In this document: in pieces, positions 1-64,000 of the stretch | Position numbering within the stretch: the stretch's first letter is position 1 | Layout of the letters: the number at the start of each line of letters is the position of its first letter | Notes under the pieces: model-generated | Seen by the model: only the letters and a program-made list of their open reading frames with translations | Database searches by the model: none | What the model was told of the DNA's origin: nothing | Origin: Coriobacteriia bacterium | GTDB taxonomy: Bacteria > Actinomycetota > Coriobacteriia > Coriobacteriales > UBA8131 | Reading direction: 5' to 3' | DNA: 64,000 nucleotides | Assembly: GCA_009783085.1 (NCBI GenBank) | Contig: WRHU01000004.1 | Location: 8,164 to 72,163, forward strand | Program-made: the position numbers and the translations under genes

Positions 1-264
1 CCAGGCAACATTCTCCTTGAAGAGTTTCTGGTGCCGCTGGGGCTCACGCAGGTGGAGTTTGCTCAGCACCTTGGCATACCAGTGCAGCGCATAAACGAGA
101 TTGTGCGGGGCAAACGTGGCGTTACCTCTGCTACGGCATGGCTCTTTTCTGAAGCTCTTGAAACCACGCCGGAGTTTTGGCTTAATCTACAGATGAACAG
201 AGATCTTGCCCTCAGTCGTCCCGAAAAACCAACAAAACCCCTACAAGCAGTATCGGGCTGGTAG
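1..264 (+). CDS. higA: HigA-family antitoxin / XRE helix-turn-helix protein; the 5-prime end runs off the window
   Basis: Frame 1 is open from base 1 (PGNILLEEFLVPLGLTQVEFAQHLGIPVQRINEIVRGKRGVT...EFWLNLQ), a typical HigA/VapI-type HTH sequence. The partner toxin would lie upstream, outside the window. Confidence 0.8.
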   Translation, partial: PGNILLEEFLVPLGLTQVEFAQHLGIPVQRINEIVRGKRGVTSATAWLFSEALETTPEFWLNLQMNRDLALSRPEKPTKPLQAVSGW

Positions 265-279
265 TTAGCTCTTTGCAAG

Positions 280-720
280 CTAACACTCTTCAAAAATGCA
301 AGTTTCCGCTTTTTTGTCGTAACTAATGTTGTAGCTTTTTCCAGCCTCTGCTTCTACTGATACCTTGTTTGGCCCAACGGTAGTTGTGACTGTCTTGTAC
401 ATAACGCCAGGACGTGCCCACGCATACTCGTATTCAACGATGTTCTCGCCTGGAACCAAATAGAAGGCTGGCTTCATGCCTTCACTAAATAAAACAGGAG
501 CGGCACCATTGATACTCAGCGGAGTAAAGGTACCTGTGGTTGCACCTTTTATGATTGCTTTTGCGGCATCCGGATGTTCGCTTAAAAAGGTCTGAACATC
601 TCCTTTAATCTTTTTGGAACGAAAGACCATGTATATTGCCCAAGCAACAATAGCAACAGCAATAAAGATTATGGAATACTTACCAGGACCACTTAAAATA
701 GTTTCAAAAAAATCAGGCAT
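280..720 (-). CDS. hypothetical single-pass membrane protein
   Basis: 146-aa ORF with an N-terminal TM helix (YSIIFIAVAIVAWAIYMVF) followed by a beta-rich domain. GC is lower than the flanks. Its start abuts the stop of the upstream ORF (721). No family recognised. Confidence 0.5.
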   Translation of the reverse strand: MPDFFETILSGPGKYSIIFIAVAIVAWAIYMVFRSKKIKGDVQTFLSEHPDAAKAIIKGATTGTFTPLSINGAAPVLFSEGMKPAFYLVPGENIVEYEYAWARPGVMYKTVTTTVGPNKVSVEAEAGKSYNISYDKKAETCIFEEC

Positions 721-1170
721 TTACTTACTTCCTTTCATAATTGTTTTTATTTTTTCAGGCTCTGGGTCAGTTACGCCGAGCGTATCCAAGAGCCTGTTAA
801 ACCTACGTGCTCCCAACATGGAACAGTCTATGTTGGTCATTTCTCCATTTGCTTGTGTAACACTAAGTGCGCAGTCACTATCTCCATCCGTTGTTTTGAT
901 GAGCGCAGAAATGCCTACCTCGCTCAAATTAAAGCGATGCTTTTCTTTAGAACCCCTATGCACAGAAAAAGAATCGCCATCAACAACAATCTTAATGTTA
1001 TTGAAAAAGAGGGCAAACAAGATGCTCAATAAAAGTACTGCGATTCCTGCAGCAAGTGCAATTTCCCATCTCAAAAACCAACTCAATATGAGTGCCAAAA
1101 CTGCACCACCTGCCACTCCATATACTATTTCTTTGATTTTGACAAACAAACTGCTTTGATAGACTTCCAT
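721..1170 (-). CDS. hypothetical membrane protein with two TM helices and a PH-like C-terminal domain
   Basis: 149-aa ORF with a hydrophobic hairpin (VAGGAVLALILSWFL / LAAGIAVLLLSILFALFF) followed by a soluble domain. It is adjacent to 280..720 with no gap, and an AT-rich promoter region lies upstream (1200-1480). Confidence 0.5.
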   Translation of the reverse strand: MEVYQSSLFVKIKEIVYGVAGGAVLALILSWFLRWEIALAAGIAVLLLSILFALFFNNIKIVVDGDSFSVHRGSKEKHRFNLSEVGISALIKTTDGDSDCALSVTQANGEMTNIDCSMLGARRFNRLLDTLGVTDPEPEKIKTIMKGSK

Positions 1171-1514
1171 ACGTGCCTCTCTCCAAAAAAAAAAGCTCTC
1201 CCACCACAGAGGGCTGCAGCTAAGTAGCTTAGTTTCATAAATCTATTTCAGAATAAATATTGACTTCCCTCACCTTTGCATTTTTGATAAGAAAGAATTA
1301 TTTACAACTCTATAATAACACAAATAGAGGAAATAAATCTGTATTTATGATGTTTTACTATAAAGATGCGTATTAAATGTGTTTTTGCGTTAGATTGTCA
1401 ACAAATGAATAAGCGTTGCTATTGCCTTTTTATAGCTATACTAGTATAGTGTTATAGTTGTGGTGCTTGTCAGAACGGGTTCGCCTCTATCTGCATACAG
1501 AAGGGAGGTGAAAC

Positions 1515-1637
1515 ATGGACACACAATCGATACTGGTGGCAGTTGCGGGCTTGCTCGTGGCGCTAGCGGCGGTCGGTGATGTTGTGTTTAAGTTCTGGCG
1601 TGAGAGCCGGAATAACAAGAAGCGTCCACGTAAGTAG
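1515..1637 (+). CDS. candidate small hydrophobic peptide (40 aa), type I toxin / holin-like; not in the supplied ORF track
   Basis: ATG at 1515 lies 6 nt after GGGAGG (1503-1508). Product is MDTQSILVAVAGLLVALAAVGDVVFKFWRESRNNKKRPRK: one TM helix plus a basic tail. A TTGCCT-17-TATAGT promoter-like pair sits at 1422-1450. Confidence 0.35.
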   Translation: MDTQSILVAVAGLLVALAAVGDVVFKFWRESRNNKKRPRK

Positions 1638-1760
1638 ACGCTTCCAAACATTTCGGCGAACCCGTCAGGCTCCCTAAGCCTAGCTGGCGGGCACCGCACG
1701 TATTAGTATAACACCAATCATTCCTATTTTCTCTGCCGATTTTTGACAAAAAGAAAGCAG

Positions 1761-3491
1761 CTATTCCTTTCCTACCCGGGCATCTTGAACCATCTTGGCA
1801 ACGGTTGCAGCCACAGTATCAAGCGGGATTTCTTGGCGCTCGCCCGTGGCACGCTCCTTAAACTCAACCACCCCAGACTCAAGCCCTCGTTTGCCTACAA
1901 TAAGCTGATACGGCCAGCCAATGAGATCGGCATCATTAAACTTAACGCCCGCACGCTCTGCTCGGTCGTCAAAGGCTACTTCAATGCCCGCCGCACACAG
2001 ATCCTCGGCAAGCGAAAGCGCCGCTGGCTCAACCAGTTCATCGCCCGCTGCCAAAGGAATAACCACTACCTCGGCAGGGCACACGCTCACAGGCCAGATA
2101 ATCCCCTGCTCGTCATAATGCTGCTCAACCACAGCGGCAAGACTGCGTGTTACGCCCCAGCCGTAGCAACCCATAACAAAGGGCTTCTCGGCGTTATCCT
2201 CGTCCATGTAGCGGGCTTGCATGGCCTCAGAATACTTGGTTCCCAACTGAAAGACCTGCCCTACCTCAATGCCACGTGCTGCGGTAAGTGCCTTGCCACA
2301 AGCGGGGCAACCGTCACCCTCGCGAGCCTCAATAAGCTCTGCCCACTGCGTTATCTCAAAATCGGTGCCGAGCGTAGCACCCACATAGTGATAGCCCTCC
2401 TCATTGGCACCGCATATCCACTGCGGCAACTCTTTAAGAGAAGCATCGGCGTAGACCTGCACGTCTTTGGATAAACCAACAGGCCCCAGATAGCCCTTAA
2501 CAAGTCCAGCTTTTTTGATTTCCTCATCATCAAGCAAGGTAAAGCTGCCGAGAAGATTTGCTGCTTTAGTTTCGCTCAGCTCGTGATTTCCCGGAACAAA
2601 AAGTATGGTGGTACGGTCTTGTCCATCGCGTCCGCACAAGGCTTTGACGCAAGAAGCCTCGTTTACCTTGAGATAGGCAGCTACATCAGCTATTGCCTCG
2701 GTATTGGGAGTGGCAACCTTTTCAAAAGCTACGGCGTGGGATTTAAGCGCCACCTGAGCATTTGCCACCTCAACATTGGCAGCAAAACCGCAGTCGCAAT
2801 ACAAAATGCCTGCTTCGCCCGTTTGCGCCAGTGCCATGAACTCAACGGAGGTTTGTCCGCCAATCTGTCCAGAATCAGCCTCTACACCACGCCAAACAAG
2901 CCCCAGACGGTGGCAAATACGCCCATACGCCTGTGCTTGCGCATCATAGTGTTCTTGCAAGCACTCCTGAGAGGCATGAAAACTGTAGGCATCTTTCATC
3001 AAGAACTCACGCCCACGCAGCAAGCCAAAACGAGGGCGCACCTCGTCGCGATACTTCCAGTGCATGTGATAGAGCGAAAGCGGCAGCTCTTTATAACTTC
3101 TCAACTCGTTACGGGTAAGCGCCGTGATAAGCTCCTCGTGTGTGGGCCCGAGCGCATAGCAATTCTCGTGACGGTCGGTAAGGCGCATGAGCTCAGGACC
3201 ATAGACGTCCCAACGCCCGCTCTCATGCCACAGCTCGGCAGGTTGCAAAATGGGCATGAGCAGCTCTTGGCAGCCAATAGCGTCCATTTCCTCCCTAATA
3301 ATCTGTTCAATTTTACGGAGCACACGATACCCCAGGGGCAAAAAGGCATAAATGCCGGAGCTAATGCGACGCATCATGGCAGCACGCAACAAAAGACGGT
3401 GCGAGGCTATCTCGGCATCAACAGGATCCTCTTTGAGAGTTGGACTATACAGAGTGCTCAAGTGGGTAATTTTTGGGTTTATGAGGGGCAC
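1761..3491 (-). CDS. proS: proline--tRNA ligase (bacterial type with INS editing domain)
   Basis: 576 aa; N-terminus LYSPTLKEDPVDAEIASHRLLLRAAMMRRISSGIYAFLPLG. Class II core and anticodon-binding C-terminus. GTG start with an AAGGAG SD 7 nt upstream. Confidence 0.95.
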   Translation of the reverse strand: MPLINPKITHLSTLYSPTLKEDPVDAEIASHRLLLRAAMMRRISSGIYAFLPLGYRVLRKIEQIIREEMDAIGCQELLMPILQPAELWHESGRWDVYGPELMRLTDRHENCYALGPTHEELITALTRNELRSYKELPLSLYHMHWKYRDEVRPRFGLLRGREFLMKDAYSFHASQECLQEHYDAQAQAYGRICHRLGLVWRGVEADSGQIGGQTSVEFMALAQTGEAGILYCDCGFAANVEVANAQVALKSHAVAFEKVATPNTEAIADVAAYLKVNEASCVKALCGRDGQDRTTILFVPGNHELSETKAANLLGSFTLLDDEEIKKAGLVKGYLGPVGLSKDVQVYADASLKELPQWICGANEEGYHYVGATLGTDFEITQWAELIEAREGDGCPACGKALTAARGIEVGQVFQLGTKYSEAMQARYMDEDNAEKPFVMGCYGWGVTRSLAAVVEQHYDEQGIIWPVSVCPAEVVVIPLAAGDELVEPAALSLAEDLCAAGIEVAFDDRAERAGVKFNDADLIGWPYQLIVGKRGLESGVVEFKERATGERQEIPLDTVAATVAKMVQDARVGKE

Positions 3492-3508
3492 GGTGGTTCT
3501 CCTTGGGT

Positions 3509-3577
3509 CGGTTGGTGGGTCAAACGGTTAATGGTCAAGCGGTTAATGGTCAGACGGTTAATGGTCAAACGGTCAAG
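3509..3577. repeat. 15-bp tandem repeat (CGGTTAATGGTCAAR), about 4.5 copies, filling the ispG-proS spacer
   Basis: Units read directly at 3525-3539, 3540-3554 and 3555-3569, with degenerate copies at 3509-3524 and 3570-3584. Confidence 0.9.
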
Positions 3578-3579
3578 CG

Positions 3580-4710
3580 TTAGTCAAGTTTTGCTATCTC
3601 GTCAAACAAGGCATCAACAATCTCGCTTTCTGAAACAGTATAAAGCACTTCTCCTTTAGAAAATATTGCACCTTTGCCTAAACCGCAGGCAACGCCAACG
3701 TCTGCCTCACGCGCCTCGCCGGGCCCGTTAACTACACAGCCCATAACGGCAACCGCAAGCGGTTTTTTGATGGTCTGCAAACGCTCGTCAACGGCAAGCG
3801 CAAGCGACTGAAGGTCAACCTGACACCTGCCGCAGGTGGGACAACTGATAAGCTCGGGCGTGCGGCGGCGCAAGCCCACCGCTGCCAAAATATCCCAGGC
3901 AACACGTACTTCCTCAGCAAGCGGAGCGGTAAGCGAAACACGCAAGGTGTCGCCAATGCCCTCATACAAAAGTGCGCCAATAGCAAGGGCAGATTTAACG
4001 GTGCCTTGCCGCAGCGTTCCCGCCTCGGTAACACCAAGGTGCAGCGGGATTTCTGGCAATTCATGTGCAAGCAAGCGATAGGTTTCAATGGTAGTGCTTA
4101 CGTCATGCGCTTTGGCAGAAAGCACAATGTCCTTAAAACCACGGGCTTGAAAATGCTCAACAAAGGCTGAGGCAGAGCCCGCGAGTTTCTGTGGTTGAGT
4201 AAGGTCGGTGCGCGCGGCATACTCAGCATCAAGCGAGCCAGCGTTTACGCCAATTCGTATTGGTATGCCGCGCGCACCGCACTCGTCAATAATGGCGTCA
4301 ACACGCTCCATAGACCCAATATTGCCGGGGTTTATCCGCAGCTTTGCCGCTCCACGCTTGGCTGCCTCAAGAGCCAGTTTGTGATTGAAATGAATGTCAG
4401 CAATAACCGGCAGTACCGACTGGGCGCAAATAGACTCAAAAGCATCAAGCGCTTCCTCGTTGGGCACGGCAACCCTGATGAGCTCGCAACCTAACTCGGC
4501 AAGTTCTTCTATGGTTTTACAACACAACGCTACCTCAGTGGTAGGCGTATTGAGCATGGACTGCACGGCAACGGGTGCGCCTCCGCCAATGACAACGGGT
4601 TCTCTCCCGCCAGCCTTTGCAGAGCCTATGTGGACTTGGCGCGTGGAGAGGCGAGGCGTGGACACACTGGCTGAAGCTGCGGCTTGCAGGCGAGAGTTTT
4701 GCGCAGTCAT
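3580..4710 (-). CDS. ispG: 4-hydroxy-3-methylbut-2-en-1-yl diphosphate synthase (flavodoxin)
   Basis: 376 aa; GcpE signatures (VAVQSMLNT, RVAVPNEEA, IRIGVNAGSL, C-terminal CPTCGRC Fe-S cysteines). Confidence 0.95.
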   Translation of the reverse strand: MTAQNSRLQAAASASVSTPRLSTRQVHIGSAKAGGREPVVIGGGAPVAVQSMLNTPTTEVALCCKTIEELAELGCELIRVAVPNEEALDAFESICAQSVLPVIADIHFNHKLALEAAKRGAAKLRINPGNIGSMERVDAIIDECGARGIPIRIGVNAGSLDAEYAARTDLTQPQKLAGSASAFVEHFQARGFKDIVLSAKAHDVSTTIETYRLLAHELPEIPLHLGVTEAGTLRQGTVKSALAIGALLYEGIGDTLRVSLTAPLAEEVRVAWDILAAVGLRRRTPELISCPTCGRCQVDLQSLALAVDERLQTIKKPLAVAVMGCVVNGPGEAREADVGVACGLGKGAIFSKGEVLYTVSESEIVDALFDEIAKLD

Positions 4711-4713
4711 GTT

Positions 4714-6018
4714 TTAGCCCCCAAGAAAATAGCGATGAATGTCCTGATTGGTCAGCACAATAAATAAAAGCAAGAGCAGCAACAGCGCAATAATGCTGAT
4801 GCTGTTCACAATCGCCACCGGAATGGTGCGCCCCGTAACACGTTGAATGGTTTCGATAACAATTTTTCCGCCGTCTAAGGGAGGCACGGGCAGCAGGTTC
4901 ATAAGCCCGATTGAAATAGACAGCAAGCCCGCCAAAAAGATAAAGGGCAAAAATCCGCTCGAAGCGGCACGCTCAGCCTCAACCGCAATTCCCACCACCG
5001 ATGAGGACTGGCTAATAGTTTCACCCGCCGTAAAGGGATTGAGTAAATTGGCGATAAGCTCCGCCGTCATGCCTATTACCATAAAAGTGGTGCCGAGTGC
5101 GTCTATAAAGCTCACCGGCGCAGGCTCAAGCTTGGGGCTGATGCCCACCAGCGCACGTCCGTCTTGTTCCACCAGCGTAATCGAAGCTGTCTTTTTAACG
5201 CCGCTTCTGGTGGTGTAACCAAGCTCAATGGTGTCGCCCGCTTTATGTGTGGAAACAAGCTCTGCAAAAGCAGCCCACTCAGTAAACGATGTTCCATCAA
5301 CGCTCGTAATGGTGTCGCCAGCAATAATTCCCGCCTTTTGCGCCGGTAGGCCTTCGCTCACCGAGTCAATGGTAGTGGTAGCGGCAACCGTGCCGAGCGC
5401 CATAAGTATTATCGAAGTAATCAAAATGCCAAATATGAGATTAAACGCCGAACCACCGAGCAAAAATATCATGCGTCGATACCACGGCATGCCAGCATAA
5501 GTGTGCTTGCGCTCCTCATCTATGTGAGCCGAAGCCGCCTCGTGGCTTGCAACAGGACGCGGCTGCCCCTGTGCATACGCTACACCCTTAACCGTAGCAG
5601 CAGGCATATCGTAGCGCTTGTTGCCCGCTTCGAGCTTGGTAGCTTCAATGGTCATCCAACTAACAAGCGAGTCCAAGGCTTCCACAAGGTCAAAGCCCAG
5701 TGCCTCACTCGATTTGTCAGCCTGAATAGTGGTAAGTGAGCCCCAATACGCAAGGTAAGCATACGCTTTGGAGAGATTGGGGTTTTCCGCACCTGTCTCG
5801 CCTGCAACAAGACAATATCCACCCAGCGGAATAGCCGTAACGCCATAGCGCGTTTGCTTGCCCTTAATGCCCAGCGACGGCCCCGGCAGCCCGAGCATGA
5901 ACTCCCGAACACGTACACCCATAAGGCGGGCGGTAAGAAAATGTCCGCCTTCGTGAATAAAAACAATGATGCTAATGAGGATAATTCCCCAAAATATAAT
6001 TGCAACTGCCTGTGGCAT
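4714..6018 (-). CDS. rseP: RIP metalloprotease RseP/RasP (M50 site-2 protease with PDZ domain)
   Basis: 434 aa; HEGGHFLTARLMG zinc motif in TM1, internal PDZ (GLPAQKAGIIAGDTITSVDG), and a C-terminal NLLPVPPLDGG motif. Confidence 0.9.
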   Translation of the reverse strand: MPQAVAIIFWGIILISIIVFIHEGGHFLTARLMGVRVREFMLGLPGPSLGIKGKQTRYGVTAIPLGGYCLVAGETGAENPNLSKAYAYLAYWGSLTTIQADKSSEALGFDLVEALDSLVSWMTIEATKLEAGNKRYDMPAATVKGVAYAQGQPRPVASHEAASAHIDEERKHTYAGMPWYRRMIFLLGGSAFNLIFGILITSIILMALGTVAATTTIDSVSEGLPAQKAGIIAGDTITSVDGTSFTEWAAFAELVSTHKAGDTIELGYTTRSGVKKTASITLVEQDGRALVGISPKLEPAPVSFIDALGTTFMVIGMTAELIANLLNPFTAGETISQSSSVVGIAVEAERAASSGFLPFIFLAGLLSISIGLMNLLPVPPLDGGKIVIETIQRVTGRTIPVAIVNSISIIALLLLLLLFIVLTNQDIHRYFLGG

Positions 6019-6104
6019 GTTTCTCCTTTGTGTCTGTTAAATGAGTTTATGCTTAACGTAGTATTGTACTGCATTGCGAGTTCTTTTGGCTGCTGCGGCT
6101 TAAC

Positions 6105-7598
6105 GTGGCGACGCAAAAAAATACTTGCAAGCGAATGTCTGTTCGCATAGGTGAAATCCTGTGCTATACTGCTTGTATGGCACAGCGTAACGAAACATAT
6201 CATTCAAAAAATGCGCGAGAGGGCTCTTTGACGGGCTCTCCTCTGCCACCAAAAGAGCAGACAGCGGCATTGCCAGCTCAAGAAGGCTCCCTACCAAGCT
6301 CTCTGCCCCCGTGGGAAGGCCCCGCAATCCTGCTCGTTGACCTTGATGCCTTTTTTGCCTCAGTTGAGCAGCTCGACCACCCCGAGTGGCGTGGTAAGCC
6401 GCTTATTGTGGGAGGAGATGCCAACAGACGAGGTGTGGTGTCTACCTGCTCGTATGAGGCCCGCACCTTTGGCGTGCGCTCAGCAATGGCAAGCAGCACA
6501 GCACAGCGGCTTTGCCCTACCGCCATTTGGGTTTCGGGCAATTTGGCACGCTATGGCGAAGTGTCACGGCAGGTTATGACTATTCTTGAAAGCTACTCCC
6601 CTCGTATTCAGCAGGTTTCTATTGACGAGGCCTTTATCGACGTGTCGCCGGGACGCTTTGTCAAAGAACACCCCGTTGTTTTGGCGCAAAAAATGCAGGA
6701 ACACGTTGCTACGCTGGGCGTTACGTGCTCCATTGGGGTTGGCACAAGTAAAACAATCGCCAAAATTGCCTCTGACCAAAACAAGCCGCAGGGGCTTACC
6801 GTAGTTTATCCGGGCAGAGAGCTCGACTTTCTTGCTCCCCTACCCGTTCGCGACATGAGCGGCATTGGGCGAAAAGCCGAGCAGCGTTTGCATGACTTGG
6901 GAATTACCACGCTTGCCGACCTTGCTGCCGCAGACGAAGAGCTGCTCAAGGGCATTTTTGGAAAAAACGCTTTTATGATGCGCGAGCGAGCCTGCGGGCG
7001 TGATGCCACCGAGGTGAGCAATGAGCGTGATGTTAAGTCGGTGAGCTATGAGGTCACGTTTTCGACCAATGTTATAGAGCTTGCAGAAATCAAGCGAGCC
7101 ATAGCTATGATAGCCGCCAAGGTGGCACGCCGCCTGCGCCGCAAAGAGCTTAAAGGCTACACGGTAACGCTCAAGGCTCGCCATGACGACCTTACCATTC
7201 ACACGGCTCAACGTACTCTTGAAAGGGCCGTTGACGACGAGGCTGATTTTATAGGCGTACTGTATGAGCTGGTATCCCACGTGTGGCGTGCTGGTGACGA
7301 GCTGCGACTGATAGGCGTAGGCGTGAGCTCTTTTGACGCACGTCCGGAGCAAATGAGCCTTTTTGGGGAGGAAGTGCTTGCTGGCGAGAGCGCAATGCCC
7401 AACAAAACGAGTGCTCAAACGAACAAGCAAGCTTCTCATTCTATCGAGCAACACAAACACGACCGCTCACTGGTAGAGGCAACCGATAAGGTCAAGAACA
7501 GGTTTGGAGAAAACGCCGTGCGCTACGGTCGTGAGCTACGTTTTGATGACCGCAAAACCAACACCATCGCCCAAGAAAGCGACGACGTAACCCCTTAA
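6105..7598 (+). CDS. dinB: DNA polymerase IV (Y-family); start uncertain (ATG at 6177 is an alternative)
   Basis: LLVDLDAFFASVEQLDHPEWRGKPLIVGG, SIDEAFIDVS and the little-finger region. It carries an N-terminal extension and a C-terminal tail relative to canonical DinB. Confidence 0.9.
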   Translation: MATQKNTCKRMSVRIGEILCYTACMAQRNETYHSKNAREGSLTGSPLPPKEQTAALPAQEGSLPSSLPPWEGPAILLVDLDAFFASVEQLDHPEWRGKPLIVGGDANRRGVVSTCSYEARTFGVRSAMASSTAQRLCPTAIWVSGNLARYGEVSRQVMTILESYSPRIQQVSIDEAFIDVSPGRFVKEHPVVLAQKMQEHVATLGVTCSIGVGTSKTIAKIASDQNKPQGLTVVYPGRELDFLAPLPVRDMSGIGRKAEQRLHDLGITTLADLAAADEELLKGIFGKNAFMMRERACGRDATEVSNERDVKSVSYEVTFSTNVIELAEIKRAIAMIAAKVARRLRRKELKGYTVTLKARHDDLTIHTAQRTLERAVDDEADFIGVLYELVSHVWRAGDELRLIGVGVSSFDARPEQMSLFGEEVLAGESAMPNKTSAQTNKQASHSIEQHKHDRSLVEATDKVKNRFGENAVRYGRELRFDDRKTNTIAQESDDVTP

Positions 7599-7690
7599 GG
7601 GGGACGGTCCCCTTTTGGCTTCTTGTTATACGTTAAACTATTCTACGTTCTGTAATTGTTATATGCTTGGCAAATTGTAAAGGAGCATCT

Positions 7691-8026
7691 ATGAACAAGC
7701 TCAAGTACGTTGCTCTACTATCTCTTATTATTGTATTGGTACTAGGAGTCTGTTGTAAGCCTGTTGAAAACGAAAATGGATCCGCGAGTAATGTGGAAAA
7801 ATTTGAAAAATTGAAACTTGGCACAAGCATAGATGACGTATACCAAGAGCTTGGAGAGCCCACGGATGACATTGGGTCAGGCGTTCCGATTCTGATTTAT
7901 GAAATGAAAAACGACAAAACCAATGAATTAGAAGTATTTATGCTGAACTTTGATTTGGGCAATAGCCTCACAAAAGTTACCTTACTTGGAAAAGATGGAG
8001 ACAACCGAATATTGGTCGGCGAGTAA
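7691..8026 (+). CDS. small secreted protein or lipoprotein, hypothetical
   Basis: AGGAG at 7681-7685 precedes the ATG at 7691. Signal peptide MNKLKYVALLSLIIVLVLGVCC. The segment has low GC. Confidence 0.55.
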   Translation: MNKLKYVALLSLIIVLVLGVCCKPVENENGSASNVEKFEKLKLGTSIDDVYQELGEPTDDIGSGVPILIYEMKNDKTNELEVFMLNFDLGNSLTKVTLLGKDGDNRILVGE

Positions 8027-8103
8027 TACCATACAACAACATGAGGTGGCGCAGCCGCAGGGGTGCTGTCTACAAAGTGACGGTTGGAGCGGCGTTTAGA
8101 AAG

Positions 8104-8505
8104 TTATTGCTCTATGCCGTGTTCGGTGAGGTCGAGGCGAGGGGCATCGTTCCAGATAGTTTCAAGCCGGTAAAACTCACGAAAGTCAGGCTGGAATACG
8201 TGCACAACAAAATCGCCGTAATCAAGCAAAACCCACGTAAGCTCATCTTTGCCCTCACGTCCAACGGGTTTGATTCCTGCTTTTTCACGCAGGGCTTCTT
8301 CGACGGCATCGCAAATAGCGTCAACTTGTCGGTTATTTGCGCCGGTGGCAATCACAAAGTAATCCGTGATAACAAGCTGCTTGCGCACCTCTTGTACCAC
8401 AATATCAAGTCCCTTTTTCTCAAAGGCTGCCTGCGCTGCCAATACTGCCCATTCACGTGAAGCATCTTGGTTTTTTTGTGTTGCTTTTGTAGTCGTTTTT
8501 GCCAT
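8104..8505 (-). CDS. rsfS: ribosome silencing factor RsfS (iojap family)
   Basis: 133 aa; ITDYFVIATGANNRQVDAICDAVEE...WVLLDYGDFVVHVF. Confidence 0.9.
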   Translation of the reverse strand: MAKTTTKATQKNQDASREWAVLAAQAAFEKKGLDIVVQEVRKQLVITDYFVIATGANNRQVDAICDAVEEALREKAGIKPVGREGKDELTWVLLDYGDFVVHVFQPDFREFYRLETIWNDAPRLDLTEHGIEQ

Positions 8506-8513
8506 AAGGGTAT

Positions 8514-9251
8514 CTATCCTTTTCTCGCACGGTCGTTGTTATCGTTTTTGCGTTGGTCTTTTTCCTGCTCGCTGCCAGCTTGTTCACTGATAGATTGTTT
8601 GCTGCCAGCCTGCTCGTTGTTCAAGCGCTCACGCTGAATATAGGCGTTCCAAACGTCAAGGGAGTCGGGGTGAATAAAGCGGTGGCGAGTAACCAGATGT
8701 TTCATGGTTATCTCGTAAGACTTTACAAACAGCTCCTCAAGCGAAATCTTTCCCACCAGCTCACGGAGCGTCGCCAAATTGCCTCGGGTACGCAAAGGTT
8801 CAATCATATCTGCAATGTAGACCACCATATCAAGGTCAGTCATATCAGCAGCAGCCGAGGTATGACGAGCAACCGCCTGAATAACCTTAGGAGAAAGCTC
8901 TGAGAACTCCTCGGCAAGCGCACAGGCACCCGTTTGTGCGTGAAGCAGGGCAACCATGTCGTCCTCGAAAGCACTAATGGTAACGCCAAACTTACGAGCC
9001 CGCTCGGTGAGTTCTTTGTCGGAATGATTTTTATCCCAATCATGAAGCAAGCCGGCAATACGTGCTTCCTCGACATCAACGCCGTAAACCTTTGCCATGG
9101 CAGCAGCGGTGTCGGCAACAGAAACCGAATGTATAAAGCGGTAATTGGTAAGGCGTTTTTCAAGCTCTTTGCGAGCTTTTGCGTAGAACTTCGCCTGTTT
9201 TTCGCTTGCGTCTTTAGCCATAAAGACCATGCTTTTCAATATAAAACTCAA
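8514..9251 (-). CDS. yqeK: HD-domain bis(5-prime-nucleosyl)-tetraphosphatase YqeK; start may be 9221
   Basis: RFIHSVSVADTA...AGLLHDWDK HD motif. Sits in the conserved nadD-yqeK-rsfS order. Confidence 0.85.
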   Translation of the reverse strand: MSFILKSMVFMAKDASEKQAKFYAKARKELEKRLTNYRFIHSVSVADTAAAMAKVYGVDVEEARIAGLLHDWDKNHSDKELTERARKFGVTISAFEDDMVALLHAQTGACALAEEFSELSPKVIQAVARHTSAAADMTDLDMVVYIADMIEPLRTRGNLATLRELVGKISLEELFVKSYEITMKHLVTRHRFIHPDSLDVWNAYIQRERLNNEQAGSKQSISEQAGSEQEKDQRKNDNNDRARKG

Positions 9252-9927
9252 CTGCCTTTGGTATCAAATCCTCCACCGCCAAACCTTCTTGTATTCGTTT
9301 GCGAACAAGGCTTGAGGATACCGCAACAGGAGGCATTTCAAACGGCAGAATCGTAAATTGTTGCAAAGCGGTTTTTTGTTCTGCTGCTTCTTGTGATAAA
9401 ACCGCCTGCTCGCTGCCTGCTCGCTGGGCACTTAAGACCGTAACGAGCTTGGCAATCTCGCCTGCCTCTTTCCATGTGGGCAAATCGTTAGTGGTATCGC
9501 TGCCACAGATAAAAAAGAGTGCGGCGCGCTTGCTGAAAGTTTCGGCAAGCGCGCGCAACGTATCTATAGTATATGTTGCACCTTCTCGGTCAATCTCTAT
9601 GCGTGAAGCATCAAAATGGGGCACCTCGGCAAGGGCGGCTTGCAGCATGGCGTAACGATGCTCTGCAGAAGCGTGAAAGCTTGCCATTTTACGCACGGGC
9701 AAACCCGTAGGCACAAGCAAGACACCATCAAGATTAAAGGCTTCATAGGCAGCTTGCGCCAAGGCAAGATGACCCACGTGCAACGGGTCAAAGGTTCCGC
9801 CAAAGAAACCCAACTTAAAGGGTGCATCAGGGCTCGCTGCAGCGATAAGCTCGTCAAAACGAGGGCTTATACCCGCAGCCTTTTTGCAGCAGCAGGGGCT
9901 CACAGCACTCCCCTCGCCCAAACGCAA
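9214..9927 (-). CDS. nadD: nicotinate-nucleotide adenylyltransferase; start uncertain
   Basis: GFFGGTFDPLHVGHLALA (H/TxxH nucleotidyltransferase motif) and ISSSLVRKR near the C-terminus. Confidence 0.9.
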   Translation of the reverse strand: MRLGEGSAVSPCCCKKAAGISPRFDELIAAASPDAPFKLGFFGGTFDPLHVGHLALAQAAYEAFNLDGVLLVPTGLPVRKMASFHASAEHRYAMLQAALAEVPHFDASRIEIDREGATYTIDTLRALAETFSKRAALFFICGSDTTNDLPTWKEAGEIAKLVTVLSAQRAGSEQAVLSQEAAEQKTALQQFTILPFEMPPVAVSSSLVRKRIQEGLAVEDLIPKAVEFYIEKHGLYG

Positions 9928-9957
9928 GCCACAAAGCCTCTTGTCACCGCAAGCACT

Positions 9958-11235
9958 CTAGCCACGAATCTGACCATCTCCCTCAAGCGTAAACTTGGTT
10001 GAGGTTAAAGCATCTAAGCCCATGGGACCTCGTGCGTGAAGCTTTTGGGTGGAAATGCCAATCTCAGCACCGAGGCCAAACTCTGCACCATCGGTAAAGC
10101 GTGTCGAGGCATTTGCATATACGGCTGACGAATCCACCTCACGCAAGAAGCGAGAAACTGTTGCATAATCCTGACTCAAAATCGTCTCTGAGTGGTGCGT
10201 ACTGTAGGTGTTGATATGCTCAATCGCCTCAGCCACGCCGCTTACACACTTAATTGAAATCTCGAGGTCAAGATACTCCCTACCCCAATCCTCCTCGGTT
10301 GCCTTGACGGCTGCCGCAGCAAGCTCGCCACCGAGCTCTTGGGCCAGCGCAAAAATAGTTTCATCGGCATGGATAACTACCTTGTGTTCTGCCAGCGCAA
10401 CAAGCATGTCGGGCGCAAGCAAAGCGGCTGCCTCCTCGTCTATGAGAATGGACTCTATGGCATTGCACACGCCCGGACGCTGCGTTTTTGCGTTGATAGC
10501 AATTGGCACAATCATGCTTTTATCGGCATCTTTATGAATATAGAGATGACAGTTGCCCTCGCCCGTTTCTATGACCGGAACCTTAGCATTTTCAATCGTT
10601 GAGCGAATGAGCGAAGCAGAGCCACGAGGGATAAGCACGTCGATAAGCCCTACGAGCTGCATAAGCTCGGTAGTTGCTGCACGGTCGGTTGTTTCGATTG
10701 ACTGAAGCCAGTTTTTTGGCAGTCCTGCCGCCACGCCCGCCTCATACAGCACCTTGGTCATAGAGAGATTAGAGTAATTTGCCAGCGAACCACCACGCAA
10801 AACACAAGCGTTTGCCGTTTTAAGGCACAAACCAGCGGCATCGGCAGTGACGTTAGGGCGTGCCTCATAAATCATTGCCACCACACCAAGCGGCACTCTA
10901 AGCCGGGTGAGTTTAAGCCCGTTATACAGCGTGCGTCCCTCGGTAACCGTGCCAATGGGGTCTGTTTCTCGGGCGAGCTGCCTAAGAGCATCGGCGATAC
11001 CCGCTATGCGCTCAGCATTAAGCATAAGGCGATCAATAAGCGGCTCTGCAGTTCCTCCCGCACGAGCAGCCTCGACATCTCTAGTGTTTTCTGCAATGAG
11101 ATAGTCCTTGTTCTCAACAAGAGCATCTGCCATCTTAAGGAGCGCTGCGTTGCGTGTAGTAGCGTCAATTTGTGCCAGCGCACGTGCTGCTACCTGTGCC
11201 TGCTGCGCCTTAGTCAAAACCTCACTTGCTGCCAT
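9958..11235 (-). CDS. proA: glutamate-5-semialdehyde dehydrogenase (gamma-glutamyl phosphate reductase)
   Basis: 425 aa; aldehyde dehydrogenase fold with the catalytic CNAIESILI motif and proA-typical ends. Confidence 0.95.
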   Translation of the reverse strand: MAASEVLTKAQQAQVAARALAQIDATTRNAALLKMADALVENKDYLIAENTRDVEAARAGGTAEPLIDRLMLNAERIAGIADALRQLARETDPIGTVTEGRTLYNGLKLTRLRVPLGVVAMIYEARPNVTADAAGLCLKTANACVLRGGSLANYSNLSMTKVLYEAGVAAGLPKNWLQSIETTDRAATTELMQLVGLIDVLIPRGSASLIRSTIENAKVPVIETGEGNCHLYIHKDADKSMIVPIAINAKTQRPGVCNAIESILIDEEAAALLAPDMLVALAEHKVVIHADETIFALAQELGGELAAAAVKATEEDWGREYLDLEISIKCVSGVAEAIEHINTYSTHHSETILSQDYATVSRFLREVDSSAVYANASTRFTDGAEFGLGAEIGISTQKLHARGPMGLDALTSTKFTLEGDGQIRG

Positions 11236-11258
11236 TTTTTCTCCTTTGCTCGTGACTT

Positions 11259-13920
<2,662 letters not shown>

Positions 13921-13994
13921 CTACTTTCTTAACTCTCTCAATTTCCTCCGCAAAGCACAAGCAGCGAGCCCGCACTTTGCCTATACAAGCCTAT

Positions 13995-14025
13995 ACAAAA
14001 ACCCCCTGTTATAGGCAACAGGGGG
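13995..14025 (-). terminator. rho-independent terminator after rpmA
   Basis: On the minus strand, CCCCCTGTT-GCCTAT-AACAGGGGG (9-bp stem at 14002-14010 / 14017-14025) is followed by TTTTTG. Confidence 0.6.
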
Positions 14026-14073
14026 CTCGAAGTTCAGCACTGCAAAGATGCTGCGATAAGAGTAAAAACCCTC

Positions 14074-14328
14074 TTAGGCCTTTATCAGTCGCACGTGTAC
14101 TTTGCGCTTGTTGCCATGCGTAAACTCAAGGATACCATCTTTGAGAGCAAAGAGGGTATCGTCGCTACCGCGCCCAACGTTTTCGCCGGGGTGAATGTGC
14201 GTTCCGCGCTGACGAACGATGATGTTGCCGGTAGTAACCGACTCACCAGCGAAGCGCTTAACGCCAAGTCGTTTTGCCTTGGAATCACGACCGTTGCGCG
14301 ATGAGCCAAGTCCCTTTTTATGTGCCAT
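14074..14328 (-). CDS. rpmA: 50S ribosomal protein L27 (no N-terminal pro-peptide)
   Basis: [24 protein letters not shown]...[10 protein letters not shown]. Confidence 0.97.
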
Positions 14329-14440
14329 TTCTCAAACCCTCTTTCTTAACGTTCAGCCACCTAGGTTACGTGGCTTTTCTTGCCTTAAATCGATTGCCCT
14401 GCTAAAGCTTGTTCTGCTAAAGCCTATTCTGTTGAACCTA

Positions 14441-14570
14441 CTCTGCCGAAGCCTCAGCCTTTTTGGTAGGAGCCTTACTCAGCATCAGCCTTTTTGGCGG
14501 GAGCCTTACTCAGCGTCAGCTTTTTTGGCGGGAGCCTTACTCAGCATCAGCCTTTTTGGTAGGAGCCTTA
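14441..14570. repeat. 31-bp tandem repeat, about 4 copies, spanning the rplU stop codon
   Basis: The unit AGCCTTACTCAGCATCAGCCTTTTTGGCGGG starts at 14471, 14502 and 14533, with degenerate copies at both ends. Confidence 0.9.
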
Positions 14571-15460
14571 CGAGCAGGCTTTTTCTCAGCTTCTTCTTTT
14601 ACGGTATCCGCTGCGTCCTTGGTAGCCTTGGCGGTTTTTGCAGCTGCTGTTTTAGCAGTAGTCTTAGCTGCAGAAGCCGTCTTGCTTGCCGTAGTTTTAG
14701 CGGCGGTTGTTGTCTTTTTAGCGGCTGCCGTGGTCTTGCTTGCTGTTTTTGCAGCAGCAGTCTTGGCAGCAGCAGGTGCCTTGGCTGCAGTTTCCTTAGC
14801 AGCGGTTGCTGCCTTGGCGGCAGCTGAAGTCGTCTTTTTGGCAGCCGTTGCTGTTTTGGCAGCGGTCTTGGTTGCCGTTTCCTTTGCTGCGGTTGTTGCT
14901 TTTTCTGCAGCAGCCGTAGTCTTGGCGGCGGTAGTCTTGGCAGCAGCCTCAACCTTTTCAACCTTCTCCGCAGCTTTTTCAATAACTTTCTCAGGAGCCT
15001 TCTCGACTACCTTCTCGGCAACCGTCTTAGCAGCTGGTGCTTTCTCGGCAGTTACCTTTTTGGGAGCAGGCGCAGACTTGGGAGCAGCACTCTTGGGAGC
15101 GGCACTCTTAGCAGGCGCACTCTTAGGAGTGGTACCCTTAGGAGCAGTGCCCGTCAAGCTAATGCTCTTTACCTCAAGGGCAGTCAATTTTTGACGATGC
15201 CCACGCAGGCGCTTATAGCCCTTGCGCTTTTTGAACTTAAAGATGAGCTGCTTGTCAGCCTTAATCTGGTCGATAACCTCAGCAAAAACTTTTGCCTTAG
15301 CAAGCTTATCGGCGTCCATAATAAGGTTTGAGCCGTCAGCGATAAAGATAGCCTCAAGCGCAACCATCTCGCCTGGCTCAGCTACCAACTTCTCAACTTC
15401 GAGAAAATCGCCCTCGGCGACCTTATATTGTTTTCCTCCGGTTGCAACAATTGCGTACAT
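14537..15460 (-). CDS. rplU: 50S ribosomal protein L21 with an Ala/Lys/Thr-rich C-terminal extension of about 200 aa
   Basis: The first ~100 aa are canonical L21 ([14 protein letters not shown]...[16 protein letters not shown]). The remainder is low-complexity AKT/AKP repeat. Confidence 0.9.
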
Positions 15461-15701
15461 TTATAACCTTCCCTAACCTATTCCTGCATAAAACACAAGG
15501 TACCATGGTAACAGTGACCACAGAGCAAGTCAACAAAAAATATCACAAATAGCCATAAAATGACCAGAAAATGCCGATAAAACGCTACCTCACACCCTTG
15601 GACGTGAGTTTTGAGCTTTTTTTGCGCACTCAAGAGTGCTTTTTACACATCTTTTGCACGTTATTAGACGCTTCAAGGAGGTGCAGAAATCTAAGCGCCA
15701 G

Positions 15702-16226
15702 CTAAGCGCCACTCGCATTCGCCAGCGGTGCAGGCATAACATAGGTGCGTGCGCCATACTCTTGGTCAAGCTCGTACAGTGCCTTGGAGTCAGCGCCAAA
15801 AAGCTTCATCTTAGTAATCATGTCGTTGGCAGCCTCTTCCTCCTCACCCTGCTCGGCAACAAACCAATCGAGGAACTGCATGGTACGAAAATCACGTACC
15901 TCGTGCGCAGCCGCATATATCTCGTTAATCGAAGCCGTAACCGTAAGCTCATGCTCATACGCAAACGTAAGCGGGTCCATAAAGCTGGCAAGCTTCTTGT
16001 CGGGCTGAGCAATCGCCGCAAGCTCAACCTTGCAATTGTTCGCAATAAGATAGTTGCGCATGATAAGCGCATGGTCGCGCTCCTCGGCAGCTTGCACCAT
16101 GTAATAGCTCGCAAAGCCATTCAAACCTTCGTCGGCGTAATAATTCGCAAAATCAACGTAGAGATACGCAGAATACAATTCCCGGTTGATTTGCCTGTTG
16201 AGAAGATCTTGTACTTTTTTGTCCAT
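15702..16226 (-). CDS. ftnA: ferritin (non-heme, Ftn type)
   Basis: The internal ATG at 16226 has an AAAGGA SD. Product: MDKKVQDLLNRQINRELYSAYLYVDFANYY...AAEERDHAL...EHE, which carries the ferroxidase residues. Confidence 0.9.
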   Translation of the reverse strand: MDKKVQDLLNRQINRELYSAYLYVDFANYYADEGLNGFASYYMVQAAEERDHALIMRNYLIANNCKVELAAIAQPDKKLASFMDPLTFAYEHELTVTASINEIYAAAHEVRDFRTMQFLDWFVAEQGEEEEAANDMITKMKLFGADSKALYELDQEYGARTYVMPAPLANASGA

Positions 16227-16282
16227 GGTAGTCCTTTCTTGGTAGTAAGCCCACATATACCGCTTTCTATTATACGCAAAGT

Positions 16283-16368
16283 GTGCGGAGCTGCGGGCGA
16301 GGGCAGCATGAATAAAGTGCTTCCCGTGTGGAGCTGCGGGCGAGGGCAGCATGAATAAAGTGCTTCCC
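16283..16368. repeat. 43-bp direct tandem duplication in the ferritin / beta-propeller divergent intergenic region
   Basis: 16283-16325 and 16326-16368 differ at one base. A 14-bp duplication (CAAAGTCCTCTCTA x2) follows at about 16381-16410. Confidence 0.9.
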
Positions 16369-16552
16369 GTGCGGGCGGGCTCAAAGTCCTCTCTACAAAG
16401 TCCTCTCTATAAGCCGTGCGGGTTTTGGACAAGCTCGCCTCCAAACAAAATGAAGTATTTGCCGAGAAGCCCGACACTTGCCCAAGTTCAATCGTATTGT
16501 AAATAAGAATGTGTAGGCACAAACAGTTTTTTGAAGAAACAAGGAGATTGCC

Positions 16553-18784
16553 ATGAACAAAAAGATCTTTTCAAAAGCAGCAACACGCACGCGAAACGCT
16601 GCTGCACAAAAAAGAGCTCGCCGCTCGCTCAGCCTTGCCCTCGCGCTGGCACTTACACTCGCTCTCGCGCTGCCACAACTTGTGGGCTGCGATTTTCCCG
16701 TTCCTCCTCAAGGGCCGTTTCCGCCAGATACCCCAACCCTTCAGCCAGAAACTCCCTCGCTTGCCGCCAAGGCTGCAAACTCAAAGTCGTATGCACAGGT
16801 GTATGAGGCCTTGAACAAGCTCTACGAGGAGCAGCAGGCACGTTATAGTGACTATGACTATGACGACGATGGAGTTGTATATGATGCGGTAATACCTATG
16901 GAGGCTCCGACTGACACTATCGCTGCACCTGAGGTAGAAAGAAGCCCTGCGCCAACAGCGCCTACCATTAAAGAAGTTGAAGCCCCCAGCAACGAGAAAT
17001 ACTCCGAGGACGGTTATTCATCGGGCAGTTCGTCGGATTACTCAGAAACAAATGTCCAAGTCGAGGGCATTGACGAGGCAGACATCGTAAAAACCGACGG
17101 CACCAACATTTATATTCTCTCAGGCTCAAGCATTGTCATCGTGCGCGCTCAGGGGCAATACACAAAAGAAATAGCAGAGATAGACTTAGAGCCACTGGTA
17201 AACAGGAAAGGAACAATGAGCTATTACGCTACGTGTGAGTTCTTTGTAAGTGGCAATCGCCTTATTTTTCTCTATGAATACAGCCTTTTTGAACGCCCCA
17301 AAAAAGCTCCCTCACTGTTTGGCATGAGGGATAACCATCAAGACTCTACCTATTCAAACCAACGAGCGGTTACGTGGGTTGCCTGCTACGACATCAGCTC
17401 TATTTCCAAAGAGAATAGTGCTGGCATCTACGATAAGGATGCCCTACCCGCAACCAGTGAGCCTGATATTCCTCTCGTTAGCGTGTTTGGACAAGACGGC
17501 AGCTACGTTTCATCTCGTTTGCAAGGGGACATTTTGTATCTTGCGAGCAGCCATGAGGTCGGCAATTTTTCGGTAGCAAAGCCTGAGAAACCTGAGGGAT
17601 TTGTTCCGTGTAGCTACACAGGCGATACGGCTACCGTACTCAAACCTCAAAACATTACGATACCGCAAAGCGCAGATACCATGAGTTACTCCGTTGTTAC
17701 TTCTCTCGATGTTAAAAAGGGCGAGCGCATTGCTCAGCAGTCTGTTCTTGGCACCGCCGATACGCTTTACATGAGCCGCAACAATCTCTACCTCGCAAAT
17801 CGAGTTTATAAAAATCAGGAACAGAACTCCTACAAAGACGGTTCCTTTACGGTCACTGAAGTGCAAAGTGGTTTCTATACGCAGCTACTCAAGTTTTCGA
17901 TTGAAAAAGGGGCTATTAAGTTTAAGGCTCAATCCATCATGCCAGGCGAGCTTCTCAATCAGTTTTCGCTTGATGAGTACGAGGGGCACCTCCGCCTTGT
18001 GACCACCGTTGACCTATACCAATATCGCACCATTACGGACGAAAAGGGCAGCTTTTTTGAGCAGGATAATGCCTACGAGCCGCATACCAATGCACTGTTT
18101 GTGCTGGACAGAAACCTTGAGCTTGTTGGAAGCGTCGAGGGCCTTGCCAAAGACGAGCGGGTCTATTCGGTTCGGTTTGCTGGGCCGGTTGGTTACTTTG
18201 TTACCTTTAGACAAGTTGATCCGCTCTTTACGGTTGACTTGTCTGATCCCAAAGCACCAGAGGTAAAAAGTGCGCTCAAAATCCCTGGCTTTTCTACCTA
18301 TTTGCACGAATACGCGCCAAACCGTTTGTTTGGATTGGGAGAGGCTGCTGACGAGGACGGCTTTATCGAGGGGCTCAAGCTCAGCATGTTTGACACAACC
18401 AACCTTCACAAGGTTTCTGAAAAACACAGGTTGGCGGTTGGCGAAGAATACTGGTATGCCGAAGCTCTTGATAATCATAAGGCACTACTTATTGACCCCA
18501 AAAACAACCTGATTGGCTTTGCAAGCGAGGATAGATACCTTATTTACGGGTATTCAGATGCACAAGGTTTTTATCTGCGAGCAAGCCTACCTATCGCAAG
18601 TAGCTATCATAATCAGTATCGCGGGCTTTATATTAACGACTATTTTTACGTATGTTCAGCAATAAACGTTGACGTCTATGCGCTCAAGGATTTTAGTTTA
18701 CAGCGGGAGCTTGAGCTTACGGAATACGACGGGTTTAACTACGATGAACCCTACGACGACGATGATGACTATTGGATTGAATAA
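16553..18784 (+). CDS. beta-propeller domain lipoprotein (Beta_propel / PF09826-like)
   Basis: Lipobox LVGC after the signal peptide. Family-typical motifs NVQVEGIDEADIVKTDGTNIYIL and VRFAGPVGYFVTFRQVDPLFTVDLSDPKAPEV...IPGFSTYLH. Confidence 0.8.
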   Translation: MNKKIFSKAATRTRNAAAQKRARRSLSLALALALTLALALPQLVGCDFPVPPQGPFPPDTPTLQPETPSLAAKAANSKSYAQVYEALNKLYEEQQARYSDYDYDDDGVVYDAVIPMEAPTDTIAAPEVERSPAPTAPTIKEVEAPSNEKYSEDGYSSGSSSDYSETNVQVEGIDEADIVKTDGTNIYILSGSSIVIVRAQGQYTKEIAEIDLEPLVNRKGTMSYYATCEFFVSGNRLIFLYEYSLFERPKKAPSLFGMRDNHQDSTYSNQRAVTWVACYDISSISKENSAGIYDKDALPATSEPDIPLVSVFGQDGSYVSSRLQGDILYLASSHEVGNFSVAKPEKPEGFVPCSYTGDTATVLKPQNITIPQSADTMSYSVVTSLDVKKGERIAQQSVLGTADTLYMSRNNLYLANRVYKNQEQNSYKDGSFTVTEVQSGFYTQLLKFSIEKGAIKFKAQSIMPGELLNQFSLDEYEGHLRLVTTVDLYQYRTITDEKGSFFEQDNAYEPHTNALFVLDRNLELVGSVEGLAKDERVYSVRFAGPVGYFVTFRQVDPLFTVDLSDPKAPEVKSALKIPGFSTYLHEYAPNRLFGLGEAADEDGFIEGLKLSMFDTTNLHKVSEKHRLAVGEEYWYAEALDNHKALLIDPKNNLIGFASEDRYLIYGYSDAQGFYLRASLPIASSYHNQYRGLYINDYFYVCSAINVDVYALKDFSLQRELELTEYDGFNYDEPYDDDDDYWIE

Positions 18785-18840
18785 TTGCGGAACAATCCCT
18801 CCTCCTTCCTGCTAGCAGGGGCAAGCTGGCAGGAATAAAC

Positions 18841-18878
18841 GAACCCCCAGCTCCGCGCTTGCGCGGAGCTGGGGGTTC
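18841..18878 (+). terminator. perfect 17-bp stem hairpin downstream of the beta-propeller gene (no clear U-tract)
   Basis: GAACCCCCAGCTCCGCG-CTTG-CGCGGAGCTGGGGGTTC. Confidence 0.5.
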
Positions 18879-19068
18879 ACGTTAACCCACAACAATATGC
18901 AAATCGCACGTGGTGGAGCTTTTATTTCTTATTGACCTTAATGGTTACGGTTGGCGCAGCTGTCACTGCAACGTGCAGGGTGTCTGCGCCGCATGGGTGC
19001 CCCCTACAAGATGACGGTTGGAGCGGCGGCTGCAGCAACGCTAATGGTGTCCATACCGCAGGTCGTGT

Positions 19069-19098
19069 TTGCATTGGCGGCGTGCTTTGCGGTACAAT
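19069..19098 (+). promoter_or_regulatory. putative sigma-70 promoter for the tRNA-Met/tRNA-Asn unit
   Basis: TTGCAT (19069-19074), 18-nt spacer, TACAAT (19093-19098), about 29 nt upstream of the tRNA. Confidence 0.4.
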
Positions 19099-19126
19099 CC
19101 TCAAGCGCACCTTCGGCAAGGAATCT

Positions 19127-19201
19127 GGGCCCTTAGCTCAATGGTGGAGCAGGGGACTCATAATCCCTTGGTTGTAGGTTCGAATCCTACAGGGCCCACC
19201 A
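19127..19201 (+). tRNA. tRNA-Met (anticodon CAT), elongator-type; Ile2 (lysidine) not excluded; CCA encoded
   Basis: Manual cloverleaf: acceptor GGGCCCT/AGGGCCC, D stem GCTC/GAGC, anticodon stem GGGGA/TCCCT with loop CTCATAA, T stem GTAGG/CCTAC. The G1-C72 pair argues against an initiator. Confidence 0.9.
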
Positions 19202-19288
19202 TGCTCACAGTGTGTTATACTAGGCAACCGCATTATGCGGCAAGAACTGAATACGGCACTAAATGACATCATGCCGTGCCAGATTTAT

Positions 19289-19363
19289 TCCTCGGTAGCT
19301 CAATGGCAGAGCATCCGGCTGTTAACCGGAGGGTTGTAAGTTCGAATCTTACCCGGGGAGCCA
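19289..19363 (+). tRNA. tRNA-Asn (anticodon GTT); CCA encoded
   Basis: Acceptor TCCTCGG/CCGGGGA, D stem GCTC/GAGC, anticodon stem TCCGG/CCGGA with loop CTGTTAA, T stem GTAAG/CTTAC. Confidence 0.9.
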
Positions 19364-19372
19364 AAAAATCAA

Positions 19373-19401
19373 ACGACCCCACAACGCGTGGGGTCGTTTT
19401 T
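19373..19401. terminator. bidirectional rho-independent terminator between tRNA-Asn and the convergent htrA
   Basis: ACGACCCCAC-AACGC-GTGGGGTCGT, with a T-run downstream on the plus strand and an A-run upstream (a T-run for the minus strand). Confidence 0.7.
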
Positions 19402-19445
19402 CATCTTTGCTAGAAGCGTTGCACTCGCTACTCTGAGAGCGAGGG

Positions 19446-21251
19446 TTAGCTTCTCATATCGGTATCTGCACCAAGCGTCACTTCCAAATCAAGCGTTTGG
19501 GAGCCACGCATAATGCCGAGTGTCACCTTTTCGCCAACCAAAAGTCCACGCACGTCTATGATAAGTTCGGTGGCCGTTTTGATAGGCTTACCATTGATAG
19601 CAACAATGACGTCGCCTGGCTTGATGCCAGCCCTATCGGCGGGCGAACCTTGAACTACCTCGTCAACATAAACGCCACTCGTTGCCTTAACGCCCAGCTG
19701 GTCAGCCGTTGAGCTGTCAACCGTTTGCAGCGTTACGCCCAAAAATGCGTGCTGAACCTCATCGCCATTCATAATTTGCTCTGCAATGCTTAGGGCGTAA
19801 TTGCTCGGAATGGCAAAACCAACTCCCGCACTTGAGCCAGACGGCGAGGAGATAAGCGTAGTAATTCCCAGGAGGCGTCCCTTGCTATCAACAAGCGCAC
19901 CACCAGAATTGCCCGGGTTGATGGCTGCGTCAGTCTGAATGAGGTTGGCATAAATGTTCATGCCCTCGGTGCTTTCAAGCGTGGTCGAACGGAACAAAGC
20001 CGATACAACGCCAGTAGACACCGAGCGCTCAAGCCCAAAGGGGCTTCCTACTGCCATAACCCACTCGCCTACCGTTGCTTTTGACGAATCCGCAACCTCG
20101 ATAGGAGTGAGATTTTCTGCCTCAACTTTGATAACCGCTAAGTCAGATTGCGGGTCGCTACCCACCAAAGTAGCCTCAAGACGGTCTGAGCCGTTGATGC
20201 CAACGAGGAACTTATCGCCACCTTCCAAAACATGATAGTTGGTGAGGATATAACCGTCCTTGCTGATAATCACACCCGAGCCGAGCCCGTATTCCATGTA
20301 GTCGTCGCCGGCATCGGTGCCGTAGTCAAAAAGACTTAAAAGGTGTGGGTTAGCCAAATAGACATCGATATTAACAATGGACGGAGTAACTTTGGTAGCG
20401 ACCGCCTCGGCAAGACCAGCATCTTCAAGATTAGGTTCAATGACAATGGAGTTTCCGGGAGTGCCTACTATGCCCGAACCAGAGGAGCCGATGCCATTGG
20501 TAAGCCCACTGATAATAAAGAAGGTCAAAAGTGCACCAACTATCACACCAACAAGTCCCATAAGGAATGCGAGCCACTTTGAGCTTTTTTGCTTTGGTTG
20601 CCGAGGAGGAGCAGCCGTGGGAGTTGCGTAGTTTGGTTGCGGAGGACGTGCGGCTTGTTGGATTGGCGCAGCTTGTTGGGCTGGCGCAGCTTGTTGGCTT
20701 GGCGCAGTTGGCTGGGGCGACAACGTCGGTTGTTGCGCTGTCACTTGTTGCGGCGGCGCAACTGGCTGTTGCGGTGCTGCTTGGAACTGCGGCACATTTA
20801 CTACGCCAGTCGTTTGGCTTGGCTGCTGAAACGGCGACTGAGTTACCTGCTGCGCATGAGCTTGCGATGCTTGTTGGGCTTGCGCTTGGGCCTGCATAAA
20901 AGCTCGTGTTTGACCCTCGAGCTGAGGAGTCCGATAGACCTGCTCGGCTCCAAGGGTTGGCTTTGCAGCGGCAACTTTGGCAGAGGCAGCCTTAGTAGCG
21001 GTCTTAGAGCTGGCAGCAGCAGCCTCAGCAGCTTCAACAGCAGCAGCTGGAACCTCAACAGAAGCATCTTGAGCGGCAGCCTTCGCACGCGTCGTCCTCG
21101 TTGTACGCTTTGGTTTATCCTCTGAAATAATAGAAGTAGACACAGCCTCAACAGAAATATCGCCCACGGGTACCGCTGGCTCAACTACCGCCTTTTCGAT
21201 AATGGGCTCGTCCAAAAGGGGCTCGGTCAAATCGGGTTCGGTTTTTTTCAT
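19446..21251 (-). CDS. htrA: HtrA/DegP-family serine protease (S1C) with PDZ domain, a TM anchor and a long Q/A/P-rich N-terminal region
   Basis: GSGVIISKDGYILTNYHV, TDAAINPGNSGGALVD (catalytic Ser) and a C-terminal PDZ (GSPADRAGIKPGDVIVAING). Confidence 0.9.
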   Translation of the reverse strand: MKKTEPDLTEPLLDEPIIEKAVVEPAVPVGDISVEAVSTSIISEDKPKRTTRTTRAKAAAQDASVEVPAAAVEAAEAAAASSKTATKAASAKVAAAKPTLGAEQVYRTPQLEGQTRAFMQAQAQAQQASQAHAQQVTQSPFQQPSQTTGVVNVPQFQAAPQQPVAPPQQVTAQQPTLSPQPTAPSQQAAPAQQAAPIQQAARPPQPNYATPTAAPPRQPKQKSSKWLAFLMGLVGVIVGALLTFFIISGLTNGIGSSGSGIVGTPGNSIVIEPNLEDAGLAEAVATKVTPSIVNIDVYLANPHLLSLFDYGTDAGDDYMEYGLGSGVIISKDGYILTNYHVLEGGDKFLVGINGSDRLEATLVGSDPQSDLAVIKVEAENLTPIEVADSSKATVGEWVMAVGSPFGLERSVSTGVVSALFRSTTLESTEGMNIYANLIQTDAAINPGNSGGALVDSKGRLLGITTLISSPSGSSAGVGFAIPSNYALSIAEQIMNGDEVQHAFLGVTLQTVDSSTADQLGVKATSGVYVDEVVQGSPADRAGIKPGDVIVAINGKPIKTATELIIDVRGLLVGEKVTLGIMRGSQTLDLEVTLGADTDMRS

Positions 21252-21260
21252 TTCTGCTCC

Positions 21261-21497
21261 TTAATTGGCCTGAGTGCTGCGCAGGTAGGCAATAATGTCA
21301 TCAGATTCGTACAGCGCAGTGTCATTTATGAAGAGGCAGGGAACTTGCACTTTTCCGCCAACCTCAATCAGGCGCTCTCTGTTTTCTGCAACGACAATAT
21401 CGGCGAGCTCAACTTCGATGCCCGCTGCCTCTATAAAACGCAAAACCTTTTGGCAGTAAGGGCAGGTGGGCTTATAGTACAACGTAAGAGTATCCAT
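21261..21497 (-). CDS. glutaredoxin-family protein (CPYC active site)
   Basis: 78 aa; LYYKPTCPYCQKVLRF...VPCLFINDTALYESDDIIAYL. Confidence 0.8.
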   Translation of the reverse strand: MDTLTLYYKPTCPYCQKVLRFIEAAGIEVELADIVVAENRERLIEVGGKVQVPCLFINDTALYESDDIIAYLRSTQAN

Positions 21498-21645
21498 GAG
21501 TTCTCCTTAGGTAAAATGTTTTTGTCATGTACGAACTATACCTGACTACAAAGCATGATACCGCATATAATAAGATTGTTTTCAACTTGAAACCTCTGCA
21601 CCTTGACATTCCCAAATAATCGTTCAAAATAATAGTTAAAGTTTT

Positions 21646-21674
21646 TTGACAAGTTTTTTATAGTAATTTATAAT
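21646..21674 (+). promoter_or_regulatory. consensus sigma-70 promoter of the fab/acc cluster
   Basis: TTGACA (21646-21651), exactly 17 nt, TATAAT (21669-21674), about 36 nt upstream of the acpP ATG. Confidence 0.6.
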
Positions 21675-21709
21675 GAACGAAATACTACCAAAGTGTGAAA
21701 GGACTACAA

Positions 21710-21949
21710 ATGACTGAATCAACTTTTGAAATTGTACGTCGAGTGCTGGTTGACGGACTGAGCCTTGATGAGGCAAGCGTTACGCCCGAGGCAGACATCA
21801 ACGAGGATTTAGGCGCAGATTCGCTTGACGCTGTTGAGCTTATTATGTCGCTTGAGGAAGAGTTTGGCATCGAAGTCGAGCCCGCTCAGGCAGAAAACCT
21901 CAAAACCGTGCAAGACCTGGTAACCCTTATCGACTCTCTTAAGAATTAG
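21710..21949 (+). CDS. acpP: acyl carrier protein
   Basis: [21 protein letters not shown] phosphopantetheine-attachment motif. Confidence 0.9.
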
Positions 21950-21952
21950 GTT

Positions 21953-22564
21953 ATGACTACTACCCTTCCCTATCATTCCTCCTCAGTTGAGGAGCATATC
22001 GAGCAGCTGGCTGTTGTTTTGGACAGGCACGCACTCACCCGTGTTGAGTATGAACTCGGCGAGTTGCGCGTTGTGCTTGAAAAAAGTGAAGTGCCGTGCG
22101 CTGTGTCATCAACGGCGCCTTGCGCAGCACCTTACGCAGCGCTAAGCCTTACGGGAGCAGGCGAGAAAAGCTCCGTCAACTTAGCGGGCCCTGCTGACCC
22201 TGCCAATTCTGTTAATCCAGCTAGTCCTGCTGGCTCCGTCAGCTCTGTTAGCCTCGTTGGCTCTGATGGCTCCGTCAGCTCCTCCTCGACGGCTAGCTCC
22301 GTTGGCTCTGATAGCTCCCCTAGCTCCGCAAAGCAGCTCGTCAAGGCTCCCCTCGTGGGAGTCGCCTATCGTTCTAAAGAGCCTAGCGCTGCACCCTTTG
22401 TGAGCGTGGGCGATACCGTTGAGGAAGGCACCGTACTGTGCCTGATTGAAGCTATGAAAATGTTTAACGAGGTTAAAGCTCCTTGTGGCGGCACCGTAAC
22501 GTGCATTCATTTTGAGGACGCAAGCCTCGTTGAACACGGCGAGCCCCTCGTTTCGCTTAGTTAG
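21953..22564 (+). CDS. accB: acetyl-CoA carboxylase biotin carboxyl carrier protein, with a long S/A/P-rich linker
   Basis: C-terminal biotinyl domain with the CLIEAMKMFNEV motif. Confidence 0.9.
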   Translation: MTTTLPYHSSSVEEHIEQLAVVLDRHALTRVEYELGELRVVLEKSEVPCAVSSTAPCAAPYAALSLTGAGEKSSVNLAGPADPANSVNPASPAGSVSSVSLVGSDGSVSSSSTASSVGSDSSPSSAKQLVKAPLVGVAYRSKEPSAAPFVSVGDTVEEGTVLCLIEAMKMFNEVKAPCGGTVTCIHFEDASLVEHGEPLVSLS

Positions 22565-22582
22565 CGGGCGGAGTTAAAGGCT

Positions 22583-23959
22583 ATGCTCAAGCGAGTTCTG
22601 GTAGCAAATCGAGGCGAGATTGCCGCACGCATCTTACGTGCCTGCCGCGAAATGAATATAGAAACGGTCGCCGTTTTTTCTGAGGCAGACCGTGGCTCAC
22701 TGTTCACTACGCTGGCAACACAAGCAATCTGCATTGGAAACGCTGCTGCCAAAGAGAGCTATCTCAACCAAGACGCCATTCTCACGGTGGCAAAACACAC
22801 TGCCTGCGATGCTATTCACCCCGGTTTTGGTTTTCTTTCAGAAAACGCCAGCTTTGCACAGGCTGTTTGCGATGCCGGCATTACTTTTATTGGGCCATCG
22901 CCAGAAGTTATCGCAACTCTGGGCGACAAAAGCACTGCGCGCAAGCTCATGCAAGACCAAGGCGTGCCCGTTGTTCCTGGTTCAAAGGGTTGCATATCCA
23001 CCGCTAAAGAGGCTCTTGAAAACGCAGAGACTCTGGGATATCCAGTGCTGCTTAAGGCAACCTCGGGCGGCGGCGGGCGCGGTATGCGGCGGGTATACGC
23101 TGCTCAAGAGATGGAAGATTCCTTTAACTCAGCGCAGGCAGAGGCTCTGGCGTGCTTTGGCGAAAAAGGCCTCTACCTCGAAAAACTTATCGAAAATCCA
23201 CGTCACGTCGAAGTGCAAATTCTTGCCGATTCTTTGGGAAACATCGTACATTTGGGCGATCGTGATTGCACGCTGCAGCGCAATCATCAAAAACTGCTTG
23301 AGGAGGCTCCGGCTCAGATTCTCAGTGAGGAAACCCGCGCTCGAATGGCAGCAGATGCGCTGCGTGGCGCTGAGGCTGTTGGCTACGAAAATGCCGGTAC
23401 GGTTGAGTTTGTAGTTGCAGAGGACGGTTCGTATTATTTCATTGAAATGAATACCCGTATTCAAGTTGAACACCCCGTAACCGAAATGATATGCGGCATA
23501 AATATTGTGCGCGAGCAAATACGCATTGCCTCAGGCTTGCCGCTTTCTTTTACGCAAGACGAGGTTGTCTTTAAGGGCCATGCCATTGAGTGCCGCATCA
23601 ACGCCGAAGACCCTCATAATGATTTTTGCCCTTGTCCGGGCGTTATAGACTACGTGCACCTCCCCAGTGGTTTTGGTGTTCGCGTTGACACCGTAATACA
23701 CCCCCACTACGAGATAAGTCCGTACTACGACAGCATGATTGCAAAAATAATTGTTCACGGGCGTACTCGCAATGAGGCCATTTTTCGCATGCGCCGAGCG
23801 CTGGAAGAAACGCTGATTGGCGGCGTAAGCTCCACGGTGCCGCTTCACTATATGCTCATGTACAACCCCGACTACATCTCTAATCATCTCGACACGGGTT
23901 TTCTTGAGCGAAATCTCTCCACCTTGCTCAGGCCACTTGGCGAGGAGGCAAAACTGTAA
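22583..23959 (+). CDS. accC: acetyl-CoA carboxylase biotin carboxylase
   Basis: MLKRVLVANRGEIAARILRACREM..., GGGGRGMR, EMNTRIQVEHPVTE. Confidence 0.95.
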   Translation: MLKRVLVANRGEIAARILRACREMNIETVAVFSEADRGSLFTTLATQAICIGNAAAKESYLNQDAILTVAKHTACDAIHPGFGFLSENASFAQAVCDAGITFIGPSPEVIATLGDKSTARKLMQDQGVPVVPGSKGCISTAKEALENAETLGYPVLLKATSGGGGRGMRRVYAAQEMEDSFNSAQAEALACFGEKGLYLEKLIENPRHVEVQILADSLGNIVHLGDRDCTLQRNHQKLLEEAPAQILSEETRARMAADALRGAEAVGYENAGTVEFVVAEDGSYYFIEMNTRIQVEHPVTEMICGINIVREQIRIASGLPLSFTQDEVVFKGHAIECRINAEDPHNDFCPCPGVIDYVHLPSGFGVRVDTVIHPHYEISPYYDSMIAKIIVHGRTRNEAIFRMRRALEETLIGGVSSTVPLHYMLMYNPDYISNHLDTGFLERNLSTLLRPLGEEAKL

Positions 23960-25590
23960 TGGATATTTTTGGGATTTTTAAGCAACGGAAAAACCGCCTT
24001 GACGAGCTTTCAACACAGCGTCAAAAGGCACGCAAAAAAACGGGGCGCATTCGTTTTAAGAGCCGCATCAACGAAGTCTTGGACGCTCGCAGTGCTCAGA
24101 AGCTCTTTTTGGACATTGAGTCTGCTGATCCTCTCGAGTTTCCTGACTATGCAGAAAAAGTCGCTCATTTGTCAAAACGCAGCGGCCTGAGCGATGCCTT
24201 TTACTGTGCTACAGGCACTATCGAGGGGCGCGCCGTTGTGTGTGTTGAGCTTATCGCTGAGTTTCTTATGGGCTCTATGGGAACGGCGGTTGGCGAGGCA
24301 GTGTGTCGCTCTGCTGAGTATGCTCTCAAGCATCAAGCGCCTCTCATTATTTTCTCTGCGAGTGGCGGAGCGCGCATGCAAGAGGGTATGTACTCGCTTA
24401 TGCAAATGGCAAAAACTTCTGCGGCTTTACGCAAGCTGAGTGACGCAGGCATTTTGTATATCAGCGTGCTTACCCACCCTACTACCGGTGGCGTTACGGC
24501 AAGTTTTGCCTCCTTGGGCGATATTATTCTTGCCGAACCAAAAGCGTTAATCGGTTTTGCTGGACCTCGTGTTATTGAGCAAACCATTGGTACCAGTCTG
24601 CCAGAAGGGTTTCAAAGTGCTGAGTTTCAGCAAGCACATGGTTTTGTTGATGCACTCGTTGCACGTGAGAACCTCCGTACTACACTGGCTAAGCTTCTCG
24701 CTCTGCACCCTGACAAGAACATCATTCTTGACGAAGGTGCCTGCAGCAAGGCTGCTCTCAACAACAACACTCCTTCTCGCAGTATTTCGAGCCCCACTCC
24801 CCTTTCCAAAAAAACTCCAGCAGAACACGTAGACATTGCCAGAAACGCTTTGCGCACTCATGCTCCCTTTTTTATCAAGGAACTTTTTGATGGCTTCTTT
24901 GAGCTTCATGGCGACCGGCTCTATCGTGATGACCCCGCAATAATAGGAGGCCTTGCTCTTTTTGAGGGAACGCCCGTAACCGTTGTTGCCTTGCTTAAGG
25001 GTTCAGACCTGAACGAAAACCTTGCCTGTAATTTTGGTATGCCTCACCCCGAGGGATACAGAAAGTTCATTCGGTTGGCAAAGCAGGCAGAAAAGTTTGG
25101 ACGGCCTCTCATCACTTTTATAGATACGCCGGGTGCGTATCCCGGCGCCGAGGCAGAGCAGCGTGGGCAAGGCGAAGCAATAGCTCGTTGTCTTTTTGAG
25201 CTGAGTAGCCTTGCGGTTCCCACCATAGCCGTTATTACTGGTGAGGGTGGCAGCGGAGGGGCGCTCGCTTTGGGGCTTGCCGATAAGGTTCTTATGTTTG
25301 AATACGCCGTTTACTCGGTGCTTTCTCCGGAAGGTTTTGCAAGTATTTTGTGGAAAGATGCCAAACGTGCTGCTGATGCCTGTGAGGTTATGAAGCTTAC
25401 TGCTTGCGACCTGTATGGCTTTGGCATGATTGACGCAATTATTAAAGAGCCCGCTGACGGTTTACACACAAATCCTCTTGCCGCTATCGAAACCTTACGT
25501 CCTGCTTTGCGCGATGCCTTATGCGAACTGCAAGCGTGTGAGCCAGAGGCGCTGGTAAAGGCACGCTATGAGAAGTATCGGAAATTCTAG
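23959..25590 (+). CDS. accD/accA: fused acetyl-CoA carboxylase carboxyltransferase, beta (AccD) plus alpha (AccA) subunits
   Basis: N-terminal half: GSMGTAVGEAV...FSASGGARMQEG (AccD). C-terminal half: FGMPHPEGYRKFIRLAKQAEKFGRPLITFIDTPGAYPG (AccA). TAATG overlap with accC. Confidence 0.9.
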   Translation: MDIFGIFKQRKNRLDELSTQRQKARKKTGRIRFKSRINEVLDARSAQKLFLDIESADPLEFPDYAEKVAHLSKRSGLSDAFYCATGTIEGRAVVCVELIAEFLMGSMGTAVGEAVCRSAEYALKHQAPLIIFSASGGARMQEGMYSLMQMAKTSAALRKLSDAGILYISVLTHPTTGGVTASFASLGDIILAEPKALIGFAGPRVIEQTIGTSLPEGFQSAEFQQAHGFVDALVARENLRTTLAKLLALHPDKNIILDEGACSKAALNNNTPSRSISSPTPLSKKTPAEHVDIARNALRTHAPFFIKELFDGFFELHGDRLYRDDPAIIGGLALFEGTPVTVVALLKGSDLNENLACNFGMPHPEGYRKFIRLAKQAEKFGRPLITFIDTPGAYPGAEAEQRGQGEAIARCLFELSSLAVPTIAVITGEGGSGGALALGLADKVLMFEYAVYSVLSPEGFASILWKDAKRAADACEVMKLTACDLYGFGMIDAIIKEPADGLHTNPLAAIETLRPALRDALCELQACEPEALVKARYEKYRKF

Positions 25591-25617
25591 ACAATTTAAC
25601 ACAACTGAAAGGTATGC

Positions 25618-26622
25618 ATGAGAATAGTAGGAACAGGAAGTGCGGTGCCCGCAAGGATAGTTACCAACGACGAGCTTTCTTTGATGGTTGATACCAGTGA
25701 TGAGTGGATACGAACCCGCACGGGCATTCGATCTCGCCATATTGCTGAGGAGGAAACAACTCTAAGCCTTGGATATGGGGCAAGCGTCCGTGCGCTTGAT
25801 GCCGCAGCTGCCTGCGGCATCAAGCGCACGGACATCAGTCTGATTATCTGCGCAACCGTAAGCAATGAGCTTCGTTGCCCGCCGCTTGCCTGCTTGCTCC
25901 AACGCGACCTACAGCTCAATAATAACATCCTCGCCTTTGACCTTAATGCTGCCTGCTCTGGTTTTATCTATGCGCTTATCTGCGCTTCTCGCCTCATACG
26001 TGAGGGTTCTTATGCCCTCGTGGTGGGCACAGAAGTGCTTTCTCGCCTCACCGATTTTACCGACCGCAATACCTGTGTTTTGTTTGGCGACGGAGCAGGT
26101 GCAGCCGTTGTTGGCTTGGCAGCAGGGGTAGGCACCACAACGCTCAACAACAACGACAACGACGGTGGGGGCAGTTTAGGCAGCTGCAACAGCAACGACG
26201 GCTGCGAAGTAAGCCAAGACTTTTTCTGGGTTTCAGAAGCTCAGGGCAACAGCGACTTGCTTTCTATCGACAAGACTATTCAGATGGACGGTCAAGGGGT
26301 GTTCAAGTTTGCCGTAGAGGCACTTGCTAGAAACATCAAAGCAGTAGTTTGCAAAGCACAGCTTGAGCCCAAAGAAATCGACGTTTTTATTTGTCATCAG
26401 GCAAACGAGCGCATTATTGCAAGTGCAGCCAAGCGTCTTGGCGTACCGCTTGAACGGTTTTTTATGAACCTAACCCACCTTGGCAACACGAGTGCGGCAA
26501 GCGTTCCTCTTGCCCTTGACGATGCTGTTACCGCCGGAGTATTACACGCAGGGTCAAAAGTTGTTATGGCAGGTTTTGGCGGTGGGCTTACCGCAGGAGC
26601 GGTTTATTTTACGTGGCAATAA
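25618..26622 (+). CDS. fabH: 3-oxoacyl-ACP synthase III, with a ~35-aa N/D/G-rich insertion
   Basis: TSDEWIRTRTGI, AACSGF (catalytic Cys), HQANERI, GNTSAASVPLAL. Confidence 0.9.
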   Translation: MRIVGTGSAVPARIVTNDELSLMVDTSDEWIRTRTGIRSRHIAEEETTLSLGYGASVRALDAAAACGIKRTDISLIICATVSNELRCPPLACLLQRDLQLNNNILAFDLNAACSGFIYALICASRLIREGSYALVVGTEVLSRLTDFTDRNTCVLFGDGAGAAVVGLAAGVGTTTLNNNDNDGGGSLGSCNSNDGCEVSQDFFWVSEAQGNSDLLSIDKTIQMDGQGVFKFAVEALARNIKAVVCKAQLEPKEIDVFICHQANERIIASAAKRLGVPLERFFMNLTHLGNTSAASVPLALDDAVTAGVLHAGSKVVMAGFGGGLTAGAVYFTWQ

Positions 26623-26693
26623 TTTTACACAACGCACTTATGCAACGAGCAAGCAAACAAAAGAACAACAGCACCAGTCGAACAGGAGAGGCA

Positions 26694-27623
26694 ATGCTAC
26701 TTAACAGTTTTCTTAAAACAAGCTACCCCTTTATGCAAGGGGGCATGGCACAAATCGCAACGGGACGTTTTGCGGCAGCCGTTTCAAACGCTGGCGCATT
26801 GGGCATTATTGCAGCAGGCGGTAAAACAGCAGAGCAGTTGCGCGCCGAGATCCACACACTGCGTTCTTTGAGCGATAAGCCTTTTGGTGTCAATATAATG
26901 CTTATGGCTCCCGATATTGAAAACATTGCCGCCGTGGTAGCTGAGGAGCAGGTTCCCGTTATTACCACAGGAGCCGGAAGCCCCACTGCCTTCATCGAAC
27001 AGTGGAAAAATGCAGGCAGCAAAGTTATCCCTGTTATTCCCAGCGTCGCCTTAGCTTTGCGCATGGAAAAATATGGCGCAGATGCCGTGGTGGCAGAGGG
27101 AACCGAAAGCGGCGGACACGTAGGTGAGCTCACCACTATGGCACTTGTTCCCCAAGTTGTTGATGCGGTAGATATTCCCGTTATAGCAGCTGGAGGTATC
27201 GCCTCGGGACGACAGCTGTGTGCCGCTTTTGCCTTTGGAGCTATCGGCGCTCAGATGGGAACGGCACTTCTCGTAAGCGAAGAGTGCCCTATCCATGAAA
27301 ACTATAAGCAGATGCTTTTGGCTGCCAAAGACACCGCTACCACCGTAACGGGCAGAGCAAAAGGTGCGCCCGTGCGTATCATAAAAAATAAAATGGCACG
27401 CACGTATCTCAAGCTCGAGCAAGAAACCACCGACCGAGCAGCTTTTGAGGAGCTAACCTTGGGTTCTTTGCGCAAGGCAGTTTTTGATGGCGACGAGGAC
27501 GGCGGTTCCTTTATGGCAGGACAGGTTGCCGGACAGCTCAAAGAAATCGAACCGCTTTCTGCAATTTTTGCTCGCCTTATGGAGCAATACGAGCAAACAC
27601 GAGAAGGGTTGCCCGTCCTATGA
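26694..27623 (+). CDS. fabK: enoyl-ACP reductase II (FMN-dependent FabK type)
   Basis: The ATG at 26694 follows AGGAGA. YPFMQGGMAQIA..., PFGVNIML, GTESGGHVGELTTM, IPVIAAGGIA. Collinear with streptococcal FabK from memory. Confidence 0.85.
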   Translation: MLLNSFLKTSYPFMQGGMAQIATGRFAAAVSNAGALGIIAAGGKTAEQLRAEIHTLRSLSDKPFGVNIMLMAPDIENIAAVVAEEQVPVITTGAGSPTAFIEQWKNAGSKVIPVIPSVALALRMEKYGADAVVAEGTESGGHVGELTTMALVPQVVDAVDIPVIAAGGIASGRQLCAAFAFGAIGAQMGTALLVSEECPIHENYKQMLLAAKDTATTVTGRAKGAPVRIIKNKMARTYLKLEQETTDRAAFEELTLGSLRKAVFDGDEDGGSFMAGQVAGQLKEIEPLSAIFARLMEQYEQTREGLPVL

Positions 27624-28597
27624 GCTACGAAACACCTCAAACACTCCTCAAAGAGCCTTTTCAACAGCCAGCGCCTGCTGGCAAAACAGCGTGGGTTTTT
27701 GCGGGACAAGGCTCACAGGTAGCTGGCATGGGGCGCGACCTTTACGAAAGCTATCCGCAGGTGCGCGAAATCTTTGACAGTAACGCAGCTGGTTTTGACC
27801 TCAAGGAGATTTGCTTTGCTGCCGACGATGCACGTTTGCACGACACTCGCTATACCCAAGCTTGCATGGCTGGCTTTGCTGCTGCCGTGTGTCGCTTGCT
27901 TTTTGATGCCGGTCTGCACCCTAAGGCTACCTTGGGGCTTTCTTTAGGAGAGTATTGTGCGCTGCACGCAGCCGAAGTTTTTGACGCTCAAACGCTGCTT
28001 TCTGTTCTTGGGTTTCGAGGAGCAATCATGGCGAATGCTTCAAGTATGCCTTCTCGCATGACGGCAATATTTGGTCTTGACGAAGCAACCGTAGAAAGCG
28101 TTGTATCTCAAGTAGCTGCAAAAACTCAGGCGGTTGTTGCGTGCACGAATTACAACAGTCCAAACCAGATAGTTATTGGTGGCGATGAAGCAGCCGTGTC
28201 TGCTGCAGAGCTTGCCTTGAAAGAAAAGGGTGCAAAGCGTTGTGTTCCACTTAAAACCAGCGGACCGTTTCATACCGCTTTTATGAAAGAAGCGGGAGAG
28301 CAGCTGAGGGAGCATCTTGGCTCAGTTGCGTTTAGGCCCCAAAAAACACCGGTTGTTTTTAATGCCACCGCTGCTTTTGCAGCAGACAGCGAGATACCAG
28401 AGCTTCTTGTTAAGCAAATATCCTCGCCGGTTCGTTTTGCGCAAAGTATACGCCTCCTTGAGGAAGCAGGCATCACCTCAATTATCGAGATAGGGCCCAG
28501 CACAGTAGTTGCTGGTCTTATAAAGAAAACAGCACCAAGTTTGGCCGTAACCTCATTGAGAACAGCCGATGACATACGAAAGGTCGTAGACGCATGA
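27620..28597 (+). CDS. fabD: malonyl CoA-ACP transacylase
   Basis: FAGQGSQVAGMG and GLSLGEYCAL (active-site Ser). Confidence 0.9.
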   Translation: MSYETPQTLLKEPFQQPAPAGKTAWVFAGQGSQVAGMGRDLYESYPQVREIFDSNAAGFDLKEICFAADDARLHDTRYTQACMAGFAAAVCRLLFDAGLHPKATLGLSLGEYCALHAAEVFDAQTLLSVLGFRGAIMANASSMPSRMTAIFGLDEATVESVVSQVAAKTQAVVACTNYNSPNQIVIGGDEAAVSAAELALKEKGAKRCVPLKTSGPFHTAFMKEAGEQLREHLGSVAFRPQKTPVVFNATAAFAADSEIPELLVKQISSPVRFAQSIRLLEEAGITSIIEIGPSTVVAGLIKKTAPSLAVTSLRTADDIRKVVDA

Positions 28598-29379
28598 GCA
28601 GTAAAACCACATCACCCGAGCCCTCCTCGCAGCTTGCCCTTGTTACCGGCGGAAGCCGAGGCATTGGGCGAGCCATCTGTATAAAACTTGCTGCTTGCGG
28701 ATACAACGTCGCCCTTACCTACGCCCGCAATGAGGCTGAAGCACAAGAAACAGCACAGTTGTGTAGAGAAGCAGCACAGAGCGCCGGCTTTAGCACCACA
28801 CGTTTTGCGACGTACGGCGGCGATATAGCTTCAACAACGGTTTGTGAGGAGCTTTTTGCGGCATGCGTTGCCGAGCTGGGTGCGCCAGATATTCTCGTAA
28901 ACAATGCTGGCATTACCCGCGACAACCTTATCATGCGCATGAGCCTTGAGGATTTTGACGAGGTCTTAAGCGTAAACCTAAAGGCAGCCTTTATCTTTTG
29001 TAAACTTGCTGCACGGAGTATGGCTAAAAAACGCTTTGGGCGCATTATCAACATTTCAAGTGTTGTAGGTTTGGCGGGCAATGCGGGGCAGGCTAACTAT
29101 GCCGCAAGTAAGGCGGGGCTTATCGGACTTACAAAAACGCTCGCAAAGGAGCTGGGTTCTCGTTTTGTAACCGTCAACGCTATCGCACCGGGTTTTATTG
29201 AAACCAGCATGACTGAGGCTTTGGGTACAGAGGCACGCACGTCGCTCACCAACTCGCTTGCTATCCCCCGCTTAGGCACTCCTGATGACATTGCCTCACT
29301 TGTTGGTTTTTTGGCAAGCGATGAGGCGGCATATATTACGAGTCAGGTTATTGCCGTTGACGGAGGAATGACACTTTGA
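28594..29379 (+). CDS. fabG: 3-oxoacyl-ACP reductase
   Basis: SDR: TGGSRGIGRA, NNAGITRD, YAASKAG. Confidence 0.9.
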   Translation: MSSKTTSPEPSSQLALVTGGSRGIGRAICIKLAACGYNVALTYARNEAEAQETAQLCREAAQSAGFSTTRFATYGGDIASTTVCEELFAACVAELGAPDILVNNAGITRDNLIMRMSLEDFDEVLSVNLKAAFIFCKLAARSMAKKRFGRIINISSVVGLAGNAGQANYAASKAGLIGLTKTLAKELGSRFVTVNAIAPGFIETSMTEALGTEARTSLTNSLAIPRLGTPDDIASLVGFLASDEAAYITSQVIAVDGGMTL

Positions 29380-29497
29380 GTGGCGCTTTGAGTTGCGCTA
29401 TGAGCGGCACGCTGAACGACGCTTTGAGTGGCACTCTGAAAGGCATTTGAGAGGTTTTGCAAGCGAGGCATACATAAGCAAACCAAAAGGAGAAGAA

Positions 29498-30724
29498 ATG
29501 ACACAACGAGTAGTGATAACTGGCATGGGGGCTATAACCCCTATCGGCGCAAACGCTGCAACATTTTGGGAGAACATCAAAGCAGGCGTATGTGGCATAG
29601 CGCCCCTAACAAGCTATGACACCAGCGCACAGTCTGCCAAGCTCGCCGCAGAAGTGGACTTTGACCCTGCCGAGGTTTTGTCTGCGGGCGATATGCGCAA
29701 GATGGATCGCTTTACGCAGCTTGCCGTAATTGCTGCGCGAGAGGCGGTAAGCGACAGTGGCATAACCAGCGAAAATACCGACCTTTCTCGAGCAGATGTC
29801 CTTGTTTCAAGTGGCATAGGTGGTATGGCGACCACCGTGCGTGAGTATAACCGAGGCCTTGACCGGGGCTTTGATAAAGTTTCTCCTTTTTACATTCCTA
29901 TGACCATTGCAAATATCGCTGCTGGACGCATTGCCATTGAACATGGCCTCAAGGGGGACTGCAGCTGCATCGTAACCGCTTGTGCCTCCTCAGCTCATGC
30001 CATTGGTGAGGCGCTGCGTCATATTCGCCACGGATACGCCGACGTAGTTGTCTGCGGTGGCAGCGAAGCTACCGTCATTCCTTTGGCAGTGGGAGGCTTT
30101 ACCTCGATGCAGGCCTTACATTTAGGAGAAAACCCCAACCGTGCCTCCATTCCCTTCGATAAAGAACGCTCGGGTTTTGTCTTGGGAGAAGGTGCCGGCA
30201 TGCTCGTGCTGGAATCCTTTGAGCATGCGCAAGCGCGTGGTGCTGCTATTTACGCCGAAGTAGCAGGCTTTGGTGCCACCTGCGATGCTTATCATATTAC
30301 TGCACCCGAACCCGAGGGCACGGGTGCTATCGAATCTATGAGGCGCGCGCTCGCAGATGCCTCCTTGAGCGCTGGCGACATTTGCTATATTAACGCTCAC
30401 GGCACCTCAACACCGCTCAACGACAAAAGCGAAGCGCGCGCCATTGGCGCAGTATTCGGTTTGAATACCACTGTGCCCGTTAGCTCCACAAAATCCATGA
30501 CTGGGCACCTTCTGGGAGCAGCTGGTGCTGTGGAAGCTTTGGTGTGCGCTCGTGCGCTTAAGGAAGGTTTTATCCCTCCAACTATCAACTATTGCGTGCC
30601 CGACCCCGAATGTAATCTGGACGTGGTGCCCAACGAGGGGCGCATTGCAAAGCTTAATGCCGTTTTGTCAAACTCACTTGGGTTTGGCGGACATAACGCC
30701 ACCTTGGCGTTTGCTCGCATCTAG
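29498..30724 (+). CDS. fabF: 3-oxoacyl-ACP synthase II
   Basis: The ATG at 29498 follows AAAGGAG. RVVITGMGAITPIG, TACASSAHAIG (Cys), INAHGTSTPLND, SLGFGGHNATLAF. Confidence 0.92.
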   Translation: MTQRVVITGMGAITPIGANAATFWENIKAGVCGIAPLTSYDTSAQSAKLAAEVDFDPAEVLSAGDMRKMDRFTQLAVIAAREAVSDSGITSENTDLSRADVLVSSGIGGMATTVREYNRGLDRGFDKVSPFYIPMTIANIAAGRIAIEHGLKGDCSCIVTACASSAHAIGEALRHIRHGYADVVVCGGSEATVIPLAVGGFTSMQALHLGENPNRASIPFDKERSGFVLGEGAGMLVLESFEHAQARGAAIYAEVAGFGATCDAYHITAPEPEGTGAIESMRRALADASLSAGDICYINAHGTSTPLNDKSEARAIGAVFGLNTTVPVSSTKSMTGHLLGAAGAVEALVCARALKEGFIPPTINYCVPDPECNLDVVPNEGRIAKLNAVLSNSLGFGGHNATLAFARI

Positions 30725-30844
30725 TTTTTGCTTGCACTTTTAACTCTCAGCTCTGACGGACACGCTCTGACGGGGACACTCTGACGGGCACGGCGCACCA
30801 CTGCAGTATCCGTCCCTAAAATAAAAATATTGAAAGGAAGGCTC

Positions 30845-31291
30845 ATGCCAACACTCAACAAAGAACAAATAGAAAGCATTCTCCCCCATCGCTATCCCTT
30901 TCTCCTCATCGACCGTGTGGAGGATTTTGAAGCAGGCGTTTGGGCAAAAGCGCGCAAGTGCGTCAGTGCCAACGAGCCGTTTTTTGAGGGACATTTTCCT
31001 GAGCAAGCAGTTATGCCAGGCGTTCTCATTTTAGAGGCACTTGCCCAAACGGGAGCCATCGCACTTTTGAGTGAGCCAGAAAACAAGGGGCGCATCGCCT
31101 TTTTTGGTGGGGTAAAAAACGCCCGCTTTAGAACGGTTGTCCGTCCAGGTGATATACTTGAACTTGACTGCAGGCTCACTAAGCGTAAAGGGCCCGTAGG
31201 ATTTGGTGAGGCTGTCGCAAAAGTAGACGGTGCGGTTGCTTGCAGTGCAGAGATATCCTTTGTGCTGGATACGAGTTCTGAAACAGGGTGA
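30845..31291 (+). CDS. fabZ: 3-hydroxyacyl-ACP dehydratase
   Basis: ILPHRYPFLLIDRV, FFEGHFPEQAVMPGVLILEALAQ. Confidence 0.92.
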   Translation: MPTLNKEQIESILPHRYPFLLIDRVEDFEAGVWAKARKCVSANEPFFEGHFPEQAVMPGVLILEALAQTGAIALLSEPENKGRIAFFGGVKNARFRTVVRPGDILELDCRLTKRKGPVGFGEAVAKVDGAVACSAEISFVLDTSSETG

Positions 31292-31749
31292 CTACCATGA
31301 CGGAATCATTAGAGAGTGCTTTTACCGATGTGTATACGAAGTTCAAGCTTCAGTTTTACCAGCGCATATTCCAACGCCTTGCGACCCGTGAGGCAACTCT
31401 TACCACCACAGAAGCCTATTGCGTGGAAATTATTAGTGCCCTCGGTAGGCCAACAGTAAGCGAGTTTGCAAAGTTTGTTAATATCTCTGTTGCCAATGCA
31501 ACCTACAAGGTACAAAACCTCATAAAAAAGGGGTATGTGCGCAAAGAGCGTTCCAAGGAGGACAGGCGTGAGTCTTACTTGCACGTTACCGAGCATTTTT
31601 ACGAATATCAGCAGCTTAATACTGCTTATGTCAGCACGGTGATAGAGCGCATTCGGCAGCATTGCTCTGCCGATGAGGTGTCGGTTTTTGAGCGCGTCTT
31701 GGTAACCATGAGCAAAGAGTTGATGCCAGAAGTTGAGCTAGGCTCGTAA
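31288..31749 (+). CDS. MarR-family transcriptional regulator, candidate fatty-acid synthesis repressor (FabT-like by position)
   Basis: Winged-HTH core TVSEFAKFVNISVANATYKVQNLIKKGYVRKERSKEDRRESYLHVT. 4-bp overlap with fabZ. Confidence 0.75.
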   Translation: MTTMTESLESAFTDVYTKFKLQFYQRIFQRLATREATLTTTEAYCVEIISALGRPTVSEFAKFVNISVANATYKVQNLIKKGYVRKERSKEDRRESYLHVTEHFYEYQQLNTAYVSTVIERIRQHCSADEVSVFERVLVTMSKELMPEVELGS

Positions 31750-32061
31750 GGTCAACGGGGTGCTCAGTATGCTCAGATGCAAAGCCAACCTATGGTGCAG
31801 CCTGTCAACCACGTAGCTCCCGCCCAAATAACCAACCAAGCATGGCACCAGCTGAGCAAAACTCTTGCTCCCAGCACGCATAAAAGTCTGATTTTTGATA
31901 TACTGCCATCTTGCTCATAATCTTGTTTGTCCTTGTTTGTGCGCTGTTCGCACGGGGTTTCGCAGAGAGCTTGTACAGGGTTTCGCACAGGGTTTCGCAG
32001 AAAGCTCGCAGAGGGCATTATGCAAGGTTCGTACAAGATTTTGTATTTGGTTTTGACAAGT

Positions 32062-32137
32062 GCCAACGTAGCTCAGATGGTAGAGCAGCTGATTCGTAAT
32101 CAGCAGGCCAGGGGTTCGAGTCCCCTCGTTGGCTCCA
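32062..32137 (+). tRNA. tRNA-Thr (anticodon CGT); CCA encoded
   Basis: Acceptor GCCAACG/CGTTGGC, D stem GCTC/GAGC, anticodon stem GCTGA/TCAGC with loop TTCGTAA, T stem AGGGG/CCCCT. Confidence 0.9.
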
Positions 32138-32180
32138 TTATTCATACGGCATCTAGTCTAAAAAGTACCGAGGACGTATT

Positions 32181-32867
32181 ATGAACAAAAAAGCTCAAAA
32201 ACGCCTTATCATTTCTGGTTTGGCAATCGTCGGAGTTATTATCCTCATGGTGGCATTCGCCGGAGCGAGAGGCACGCTTCCTACGCCAACAATCGCAGGC
32301 GTTTTATCGGGAGATTTTGAAAATCAACGCATCAAGGTCGATGGTACGGTAGTAACTGGTTCGTATCATACCGAGGGCACCACAACAGTTTTTTCTATCT
32401 ATGATCCAAACGGCGACCCCAATCAAACTCTTGAGGTCCACTACGAGGGTTCTTTAACCGCAAGTCTTGGCGGAGGCACTATCGCTATCTGCACCGGCAC
32501 GCTCAACAGTAGCGGCATTCTTGAAGTAGGGCCCAACGGCTTGCTCACCAAATGTCCTTCAAAATATGAAAGCGCCGAGGGCGCATACACTGTTGGACAG
32601 GTGGTTCGCTCAACCTCTACCCTCTTGGGCGCAGAAAACGTGCGGCTGGCTGGCTATATAAAGACTGATACGCTTGAAGCAGCTGACGCCGACATACGCT
32701 TTGTTGTCTATTCTCAAAATGATGAGCTGCCCGTTGTCTACAAAGATGCCCTGCCAGAAGGTTGTGAGGAAGGTAGCGCCGTGGTTATCACTGGTGTTCT
32801 CGAAGCTGATGGCAACGACGGTTATCGTTTTGTGGCAACCGATATTGCGCTCGAAAACATCAACTAG
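32181..32867 (+). CDS. ccmE: cytochrome c maturation heme chaperone CcmE, CxxxY variant, with a duplicated OB-fold
   Basis: N-terminal TM anchor. First OB domain: QRIKVDGTVVTGS...VHYEGSL...LLTKCPSKYES. Second CcmE-like OB domain: VRLAGYI...IRFVVYSQNDELPVVYKDALPEGCEEGSAVVITGVL, without a heme-binding motif. Confidence 0.8.
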   Translation: MNKKAQKRLIISGLAIVGVIILMVAFAGARGTLPTPTIAGVLSGDFENQRIKVDGTVVTGSYHTEGTTTVFSIYDPNGDPNQTLEVHYEGSLTASLGGGTIAICTGTLNSSGILEVGPNGLLTKCPSKYESAEGAYTVGQVVRSTSTLLGAENVRLAGYIKTDTLEAADADIRFVVYSQNDELPVVYKDALPEGCEEGSAVVITGVLEADGNDGYRFVATDIALENIN

Positions 32868-32882
32868 GTAGCATGAAAACCC

Positions 32883-33644
32883 ATGGCGAGCCCGTCTAAA
32901 AAAGACCCTGCAACACCTGCCGTTGAGCTACAGTCCCTAACACGCAATTTTGGGGTGCGCACCGCCTTAAATAAGCTCGACCTCACCCTGCCCGCCGGGG
33001 CGTTTCTTACTATTTTTGGTCATAACGGTGCTGGCAAAACAACCCTTTTGCGCATACTTGCCACTATTGAGCAAGCAAGTTCTGGCGAGGCAAAGGTGCT
33101 CGGTTTTTCCACCAAGACCGAAGCTGACGAGATTCGGGCACGCATTGGCTTTATTTCACATCAACCTCTTCTATATGCCGATTTAACCGCCGAAGAAAAT
33201 CTCCTCTTTTTTGCCCGCCTGTACGGGGTGGAAAATGCTCAAGAAAAAACTCGTGCGCTGCTTGCAAAAACAGGTCTTGCTTCACGATCGCTTGACGTAG
33301 CACGCACCTTTTCGCGCGGCATGATTCAGCGTCTTTCTTTGGCACGTGCGCTGCTGCATGACCCTGAGCTTATTTTGCTCGACGAGCCCTATACTGGTCT
33401 TGACCCGCAGGGAACAGAAACACTTAATGCCTTGATTGACGAAATACGAGATGAGCGCAGTTTTATTCTCGTGAGCCATCATCTTGAGTCTGGGCTTGAG
33501 CGAGCCACGCACGTTTTGACGCTTGATAAAGGACGAATACAGTTCTACGGCACCCGTAATGAATACGAAAACTTTGTTGATGCTACTGGCAAAACTTCCA
33601 AAACTTCCCAAAAAACCTCTCAGTGCACCGGAGGTCAAGCATGA
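32883..33644 (+). CDS. ccmA: heme exporter ABC ATPase CcmA
   Basis: Walker A GHNGAGKTT, signature FSRGMIQRLSLA, Walker B LILLDEP. Position between ccmE and ccmB. Confidence 0.8.
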   Translation: MASPSKKDPATPAVELQSLTRNFGVRTALNKLDLTLPAGAFLTIFGHNGAGKTTLLRILATIEQASSGEAKVLGFSTKTEADEIRARIGFISHQPLLYADLTAEENLLFFARLYGVENAQEKTRALLAKTGLASRSLDVARTFSRGMIQRLSLARALLHDPELILLDEPYTGLDPQGTETLNALIDEIRDERSFILVSHHLESGLERATHVLTLDKGRIQFYGTRNEYENFVDATGKTSKTSQKTSQCTGGQA

Positions 33645-34339
33645 AACAATTTATGACCCTGCTGCGCAAAGACTTAAAGATAGAGTTTCGAACCTTTGAT
33701 ATACTCAGCTCTATGGGCATTTATGCCGTACTAGTACTGGTTGTTTTTGGTGTTGCTTTTATGCTCGGTGAGAATAGCTATGACATCACGCCGCTTGCCA
33801 GTGGTCTGCTCTGGGTGCTTGCCGTGTTCACCTCTCTTTTGGGACTTAACCGTTCCTTTAACCGAGAACGTGAGTTTTCCGCACTCGAGGCCTTGCTGCT
33901 CTCGCCGCTTGATAGAGGCGTGCTCTTTTTGTCAAAAGTTACGGCGAATGCGCTTTTCTTAAGCATCGTATTTGTTGTTGCCGTACCGCTGTTTGTATTC
34001 CTCTTTCTCCAAGGAGGCGTACAGGGCAACGGCGTGCTTGCTCCCAGCGCACCGCTTGTTTTAGCTCCCTTAGCTGTTGGGATTTTGGGCATTGCTGGTG
34101 TGGGAACCTTGCTCGCCACCATTACCCTACACACGCGCGGACGCGACATCATGCTCGCACTGCTCTTTATTCCCGTTATTTTTCCCCTCCTTTACTCCTG
34201 CGTAACCGCCAGCTCTATGGCACTTCTAGGGATAAGCGATAGTATGGTTTTCTTGCAAACCCTTGGCATGGGAGTGGGATACGATGTTATTATGATTTTA
34301 GTTGGTTGGATGCTGTACGATTTTGTTCTTAATGGTTAG
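33641..34339 (+). CDS. ccmB: heme exporter protein CcmB
   Basis: ATGA overlap with ccmA. About 230 aa with 6 predicted TM helices; LRKDLKIEFR N-terminus typical of CcmB. Confidence 0.8.
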   Translation: MKQFMTLLRKDLKIEFRTFDILSSMGIYAVLVLVVFGVAFMLGENSYDITPLASGLLWVLAVFTSLLGLNRSFNREREFSALEALLLSPLDRGVLFLSKVTANALFLSIVFVVAVPLFVFLFLQGGVQGNGVLAPSAPLVLAPLAVGILGIAGVGTLLATITLHTRGRDIMLALLFIPVIFPLLYSCVTASSMALLGISDSMVFLQTLGMGVGYDVIMILVGWMLYDFVLNG

Positions 34340-34351
34340 GACGGTGATGTT

Positions 34352-35092
34352 GTGACACGGGTTTTCGCACTTATTTCACTTGCGCTAGGCGCTCTGCTCA
34401 CTACGGGAGCTTTTATCGCAGTGTTCTTTTTTGTTCCCATTGCAAATGGTGGTGAATTGGCTCAGGTTGCCAATATAGGTGGCGAGCAGGTAACCCATCA
34501 ACTTTGGTTTTCTCAAAAGATTTTTTACTTTCACGTACCGGTAGCCATCGCCAGTTTTGCAGCCCTTGCCCTCGGCGCATGGCACTCTATCCAGTATCTC
34601 CGCACCAAACGTCCCGTCTGCGATTTGAGGGCACGTACGGCGATGGAGGTTGGGCTTATCTTTATCATTCTCACCATGATTTCTGGTGATTTGTGGACAC
34701 GCAGCGACTGGAACACCTGGTGGAACTGGGATCCTCGCCTTACCACCTATCTCATCTTGATGCTGCTGGTAATTGCGTATTTTATCCTGCGCGTTCAAAT
34801 CGAATCCCCCGAGCGCAGGGCGCGGATTTCGGCAGTTTTTGGCATCATCGCCTTTGCTAACGCCGCACTTTCTATGCTCATTCCTCGTTTGATGGAGTCC
34901 ATGCATCCCGTGGTATTAAGCGGTAGTGCTGATTCTGGCTTAACGCCACCCATGCTTGCGGCGTTTTTGACAGCGTTGTTTGGCATGCTCTTTATTGGTT
35001 TTGGGCTTTACTATTTACGTTCTATGCAGCTTGAGCTTGCCGAGCGACTTGCTCTGGTGCAGGCTCGCTACGACGAAGCACAGGGCTCTTAA
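34352..35092 (+). CDS. ccmC: heme exporter protein CcmC
   Basis: Trp-rich motif WNTWWNWDPRLT (WGxxWxWDxRLT) in a polytopic membrane protein; GTG start. Confidence 0.88.
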   Translation: MTRVFALISLALGALLTTGAFIAVFFFVPIANGGELAQVANIGGEQVTHQLWFSQKIFYFHVPVAIASFAALALGAWHSIQYLRTKRPVCDLRARTAMEVGLIFIILTMISGDLWTRSDWNTWWNWDPRLTTYLILMLLVIAYFILRVQIESPERRARISAVFGIIAFANAALSMLIPRLMESMHPVVLSGSADSGLTPPMLAAFLTALFGMLFIGFGLYYLRSMQLELAERLALVQARYDEAQGS

Positions 35093-35158
35093 GATTAGCG
35101 CTGGATACTTATTTACAAACACCTCGCCTTGGTGGGCGATAAAAATTAAGGAGTAACC

Positions 35159-35347
35159 ATGGAACCAAATGCTATTTTAGACACAATTTATTCAGACGTT
35201 CTTGCTGGAGCGCCGTATGTTATTGCCGCCTATGCCCTTATATGGCTGGTGCTGTTTGTCTATGTTGTGGTGGTGATTTCGCGTCTTAAAGCAACCGAAA
35301 AACGTATGGCATTGCTTGAGGAACTTGTTTCAAAAGGCAACGACTAG
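35159..35347 (+). CDS. ccmD: heme exporter protein CcmD (small single-TM protein)
   Basis: 62 aa; GAPYVIAAYALIWLVLFVYVVVVISRL followed by a charged tail. AAGGAG SD upstream. Position after ccmC. Confidence 0.65.
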   Translation: MEPNAILDTIYSDVLAGAPYVIAAYALIWLVLFVYVVVVISRLKATEKRMALLEELVSKGND

Positions 35348-35543
35348 GGTTTCTTAGGTACTTTTTTGCGGTTAACGCAACTTTTGCTGTGGTTTTTTGG
35401 TTTTACGAGTGGTACTGTTTTATATAAGTTTTGTATAAGTGTTACAGGAAAGCACGCTTTTGCCCAAGTGCGGGGAATTGTTAGCTCTCGCAAGGTTGCT
35501 TGGCCTGGTGTGATAGGTAGGTTTTAAGGAGCGGAGGACTCTC

Positions 35544-37139
35544 ATGTTTTGCACGCAATGTGGAAATCAACTTGTTGAAGGCGCAGTTTTTTGTATTCAG
35601 TGTGGTGCGTCGGTAAACAACGAAGTAAGTGGAGCTGCAGCTACCAAGGCAAAGAAAGTGAAAAGCTCAGTGGAAAAGGTTGGTGCTGAGGCAGTGGCGA
35701 CTGCTGCCGCTGTTACTACGACCGCCGCAGCAGCAACCACGGCTGCGAAAACAGAAGTTGTAGAAGTTGCTCAAGCGGCAACTGAAGCGGCATCTGAAAC
35801 AACCGCAAAAGCCAAAAAGGCTGTTGAGAAAGCAGCCAAGGCAACCACCAAAAAAGCTGCGCAGGCGGCAGATGCTGCAGCCGAAACCATAGCGCAAGCT
35901 GAGGAAAAAGTTGAAGAGAAGGTTGAGGAGGCCGCCAAAAAGGCCGTTGCTCCTGTTTCCATTTTCGCAGAAGCTACCGCACCGCAGCCTGTTGCGGGCA
36001 CTGCTCCCCTCTCAGACACGAAGCCCGTTGCTGCGAGCACTGCTCCACTGGTGGGCGCTGCCGGAGAAGTAGGAGATGCCACGGCGGAGAACACTGCGGT
36101 CTTTCAAACCCCTACCCTCTCTGCTGCCGAGCAAGTTGTTGCACAAACTGCCGTACAAGCTCCTCAGAAAAAGAAGCGTTCCAAAAAAGGACTTATTATT
36201 AGCCTTATAGTTTTGCTGCTTCTTGCTGCTTTGGGAACAGCTGCCGTTCTTGTGGTTCCCGGTCTGCTGCAGGCGCAAAATTATGAAAAAGCTCAGGCTA
36301 CCATGGACGCAGGCGATTACAAAGAAGCCCATGCTCTCTTTTCTAACCTTGGTGATTATGAGGACGCAGAAAAACTTGCTGTTGAGTGCCAGAGGCATAT
36401 TGACTACCAAAAAGCAGATGATGCTTTTGAGGTGGGCATGTATGAGGAGGCGCGCGAGATATTTGCTGAGCTCGGTGCAGACGGTTTTCTTGATGCGAAA
36501 GACCGTGTTAATGACTGCGACTACAAAATTGCCGAAGGCCTTTTTGCCGACGGCAACTACACGGAGGCAAGAGATTTGTTCTGGTCGCTTTCGGTTGTCG
36601 ACTACAAAGATGCAGCTGAGCAGGTAAAGGCCTGCGAGTATAAGCTCGCCGAAAAACTCCTTGCCGATGGCGACCGCGAGGGTGCTTATTATGCCTTTAT
36701 AGAGCTGGACGACTACAGCGATGCAAAAGCCAAGGCTGAGAGCTGCCTTGTTGATACGCCAAAAGAAGGTGTTTTGTTCCAAAACACCAAGTTCAAATCA
36801 TCGGATGTTTCTCTCAAGCTCGATGCAAATAAAACGCCTTGGCCCGTCTATCTCAAGATATACAGCGGCGACACCCATGTTGCGACCGTATTTCTCAATA
36901 AGGGCGGCAAGGCAACCATCAATTTGCCTGCAGGAACGTATACGTTTAGAGAAGCCTATGGTGAGGCATGGTTTGGTGAAGAGCTGATGTTTGGCGAAAA
37001 GGGAACCTACTCTACCATGTTGTTTGACGGTGGAAAAGATACCGCAAAACTGGAAAAGAACTATACCTATACCCTTACCTTATATCAGTCAGACGCTGGT
37101 AATGTTGGCAGCGAAGCAGTAGATAGGGATAACTTCTAG
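35544..37139 (+). CDS. zinc-ribbon membrane protein with repeated DYxDA helical motifs and a C-terminal beta domain; hypothetical
   Basis: N-terminal CTQCGN...CIQCG zinc ribbon, A/T/K-rich low-complexity region, TM helix (LIISLIVLLLLAALGTAAVLVV), and at least 5 repeats of the form GDYxxAxxxFxxLxDYxDA. Confidence 0.6.
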   Translation: MFCTQCGNQLVEGAVFCIQCGASVNNEVSGAAATKAKKVKSSVEKVGAEAVATAAAVTTTAAAATTAAKTEVVEVAQAATEAASETTAKAKKAVEKAAKATTKKAAQAADAAAETIAQAEEKVEEKVEEAAKKAVAPVSIFAEATAPQPVAGTAPLSDTKPVAASTAPLVGAAGEVGDATAENTAVFQTPTLSAAEQVVAQTAVQAPQKKKRSKKGLIISLIVLLLLAALGTAAVLVVPGLLQAQNYEKAQATMDAGDYKEAHALFSNLGDYEDAEKLAVECQRHIDYQKADDAFEVGMYEEAREIFAELGADGFLDAKDRVNDCDYKIAEGLFADGNYTEARDLFWSLSVVDYKDAAEQVKACEYKLAEKLLADGDREGAYYAFIELDDYSDAKAKAESCLVDTPKEGVLFQNTKFKSSDVSLKLDANKTPWPVYLKIYSGDTHVATVFLNKGGKATINLPAGTYTFREAYGEAWFGEELMFGEKGTYSTMLFDGGKDTAKLEKNYTYTLTLYQSDAGNVGSEAVDRDNF

Positions 37140-37223
37140 ATTCGAGGATTTACCTTAGTTTCCTTGAGAACGCGCTCGCTTTAAGCGAATCCTAGCTCTT
37201 TTTGTAGCACGTTCTAACTTGAA

Positions 37224-38069
37224 CTATTTAACCCGCTGGCTGCGCGCAAAAGCGCGCAGCCAGCGGGTTCCCAAAGACAGAATAAAAACTGCTAGATTAA
37301 CAAGCACTATAGTAGCTCCCACAGGGGTAGCCAATACAAACGACAACGTAATGCCTATCAAATAGCACACAACAGAAACCCCTACCGCACAAATGCTCAC
37401 GCTCTTAAAACGCCTGTTTATGTTCATAGAACTCAAGGCAGGGAAAATAATGAGGCTTGATATGAGTAGGGCTCCCATCAAGCGCATGCCTACCACTATT
37501 GTCAAAGCAGTGAGCAGCGCTAAGACCGTGGTATAGACATTGACGGGCATGCCCGTAGCGCGGGCATAGGCTTCGTCAAATACCACGGCAAAAATGCGGT
37601 TGTAGAGCAGGATAAAGCAGGCAAGCACAATAAGGCAAAGTGCCACACTTAAAATAACATCACCGCTGCTGAGCGATAAAATCGAACCAAAAAGATAATT
37701 ATCAACATCGGTATTCATGCCTGAGGTCATCGAAATAACAAACACGCCAATGGCTACTGCGCTTGCCGACACTAACGCCAAAGCAGCATCGCCCTTAATG
37801 CGCCCGCGCTCGCTTAAACGCAGAAGCAGAAACGCCGCCAGCACGGTAACGGGCAAGGAAACAGCAAGGGGTGCTGCGTTAAAAGCGGTTGCCACTGCCA
37901 ACGAGCCAAATCCAACGTGTGCGAGACCATCGCCAATCATCGAAAAACGCTTGAGCACCAAACTCACTCCCAAAAGCGCAGCGCAGACAGAAACCAGCAA
38001 GCCCACAATAAGCGCACGCTGTATAAAGCCGTAGCTCAGCATATTGGTCAAAACATCAATCATGGTCAT
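37224..38069 (-). CDS. metal (Zn/Mn-type) ABC transporter permease (ABC-3 family)
   Basis: Polytopic membrane protein; FIQRALIVGLLVSVCAALLG start typical of ZnuB/MntB. Overlaps the ATPase gene's stop. Confidence 0.85.
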   Translation of the reverse strand: MTMIDVLTNMLSYGFIQRALIVGLLVSVCAALLGVSLVLKRFSMIGDGLAHVGFGSLAVATAFNAAPLAVSLPVTVLAAFLLLRLSERGRIKGDAALALVSASAVAIGVFVISMTSGMNTDVDNYLFGSILSLSSGDVILSVALCLIVLACFILLYNRIFAVVFDEAYARATGMPVNVYTTVLALLTALTIVVGMRLMGALLISSLIIFPALSSMNINRRFKSVSICAVGVSVVCYLIGITLSFVLATPVGATIVLVNLAVFILSLGTRWLRAFARSQRVK

Positions 38070-38820
38070 GCACCGCCAAACCACACACCGCACAGTGCCC
38101 ACCACAAGAGTCACGCATCAGATCTCGTCCGCGTGCCGTATGCTGAAAATCGTGAGTGCTGCCAAAGAACTCCTGCTTTGAATCCAACAAAAGTATCTTG
38201 TTTGCCGCAGACACCGCCGCATTGACGTCATGCGTAACCATAACGAGCGTCAAACCTTCTTTATTAAGTTTGGCTATCAGCTCATAGAGTTCTTGCTTGC
38301 TGTGAGGGTCAAGACCGTTCATGGGCTCATCTAAAATGAGCAGCTTGAGTCCATCAGAGGCGGCCACAAGAGCGCGCGCAAGCAAAACACGCTGCTGCTG
38401 ACCACCCGAAAGCTCACCAAACACGCACGATGCCAACGAACTTATCTCAAGTTTTTCTAATACCTCGCACGCAAGACTACGGTCGTGCTTGTTGTAAAAC
38501 GAAAAGAAACCTTTGCTGCTTAAGCGCCCGGATAACACCACTTCCATTACGCTTGTGGGAAAACTCCGTTGCAAGGCGCGCTGCTGAGGCAAATAGCCAA
38601 CAGCACCTTTGCACAGTTCTTCGGCGCGCTGTATCTCACCAGTACAAGGCTGCTTAAGCCCCAGCAGACCGTGTACGAGCGTGCTTTTGCCGCTGCCGTT
38701 TTCTCCCACCACACAGAGGTAGTCACCGCGTTCAAGTTCAAAATCTATGCCTGACACAACGGTTGTCCCCTCATAAGAAAAGGAAGCATCTTTGCACGCA
38801 ATATAGCTTGCTTTTTTCAT
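38056..38820 (-). CDS. metal ABC transporter ATP-binding protein with a Cys/His-rich C-terminal tail
   Basis: GENGSGKST, LSGGQQQRVLLARAL, LLILDEP. Tail: HDFQHTARGRDLMRDSCGGHCAVCGLAVHDHD. Confidence 0.88.
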   Translation of the reverse strand: MKKASYIACKDASFSYEGTTVVSGIDFELERGDYLCVVGENGSGKSTLVHGLLGLKQPCTGEIQRAEELCKGAVGYLPQQRALQRSFPTSVMEVVLSGRLSSKGFFSFYNKHDRSLACEVLEKLEISSLASCVFGELSGGQQQRVLLARALVAASDGLKLLILDEPMNGLDPHSKQELYELIAKLNKEGLTLVMVTHDVNAAVSAANKILLLDSKQEFFGSTHDFQHTARGRDLMRDSCGGHCAVCGLAVHDHD

Positions 38821-39953
38821 GCTAACGCTCGCTTAAGGTTGTCTGCATTTTGCATCATAAGCTCAAGGTAGCTGGTACCTGCCTCAAAGTCATCAAGCGA
38901 AATGTTGTGGCACGCGTGGAGCAACAAGGGCTGAGCACCCGTTTCCTCAGCAATAATATCGGCTATTTTGTGCGAGGAAAGCTCGACATAAAACACGACA
39001 GGGATTTTCTCGCTTCGCACCGTATCTATAAGAAACGAAAGGGTTTTTGCATTGGTTTCAGTCGCCGTCGAGCAGCCAGGGAAAGCTGCATAACACGCTA
39101 GGCCATATTCCTCGGCAAGATAACGAAACGGAAAGCGGTCACCAAAAAGCAGGGTCTTACGTTTGCCGTTTTGCACTATTGTGCGAAAGCGTTCATCAAG
39201 AGCATCAAGTTTGCCGAGATAGTCCTTTTTGTTTTCCTGAATAAGCGCTGAGCGCTCCGGAGTGCGTTTTTCAAAAATGCCGGCGAGGTTTTGTACAATG
39301 CGCTTGGCGTTTTTAGGACTCGTCCACACGTGCTCATCAAGGTCTTGCTCTGCCTCGGCGGCCTTTGCTGCTTCGGCGGCTGCCTCAGCCACGCCTGCTG
39401 CTCCAAGCCCACCTGTTGACTCCTGTTGCCCCTCTCCTGCATCATCAACTGTATCATCGCCTCTTGCAGCAAGTAAATCCTCCAACTCTAGCTCCTCAAG
39501 GGGCTCAACCATATCGATAAGGGGTATAAGCTGGAGGTTTGCCGTATCGAGTGAGGACAAAAGCTCATCTATCCACACATCAGACTCTCCGCCCGCATAG
39601 ATGAACACGTCGGCGTCCTGCAGCAAAAGAATGTCGCGCACCGTAGGTTCAAAGGAGTGGGGCTCAAGACCTGGTTTCAAAAGGAGGGATACCTCCCCTG
39701 CCTCCCCTAAAAGCTCACGAGAAAAGTCGTAGGCAGCAAACACTGAGGAAACCACCTTGAGCTTTTCGCCCTTGATGGGCGAGGCAGTCAAAAGCTCTAT
39801 AGTGCTATTTAAAAAAGCAGTTTTTGCCCTGCTGTTCTCTCCCTGTTTGTCGCTTCCCAACAGCCCCGTTTCAAAATCACAAGCGGTCAAAAAGCCCACC
39901 GGAGCAAAAACCAGCAGACATGCCAACAAAAAATACACCACCGTAAGCGGCAT
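38817..39953 (-). CDS. metal ABC transporter substrate-binding lipoprotein (ZnuA/TroA family) with an acidic/Ala-rich loop
   Basis: Lipobox LTAC. ADVFIYAGGESDVW and DEHVWTSPKNA motifs. The loop DDTVDDAGEGQQES...AEAEQDLDEH replaces the usual His-rich loop. Confidence 0.85.
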   Translation of the reverse strand: MPLTVVYFLLACLLVFAPVGFLTACDFETGLLGSDKQGENSRAKTAFLNSTIELLTASPIKGEKLKVVSSVFAAYDFSRELLGEAGEVSLLLKPGLEPHSFEPTVRDILLLQDADVFIYAGGESDVWIDELLSSLDTANLQLIPLIDMVEPLEELELEDLLAARGDDTVDDAGEGQQESTGGLGAAGVAEAAAEAAKAAEAEQDLDEHVWTSPKNAKRIVQNLAGIFEKRTPERSALIQENKKDYLGKLDALDERFRTIVQNGKRKTLLFGDRFPFRYLAEEYGLACYAAFPGCSTATETNAKTLSFLIDTVRSEKIPVVFYVELSSHKIADIIAEETGAQPLLLHACHNISLDDFEAGTSYLELMMQNADNLKRALA

Positions 39954-40018
39954 TTTTAATGCAGTCTTACCATGGTGTGTTAGCGTTTTTTGCACAAGGC
40001 CACTCAGTATAAGGTTTC

Positions 40019-41329
40019 TCAGCACAAAGCTTTGAGGGCATCGACTTTATCAGTGCGCTCCCAACTAAACTCCTCAAGCTCACGTCCAAAATGTCCGTAG
40101 TTAGAAGTTTTGCGGAACAGCGGGCGACGCAACGCAAGTGCATCAATAATGGCTGCTGGGCGCAAGTCAAACACCGAACCCACCGCAGATACAATAGTCT
40201 CTACGGGCACAGTATTGGTGCCAAAGGTTTCAATCATAAGAGAAAGCGGTTTTGCGATACCAATGCCATAGGCAATTTGCACCTCGCAGCGGCTTGCCAG
40301 CCCTGCTGCAACGATATTTTTTGCAACCCAGCGTGCCGCATACGTGGCAGAACGGTCAACCTTGGTAGCGTCTTTGCCAGAAAGCGCACCGCCACCATGG
40401 CGAGCCATACCACCGTACGTATCGACGATGATTTTACGACCAGTAAGACCCGTGTCGCCAGCAGGACCGCCAATAACAAAACGTCCCGTGGGATTCACGT
40501 ACACGTCTGCACCTTCCCAGCTTATATTCCATTCATCAAAAACGGGGGTGATAACCTTTGCGATAAGATCGTTGCGCAGCGTGGTTTCAACGTCAACACT
40601 CTCCTCGTGCTGAGTAGAGATAAGCACCGTGGTAACCTTTTTTGGCACGCCGTTTTCGTACTGAACACTTACCTGCGTTTTACCGTCAGGGCGCAAGTAC
40701 GGCAACGTTCCCTCTTTGCGCACGGCGGTAAGACGCTCAGCAAGACGATGTGACAAAAAGATGGGCAAGGGCATTAGGGTAGGTGTTTCTGTGCAGGCGT
40801 AACCAAAAACCATGCCTTGGTCGCCAGCGCCAGTACGCTCATAGGGGTCGTCGCCCTCTGCCGCCGAGCCGCTTTCAATCCCATCAGCATTATCTCCGCC
40901 CGCATGTTGCGCTTCAAAACTCTCATCAACGCCTCGGGCGATGTCAGCGCTCTGCTCAGAAATAGCATTTGAAACGCCTAGAGAGCGATAATCAAATCCC
41001 AAATTAGGGTCATTGTAGCCAATGCTCTCAACAACCTCACGAACGGTTTTTTCAATGTCAATATAGGCTTGCGTGCGAATCTCGCCTGCCAAAATAACCT
41101 GTCCCTCAGCCGCCATAACCTCAATGGCTGAGCGCACAGCAACAACCGAGGCCTTCTCGCCATCTTGAGATACATACCCATCGGCCTCTAGAGCCGCTTC
41201 CTTAACAAGAATGGCATCTAAAATAGCGTCGGCTATTTGGTCGCACACCTTATCAGGGTGTCCTTCTGTTACGCTCTCTGAAGTGAATACATAGTTTGCG
41301 TCTTTCACGGTTATCGCTCCTTTGCGCAA
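40019..41329 (-). CDS. metK: S-adenosylmethionine synthase
   Basis: [52 protein letters not shown]. Confidence 0.95.
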
Positions 41330-41488
41330 CTGCGCACTCGTGGTTTACTTAGTAAATGTACTCTTACGATTGTAGCAGTTTTTTCGCCTCGCTTCTGAGG
41401 ACTTACCCTTGGGATTTTCCCTTAATCTTTCACGCCTTTGTTGGCAATCCGTTGCCGCACCACGTCTGACTTCGGCTACAATAATTTT

Positions 41489-42949
41489 ATGAATACCAAC
41501 TGTTATAGCGAACATGCCTTTGCGATTGCCAGCCACCTTGCCCAAGGAGCGGTTGGGCACGAGGGGCACAGCATTGGCTTTGAGCTTGAGCATTTTATTG
41601 TAGATGCCAAGACGGGTGCGCTCGTGCCCTATTACACCGACCCCAAAACGGGAAAGCCAGGGGTTGATGAGGTGCTTGAACGTCTTGCCGAGTTTTTTGA
41701 CGAGCGCATTTACGAGAAGCGCTCTGAGCCCGCCCCCAAGACGAAGCTGCAAAAAGCGAACACCGAACCGGCGGACAAGGAAAGCCTTATTGCGCTGAAC
41801 CGACACAAAACAAACATTACGCTTGAACCAGGTGCGCAACTTGAAATTAGCATTGGGCCAGCAGCCGGTCTTGCCGAAATAGAAACTGAGTACCTGCTCT
41901 TTCGCTCACAGCTCGACCCCCTGCTTGCTGAGATGGGTTATGAGGCACGCGAATACGGCTACCACCCTACGGCGTGTGCTCACGAAATACCGCTTATCCC
42001 CAAAGACCGCTACTACTATATGGCGGAGCATTTTACGCAAACGGGCAAGCATGGCATTTGCATGATGCGCGCAACAGCGGCCACGCAAACAAGCATCGAC
42101 TATGTTGATGAGTTTGATGCCGTCAACAAGCTACGTATCGCTCATGCGCTCGGACCGTTTTTTGCCTTTCTTACTGACAATTCACCAGTGTTTGAGGGTT
42201 CAAGCGTGGGGGCTCTGAGTCAAAATATGCAGGCGCGTCAGGCCAGCCATGTGCATCTAGACGCCCCCGTGCATCAAGACCCGCAGGGCGCTCAAAGCCC
42301 TCAAAACTCGCAGAGCAGCCTGCCTATCCCCAATCGTATGGCTCGAACTGCCTGTTGGGACGATTGCGACCCTGAGCGTTGTCTTACGCCCGCAAACCTT
42401 TTTAGCGATGATTTTGGTTTCAAAAGCTATGCAGAAACCCTGCTTGATGCTCCAGCGATTTTTACTGTTGATACGCTCGAAAACGGAGGGGTGGTGGCGG
42501 TTGCGCAGGGCTTTACGCCATTTAGCGAAGCCCTCACCTCTGCTCAGCTCGACCAAAAAACCATTGAGCACGTTTTATCGCTCTTTTTCTACGACGCACG
42601 CTTTAAGCAGTATGTCGAAGTGCGGCAGGCAGATTCCATGCCCTTTGCCTACAGTCTGGCTTTTACTGCTCTCATCAAAGGTCTTTTTTACAACGAGGAG
42701 GCCCTTGAGTATTATGAGGAGTGCTTTGCCTACCTTGATGTTGTATCTATTGCGCGCGCTAAAACGGCCTTGCGAACCTTGGGTTATGAGGCCACTGTTT
42801 ATCAGCGCTCCGCAACCCTGTGGCTTGACGAGATAATTGCCTTTGCCCAACAAGGTCTTCCAAAAGACGAGCAACATTACCTTATGCCCTTGGCAGAGCT
42901 TGTTGCCCAGCGCAAAACTATGCTCGATGCCCAAGGTGCTGGTGCCTAG
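41489..42949 (+). CDS. gshA: glutamate--cysteine ligase (GshA-like)
   Basis: IGFELEHFIV and ITLEPGAQLEISIGP motifs recall gamma-glutamylcysteine synthetases. About 487 aa from the ATG at 41489. Family assignment is from memory, not a search. Confidence 0.75.
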   Translation: MNTNCYSEHAFAIASHLAQGAVGHEGHSIGFELEHFIVDAKTGALVPYYTDPKTGKPGVDEVLERLAEFFDERIYEKRSEPAPKTKLQKANTEPADKESLIALNRHKTNITLEPGAQLEISIGPAAGLAEIETEYLLFRSQLDPLLAEMGYEAREYGYHPTACAHEIPLIPKDRYYYMAEHFTQTGKHGICMMRATAATQTSIDYVDEFDAVNKLRIAHALGPFFAFLTDNSPVFEGSSVGALSQNMQARQASHVHLDAPVHQDPQGAQSPQNSQSSLPIPNRMARTACWDDCDPERCLTPANLFSDDFGFKSYAETLLDAPAIFTVDTLENGGVVAVAQGFTPFSEALTSAQLDQKTIEHVLSLFFYDARFKQYVEVRQADSMPFAYSLAFTALIKGLFYNEEALEYYEECFAYLDVVSIARAKTALRTLGYEATVYQRSATLWLDEIIAFAQQGLPKDEQHYLMPLAELVAQRKTMLDAQGAGA

Positions 42950-42950
42950 C

Positions 42951-44660
42951 ATGGCTGCAGATTTGGACGCGGAGCTGAGCGCAAACACGGCTGCTGTAGC
43001 CTCAAAGGTCACCGCAGCGGGACAAAACTACCGCAACGCCTACCTGAAGGCTTTTACCGAGCTTGACGGCGACATTGCGGGCAGACTTGCCGCGCAACAC
43101 TACCTCAACAATTCAACGGCGCTCTATCACGATTCTGTCATTACCATGGGCTTTATTCCACAAATATATAGTGCCGATGAGTTGGATTTTTTTGCAGAGT
43201 GCGCTCACACCACCTACGAGATTCTTGAAGCGATGACAGAGCGCTATTGCAGCGATGCGTCATATCGCAAGCTCTTTGGCTTTTCTCCCGTGCTGGAATA
43301 TCTTATTAGCCTGCCCACGGAGTATGACGTTGCTATTCCTATCACGCGTATCGACATTTTTTGCGACCTAGAAACGCATGACTTTATGTTTTGTGAGTTT
43401 AATACCGACGGCTCAAGTGCCATGAACGAGGACAGAGAGATATGCAATGCGCTTTCTTTGAGCGAAACCTTTAAGCAGGCTTCGCACTCTATGGAGCTTT
43501 GCTCTCAGGAGCTTTTTGATCCGTGGGTTGAAGCCTTTGGTGAGATATATGCGCACAGCAGCTATGAAAAAAAACAAGCTGGCAAGGGCAAGCCTACGGT
43601 TGCCCTTGTTGATTATCAGGAAAAAACCACCATTAAAGAACTTGAGGAGTTTCAGGTTCGCTTTGAGCGAGCAGGCTATCGGTGCCTCATCTGCGATGTT
43701 GCTGGTCTTTCCTATCAAGACGGCGTACTGTACGGCATTGACGTAGGCTCTGCACAGGCAGCACCGCAAACAACACAGCGCACCGCACCAGCAGCTCAAC
43801 AAACAACACAGCGCACCGCACCAGCAGCTCAACAAACTCCCACCCGCATAGACGCCGTTTATCGGCGTGCGGTAACCTCCGATATTATGATTGACCTTGC
43901 CGAGCAAGAACCAGATGAAAAACAAACACTCGCCAAGCTTGCTCAAGACGGCGACGCAGCGGGTGTCTATGCGCTTATCGCTGCTGCTCGCGACGAGGCA
44001 ATTTGTCTTATCGGTGGTTTCAAAACGCAAGTTGCCCACAGCAAAACGGCTTTTCGCATGCTTCATCACCCAGAAACCCTTGCTTTTTTGAATGAGGAGC
44101 AGTGTTGCTTTGTCCAAGAGCACGTGCCGTTTACCACCGAGCTTAGCGCTGAAACCATAGCTGCCCACCAGGTTCTTGAAAATAAGCAGCGTTTTATTAT
44201 TAAGCCGATAGACGGCTATGGAACGCAGGGGGTTTATGCGGGGCAAAGTTACGGAGCAGATGAGTGGGATCAGCTGCTCAATGATTGTTCGCACGAGGGT
44301 TATGTGCTACAGGAGTATTGCCCTCAGTATGCCGCCCCTAACACCGTTCCTATTCCCTTGGATAAGGACGGCAATCCGCTTTTTGCCACCCCTGAGCAAG
44401 CAGCTCAGGCAACGGCCGATGAACAGTTTGACCCGCAGAAACTCACACCCTTTAATCTCTTAACGGGGCTTTTTGTCTACGGAGGAAAGTTTGCTGGCGT
44501 GTATATGCGTGCCGGTGCCGATGCGTTGATAGTCGGTTTTAGAGGTGGTGTTACTCTGGGCACTTTTATTGCTGATGAGCGTGGCATACCTGAGAAAAAT
44601 GCAGCAGGTGACTCGGAGAAAACAAACGAGCTAAGCGACGCAAACAAAACTCAAATATAA
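42951..44660 (+). CDS. ATP-grasp ligase resembling eukaryotic-type glutathione synthetase (putative GshB)
   Basis: ATG 1 nt after the gshA stop. RIDIFCDL...FCEFNTDGSSAMNE, IDAVYRRAV, AICLIGGFKTQVAHSKTAF and FIIKPIDGYGTQGVY are collinear with eukaryotic-GS / GSP-synthase-type motifs. Contains a 2 x 33-bp in-frame repeat at 43767-43832. Confidence 0.55.
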   Translation: MAADLDAELSANTAAVASKVTAAGQNYRNAYLKAFTELDGDIAGRLAAQHYLNNSTALYHDSVITMGFIPQIYSADELDFFAECAHTTYEILEAMTERYCSDASYRKLFGFSPVLEYLISLPTEYDVAIPITRIDIFCDLETHDFMFCEFNTDGSSAMNEDREICNALSLSETFKQASHSMELCSQELFDPWVEAFGEIYAHSSYEKKQAGKGKPTVALVDYQEKTTIKELEEFQVRFERAGYRCLICDVAGLSYQDGVLYGIDVGSAQAAPQTTQRTAPAAQQTTQRTAPAAQQTPTRIDAVYRRAVTSDIMIDLAEQEPDEKQTLAKLAQDGDAAGVYALIAAARDEAICLIGGFKTQVAHSKTAFRMLHHPETLAFLNEEQCCFVQEHVPFTTELSAETIAAHQVLENKQRFIIKPIDGYGTQGVYAGQSYGADEWDQLLNDCSHEGYVLQEYCPQYAAPNTVPIPLDKDGNPLFATPEQAAQATADEQFDPQKLTPFNLLTGLFVYGGKFAGVYMRAGADALIVGFRGGVTLGTFIADERGIPEKNAAGDSEKTNELSDANKTQI

Positions 44661-44710
44661 TGAGTTCCATCAACCAAAAACGCAAAAGTTAGCCTGAAAG
44701 GAAACCTTAC

Positions 44711-46186
44711 ATGAGCAATCAAACTCCCATTCGCGTGCGTTTTGCGCCTTCGCCTACGGGCAACCTTCACATCGGCGGAGCACGCACCGCCATTTACAAC
44801 TGGGCGTTTGCTCACGCAAATGAGGGAACGTTTGTGTTGCGTATTGAGGACACCGACCCGCTGCGTTCGAGCGCAGAAAACACCGCACAGATTATCCGCA
44901 GCCTGCGCTGGCTTGGACTCAACTGGGACGAAGGACCAGAAACGGGCGGAGAGCTTGGCCCCTACCTGCAAACAGAACGCTTTGACACCTATGACAAGGC
45001 TTTGGCTCGCCTGCAGGAGCGTGGCAACGCCTACCCCTGTTTTTGCGCACCCGAGGAGCTGCATAACAAGCGCGAAGCTGCTCTCGCCGCCAAACAAAAC
45101 CCCGTCTACGACCGTTGCTGCCGTGATATAGACCCCGATGAAGCACAGCAGCGCATTGTTGCGGGTGAGCCCCACACATGGCGGCTTAAAATTCCTCTTG
45201 ATCGTGGTGCGATAAGCTTTGATGACACCGTCTATGGCACGGTTACCGTTCCGCTTGAGCAGCTTGATGACTTCATTTTGGTGCGCTCGGACGGTAAGCC
45301 AACCTACAACTTTGTGGTATGCGTCGACGATGCGCTCATGCAAATAAGTCATGTTATCCGCGGAGATGATCACCTCTCTAACACGCCGAAGCAAATCCTT
45401 GTTTACGAGGCTCTTGGTTATCCCACCCCACAGTTCGCCCACCTCTCTATGATTTTGGGCTCGGACGGAAAGCGTCTTTCAAAACGCCACGGAGCAACCA
45501 GCGTGGAGGCGTATCAGGAGGCTGGCTATCTGCCCGAGGCTTTAGTAAATTATCTTGCGCTTTTAGGCTGGTCGCTCGACGGAGAAACTACCATCATAGA
45601 TGCTGACACGCTTAAAACGCAGTTCTCGCTTGACCGCATTTCAAAAAGCCCCGCAGTCTTTGACGAAAAAAAGCTCGACTGGGTCAACCAGAGTTACCTT
45701 AAAGAGTTGGGTTCAGCAGGTTTTGTTGATGCTTGGCTCCCCTATCTTGAAGCTGATGGCTTAGCAACTGCTGCAAAGGTCGCCGAGAAGCGCAGCTGGT
45801 TTGAGGACATCTACCCCCTGGTAGTCGAGCGTGTTCATACGCTTTCTGAGATAAATCCTTTGGTGAACTATCTTTTTGGAGAAACAGTATCGCTTGACGA
45901 GAAATCTGTTGAAAAATGCCTTGCTGGTGAGGGGACGGGTGAGTTGCTTGAAAGCATAACGGCACTCCTGCAAGACGAGAACCTCAAGTGGGAGCATGAG
46001 GCACTTGATACTGCCCTGCGCGGACTTGCCGAGCAACGCGATATCAAACCAAAAATAGTTTTCCAAGCCTTACGGGTAGCCACGAGTGGAAACATGGTGT
46101 CGCCGCCACTGTTGGAATCTCTTGAGCTTTTAGGACGTGAGGTTACCCTAGCGCGCCTTGAGGCTGCCAAGCCATTTGCAGGCTAA
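44711..46186 (+). CDS. gltX: glutamate--tRNA ligase
   Basis: RVRFAPSPTGNLHIGGARTA (HIGH) and RLSKRHG (KMSKS). Confidence 0.95.
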   Translation: MSNQTPIRVRFAPSPTGNLHIGGARTAIYNWAFAHANEGTFVLRIEDTDPLRSSAENTAQIIRSLRWLGLNWDEGPETGGELGPYLQTERFDTYDKALARLQERGNAYPCFCAPEELHNKREAALAAKQNPVYDRCCRDIDPDEAQQRIVAGEPHTWRLKIPLDRGAISFDDTVYGTVTVPLEQLDDFILVRSDGKPTYNFVVCVDDALMQISHVIRGDDHLSNTPKQILVYEALGYPTPQFAHLSMILGSDGKRLSKRHGATSVEAYQEAGYLPEALVNYLALLGWSLDGETTIIDADTLKTQFSLDRISKSPAVFDEKKLDWVNQSYLKELGSAGFVDAWLPYLEADGLATAAKVAEKRSWFEDIYPLVVERVHTLSEINPLVNYLFGETVSLDEKSVEKCLAGEGTGELLESITALLQDENLKWEHEALDTALRGLAEQRDIKPKIVFQALRVATSGNMVSPPLLESLELLGREVTLARLEAAKPFAG

Positions 46187-46287
46187 AACCGGGTTGTTTG
46201 CGTGCTGCGAGCGTTTGCGCGCACGTAAGTTGCGTATTGGCTTTTGTATGGGCTCATAAATGGGCCATAAGTGGGCTCACAAGCGAA

Positions 46288-46857
46288 TTATTCGTTTGGC
46301 ATAAGGTTTTTGAGTGCAGCAAAGGGGTGGTTTTCGTCAACGGCTCCAGCACACGCACAAGCCTCTTTATTAAGCTGCGCGCCACACGTAGGACAAATGC
46401 CTGCGCAGTCCTCCTTGCATAAGGCCAAAGGCGGCAGAGCAAGAATAAGTGCAGAAAAAACAAGAGGTGCTATATCTATGCAACCTTCCGGACCTTCTGC
46501 TAAAAGATAGTCGTCCAGTGCGTCTTTTTCTTCAAAACTGTCTTCTTCGAGCAGAATAAAAGCCTCGAGCTCACCTGCTATATCGAGCGAAGCAGGGTCA
46601 AGGCAACGGTCGCACTCAGTTTTGGCTATCGCCTCAAAAGAGCCCGTGGCAAGCACCGCATCTCCCGTATTGGTAAAGACTAATCGAAAAGAAATCCCGT
46701 TTTCAAGCACAAAACAACGAGCACCTTTTTCAAAGCTCTCAAGTTTCAGACAATCTTCAAGTTCAACAAACGAACCCGTGTCTGCCAGCGCGGGCAAGAG
46801 TTTATAAAAATACGGTTCTAATTCCATGATTGTGTTTTGCTCATCGCCAAGCAACAA
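46288..46857 (-). CDS. yceD: YceD/DUF177 family protein (23S rRNA accumulation protein)
   Basis: CDRCLDP...CKEDCAGICPTCGAQLN cysteine pattern typical of DUF177. Confidence 0.85.
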   Translation of the reverse strand: MLLGDEQNTIMELEPYFYKLLPALADTGSFVELEDCLKLESFEKGARCFVLENGISFRLVFTNTGDAVLATGSFEAIAKTECDRCLDPASLDIAGELEAFILLEEDSFEEKDALDDYLLAEGPEGCIDIAPLVFSALILALPPLALCKEDCAGICPTCGAQLNKEACACAGAVDENHPFAALKNLMPNE

Positions 46858-46860
46858 CGC

Positions 46861-47325
46861 TTAGCGAATGCCCTTGTTGTTAAGGCGGTCGCGGCAGCGA
46901 GTTACGTTCTCGCTTGCCTGCCCAAGCATACTCTCAACCTGCGAGAATACCCAGTCGGCATAGTCATCAGCACCGGCGCGCGTTTCGCGCTCCATATCGC
47001 GGGCATCAGCAAGAACATTTTCTGCCTGTTGCTGAGCAATACGCACTATCTCTTGTTCGCTTGCAACAATGAGAGCCTGGCTGCGCGCGTCCTCGAGAAT
47101 GCGATTTGCCTCAATCTCAGCGTCCTCAAGCAGGCTTTGGCGCTCACGAACAACCTGACGAGCTTGTGCAAACTCCTCAGGGAAGGCATGACGAATATCG
47201 TCAAGAATATCAAGAACAGGACCAATTTCAACCGTGCGTTTATCCTTGCTGCCAAACGCAGGTTTGCTATCTTCAAGAATATCGGAGAGCTCATCGAGGA
47301 GCGCTAATACTCCTGTTTCGTCCAT
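46861..47325 (-). CDS. coiled-coil protein, hypothetical (ATPase subunit H/b-like heptads)
   Basis: 154 aa from the ATG at 47325. Charged helical sequence (ERQSLLEDAEIEANRILEDARSQ...). Immediately upstream of yceD. Confidence 0.5.
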   Translation of the reverse strand: MDETGVLALLDELSDILEDSKPAFGSKDKRTVEIGPVLDILDDIRHAFPEEFAQARQVVRERQSLLEDAEIEANRILEDARSQALIVASEQEIVRIAQQQAENVLADARDMERETRAGADDYADWVFSQVESMLGQASENVTRCRDRLNNKGIR

Positions 47326-47524
47326 GGTGCATTCCTTTCGTCGTGTGCTTCGCCCACTGCCCAAGTGTTCCCCAAGGGCTTTTTGCGGCAACAATGCTTC
47401 ATTTCTGGTCTATCAAATGCCGCCAGAAGCTTTTGTACCGTATAGAATACCAGAATACAGCCCATTCTCAAAGTCGCCGACGCAACTAGTTTTGTTTCTG
47501 TTGATATTGCGCCACGTACAAGGG

Positions 47525-48295
47525 TTATAGGGGCGCGTGCTTAAACCTCACAATGGCAGCCACGAGGGCGGATGCAGCCACAGCCACCGCAACAAGCGCA
47601 GGCACAAGCATCTCGGAGGGTTTTATCGCTCCGTCCATAAGTCCAAGCCCATTGACAATAAGCAAACAGGGGTTCCAGAAAAACAAATCAGGAAAGGCCG
47701 TGAGCACCAAGAGAACAAACAACACAAAACCCGGAATGATAAGACCACTCAAGCCGCCCTTAAAAAGCACCGACGAAAGTGGTATAAGTGCCAGCAGGAA
47801 CTCGCCAAAAAGCCAAAAAAGCACAACGCTCAAGAAGAGATGTTTTACCGTCTCGCCAGAAAAAAGCAACTCAGTATAAGCCCATGAAACAACCGTTGCA
47901 ACCACAACCGCCAAAGTCCACAACATGCTCGCTACCAAAAACTTAACGAGCACTATGCCCGTGCGCCCAAGGCCCTTGGTAAGCGGAAGCACCAGCGTAT
48001 CCCTGCTTCTTTCTCTGGAGAGCATGCCGCCGCAAATCAGGAGTATGGCCAACACGCCCATTTGCCCTACGTTTGCGTAGAACTGCGCCCACGCATCAAG
48101 AGCAGTAGGCTGTGTGATGGCAAGGTCGCCCATCATCTCGCTCGCACCAGCCAGCTCAAGTAATTGCGGTGTAAAATTTGCCAGTGGCGCATTCATAAGG
48201 CCGAGCAGAAAAAACACTCCAATAACAATCCAAATGCGATGGGTACGAAGCATTTCTAAAAGTTCTTTTGAAAGAAAGGCAAAAAATCCGTTCAT
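47525..48295 (-). CDS. ABC-2 type transporter permease
   Basis: 256 aa, about 6 TM helices, with a 4-bp overlap with the upstream ATPase gene. Confidence 0.7.
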   Translation of the reverse strand: MNGFFAFLSKELLEMLRTHRIWIVIGVFFLLGLMNAPLANFTPQLLELAGASEMMGDLAITQPTALDAWAQFYANVGQMGVLAILLICGGMLSRERSRDTLVLPLTKGLGRTGIVLVKFLVASMLWTLAVVVATVVSWAYTELLFSGETVKHLFLSVVLFWLFGEFLLALIPLSSVLFKGGLSGLIIPGFVLFVLLVLTAFPDLFFWNPCLLIVNGLGLMDGAIKPSEMLVPALVAVAVAASALVAAIVRFKHAPL

Positions 48296-49218
48296 GCGAT
48301 CACGTCCATATAAAGGTTTTCGAGGGTAGGTTCCAGAACTTGGTAATTCAACACGGTGAGCTTGCGAGAAGCTAGCTCAGAAAAGAGCGCAGCACCGTCT
48401 TTTTGTACCGAACCAACATCTATGCGCAAAACATCTCGCAGCGCCGTAAGTTGCACAACGTAGGGCAGCGCACGCAGGCTCTCTCCCAAGGTTTTCAGCG
48501 CTGCTTGGTCAAGCCCGTCAAAGCTCACAATAATGCTGTCGCGACGATGCTTGGTTTTTATTTCCTCAAGTTTGCCGCCCAGTACCAAATGACCGTTTTC
48601 AAGCACACCGACCGTATCGCAAATGCGCTCAACATCGGCAAGAATATGGGTAGAAAGCAGAACTGTCGTACGGGTGCGCACCTCGTCCAAAATGGCGAGA
48701 ATCTCGCTCCTGCCCTGTGGGTCAAGTGCGCTGGTGGGCTCATCACAAATGAGCAGCGTCGGCTCATGCATCAACGCCTGAGCAATACCAAGACGCTGTT
48801 TCATGCCACGCGAGTAGCCCTTGATGCGGCGGGTGGCACTTTCCTGCAGGCCAACAAGGCTGATTAGCTCATTTGTTTTGCGCTCAATATCTGTTGTGTT
48901 CATGCCCGTTATGCGTCCACAAAAATGCAGATATTCAAGTGCGCTCATAAATCCGTAAAACTCAGGCACATCGGGGAGATAGCCAACAACTTTGTTGGTG
49001 GGAGTTTCGCCAAAAACAACCTTTTTGCCTTTGACATACACCTCGCCTGCATCTGCCTTAAGCAAGCCAACAATTATCTTCATGGTTGTAGTTTTACCGC
49101 TCCCGTTTCTGCCGATAAAACCGAAAACACTCCCCTCCTCAACTTCAAAAGAGAGTTGTTTGAGTACCTCAAGCTCCTTGAAGCTTTTAGATACGGAGTC
49201 TACTACCAAAAGTCCCAT
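48292..49218 (-). CDS. ABC transporter ATP-binding protein (ABC-2/DrrA-like)
   Basis: GRNGSGKTT, YSRGMKQRLGIAQAL, LLICDEPTSALD, plus a C-terminal accessory domain. Confidence 0.9.
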   Translation of the reverse strand: MGLLVVDSVSKSFKELEVLKQLSFEVEEGSVFGFIGRNGSGKTTTMKIIVGLLKADAGEVYVKGKKVVFGETPTNKVVGYLPDVPEFYGFMSALEYLHFCGRITGMNTTDIERKTNELISLVGLQESATRRIKGYSRGMKQRLGIAQALMHEPTLLICDEPTSALDPQGRSEILAILDEVRTRTTVLLSTHILADVERICDTVGVLENGHLVLGGKLEEIKTKHRRDSIIVSFDGLDQAALKTLGESLRALPYVVQLTALRDVLRIDVGSVQKDGAALFSELASRKLTVLNYQVLEPTLENLYMDVIA

Positions 49219-49238
49219 AGCTCACCTCTTTTGTCAAT

Positions 49239-50189
49239 CTAGCGGTCCTGTTCGTTCTGTTCGCCTTGCTCGTCCTGCTCGCCTTGCTCGTCCTGCTCGT
49301 TGTCTTGCAAAAAAGCACGCCTGCGCCTAGAGCGCACCCAAGCCAAAAGACCAAAGGCAGCTATGGCAAGGGCAGCAAAGCAGAGGGCAACGGATATAAG
49401 CATAATAATATTCTCGGTTGAACCAAAGGTGTCAAATCCGGACTCATAGGGAGGAGCGGGAGTGCTTTCAAGTGCAGGAGCTTCCAATATCTCTGTAGGT
49501 GCCTCTATTACCTCTGTAGATGCACTCTGCGTTTCAAGCGCTGCATCATCGGAGCTTTCGCCGTATTTGCCCTTATCTGAACTGCCAGCTTCATCTGAAC
49601 TGCCAGCTTCAGGCTCTGAGGCATCTGCGGTACGACCTGCTTCATTTGCCTCAGACGCGCCACTGTCTGCGTTTGGCGTTGCAGAGTCTGGAGCACTGTT
49701 AGGGGACACGGCAGGATAAGCCTTTTGGTCGTTGTCCTCGTCAAAATCTGACTCGGCATCATAGACATCATCAGGAGCGTTCTCAGAAGGTGCGGAGTCA
49801 GACATGCTCGAAAGTGATCCCGAGAAAATCTGGTCAAAAAGGGAATCAGACGGCAAAACCGTGAGCGGCAAAATAACTGCAAGAGCAAGGCAGGCAGCAA
49901 TGGGCAGGATATAGTTTGCAAACGAAAAACGCTGGAGCTTCTTGCGCGGAGCGGTAGGTTGTCCTGCTTGTCCTGCTTGTCCTGCTTGTCCTGCTTGCCC
50001 TGCTTGCCCTGCTTGCCCTGCTTGTCCTGCTTGCTCAGCTTGCCCTGGTTGCCCTGCCTGCTGCTCATTTAGCTCATGCGCTGTCAAAATATTGCTCAAC
50101 ATACGAGCGCGTGCTTGCTCGTTAGGGCCAGCCGCCTCAAACGCTTCTCTCAGTTTTTGCTCATTCGTTTTCTCGTTCATCAAACTCAC
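49239..50189 (-). CDS. putative membrane anti-sigma factor with (AGQ)n and acidic repeats
   Basis: Overlaps the 3-prime end of the ECF sigma gene. N-terminal cytoplasmic segment, TM helix (ILPIAACLALAVILPL), acidic S/D/E-rich region, and a second TM near the C-terminus. No zf-HC2 motif seen. Confidence 0.5.
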   Translation of the reverse strand: MSLMNEKTNEQKLREAFEAAGPNEQARARMLSNILTAHELNEQQAGQPGQAEQAGQAGQAGQAGQAGQAGQAGQAGQPTAPRKKLQRFSFANYILPIAACLALAVILPLTVLPSDSLFDQIFSGSLSSMSDSAPSENAPDDVYDAESDFDEDNDQKAYPAVSPNSAPDSATPNADSGASEANEAGRTADASEPEAGSSDEAGSSDKGKYGESSDDAALETQSASTEVIEAPTEILEAPALESTPAPPYESGFDTFGSTENIIMLISVALCFAALAIAAFGLLAWVRSRRRRAFLQDNEQDEQGEQDEQGEQNEQDR

Positions 50190-50730
50190 CCCCTAACCTC
50201 TTTCTCAGCTCTTTACGCGCGTCACTCAAATAGTTTCTCACCGTTGAGTGCGGCTTGCCGATAAGCTCTCCAATCTCTGCTGCGTTATATCCCTCGTAGT
50301 AGTAGAGATACACGCAGGTTTGTAAGTTTTCTGGCAACGCTCGTACGTGCTCAAGCGTGCTGTCGTGTGCCGATGCAGGGTCTGCTCCAGGAGCCACTGG
50401 CTCTGCAATACTCTCCAAGTCGGTACGCTTATTCCAGCTGCTTTTCAAAACGTCTTTACAGTGGTTTATCGCCACGCGGATAAGCCACGCCTTTTCGTGC
50501 TCGTCGTTTTCAAAACTCTGAGGCTTGGAAAGCAGCTTGAGAAAAACGTTTTGGGTCGCGTCCTCAGCATCTGCCGCCGTAGACAAATACGAGCGACAGA
50601 CCCGAAACACCGTGTCTGCCTGTCGGTTATACAGGGCAACAAACCATGTAGTGTCCTGCGTACTCAAGCTAACAAACCATTCCTTACTAACAATACGATT
50701 CAAAGCCGCCTTGTGTCGGAAAACGTCCAA
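50161..50730 (-). CDS. ECF-type RNA polymerase sigma factor (sigma-70 family, regions 2 and 4)
   Basis: FVALYNRQADTVFRVCRSYL...DATQNVFLKL...AWLIRVAINHCKD (region 2) and YYYEGYNAAEIGELIGKPHSTVRNYLSDARKELR (region 4 HTH). Confidence 0.85.
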   Translation of the reverse strand: MDVFRHKAALNRIVSKEWFVSLSTQDTTWFVALYNRQADTVFRVCRSYLSTAADAEDATQNVFLKLLSKPQSFENDEHEKAWLIRVAINHCKDVLKSSWNKRTDLESIAEPVAPGADPASAHDSTLEHVRALPENLQTCVYLYYYEGYNAAEIGELIGKPHSTVRNYLSDARKELRKRLGGEFDERENE

Positions 50731-50904
50731 AACGCAAAAATTGTTTACTAAAAGAGTGTAGCACGACTACGCTTGGAGTGCCGTGTTGCACACGTTGCAT
50801 AACGGGGACTTTGCTTGAGGAGGATTGTGTGCCGCTTCGTTTGATTGACGCCACACGTGATACAATAAAAGCCACGAGAAAATCGACGGTAAGGCGAATG
50901 AGTC

Positions 50905-52116
50905 ATGAGCGACCCAAAGCAAACTGAACAACAAGCTGAGCTGCTAAGAGCCCTTACGTCCATTGCGTCTGCGGACACAAGTACCTTAAGTGAAGGCTCT
51001 ACAACCACCCTAGGTGAAAGCTCGCTATTTGATATAGGTATCCCTGCAGAACCAAGTTTTCCTGCTGAGCCAATTATGCCGGCTGAGCCTTTTTTGTTAC
51101 CTGATGAGCCAAAAATGCCTGCCGAGCCTCAGTTGCCCGCTGAGTTTGAAGGCTCTTTTGACACGGCTGCCTATATTGCCTCGCTTTCCCAAAGTGCGCC
51201 ACTCATGGCAAATCAAACAAAAACGCAGGCCGCAATAGAACAAGATATGACCTCAAGCAACGAGGACAAATCCTCAAAAAAGAAACCTCCTCAAAAAGTT
51301 GCTGCACCAAAACCAAAACCCATACCAGCGCCTGTTCCTATGCAATCAGGGCTGCCAACTACAAGACCCTCCTCACCCTATCAGCCGCCCCAAGAATCAG
51401 GGCACTACGAGGAGCAAAACAAGCCCAGTCGCACCCCGCAGGCACCACCAAAGAAAAAGGGCTGCCTGCGTAATCCTTTCGTCATATTTGCGATACTGCT
51501 TTGGGTTGGTGCTTCTGCCTTTTCGGCCTTTGACCAAACTAACAATAATTCCTCGTTCTTGTCAGACACAAGCTATGATTCGCAGGACAACAGCTACTAC
51601 GACGATGATGAAAGCTGGAAATACATTGAGGGGCCTGCCCATTGCGAGAGCGAAAACTTTGGCATAGCCTTTGACTTGCCAGCTGGTTGGAACTTCCACG
51701 AGGACTACACGAGTTCGCACGAGAGCTTGTTCATAGTCTATTTTGGGGACGATTCCCTTGATGCCTACGGCGGAGTTTCTCTTATGCGTTTCGATTGGGA
51801 GAGTTTTCCCGATGCAGAGGGCGCAGCTTTTGAGGAATACTTCTTGCGCTTTGTTCCTACCGGTGAGGTGAATGTTGAGCATCATGGCTTTGTTGAAAAC
51901 AGTGGCTTACTTTGGCATCAAATGAACTATGCTTCACAGGAGAAAAACTGGAGAGATGTCTATGAGCAGGGAGTTATCTTTGTTGCCGAGGACTCTAACA
52001 GAGGCGGTGTAGTGGTATACCGACTGTACGGCTTTTCTCCTTCTCCAGAAGCCTCTGATTTTTCTGCACGAGCAGAGGGGCTTGGGTTGTTTGAGTCGCT
52101 TGAGTTTCTTGATTAG
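50905..52116 (+). CDS. hypothetical membrane protein: Pro-rich N-terminal half, one TM, extracytoplasmic C-terminal domain
   Basis: 403 aa; PAEP repeats, TM NPFVIFAILLWVGASAFSAF. Divergent from the ECF sigma gene. Confidence 0.5.
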   Translation: MSDPKQTEQQAELLRALTSIASADTSTLSEGSTTTLGESSLFDIGIPAEPSFPAEPIMPAEPFLLPDEPKMPAEPQLPAEFEGSFDTAAYIASLSQSAPLMANQTKTQAAIEQDMTSSNEDKSSKKKPPQKVAAPKPKPIPAPVPMQSGLPTTRPSSPYQPPQESGHYEEQNKPSRTPQAPPKKKGCLRNPFVIFAILLWVGASAFSAFDQTNNNSSFLSDTSYDSQDNSYYDDDESWKYIEGPAHCESENFGIAFDLPAGWNFHEDYTSSHESLFIVYFGDDSLDAYGGVSLMRFDWESFPDAEGAAFEEYFLRFVPTGEVNVEHHGFVENSGLLWHQMNYASQEKNWRDVYEQGVIFVAEDSNRGGVVVYRLYGFSPSPEASDFSARAEGLGLFESLEFLD

Positions 52117-52229
52117 AGCTAAAGCTGCCGCTCTCCCGCTTGACTAGAGCTTAAACTGCCGCTCTCCCGCTAGATTGCTTCGACGCTGCGCTCCTCGCAA
52201 TGGCTCAATAGCCAAACGCTCGCAGTTCG

Positions 52230-53021
52230 CTAGTCGTCAAAGGGAAACAAGGTATAGGCAACACGGTCTTTAGAAGGAACCCGGCATACCTCAACATTAA
52301 AAGCCTGTTCAATGGCTCCAGAGGCAAATACCTCTTCAACGCTGCCCGCACAAATACAGCTCCCCCGCTCCATAACGGCAAGGTGGTCTGAGTAACGCAG
52401 CGCCAAATCAAGGTCGTGAATTACCATCACAATCGTTTTTCCTGAGCTTCTATTAAGCTCGGTGACCAGCTGCATGATGTCATGACACGCACGAACATCA
52501 AGGTAGGTAGTTGGCTCATCGAGAGCGATAATATCGGTGTCTTGGGCAAGCGTCATAGCAATAAACGCACGCTGGCGTTCGCCTCCAGAAAGACGACGCA
52601 CGTCATGATTGCGAAAATGTTCGATGCCAGCAAGCGCCATAGCCTCAGCAACTTTTTCTTTATCCTCGGTATCAAGATGCGAGCGCATGTGGCTGTGATA
52701 CGGGTAGCGTCCGCAAGAAACTAAAGCCTCAACGCTCATCGCCGGAGGACGCGCTCCTTGGGCAAGCAGCGCCAAATGCCGTGCACGCTGGCGACCCTTC
52801 ATTTCAAGGCTTGGCTTGCCGTTAAGATAGACCGTGCCACCAAACGGCTCGATAAGTCCGTCTATGATTTTGAGAAGCGTTGATTTTCCGCAGCCGTTTG
52901 GCCCAATGATGCTGGTTATATCGCCGTATGCAACGTCAAGATTGAGCCCCTCGATAAAAGGCTCTTTGGTGTAGGAGTAGCTTACACCGCTCACGCTTAT
53001 GGCTGGCTCATTGTTACGCAT
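52230..53021 (-). CDS. Fe-chelate/cobalamin-type ABC transporter ATP-binding protein (FepC/BtuD-like)
   Basis: GPNGCGKSTLLK, LSGGERQRAFIAMTLAQD, IIALDEPTTYLD. Confidence 0.9.
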   Translation of the reverse strand: MRNNEPAISVSGVSYSYTKEPFIEGLNLDVAYGDITSIIGPNGCGKSTLLKIIDGLIEPFGGTVYLNGKPSLEMKGRQRARHLALLAQGARPPAMSVEALVSCGRYPYHSHMRSHLDTEDKEKVAEAMALAGIEHFRNHDVRRLSGGERQRAFIAMTLAQDTDIIALDEPTTYLDVRACHDIMQLVTELNRSSGKTIVMVIHDLDLALRYSDHLAVMERGSCICAGSVEEVFASGAIEQAFNVEVCRVPSKDRVAYTLFPFDD

Positions 53022-54030
53022 CGCCGTGTTTCCTGTTCTTGATAATCAGGTAGATAAAGAACGGCCCACCAATGAACGCCATAAGAATACCAACGGGAAT
53101 CTCATACGGAGCAAAAAGCACCCGTGCGAGCAGGTCGCAAAACACCACAAAAGCGGCACCAAAGGTTGCGCTTAAGGGCAACACAATGCGGTTATCATGC
53201 CCCACAATAAAGCGAATAAGATGCGGCACAATCAAACCAACAAAACCCAGCAAGCCCGCAAAACTTACCGCCGCTCCCGCAAGCAAAGCCGCAAGACCGA
53301 GCAAAGACATACGCCAACGTCCAACGTTCATACCAAGCGAATGAGCCGTTGCATCACCAAGCGACATGATATTGAGCTTGTTAGCCACAAAGGTTGCAAT
53401 AAGCAAGCCAAAAATGATGTAAATTGAAGGCCAGGTAAGGTTGCTCATAAGTACGCCTGAAAGACCGCCCACCAAAAATCTGCTTGCTCCAATATAGGCA
53501 TCAGGATTTATGATGAGTATGGTATTCATGCCCGCACCAAAAATACTTGAAAGCGCAATACCCGCAAGTACCACGGTAAGACGAGAAGCGCCCATTCCCA
53601 GCGAGATAAAAAAGATAACCACCGCAGTAATAAGAGCGCCAACAAAAGCAGCGATGGGCTGAACAAAAAATAGGCCGGGCAAAAAGGCACTTACCAAAAG
53701 CACCGCAAAGCCCGCTCCGGCGTTAATACCAATGATATTGGGGCAGGCAAGCGGATTGTCGAGCACCGCTTGGATAAGCGCACCTGCCATCGCAAGGGCC
53801 GCACCCGCCAAAAGAGCGGCAAGCACACGCGGAAGGCGCACGTTGAGCAAAATGCTCTTTGCGCTTGCAGAAACTTCGCCACCAGAAATAAGGGCTAAAA
53901 ACTCGGGCAAACCCACCGAAGTTGAGCCAACAAAAAATGCAGCAACGGTGACCAGCACAAGAAATGCACCCGTCACCGCTACCGCTACTACTTTGGTATG
54001 TCGTGCCCGCAAAGGCTTCATATACCCCAC
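53014..54030 (-). CDS. FecCD-family ABC transporter permease
   Basis: 338 aa polytopic protein; LNVRLPRVLAALLAGAALAMAGALIQ and GGPFFIYLI motifs of the FecCD/BtuC family. Confidence 0.9.
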   Translation of the reverse strand: MGYMKPLRARHTKVVAVAVTGAFLVLVTVAAFFVGSTSVGLPEFLALISGGEVSASAKSILLNVRLPRVLAALLAGAALAMAGALIQAVLDNPLACPNIIGINAGAGFAVLLVSAFLPGLFFVQPIAAFVGALITAVVIFFISLGMGASRLTVVLAGIALSSIFGAGMNTILIINPDAYIGASRFLVGGLSGVLMSNLTWPSIYIIFGLLIATFVANKLNIMSLGDATAHSLGMNVGRWRMSLLGLAALLAGAAVSFAGLLGFVGLIVPHLIRFIVGHDNRIVLPLSATFGAAFVVFCDLLARVLFAPYEIPVGILMAFIGGPFFIYLIIKNRKHGDA

Positions 54031-54119
54031 TTACCGCACCATGGACACTGCATGCTCAGGTGCGTTTGGTTGGTCGTTCGGCTGGTAGTTCGCTGAGTCG
54101 CTCGCTGCAGCCGTAGTTT

Positions 54120-55139
54120 TTAGCTGTACAGAATCTCAAACAAGTTTTCGTAGCTCTTTGCCCAGTTTGCATTGGGCTTGAAGAGGAACAAGGTCTTGTC
54201 GAGCGTAATATAGCGATTGTTTTGCACCGCATCAAGCGTAGCCCATGCTGGATTTGCCGCAGTCGCTTCCTCAAGGTTGCGCATCGCAGCAGCATCGTCA
54301 TTACCCATAGGAACTACCAAGATGAAATCAGGGTTAAGCTCAATGACCGCCTCAAGGCTAAAATCGCGGAGCAAGCTGGGCGTTTCGTCAGCAAGATTCT
54401 TTGCGCCCATCTCAGTAAGCATAGCGCCTGACATGGTTTCAGAGTTTTGAACACGCGTGCCGCCCGAGAAGGTAGTCATAAGCAAAACCGTAGGCTCGCC
54501 TTCTGCAGCAGCTGCCTTTGCCTTAATATCAGCAATCTGTGCCTCAACAGCAGTACCGTTTTGCTCATACAAATCATCACGAGCGGTAATGTTGCAGCAG
54601 GTGCGCAGCATTTTGAGGTAATCCTCAAAGGTGGTGACGTTAAAATAAGCAACCTCAGCGCCAGCATCTTTAAGAGCATCGCGCAGGTCAACTTGGCTTG
54701 CTGAGCCATCGCGACCCGTTGAAGCGCCCGTCATAATAACAAAATCAGGCTCAAGGGCAATAATCTGCTCAAGATTTGGATCGGTGAAGTAACCAACCTC
54801 TGCGATATTTGCTGCGTCAAGGCCGTAGTCCTCAAAAGCATCGCTCGTAGCACCAATAAGCGTACCGCCAGAGATGGTCCAAATGTTTGCAAAGCTACCC
54901 ATGCAAGCAACTACCTTTTGAGGATTGTTTACGGTAACTTCGTTGCCAAGATCATCGGTAAAGCTGTACTCGCTGGGTGTAGCAGGCTGGTCAGCGGGTT
55001 GGTCAACGGGTGCTTGATCTTCTCCGTCGGTAGCAGCTGGCTCGTTAGCGCAACCTACCAACATGGTAGAAGCGAGGCATAAGCTCAGCGCACCAGCGCC
55101 CAGAAGCGTTGCTACCTTTTTTCTAAAAGATACGGTCAT
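54120..55139 (-). CDS. periplasmic-binding-protein-type substrate-binding lipoprotein (BtuF/FhuD-like, class III)
   Basis: The ATG at 55139 follows AAGGAAG. Lipobox LVGC. PDFVIMTG and PDFILVVPMG motifs. Confidence 0.85.
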   Translation of the reverse strand: MTVSFRKKVATLLGAGALSLCLASTMLVGCANEPAATDGEDQAPVDQPADQPATPSEYSFTDDLGNEVTVNNPQKVVACMGSFANIWTISGGTLIGATSDAFEDYGLDAANIAEVGYFTDPNLEQIIALEPDFVIMTGASTGRDGSASQVDLRDALKDAGAEVAYFNVTTFEDYLKMLRTCCNITARDDLYEQNGTAVEAQIADIKAKAAAAEGEPTVLLMTTFSGGTRVQNSETMSGAMLTEMGAKNLADETPSLLRDFSLEAVIELNPDFILVVPMGNDDAAAMRNLEEATAANPAWATLDAVQNNRYITLDKTLFLFKPNANWAKSYENLFEILYS

Positions 55140-55183
55140 CTTACTTCCTTTCGTTTGTTTGCCCGCAAAGGGCAGGTCAATGT

Positions 55184-55261
55184 GCCCACACGGGCTACGA
55201 ACAGTTTTTGCCCTCACGGGCCACGAACAGTTTTTGCCCTCACGGGCAGGTTCCTTCTTTA
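55184..55261. repeat. 26-bp tandem repeat (about 2.5-3 copies) in the 5-prime leader of the ABC importer operon; each copy holds a GCCC-GUGN-GGGC mini-hairpin
   Basis: GCCCACACGGGC at 55184 and GCCCTCACGGGC at 55210 and 55236, each followed by (Y)ACGAACAGTTTTT. Confidence 0.85.
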
Positions 55262-55406
55262 TTCCACAGAGCGCTCTGGCACGTATGGGCCCTTGCGCCG
55301 CTGAGGTATAAACCACCTAACTTTAGCTCTTATAACAACCTTAGCGCACGGTACCGTTAAGCAACGGTTCTAGACAACAGTCAAGACAACATGAGCGAAA
55401 CAAACA

Positions 55407-56450
55407 CTAGACAACAACGCCATCAAGCTCAAGCTGCTGGCTGTGAGCGCAGTAGTCATCTTGCGCCATAATGTCACCCTCATGATAATATGCCGCACGG
55501 GCACGACAGCCTCCGCAGCCATCTTTATAATCACATTCGCCACAAGCACCGCTGTATGCCTTGGTGCGCAGCGTGTTAAAGACTTCGCTGTCACGCCAAA
55601 TTTCGTCAAAGGGTGTTTGACGCACGTCGCCTGCTTCCTCGGTCATGTACGCACACGGACGCACAATACCCTCTGAACCAATAACGCAATAGGTAAGCCC
55701 CGCAAGGCAGCCACGGCTAAAACGGGTTTCAACCTCAAGTTGCTTGGCAACACGGGTAAATTGAGGAGCGCAGGTAGGCTTAACGTCGATGGAAACCTCA
55801 TCTTGCTTTTTCATAATGGCGCGGAGCAATTCCTCGTTCTCGCGCACCTCAAGTGCAGCAGTTTCCTGAATATAAACGCCACGGCCCACAGGAATGAGGA
55901 AAAATATGTAGTGAGCAATTGCGCCGATTTCCTCGGCAAAATCAGTGATGTCGCAAATCTCGCCCTTGTTAAAGTCCACAACCGTGGTGTGCAGCTGGAA
56001 GGGCAAACCAACCTTTTTGCAGTTCTCGATACCTTGCAAGGTGAGTTTGTGGGCGTCTTTGAGGCCTCTAAACTCGTCGTGTGCTTCCTCGTCAAGACTG
56101 TCGATGCTAATACCCATGGCCACCGCACCAGCCTCTTTGAGTTTTTGGGCAACTTCTTCGGTGATAAGAATGCCGTTGGTGCCAAAAACAGGGCGCAAAC
56201 CCTTTGAGGCAGCATAAGAAACCAGTTCAAAAATGTCTGGTCTAAGCAGCGGCTCGCCGCCCGAGAAAATCATGATTTTGAAGCCCGCCTTGGCAATCTG
56301 GTCGATTAAAGCAAGGCCTTCTTCGGTAGTAAGTTCTTTTTCTTGACTCTCATCTGCATCTTGATAGCAGTGCTTGCATTTGAGATTACACTCGTTTGTA
56401 GTCATCCACGATACAATCATGGACCCGCCTTTCTCGCTTGTATAGTCCAA
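55407..56450 (-). CDS. radical SAM/SPASM enzyme of the NirJ/AhbC/AhbD type (putative alternative heme biosynthesis)
   Basis: CNLKCKHC (CxxxCxxC), FSGGEPLLRPDIFELV, GTNGILIT, and a C-terminal Cys-rich SPASM region (CGECDYKDGCGGCRARAY). Confidence 0.7.
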   Translation of the reverse strand: MDYTSEKGGSMIVSWMTTNECNLKCKHCYQDADESQEKELTTEEGLALIDQIAKAGFKIMIFSGGEPLLRPDIFELVSYAASKGLRPVFGTNGILITEEVAQKLKEAGAVAMGISIDSLDEEAHDEFRGLKDAHKLTLQGIENCKKVGLPFQLHTTVVDFNKGEICDITDFAEEIGAIAHYIFFLIPVGRGVYIQETAALEVRENEELLRAIMKKQDEVSIDVKPTCAPQFTRVAKQLEVETRFSRGCLAGLTYCVIGSEGIVRPCAYMTEEAGDVRQTPFDEIWRDSEVFNTLRTKAYSGACGECDYKDGCGGCRARAAYYHEGDIMAQDDYCAHSQQLELDGVVV

Positions 56451-56570
56451 ACAGGATTATTTGAGGGCACATTAGCTCTACAACAGCGCAAACGCACTAT
56501 GCCAGCTTTGCGATACCCTTAAACCCATAAAGATGAAATAATACTCTATGAAGCCCGCAAACGCAATACC

Positions 56571-57479
56571 TTAAAACCATGCGGGGACGTATTGTGTGGC
56601 CTTTTTGACCGCTTTTTCTGCCTCGTGAGTGGCGCCCTCATACGAGTAAAGCTCCTCATAAAACGCTTGCCCGTGATTAAGATGGGTGAGGTGCGCAAGT
56701 TCATGAAGGATAATTTGCCGAGCGAGGTCGGTGGGCAGAAAAATAACACGTCGGTCGATACGAATGTGCCCATCGTGCGTGCAAACGCCCCAGGCACTTT
56801 TTCGGTTGTTGACCGTGATGTCTTTTGGGTGGCGCTTGAGTTGGTAGGCAGCCTCTAACTCCCCCACCGTACGCCACGCAAAAAAGGGCAGCTGCTCTTT
56901 GGCGTAGGAAGTAACAAAACGGCGCAGGGCCTCAAAACAAGCTTCCTCATTTTCAATATTGCCGTGGAGGCAAAGGGTGCGCTTTGGGTTTTGCTCGGTA
57001 GGAGTGGGTGCGGCTGCAGTATATTCGGTGGTATGCCTGCTGGCAGCCTGTTTACTAGTAGCCTGTTTGGTGGTGCTGCGTGTGGTGCTGCGCGTGTTGC
57101 TGCGCTTGGCGGTGATACGAGCTGCTGCGGTGGGGTGATATTCGATATGCCAGAGCTCGCCCAGTGGTGGAAAATCAAGATGTGTGGGAAGTCCCGCCGC
57201 AAGCCCTTGGCGGTGGTTTTCGATATGCGGAGCAATGCGGCGGGCCGTGCGTTCAATCCACAGGCGCTTCTCCTCCAAAAAAGTGGCTATCTGGTTTGGC
57301 TCAAGCGCACGTTTTGCTCCTAGACGACGCGAACTAATAACAACTTCAAGCTCACCTTTGTGGCTTAAAATTACCCGGTTGCTGCGTGCCTTTTTTGAAA
57401 TACGAGCCGAAACAGGAAGCTCGGTGCCGTCGGCGCAAAAAAAGCTCGGGTAGTCGAAGCCTGGGACTTCAGAAACCAC
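56571..57479 (-). CDS. YgjP-like M48/DUF45 metal-dependent hydrolase
   Basis: ILHELAHLTHLNHGQAF (HExxH) near the C-terminus. Low-complexity T/S/K insertion (TRSTTRSTTKQATSKQAA). Confidence 0.8.
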   Translation of the reverse strand: MVSEVPGFDYPSFFCADGTELPVSARISKKARSNRVILSHKGELEVVISSRRLGAKRALEPNQIATFLEEKRLWIERTARRIAPHIENHRQGLAAGLPTHLDFPPLGELWHIEYHPTAAARITAKRSNTRSTTRSTTKQATSKQAASRHTTEYTAAAPTPTEQNPKRTLCLHGNIENEEACFEALRRFVTSYAKEQLPFFAWRTVGELEAAYQLKRHPKDITVNNRKSAWGVCTHDGHIRIDRRVIFLPTDLARQIILHELAHLTHLNHGQAFYEELYSYEGATHEAEKAVKKATQYVPAWF

Positions 57480-57485
57480 GCCAGC

Positions 57486-60056
57486 TCACTTCCCCATTTT
57501 AGGGGCTGACCTATTGTTCTTGGTCACAGGTTTGGTGCTGCTGGGGGCTGACCTATTGTTCTTGGCCATAGGTTTAGTGCTGCTGGAGGCTGGCTTCTTG
57601 CTGGTTGCAGGCCTCACCCGCTGCGCTAAATAGCAATGATGTATTTTTTGATTACGCTCAAAATCTTGCGGAATAGTTTGCGCCGTAATGTCTTTGAGCG
57701 TCACACCTGCCCGTTGTAGCGGCTCCATTTCTGGAGTAAAGCTGCGAAGGTTCGTGGAAAACACCACAACGCCATCAGGGGTGAGCATACGGGATAAGGC
57801 AATCAAAAGCTCGGCATGGTCGCGCTGTACGTCCCACGTGCGACTACCCATTGACGATGAATTAGAAAAAGTTGGAGGGTCACAAAAAATAAGTCCGTAT
57901 TTTTGTTTGTCGTGACGGTGATCCGCCACCCACCGCAGTACGTCTGCCTGCACAAAGGGATAGCTTTCACCCTTAAAGCCATTGCGCCTCATGTTGCGCT
58001 CGGCCGTAGCCAAGTAGGTGTTGGACATATCCACCGTGGTAACCGTGCTTGCACCACCAGCCGCCATATACACACTGGCCGTGCCCGTATAGGCAAAAAG
58101 ATTAAGCGTATCGAGGCCCGTTGCCTTTTCTCTAAGCAAGGCTCGCGTAAGGCGATGGTCGAGAAAAATACCGGTGTCAAGATGAGAAGAAAAATCGACC
58201 TCAAAGAGCAGGCCGTTCTCCCCCACTATTTTTGTTGTCGGTTCTTTCGAAGCCTCGGTTTCTGGCGAAGCATACTGAGAGCCACCCTTGGCACGCCGAC
58301 GTGTTTTAAGATAGACATTGGCGAGCGGAACATCAAGAATACGAGGAGCAACACTCAGCACTGTTGAGAGGCGCTGCATGGCTAATGCTTCGTCAATGTG
58401 CTTGGGTGGTGCGTATTCGGCAATATGAAGCCACTTGTTACCCTCATTAGGTCCGGCACCCTCATACACATCGAGAGCAACAGCAAAACTTGGAAGGTCG
58501 GCATCATAAACACGGTAGCAACTTACCCCACTCCGACGAGCCCACTTTGCTCGATGAGCCGCCATCTTGCTCAGGCGATTTTCAAACTGCTCTACATCTT
58601 GAGGGTCTGCTTGTTCTTGACTCTTGCTTGATGGCGATGCGTCATTTGTAGTCGCCTGGTCATTTGCAGTCGCTTTGTCGTCTGTGGACGTTTTATCGTC
58701 TGCGGACGTTTGGTCATTTGCGGACGTTTGGTCATTTGCGGTCGCCAGTTTGTTGATAGTCGCCTTGTTATGCGCCTCAGGTCTTTGGGCATACACAGAA
58801 ATTGCAACTTCAAGTGCCCCGTTATAGGTGGCAATGCGCTTTTGGGGGCTCTGCCCAAGATAGGCTTTCATGCCCTCATCAGCGGTAATAACGCAGAGGT
58901 CGGCAGGTGTGGCGGTCTGAGCCGAGTCTATGAGCTTTCGCAGTGCCGCATAGAGTGCCGGCAGCTGGGCTGTTTCGAAAAGCCGTAAGCCATAGGGAGG
59001 ATTCGTAACAACGAGCAGTGGTAGCTGCGCTGTGTCTTTTGCGATAAGGGCGCCAGGCGAAATATCTTTTGCGACAGGGGCACCAGAAGAACCAGAGTGC
59101 GGGGTAACGAAGCGAGTTGCTGTATCCGCCACATCTGCAACCGAAAAGTCAATGACCTGCTCTACGCCAGCACGACGTGCGCTGGTGCGCGCAACTTCAA
59201 CAACAGCGGCATCGCTATCGCTGGCATAAAGGCGCAGCGTACCGGTTGCCTTTGACTGCTCAAGCGCACGCTCAGCGCGCTCGTCTGCCTCGTCAAGACA
59301 GGCAAACCACTGCTCCTCATCAAAACCGAGCCAACCGGTAAAGCCCCAGTAATCTCGCAGGGAGCCAGGCGCGCGGTCAAGCGCAATGAGGGCGGCCTCG
59401 ATAACCAGTGTTCCTGAGCCGCAAAGTGGGTCAAGCAGCGCACCGCGCGCCTGAGCTTCCTCAAAAGAGTTCCAACCCGCAGCCAGCAGCATGGTCGCAG
59501 CAAGCGTTTCTCGCAAAGGAGCAACAACGCTTTTGCTCGGCACCCGATACCCACGCTTGTGCAGCGGCTCTCCTGACAAATCCAAAGAAATCGTAGCACG
59601 CTTGTCGCGCAAGGCAACATCTATGCGCACATCAGGACGCTCTTTTGCCACCGAAGGACGCTCGCCACTCAGCTCACGAAGACGATCGCAAATTGCATCT
59701 TTAACTTTAAGCGCAGTAAAACGGGTATCAACGAGTGCGGCGTTTGTGCCCCTTGCTCCAATGGCAATGGTGCGGGTGGCATCAAGATGCTCCTCCCACG
59801 GCAGAGCCTTTATGGAGGCATACAGCTCCTCGGCGTTGGCGGCAGGAACTCTGTCTAAGACAAGGAGCACACGACTTGCCGTTCGTGTCCACAAGCAAGC
59901 ACGGTATCCCACCTCAATATCCCCAAAGAAAGCAACCCCTGCCTGCAACGGGCGCACCCGCTTTGCTCCAAGCGCAGTAAGCTCACCGGCGCACAAAGCC
60001 TCGGCTCCCCGTGCGCACGGCGCAAAGTATTCATACTGTTTTGGTTTCGTAGGCAT
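57486..60056 (-). CDS. rlmL: bifunctional 23S rRNA methyltransferase RlmKL (m2G2445/m7G2069) with low-complexity insertions
   Basis: N-terminal THUMP plus VVTNPPYG (NPPY). C-terminal CYRVYDADLPSFAVALDVY...FCDPPTFSNS is collinear with E. coli RlmK from memory. Confidence 0.85.
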   Translation of the reverse strand: MPTKPKQYEYFAPCARGAEALCAGELTALGAKRVRPLQAGVAFFGDIEVGYRACLWTRTASRVLLVLDRVPAANAEELYASIKALPWEEHLDATRTIAIGARGTNAALVDTRFTALKVKDAICDRLRELSGERPSVAKERPDVRIDVALRDKRATISLDLSGEPLHKRGYRVPSKSVVAPLRETLAATMLLAAGWNSFEEAQARGALLDPLCGSGTLVIEAALIALDRAPGSLRDYWGFTGWLGFDEEQWFACLDEADERAERALEQSKATGTLRLYASDSDAAVVEVARTSARRAGVEQVIDFSVADVADTATRFVTPHSGSSGAPVAKDISPGALIAKDTAQLPLLVVTNPPYGLRLFETAQLPALYAALRKLIDSAQTATPADLCVITADEGMKAYLGQSPQKRIATYNGALEVAISVYAQRPEAHNKATINKLATANDQTSANDQTSADDKTSTDDKATANDQATTNDASPSSKSQEQADPQDVEQFENRLSKMAAHRAKWARRSGVSCYRVYDADLPSFAVALDVYEGAGPNEGNKWLHIAEYAPPKHIDEALAMQRLSTVLSVAPRILDVPLANVYLKTRRRAKGGSQYASPETEASKEPTTKIVGENGLLFEVDFSSHLDTGIFLDHRLTRALLREKATGLDTLNLFAYTGTASVYMAAGGASTVTTVDMSNTYLATAERNMRRNGFKGESYPFVQADVLRWVADHRHDKQKYGLIFCDPPTFSNSSSMGSRTWDVQRDHAELLIALSRMLTPDGVVVFSTNLRSFTPEMEPLQRAGVTLKDITAQTIPQDFERNQKIHHCYLAQRVRPATSKKPASSSTKPMAKNNRSAPSSTKPVTKNNRSAPKMGK

Positions 60057-60062
60057 GGCTAC

Positions 60063-61232
60063 TCAGTTTGACGAGAAATAATCGTCCATGCGCGGATAAT
60101 CATCATCATCGCTTGACGAATACCGGCGATGACCGCAGCTCGGATCGGTGCATTCATCGTCCTCATACGAATCAAAATACTCGAAGCCAAAATTAGCAGC
60201 CTGCTCGTATACGTCCATAGCACGCTGCGCCAATCCCCAGTCAAGCCCCTGCTTCTCGCAATACGCTTCCTCACGATACACCAGCGCAAGCGCCTGAAGT
60301 GCCTTGTGGTTTCCACCCACCATCATCAGCAAATCATAGAGCTGATGAGCAGTTTCTAGCACCGGAAAAGCAAGATCAAGTTCGTCGGCAGCATCAAGAG
60401 CAACGGTGAGTTCATCAAAAAACACCTCGAGAGACGGGCCGTTTTCAAACTGCTCGTCTAAAATATGGTGAGCCAAATCGCACATGGCAGGCGTAACGTA
60501 GGGGTCGGTTGCAAACATCGCCAAAATGCTCGCTGGTTCAACCTTGCTGTTAAGGGCAAAGGTAATGGTTTCAACAAGAGCCATCATGGCGCCCGCTTGG
60601 CAAATGGTAGCAGCCAGTTTGGCAGAAGCCCCCTGTCCGGCAAGTCCCACTAGCAAAACAGAGGTGCTCAATGCCTCAAACACTGGTTGCAGCGTTTGAA
60701 CCGTGTCGGTATCGCCGCCCACAAACAGACGGGTGTTGGTGTGGGCGCTCGTAGTGTGGGCGCTCGTAGTGTGGGCGCTCGTAGTATTGGCGGTTGCGTT
60801 GGTGGTGGCGTCGGTGGCGGCACAGGCCTCAGCATTGCCCGCCTCGCAAGCCTCCACAAAAAAGCACTCCCCGAGAGATGCAAGCGCATGAAGCTCACGT
60901 GCCAAACGGGGCGTACAAAGAGATACATCGAGCAGATAACTCCCCGGTTTTACCCCAGCTAAAATGCCGTGTTCTCCAAGATAGACCGCTTCGACTTCTT
61001 GAGGATTTTCAAGCGCCGTTATAACAAGGCCTGCGTTGGCAACGGTTTGAGCAAGTTCTTTTGTTTGGGCGTTGGTGCGCGGAGCACTCAGCTTGCACTC
61101 GGCAAAACTAAACCCTGCCACACGCAGACGAGCTGCAAAAAGCTCAGCCCGCTTGCCTTGTCCAATAAATACTATCTGTTGCGTTGAGCCCGGCTTAAAA
61201 ACATCAAGCTGAGCCGTACTAATATCTGTCAC
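60063..61232 (-). CDS. beta-hydroxyacid dehydrogenase-family NAD(P)-binding protein (atypical) with T/A/H repeat insertion and acidic tail
   Basis: IVFIGQGKRAELFA dinucleotide-fold start and a C-terminal all-helical domain. 3 x 15-bp repeat at 60739-60783. Confidence 0.6.
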   Translation of the reverse strand: MTDISTAQLDVFKPGSTQQIVFIGQGKRAELFAARLRVAGFSFAECKLSAPRTNAQTKELAQTVANAGLVITALENPQEVEAVYLGEHGILAGVKPGSYLLDVSLCTPRLARELHALASLGECFFVEACEAGNAEACAATDATTNATANTTSAHTTSAHTTSAHTNTRLFVGGDTDTVQTLQPVFEALSTSVLLVGLAGQGASAKLAATICQAGAMMALVETITFALNSKVEPASILAMFATDPYVTPAMCDLAHHILDEQFENGPSLEVFFDELTVALDAADELDLAFPVLETAHQLYDLLMMVGGNHKALQALALVYREEAYCEKQGLDWGLAQRAMDVYEQAANFGFEYFDSYEDDECTDPSCGHRRYSSSDDDDYPRMDDYFSSN

Positions 61233-61238
61233 GTAGGC

Positions 61239-62216
61239 TCACCGTCCACTTACTGCATTAGCTATGCGGTCACTCAAAGAAACGTGCTTGCGTCTATCAG
61301 GGCCCCAGAATACCACGGCAATCATGCCCGGCCCTACGTGTGAGCCAATGGTTGGCCCTATCTGAGCATGCCACAGAGCAACTTTGTTCTCGGTAGCCCT
61401 AAGTACCATCTCGGCAAGCTCCTCTTGCTCTTTAGGAGCATCTGCAGAGGCAACAAAAACCGTATTGAGCCCCTCTCCGGCAACGTCGCCAACCAGCTCG
61501 CCGCCCTCAGCACCCGGAGCAATATAACGGTCTTGGAAGTTTTGCAGAAGCTGCTTAATCGACTTCTTGCGACCACGTGCCACGCCATGAAACGTCAAAC
61601 CGCCGTCTATGTCATAACTCAAGATGGGCTTGATATCAAGCTTGGCACCGGCAACCGCTGCCATATCAGGAATGCGACCACCTCGGCGCAAGGACTCCAA
61701 ATCGGGAAGCGTAAAGAAACCATTTACGTAATAACGAGCCTCATTTGCCCATGCCACCATCTCTTGTGCGGTAAGCCCTCGGTCGAGTTGATGCACTGCC
61801 TCCATAACAAAGAGTCCTTCGGCAACGGAGGGCAGCTTGGTGTCCACCACGTACAGCTCAGTGCCCGGATGTTTTTCCATAAGCTCTTTTGCAGCAACGC
61901 TCGCCGTGTCAAAGGTTCCAGAAAGCGCAGCGGTAAAGCACAAATACACGGTTGGTATGCCGCTTTGCAGCGCACGTTCAAAGCTCTCAATAATTTGATT
62001 GAACGGCACTTGCGCCGTTGTGGGCTGCTCGCCTCTGCGCATGCGCTCGTAAAAATCGTGCGAACTCATCGTCGCGCCCAAATCGTCAAGATGCTCCTCC
62101 TCGCCAAACATAAAGGAGAAGCGAATCAAATCTACGTCAAAAGACGTCACTAACTCTGCTGGAAGGTCGCAGCAGGTGTCGATAATTAAATTGCATTTTC
62201 GTATCCGTTTTGCCAT
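61239..62216 (-). CDS. DegV-family fatty-acid-binding protein
   Basis: IIDTCCDLPAELV...TAQVPFNQIIESF...YLCFTAALSGT, typical of DegV. Confidence 0.88.
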   Translation of the reverse strand: MAKRIRKCNLIIDTCCDLPAELVTSFDVDLIRFSFMFGEEEHLDDLGATMSSHDFYERMRRGEQPTTAQVPFNQIIESFERALQSGIPTVYLCFTAALSGTFDTASVAAKELMEKHPGTELYVVDTKLPSVAEGLFVMEAVHQLDRGLTAQEMVAWANEARYYVNGFFTLPDLESLRRGGRIPDMAAVAGAKLDIKPILSYDIDGGLTFHGVARGRKKSIKQLLQNFQDRYIAPGAEGGELVGDVAGEGLNTVFVASADAPKEQEELAEMVLRATENKVALWHAQIGPTIGSHVGPGMIAVVFWGPDRRKHVSLSDRIANAVSGR

Positions 62217-62367
62217 GTCTACTCTCTATTTCTCTTGTTCCTACCAAAGAAAGGTACGCCTTGCGTATTGCTTCTTGTTCTTTGCGGGGTGCGCCTCACG
62301 CACTACACCTTACACCTTGCACCTTGCTTGCATAATGTACGCACCTCGCTCGCTCATTGAGAGCTCA

Positions 62368-63150
62368 CTACGGGCGGCGCTCGGAGCTTTCTTGGTGCAG
62401 CCCGTAGGCCTCGTCTAAGTCCATCACAAACAGTATACCGTTACCGGGCTCATCTATTTGGAGTCGTTCACGCACTGACGCAACAATGTCATCTTTTTGC
62501 TCCGTACTTGTTATTATAAAGACTTCTTCTTTTTCTGGCTCGATTTCTACCGAAAAAAGCTTTTGAACTTCGTGAATACCTGCTCCACGTGCGTTGATAA
62601 TCGTGCCACCACGTGCGCCCGCCGCATTGGCAGCCTCAATAACTTCCTCAGCTCTGCCTTTGTCGACAACTACATAGATAATTTGATACATCTTGTTGTT
62701 CACCTCACTTGTGTTGCTCGTTTGTTCAAGCATATTCTTATCGTTTTCATCAAGTTCATTCTTTTTGCCGATAAAATCAGCAACCGAGAGATAAAAGGCA
62801 ATGCCGTGGTCGGGCTTGTGAAACTTCATGTCTTTGCCAATGCCGTGCAGCGCTTCGTGAGCGAGTTCACGCTCAACAATCATGCTCACCACTTCTTTTC
62901 GTATCTCGCTCAAACCCAAAAAATCGAGAATACGATTGTTAGCCGTGCCTCGCCCAATCGAGATGGTGCCGCCCTTGACCCCGTATTTTTTAGCAACCTT
63001 CAAGGTTTTTGAGGCGTCACCTCTGTTTACCACGCAGCAGATAAGGCTAAAGTTCGGCTTTATGCTCTCGCGTGCTGTGGTCTTTTTTGTTCGAGCCGTT
63101 TTTTTTGTTCCAGCCATTCGTTTTCCCACTTCTTTCATGTTACAACTCAC
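62368..63150 (-). CDS. tandem PII-like (GlnB-fold) protein with a basic N-terminal tail; start 63150 (GTG) or 63138 (ATG)
   Basis: Two ferredoxin-like halves: FSLICCVVNRGDASKTLKVAKKYGVKGGTISIGRGTANN... and YQIIYVVVDKGRAEEVIEAANAAGARGGTIINARGAGIHE... Confidence 0.65.
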   Translation of the reverse strand: MSCNMKEVGKRMAGTKKTARTKKTTARESIKPNFSLICCVVNRGDASKTLKVAKKYGVKGGTISIGRGTANNRILDFLGLSEIRKEVVSMIVERELAHEALHGIGKDMKFHKPDHGIAFYLSVADFIGKKNELDENDKNMLEQTSNTSEVNNKMYQIIYVVVDKGRAEEVIEAANAAGARGGTIINARGAGIHEVQKLFSVEIEPEKEEVFIITSTEQKDDIVASVRERLQIDEPGNGILFVMDLDEAYGLHQESSERRP

Positions 63151-64000
63151 TCTTTCTCGACTTAATCTTATAAATCAAACCAAGTGCCTGCAAGGCAATA
63201 AGCGGCGTTATCGCAACCATCGCAATCACGCCAAAAGAATCTAAGAGAATATTTGAATGCTCTATGGCATCTGATGCACCTTCCGCAAGAGCCAAAATAA
63301 AGGTTGCCGTCATGGGGCCAGAAGCCACCCCGCCCGAGTCAAAGGCAATGCCAACAAAAAGCTTTGGCACAAAAAAGGTCATAGCAAGCGAGATAACAAG
63401 GCAGGGTAACAAATAGTGCCACAGCTGAATTTCTGGAATAGCAATGCGCAGCATGGACAAGCCAACCGCAAAGGCAACGCCAATCGACAGTGTTGCCAAA
63501 ACGATGGTGCGCTTGATATAACCACTGGTCACGCTCTCAATTTGGTGCGTAAGAATGTAGACGGCTGGTTCGGTAAGAATAACCAGCAGCCCCAGCAAAA
63601 AGCCAAACCCTACGAGAATAGCCCTGTTGTCATACGCTGCCAAACCGTGCCCCACAAGGTTTCCTACCACCATAAATCCCGCACTCACGCCAACGAGAAA
63701 AATAACCAGCCCAATATAGGTGTACAAAAACCCGAGGAACATTCTGATAAACGCTCGTGGCTTGAGCTTGAAACTTATTTTTTGGAAAACGAGCAAGAGA
63801 ATAATCATGGGGAGCAAGGCGATAAAAGACTCAAGTGCAATGCGAGGCAGCTCGGCAACAAACGGACCAAAAAGCGAATCGGTTGCGGCAGCGTGTTCGG
63901 GCAAAGCTCCTTGCATGCTGTCGGTTTTCACAAAGAGGTTAAGGAGCAAGACCCCAAAAATTGCGCCCGTTGACATAATGCCGATAAGCCCAAAACTGTC
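63140..64000 (-). CDS. DUF1538-family membrane protein; the ORF remains open to the window edge
   Basis: AFDSGGVASGPMTATFILAL and GVIAMVAITPLIALQ motifs. The reading frame continues beyond 63976 to base 64000. Confidence 0.75.
   Translation of the reverse strand, partial: DSFGLIGIMSTGAIFGVLLLNLFVKTDSMQGALPEHAAATDSLFGPFVAELPRIALESFIALLPMIILLLVFQKISFKLKPRAFIRMFLGFLYTYIGLVIFLVGVSAGFMVVGNLVGHGLAAYDNRAILVGFGFLLGLLVILTEPAVYILTHQIESVTSGYIKRTIVLATLSIGVAFAVGLSMLRIAIPEIQLWHYLLPCLVISLAMTFFVPKLFVGIAFDSGGVASGPMTATFILALAEGASDAIEHSNILLDSFGVIAMVAITPLIALQALGLIYKIKSRKSEL

Follow-up and report, generated by a model that had tools for sequence, protein, structure and literature searches.

Known type I toxin families lie almost all within Pseudomonadota or Bacillota, and each of them is narrowly distributed (PMC5367252, PMC8594479). 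Antisense RNAs that overlap the 3' end of the toxin mRNA are known in Gram-positive families (PMC8594479), among which bsrG/SR4, txpA/RatA, bsrE/SR5, yonT/SR6 and SprG/SprF are compared here. When SR4 binds the 3' end of bsrG mRNA, the helix that masks the Shine-Dalgarno (SD) sequence is lengthened, SD sequestration becomes tighter and mRNA decay is promoted (PMC3834814). The hok and aapA mRNAs feature a 5'-3' long-distance interaction in a conserved fold that is supported by covariation (PMC6733600). In the hok/Sok and aapA/IsoA systems (Proteobacteria, Campylobacterota) this end-pairing hides the ribosome-binding site until 3' trimming does away with it, and it is the 5' part of the mRNA that the antisense RNA targets.

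The 64-kb stretch of DNA analysed here (the window) belongs to a Coriobacteriia genome and carries a stand-alone module of ~250-300 nt, in which an ORF coding for a 40-residue membrane peptide is flanked by structured UTRs. The source is described as a gut Coriobacteriia genome. With a probability of about 0.62, the module is a candidate type I toxin-antitoxin system that would form a new family in Coriobacteriia (Actinomycetota). Computation establishes a conserved ORF, covarying helices, the positions of two promoters and the energetics of pairing. The first-pass annotation of the window had proposed a type I toxin-like locus and listed a promoter pair, an SD sequence, an ORF, an inverted repeat and an antisense -10 box, all of which were found where it placed them; its reading, as a candidate, is supported by the conserved peptide, the complementarity, the antisense -10 box and the unrelated genomic contexts. 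The whole module, beyond the ORF alone, is kept in 12 loci with differing neighbours, which represent perhaps six independent lineages. Locus L001 is homologous and 70% identical to the window. The near-identical strain at L002 has a 180-nt deletion corresponding to window positions 1375-1554, which removes the promoter, the 5' UTR and 13 codons and retains the antisense side.

The ORF (1515-1637, plus strand; sequence as first annotated) codes for the 40-aa peptide MDTQSILVAVAGLLVALAAVGDVVFKFWRESRNNKKRPRK, composed of one hydrophobic helix and a Lys/Arg tail. AlphaFold2 models it as a single helix spanning residues 3-36 with a mean pLDDT of 84.8. The gene has the attributes of the type I class, a small (under ~60 aa) hydrophobic peptide coded with its own ribosome-binding site. 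The ORF is open at 40-41 aa, with an SD sequence and an ATG, in 12/12 loci. Between the window and L001 there are nine synonymous codon changes, and differences at the first, second and third codon positions number 7, 5 and 15, respectively; the pairwise differences over the 12 loci are 829, 795 and 1426. At the level of these alignments the third-position excess, together with the kept ORF length, shows a coding signature. Lack of conservation of the peptide in relatives would have spoken against the first-pass reading. Exhaustive HMMER and profile searches found a family of ~23 sequence clusters (38-47 aa) with the consensus MDxxxILxAxAxxLxALAAVGxVVFKFWRExRRDxKKRPRK, originating from metagenomes, several of them from termite gut, and from one NCBI MAG.

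The family is rare. A peptide-pattern scan of 185,579 representative genomes (GTDB) found no relative, and a DNA pattern with the two complementary arms of the module gave 12 matches in the same genomes, all of them chance occurrences within high-GC actinobacterial coding sequence. Scanning metagenomes yielded 81 stretches, of which five are true family members, three of these at new loci. Four patterns run on viral contigs gave no match or chance matches only, and with the peptide as tblastn query neither the plasmid nor the phage collection gave a match. A holin-like peptide, also suggested at first pass, is rejected: no lysis-cassette context and no phage neighbours were found, and the peptide is missing from IMG/VR, INPHARED and PLSDB. 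A holin PHROG gives a weak match in a single one of 13 members (E = 0.044). Matches to PHROGs are weak in general and driven by the transmembrane segment, as for phrog_7793, of unknown function, which is hit by 6/13 members with a best E = 0.004.

Pfam, NCBIfam and PADLOC gave no match for the peptide or for two upstream membrane ORFs. No family member reaches even E = 10 with the Pfam models of Fst, Ldr and other toxins, and no homology to Hok/Gef or AapA was found in Pfam and NCBIfam with all members tested. A PDB sequence search with the peptide returned nothing relevant and matched no solved toxin structure. Unlike the Gram-positive 3'-overlap systems, which are found in Bacillota, the module has its hosts in Coriobacteriia and displays no peptide or RNA homology (Pfam and NCBIfam; Rfam search of window positions 1-6000, E up to 1). 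Neither a tRNA nor a tmRNA lies near the module. The peptide shares with Fst/Ldr/PepA1-like toxins the order of one transmembrane helix followed by an aromatic residue and a basic tail (FKFWRESRNNKKRPRK). We take this tail to resemble the endings ...SYWLSRRNTK of PepA1 and ...WWRNRK of Ldr, as a lead only.

The predicted mRNA starts at ~1457-1458 and its two ends pair. The extreme 5' end (1459-1473) forms helix P1 with positions 1684-1698, as found by single-sequence folding, RNAalifold and covariation. Next to it, ACGGGTTCGCC (1475-1485) forms helix P2 with GGCGAACCCGT (1655-1665), which is apparent as an inverted repeat, in the fold and by covariation. These two P2 strands are 100% complementary, as noticed at first pass, yet the 11-nt match understates the extent of the pairing, being the core of a much larger structure. 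RNAfold of positions 1457-1700, the check proposed with the annotation, closes the whole molecule by the 15 bp of P1 and the 11 bp of P2. The minimum free energy of this segment is -117.5 kcal/mol, against -83.9 +/- 4.8 kcal/mol for 200 dinucleotide shuffles, none of which is as low (z = -7.0); L001 folds with z = -6.9. Each arm, at the 19 nt common to L001, occurs once in the window at <=3 mismatches while 0.01-0.03 occurrences are expected by chance. The 3' strands of P2 and P1 are separated by an insert (1666-1683) that forms a small local hairpin and has no pairing partner in the 5' UTR; all 12 loci have such an insert, 8-20 nt long, at this place. A further hairpin (1618-1645) holds the stop codon in its loop. 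The codons for the C-terminal KKRPRK coincide with this hairpin.

The loci used to test the structure were gathered by peptide similarity alone. From these loci RNAalifold recovers three elements de novo: P1, P2 and the hairpin over the stop codon. Over the three elements 97.7% of cells are paired and nine pairs show compensatory changes, a result equalled by 0/500 shuffles, while sliding the partner strand by 1-3 columns leaves only 33-52% paired. P1 (12 pairs, 97.2% paired) has three pairs with compensatory change and conserved U.G wobbles, which identify the plus-strand RNA as the structured strand. In P2 (12 pairs, 97.9% paired) the variants GC, UA, AU and GU all occur at one pair, and the stop-codon hairpin (8 pairs, 97.9% paired) has likewise one pair with four variants (CG, GC, AU, UA). 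The 5'/3' complementarity, whose loss in relatives would have counted against the locus, is maintained by these compensatory changes. In the most divergent member (L017/L018) the P1/P2 sequences are missing, and its ends can pair only weakly in another way (z = -2.0). The module resembles hok/Sok and aapA/IsoA in this 5'-3' long-distance interaction, here P1/P2, supported by fold and covariation.

The SD sequence GGGAGGUGA (1503-1511) begins with the GGGAGG (1503-1508) that had been correctly assigned 6 nt upstream of the ATG at 1515, and its GGTGA is invariant in 12/12 loci. Upstream of it, an anti-SD element, UCGCCUCU (1481-1488), coincides in part with the 3' portion of the P2 5' strand and is able to base-pair with GGAGGUGA (1504-1511). 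P2 and this anti-SD helix are mutually exclusive in the computed structures. The helix is predicted to appear once the 3' UTR is masked, with 87.5% of cells compatible; it shows no covariation because the SD sequence is invariant. With the 3' UTR masked, the SD sequence is predicted to be unpaired with a probability of 0.00-0.04 instead of 0.11-0.61 in seven of nine loci, and at L021 this probability is ~0.01 with or without masking. In the closed form the predicted accessibility of the ribosome-binding site differs widely among loci (0.01-0.61), which makes the direction of the switch uncertain. CU-rich anti-SD hairpins able to act during mRNA synthesis are another trait that the module shares with hok/Sok and aapA/IsoA. 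The end-pairing of the module, however, overlaps the anti-SD element and not the SD sequence, which is the element hidden in hok and aapA.

The module has promoter-like sites at its two ends, and both RNAs are probably made. The sense site (1422-1450, plus strand) comprises a -35-like TTGCCT, a 17-nt spacer and a TATAGT -10 box, in agreement with the first description. The promoter scan found two sites where 1.5 are expected by chance, so that its match alone carries no weight. In 9/9 loci examined a TAnnnT box shortly precedes the 5' arm, at a distance of 4-8 nt; the -35 is not conserved among loci. A terminator scan found no clear sense terminator in the window itself. On the minus strand, the extended -10 promoter TGTTATACT (1713-1705), whose presence was verified, predicts an antisense start at ~1698. 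On this strand 12/12 loci (9/9 examined and three by eye) have the motif TGnTAnnnT at 4-6 nt from the 3' arm of P1, which bears out the antisense -10 box proposed at first pass, and the promoter scan also picks this -10 in L021 and L024. A conserved TTTGACAAA was considered as antisense -35 and rejected for its wrong spacing, which by eye amounts to 33 nt in the window and to 22 nt in L001.

The predicted cis-antisense RNA, the candidate antitoxin, would have ~90 nt (1698-1609, minus strand) as delimited by this promoter and by the stop-codon hairpin, which on the minus strand is a terminator-like site with 12 pairs. Such a minus-strand site was found in the window and in L021. Its U-rich tail derives from Lys codons and is U-poor in several loci. 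The segment 1700-1600 of the antisense strand folds with -45.2 kcal/mol (z = -3.8). Complementarity of the predicted RNA to the mRNA extends over the last 8-9 codons and the 3' UTR, and the 5' part of this RNA has nearly the same sequence as the 5' UTR arms of the mRNA. The energy of the 5' UTR:3' UTR duplex is -33 to -49 kcal/mol, and that of the antisense:3' UTR duplex, taken for the same span, is -76 to -105 kcal/mol.

The genes around the module differ at every locus and are often mobile-element or toxin-antitoxin genes. HigBA is a neighbour in the window and at L003, a relaxase and Fic at L023, IS66 at L025, PIN/RHH/nucleotidyltransferase genes at L026 and Phd/YefM at L027. One contig carries tandem copies of the module.

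These contexts weigh on the most serious competing explanation, that the gene encodes a small, ordinary membrane protein devoid of toxicity, for instance an accessory or regulatory subunit, whose mRNA is stabilised by end-pairing and tuned by a cis-antisense RNA outside any toxin-antitoxin function. Single-helix small proteins with basic tails are indeed common among non-toxic subunits of membrane complexes, one JGI record labels a family member 'cbb3-type cytochrome oxidase subunit 3', and one member has a weak FixQ match (E = 0.035). This match is nevertheless found in 1/13 members and is far below the Pfam threshold, while the varying contexts, enriched in mobile-element and toxin-antitoxin genes, offer no consistent partner gene or operon. 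The tandem copies also fit poorly with a subunit. The multilayer occlusion of the ribosome-binding site and the conserved extended -10 antisense promoter, which most sense promoters lack, are typical of toxic genes. A non-toxic protein is on these grounds unlikely, if a contender to be taken seriously.

It is quite improbable that a structured non-coding RNA or a cis-regulatory element is the conserved feature and the ORF is incidental. The very strong RNA structure (z = -7) spans the ORF, and some of the peptide conservation could reflect RNA constraint since the KKRPRK codons coincide with the stop-codon hairpin. Against this stand the start codon, the SD sequence GGAGGUGA and the length of 40-41 aa kept in 12/12 loci, the excess of third-position substitutions, the hydrophobic-for-hydrophobic replacements in the helix and the absence of an Rfam family match.

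Still less credit goes to the inverted repeat as the mark of a miniature transposable element, an alternative raised in the first-pass annotation as the terminal repeat of a tiny insertion. The module does occur in unrelated genomic contexts and is flanked by a 10-nt direct repeat TAyTAGTATA (1439-1448 and 1701-1710), but the arms are internal to the conserved unit with both promoters outside them, the window holds a single copy, and the conserved U.G wobbles are specific to the plus strand, as they would be A/C mismatches in DNA or in the other strand. TAyTAGTATA was rejected as a target-site duplication; it merely represents two near-palindromic -10 boxes and is weaker in L001.

Least probable of all is a leaderless minus-strand ORF as the real gene, read from a GUG with which the antisense transcript would begin. 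Leaderless mRNAs do occur commonly among Actinomycetota, and the window has a 70-aa frame (1699-1487) with a GTG at the predicted antisense start. The frame is not conserved, however: its length ranges from 6 to 91 codons across loci, five of which have early stops and one of which lacks a start codon. It also shares its third positions with the sense ORF, an arrangement in which a frame is often open by chance.

For the candidate type I system the following course can be proposed. The plus strand would yield a short mRNA for the 40-aa peptide, whose single transmembrane helix and polybasic tail make it presumably membrane-active and toxic. Once the 3' UTR is transcribed, the mRNA ends would pair via P1 and P2, ~26 bp in all, giving a closed, nuclease-resistant molecule from which the anti-SD element is partly withdrawn. 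The extended -10 promoter just past the 3' arm would drive the synthesis of a ~90-nt minus-strand RNA ending at the stop-codon hairpin. Being a perfect complement of the 3' arms, this RNA is a near copy of the mRNA 5' arms. The insert between the arms, unpaired with the 5' UTR and complementary solely to the antisense RNA, is a candidate toehold on which the antisense RNA might nucleate before displacing the 5' UTR. Displacement would create a long perfect duplex, in which case RNase III is likely to be involved in cleavage, and would free the anti-SD element to close the ribosome-binding site again; translation might be turned off in this way.

The predicted arrangement agrees with the Gram-positive 3'-overlap systems in several respects. 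Toxin mRNA and antisense RNA are convergent, the antisense RNA overlaps the ORF end and the 3' UTR (layout per PMC8594479), a small hydrophobic peptide is encoded and the mRNA sequesters its SD sequence. The model follows the logic of bsrG/SR4, where antitoxin binding at the 3' end masks the SD sequence (PMC3834814). The module departs from the Bacillota systems in that the antisense target is one strand of the 5'-3' end-pairing, so that the antisense RNA competes with the 5' UTR of the mRNA itself. It departs from hok/Sok and aapA/IsoA in that the predicted antisense RNA covers the 3' arm, where theirs bind the 5' part.

A search of the accessible literature found no report of a type I toxin family for Coriobacteriia or Actinomycetota. 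A bolder proposal, which we hold tentatively and with the odds somewhat against it, is that the module represents the first type I family of Actinomycetota and works by a three-strand switch undescribed elsewhere, in which the antitoxin RNA mimics the 5' UTR of the toxin mRNA and competes for its 3' UTR. The end-paired mRNA would then be the translation-competent state because the anti-SD element is pulled away, and the antitoxin, on binding to the distant 3' end, would release this element, thereby turning translation off at a distance, and would also make an RNase III substrate.

If the candidate holds, the type I class would be extended to another phylum. Conserved 40-aa genes of this sort are missing from genome annotations and curated family libraries. 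The module gathers in a compact ~250 nt, backed by covariation, a 3' UTR segment contested by the mRNA 5' end and by a predicted antisense RNA, and may help to explain how translation can be regulated at a distance and serve in the design of synthetic RNA devices.

Re-reading the window finds in place all five sequence elements of the first-pass annotation, which had proposed a type I toxin-like locus at 1422-1713. On the plus strand, a promoter-like TTGCCT-17-TATAGT pair (1422-1450) and a GGGAGG ribosome-binding site (1503-1508), six bases before the ATG at 1515, precede a 40-codon ORF (1515-1637). The ORF is flanked by the 5' arm ACGGGTTCGCC (1475-1485) and the 3' arm GGCGAACCCGT (1655-1665), which are perfect reverse complements, and an extended -10-like box TGTTATACT (1713-1705) is read on the minus strand. 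A promoter scan is without weight by itself because it yields 2 sites for 1.5 expected. Each arm, taken as the 19 nt shared with the locus of a 70%-identical homologue (L001), occurs only once in the 64-kb window when up to three mismatches are allowed. Rfam gave no family match at E up to 1 and no tRNA was found near the module. The same layout is present in all retrieved loci, namely L001 and L021-L027, fetched purely via the peptide, and L036, L043 and L067, added via a DNA pattern that left the 5' UTR, the long-range helix P1 and both promoters unconstrained. The 12 loci represent roughly six lineages, and conservation covers the whole module, beyond the ORF.

A word-indexed search for the peptide returned three proteins, of which one is identical, one is a homologue with 70% identity (P0002) and one is truncated (P0003). 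Exhaustive HMMER over 1.84 billion representatives, together with a profile search, defines a family of about 23 clusters of 38-47 aa with the consensus MDxxxILxAxAxxLxALAAVGxVVFKFWRExRRDxKKRPRK. Its members come from metagenomes, several of them from termite gut, and from one NCBI MAG (GCA_002293265.1); the family is absent from 185,579 representative genomes and from the viral contigs, plasmids and phages searched, and neither the peptide nor the RNAs match any curated family. The frame is open in the same register, with 40-41 aa, in 12/12 loci. Differences by codon position are 7/5/15 between the window and L001, with 9 synonymous codon changes, and 829/795/1426 over the 12 loci, a substitution pattern which indicates that the predicted ORF is a real gene under coding constraint, conserved in relatives. 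AlphaFold2 with the family alignment predicts a single helix (residues 3-36, mean pLDDT 84.8).

The RNA fold of 1457-1700 joins the two ends of the predicted mRNA through helices P1 (1459-1473 with 1684-1698) and P2 (1475-1485 with 1655-1665). Its minimum free energy is -117.5 kcal/mol, where shuffled sequences give -83.9 +/- 4.8 (z = -7.0), and the 11-nt complementarity noticed initially is just the core of this closed structure. The fold also includes a 12-bp hairpin (1618-1645) with the stop codon in its loop, flagged as terminator-like on the minus strand. RNAalifold finds P1, P2 and the stop-codon hairpin de novo with 9 sequences and with 12.

Both predicted promoters lie at the edges of this structure. 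In 9/9 loci a sense TAnnnT box precedes the first P1 base by 4-8 nt, so the first mRNA bases are predicted to be the P1 5' strand. The minus-strand extended -10 box first seen in the window is conserved as TGnTAnnnT in all nine loci, where it precedes the complement of the last P1 base by 4-6 nt, and is present also in the three added ones; TG, TA and the final T are invariant, the variable positions differ among loci, and the promoter scan flags the site independently in L021 and L024. Most sense promoters miss the TG extension, which suggests that the antisense promoter is the stronger one, the usual arrangement for a toxin with an RNA antitoxin. With initiation at about 1698 and termination at the stop-codon hairpin, near 1609, the minus-strand transcript would be an RNA of about 90 nt; the U-rich tail of the hairpin on this strand comes from Lys codons. 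A conserved minus-strand ORF from the predicted antisense start was rejected, since the frame varies in length (6-91 codons), is cut short by early stops in five loci and lacks a start codon in a sixth. The sense transcript has no obvious terminator in the window under a scan for hairpin loops of up to 8 nt. Just past the antisense promoter of L021, L023 and L024, a T-run preceded by a GC-rich hairpin was noted, by eye only. Downstream of the module, the two closest homologues share a near-palindrome, TTTTTGACAAAAA at 1739-1751 of the window and TGTTTGACAAACG at about 5215-5230 of L001, whose position does not fit the spacing of a -35 for the antisense promoter.

Since the 3' strands of P1 and P2 are exactly complementary to the predicted antisense RNA, the 5' part of this RNA nearly duplicates the 5' UTR arms of the mRNA, and both must compete for the 3' UTR. 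The calculated energetics favour the antisense RNA, with -76 to -105 kcal/mol for its duplex with the 3' UTR and -33 to -49 kcal/mol for the 5' UTR:3' UTR duplex over the same span. All 12 loci carry in the 3' strand, between P2 and P1, an insert of 8-20 nt that would provide a natural toehold for the antisense RNA, because it is unpaired with the 5' UTR and complementary to the antisense RNA.

Masking of the 3' UTR was used as a stand-in for the nascent transcript or for bound antisense RNA. In the masked fold a CU-rich anti-Shine-Dalgarno element, UCGCCUCU (1481-1488, plus strand), which adjoins P2 with an overlap of 4-5 nt, is predicted to pair with GGAGGUGA. In 7/9 loci masking lowers the predicted probability that the Shine-Dalgarno sequence is unpaired from 0.11-0.61 to 0.00-0.04; this probability is about 0.01 in L021, masked or unmasked, and stays at 0.36 in L026. 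The anti-Shine-Dalgarno helix is compatible in 87.5% of cells and, with an invariant Shine-Dalgarno sequence, leaves no scope for covariation. In the preferred reading, a three-stage switch, the nascent mRNA would be closed to translation, and the finished mRNA would close end to end, becoming stable with its ribosome-binding site partly freed. The antisense RNA would then displace the 5' UTR, re-closing the ribosome-binding site and forming a long perfect mRNA:antisense duplex for RNase III. Alternatively, end-pairing might itself be the off state, as in a hok-type lock, a reading that stays plausible given the wide variation among loci of the predicted Shine-Dalgarno accessibility in the closed form.

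Conservation of the flanking complementarity and of the stop-codon hairpin is borne out by compensatory changes at 9 pairs (22 cells) in the 12-sequence alignment, where 97.7% of cells are paired. None of 500 shuffles matches the observed pairing and covariation values, and when the partner is shifted by 1-3 columns the paired share drops to 33-52%. GC, UA, AU and GU variants are all present at one P2 position, as are CG, GC, AU and UA at one position of the stop-codon hairpin. The perfect arms had also been read as a possible inverted repeat of an inserted element; such a DNA-level repeat, like a structured minus-strand RNA, is excluded by two neighbouring U.G wobbles of P1 (9/12 and 11/12 loci), which pair solely as plus-strand RNA. 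The most divergent member, L017/L018 (peptide 59% identical), keeps the anti-Shine-Dalgarno and stop-codon hairpins, and its end-pairing is different in sequence and weak (z = -2.0). Just upstream of this divergent member (in L017, upstream of 5001) L018 has a perfect 20-nt inverted repeat, CTCGGTTTGCTCCAGATCTG / CAGATCTGGAGCAAACCGAG (33-52 and 103-122); in the NCBI MAG a run of N stands in place of its loop, which looks like an assembly artefact.

The window derives from a Coriobacteriia MAG, and its ProS, IspG and RseP proteins are identical to the NCBI entries MCL1890960-62. The module lies between the end of proS (1761-3491, minus strand) and a low-GC islet (280-1170, GC 0.36-0.42) with HigB/HigA beyond. 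The islet holds two adjacent unannotated minus-strand ORFs for small membrane proteins of 146 and 149 aa, placed between HigA and the module, with no Pfam, NCBIfam or PADLOC match; they accompany the module solely in the window's own species (L002-L004). A tandem repeat of the 15-nt unit GGTCAAACGGTTAAT (3518-3573; 3.7 copies, 90% matches) lies within the 88 nt that separate the start of proS from the stop of ispG, both genes being on the minus strand.

Neighbours of the module differ at every locus and many are accessory (HigBA, relaxase and Fic, IS66 transposase, PIN/RHH/nucleotidyltransferase, Phd/YefM). The termite-gut contig L043 carries two tandem copies about 810 nt apart on its minus strand, one complete (902-653) and one of which just the start is present (91-1). 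L036 looks like the continuation of L043, since the sequence downstream of its module resembles that upstream of the module in L043; an assembly break within a tandem array is the probable cause. In the near-identical strain L002 (run SRR14710908; 2 mismatches in the flanks) a clean 180-nt deletion at 4848/4849, equivalent to window 1375-1554, takes the sense promoter, the 5' UTR, the start codon and the first 13 codons, and spares the 3' arm and the antisense promoter. The varied accessory neighbours, tandem copies and L002 deletion hint indirectly at a module that is selfish or toxic.

The predicted layout matches that of Gram-positive families in which the antisense RNA overlies the 3' end of the toxin mRNA (PMC8594479). 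Precedents exist for a remote influence on the Shine-Dalgarno sequence, in bsrG/SR4 (PMC3834814), and for mRNAs that pair end to end, in hok and aapA (PMC6733600). The combination, in which the antisense target is one strand of the end-pairing itself, is apparently undescribed; the literature search found no paper tying type I toxin-antitoxin systems to Coriobacteriia and none reporting one in Actinomycetota. The earlier observation is confirmed and extended, its type I toxin-like reading being supported at every computationally testable point, and the module is supported as a candidate type I toxin-antitoxin system.
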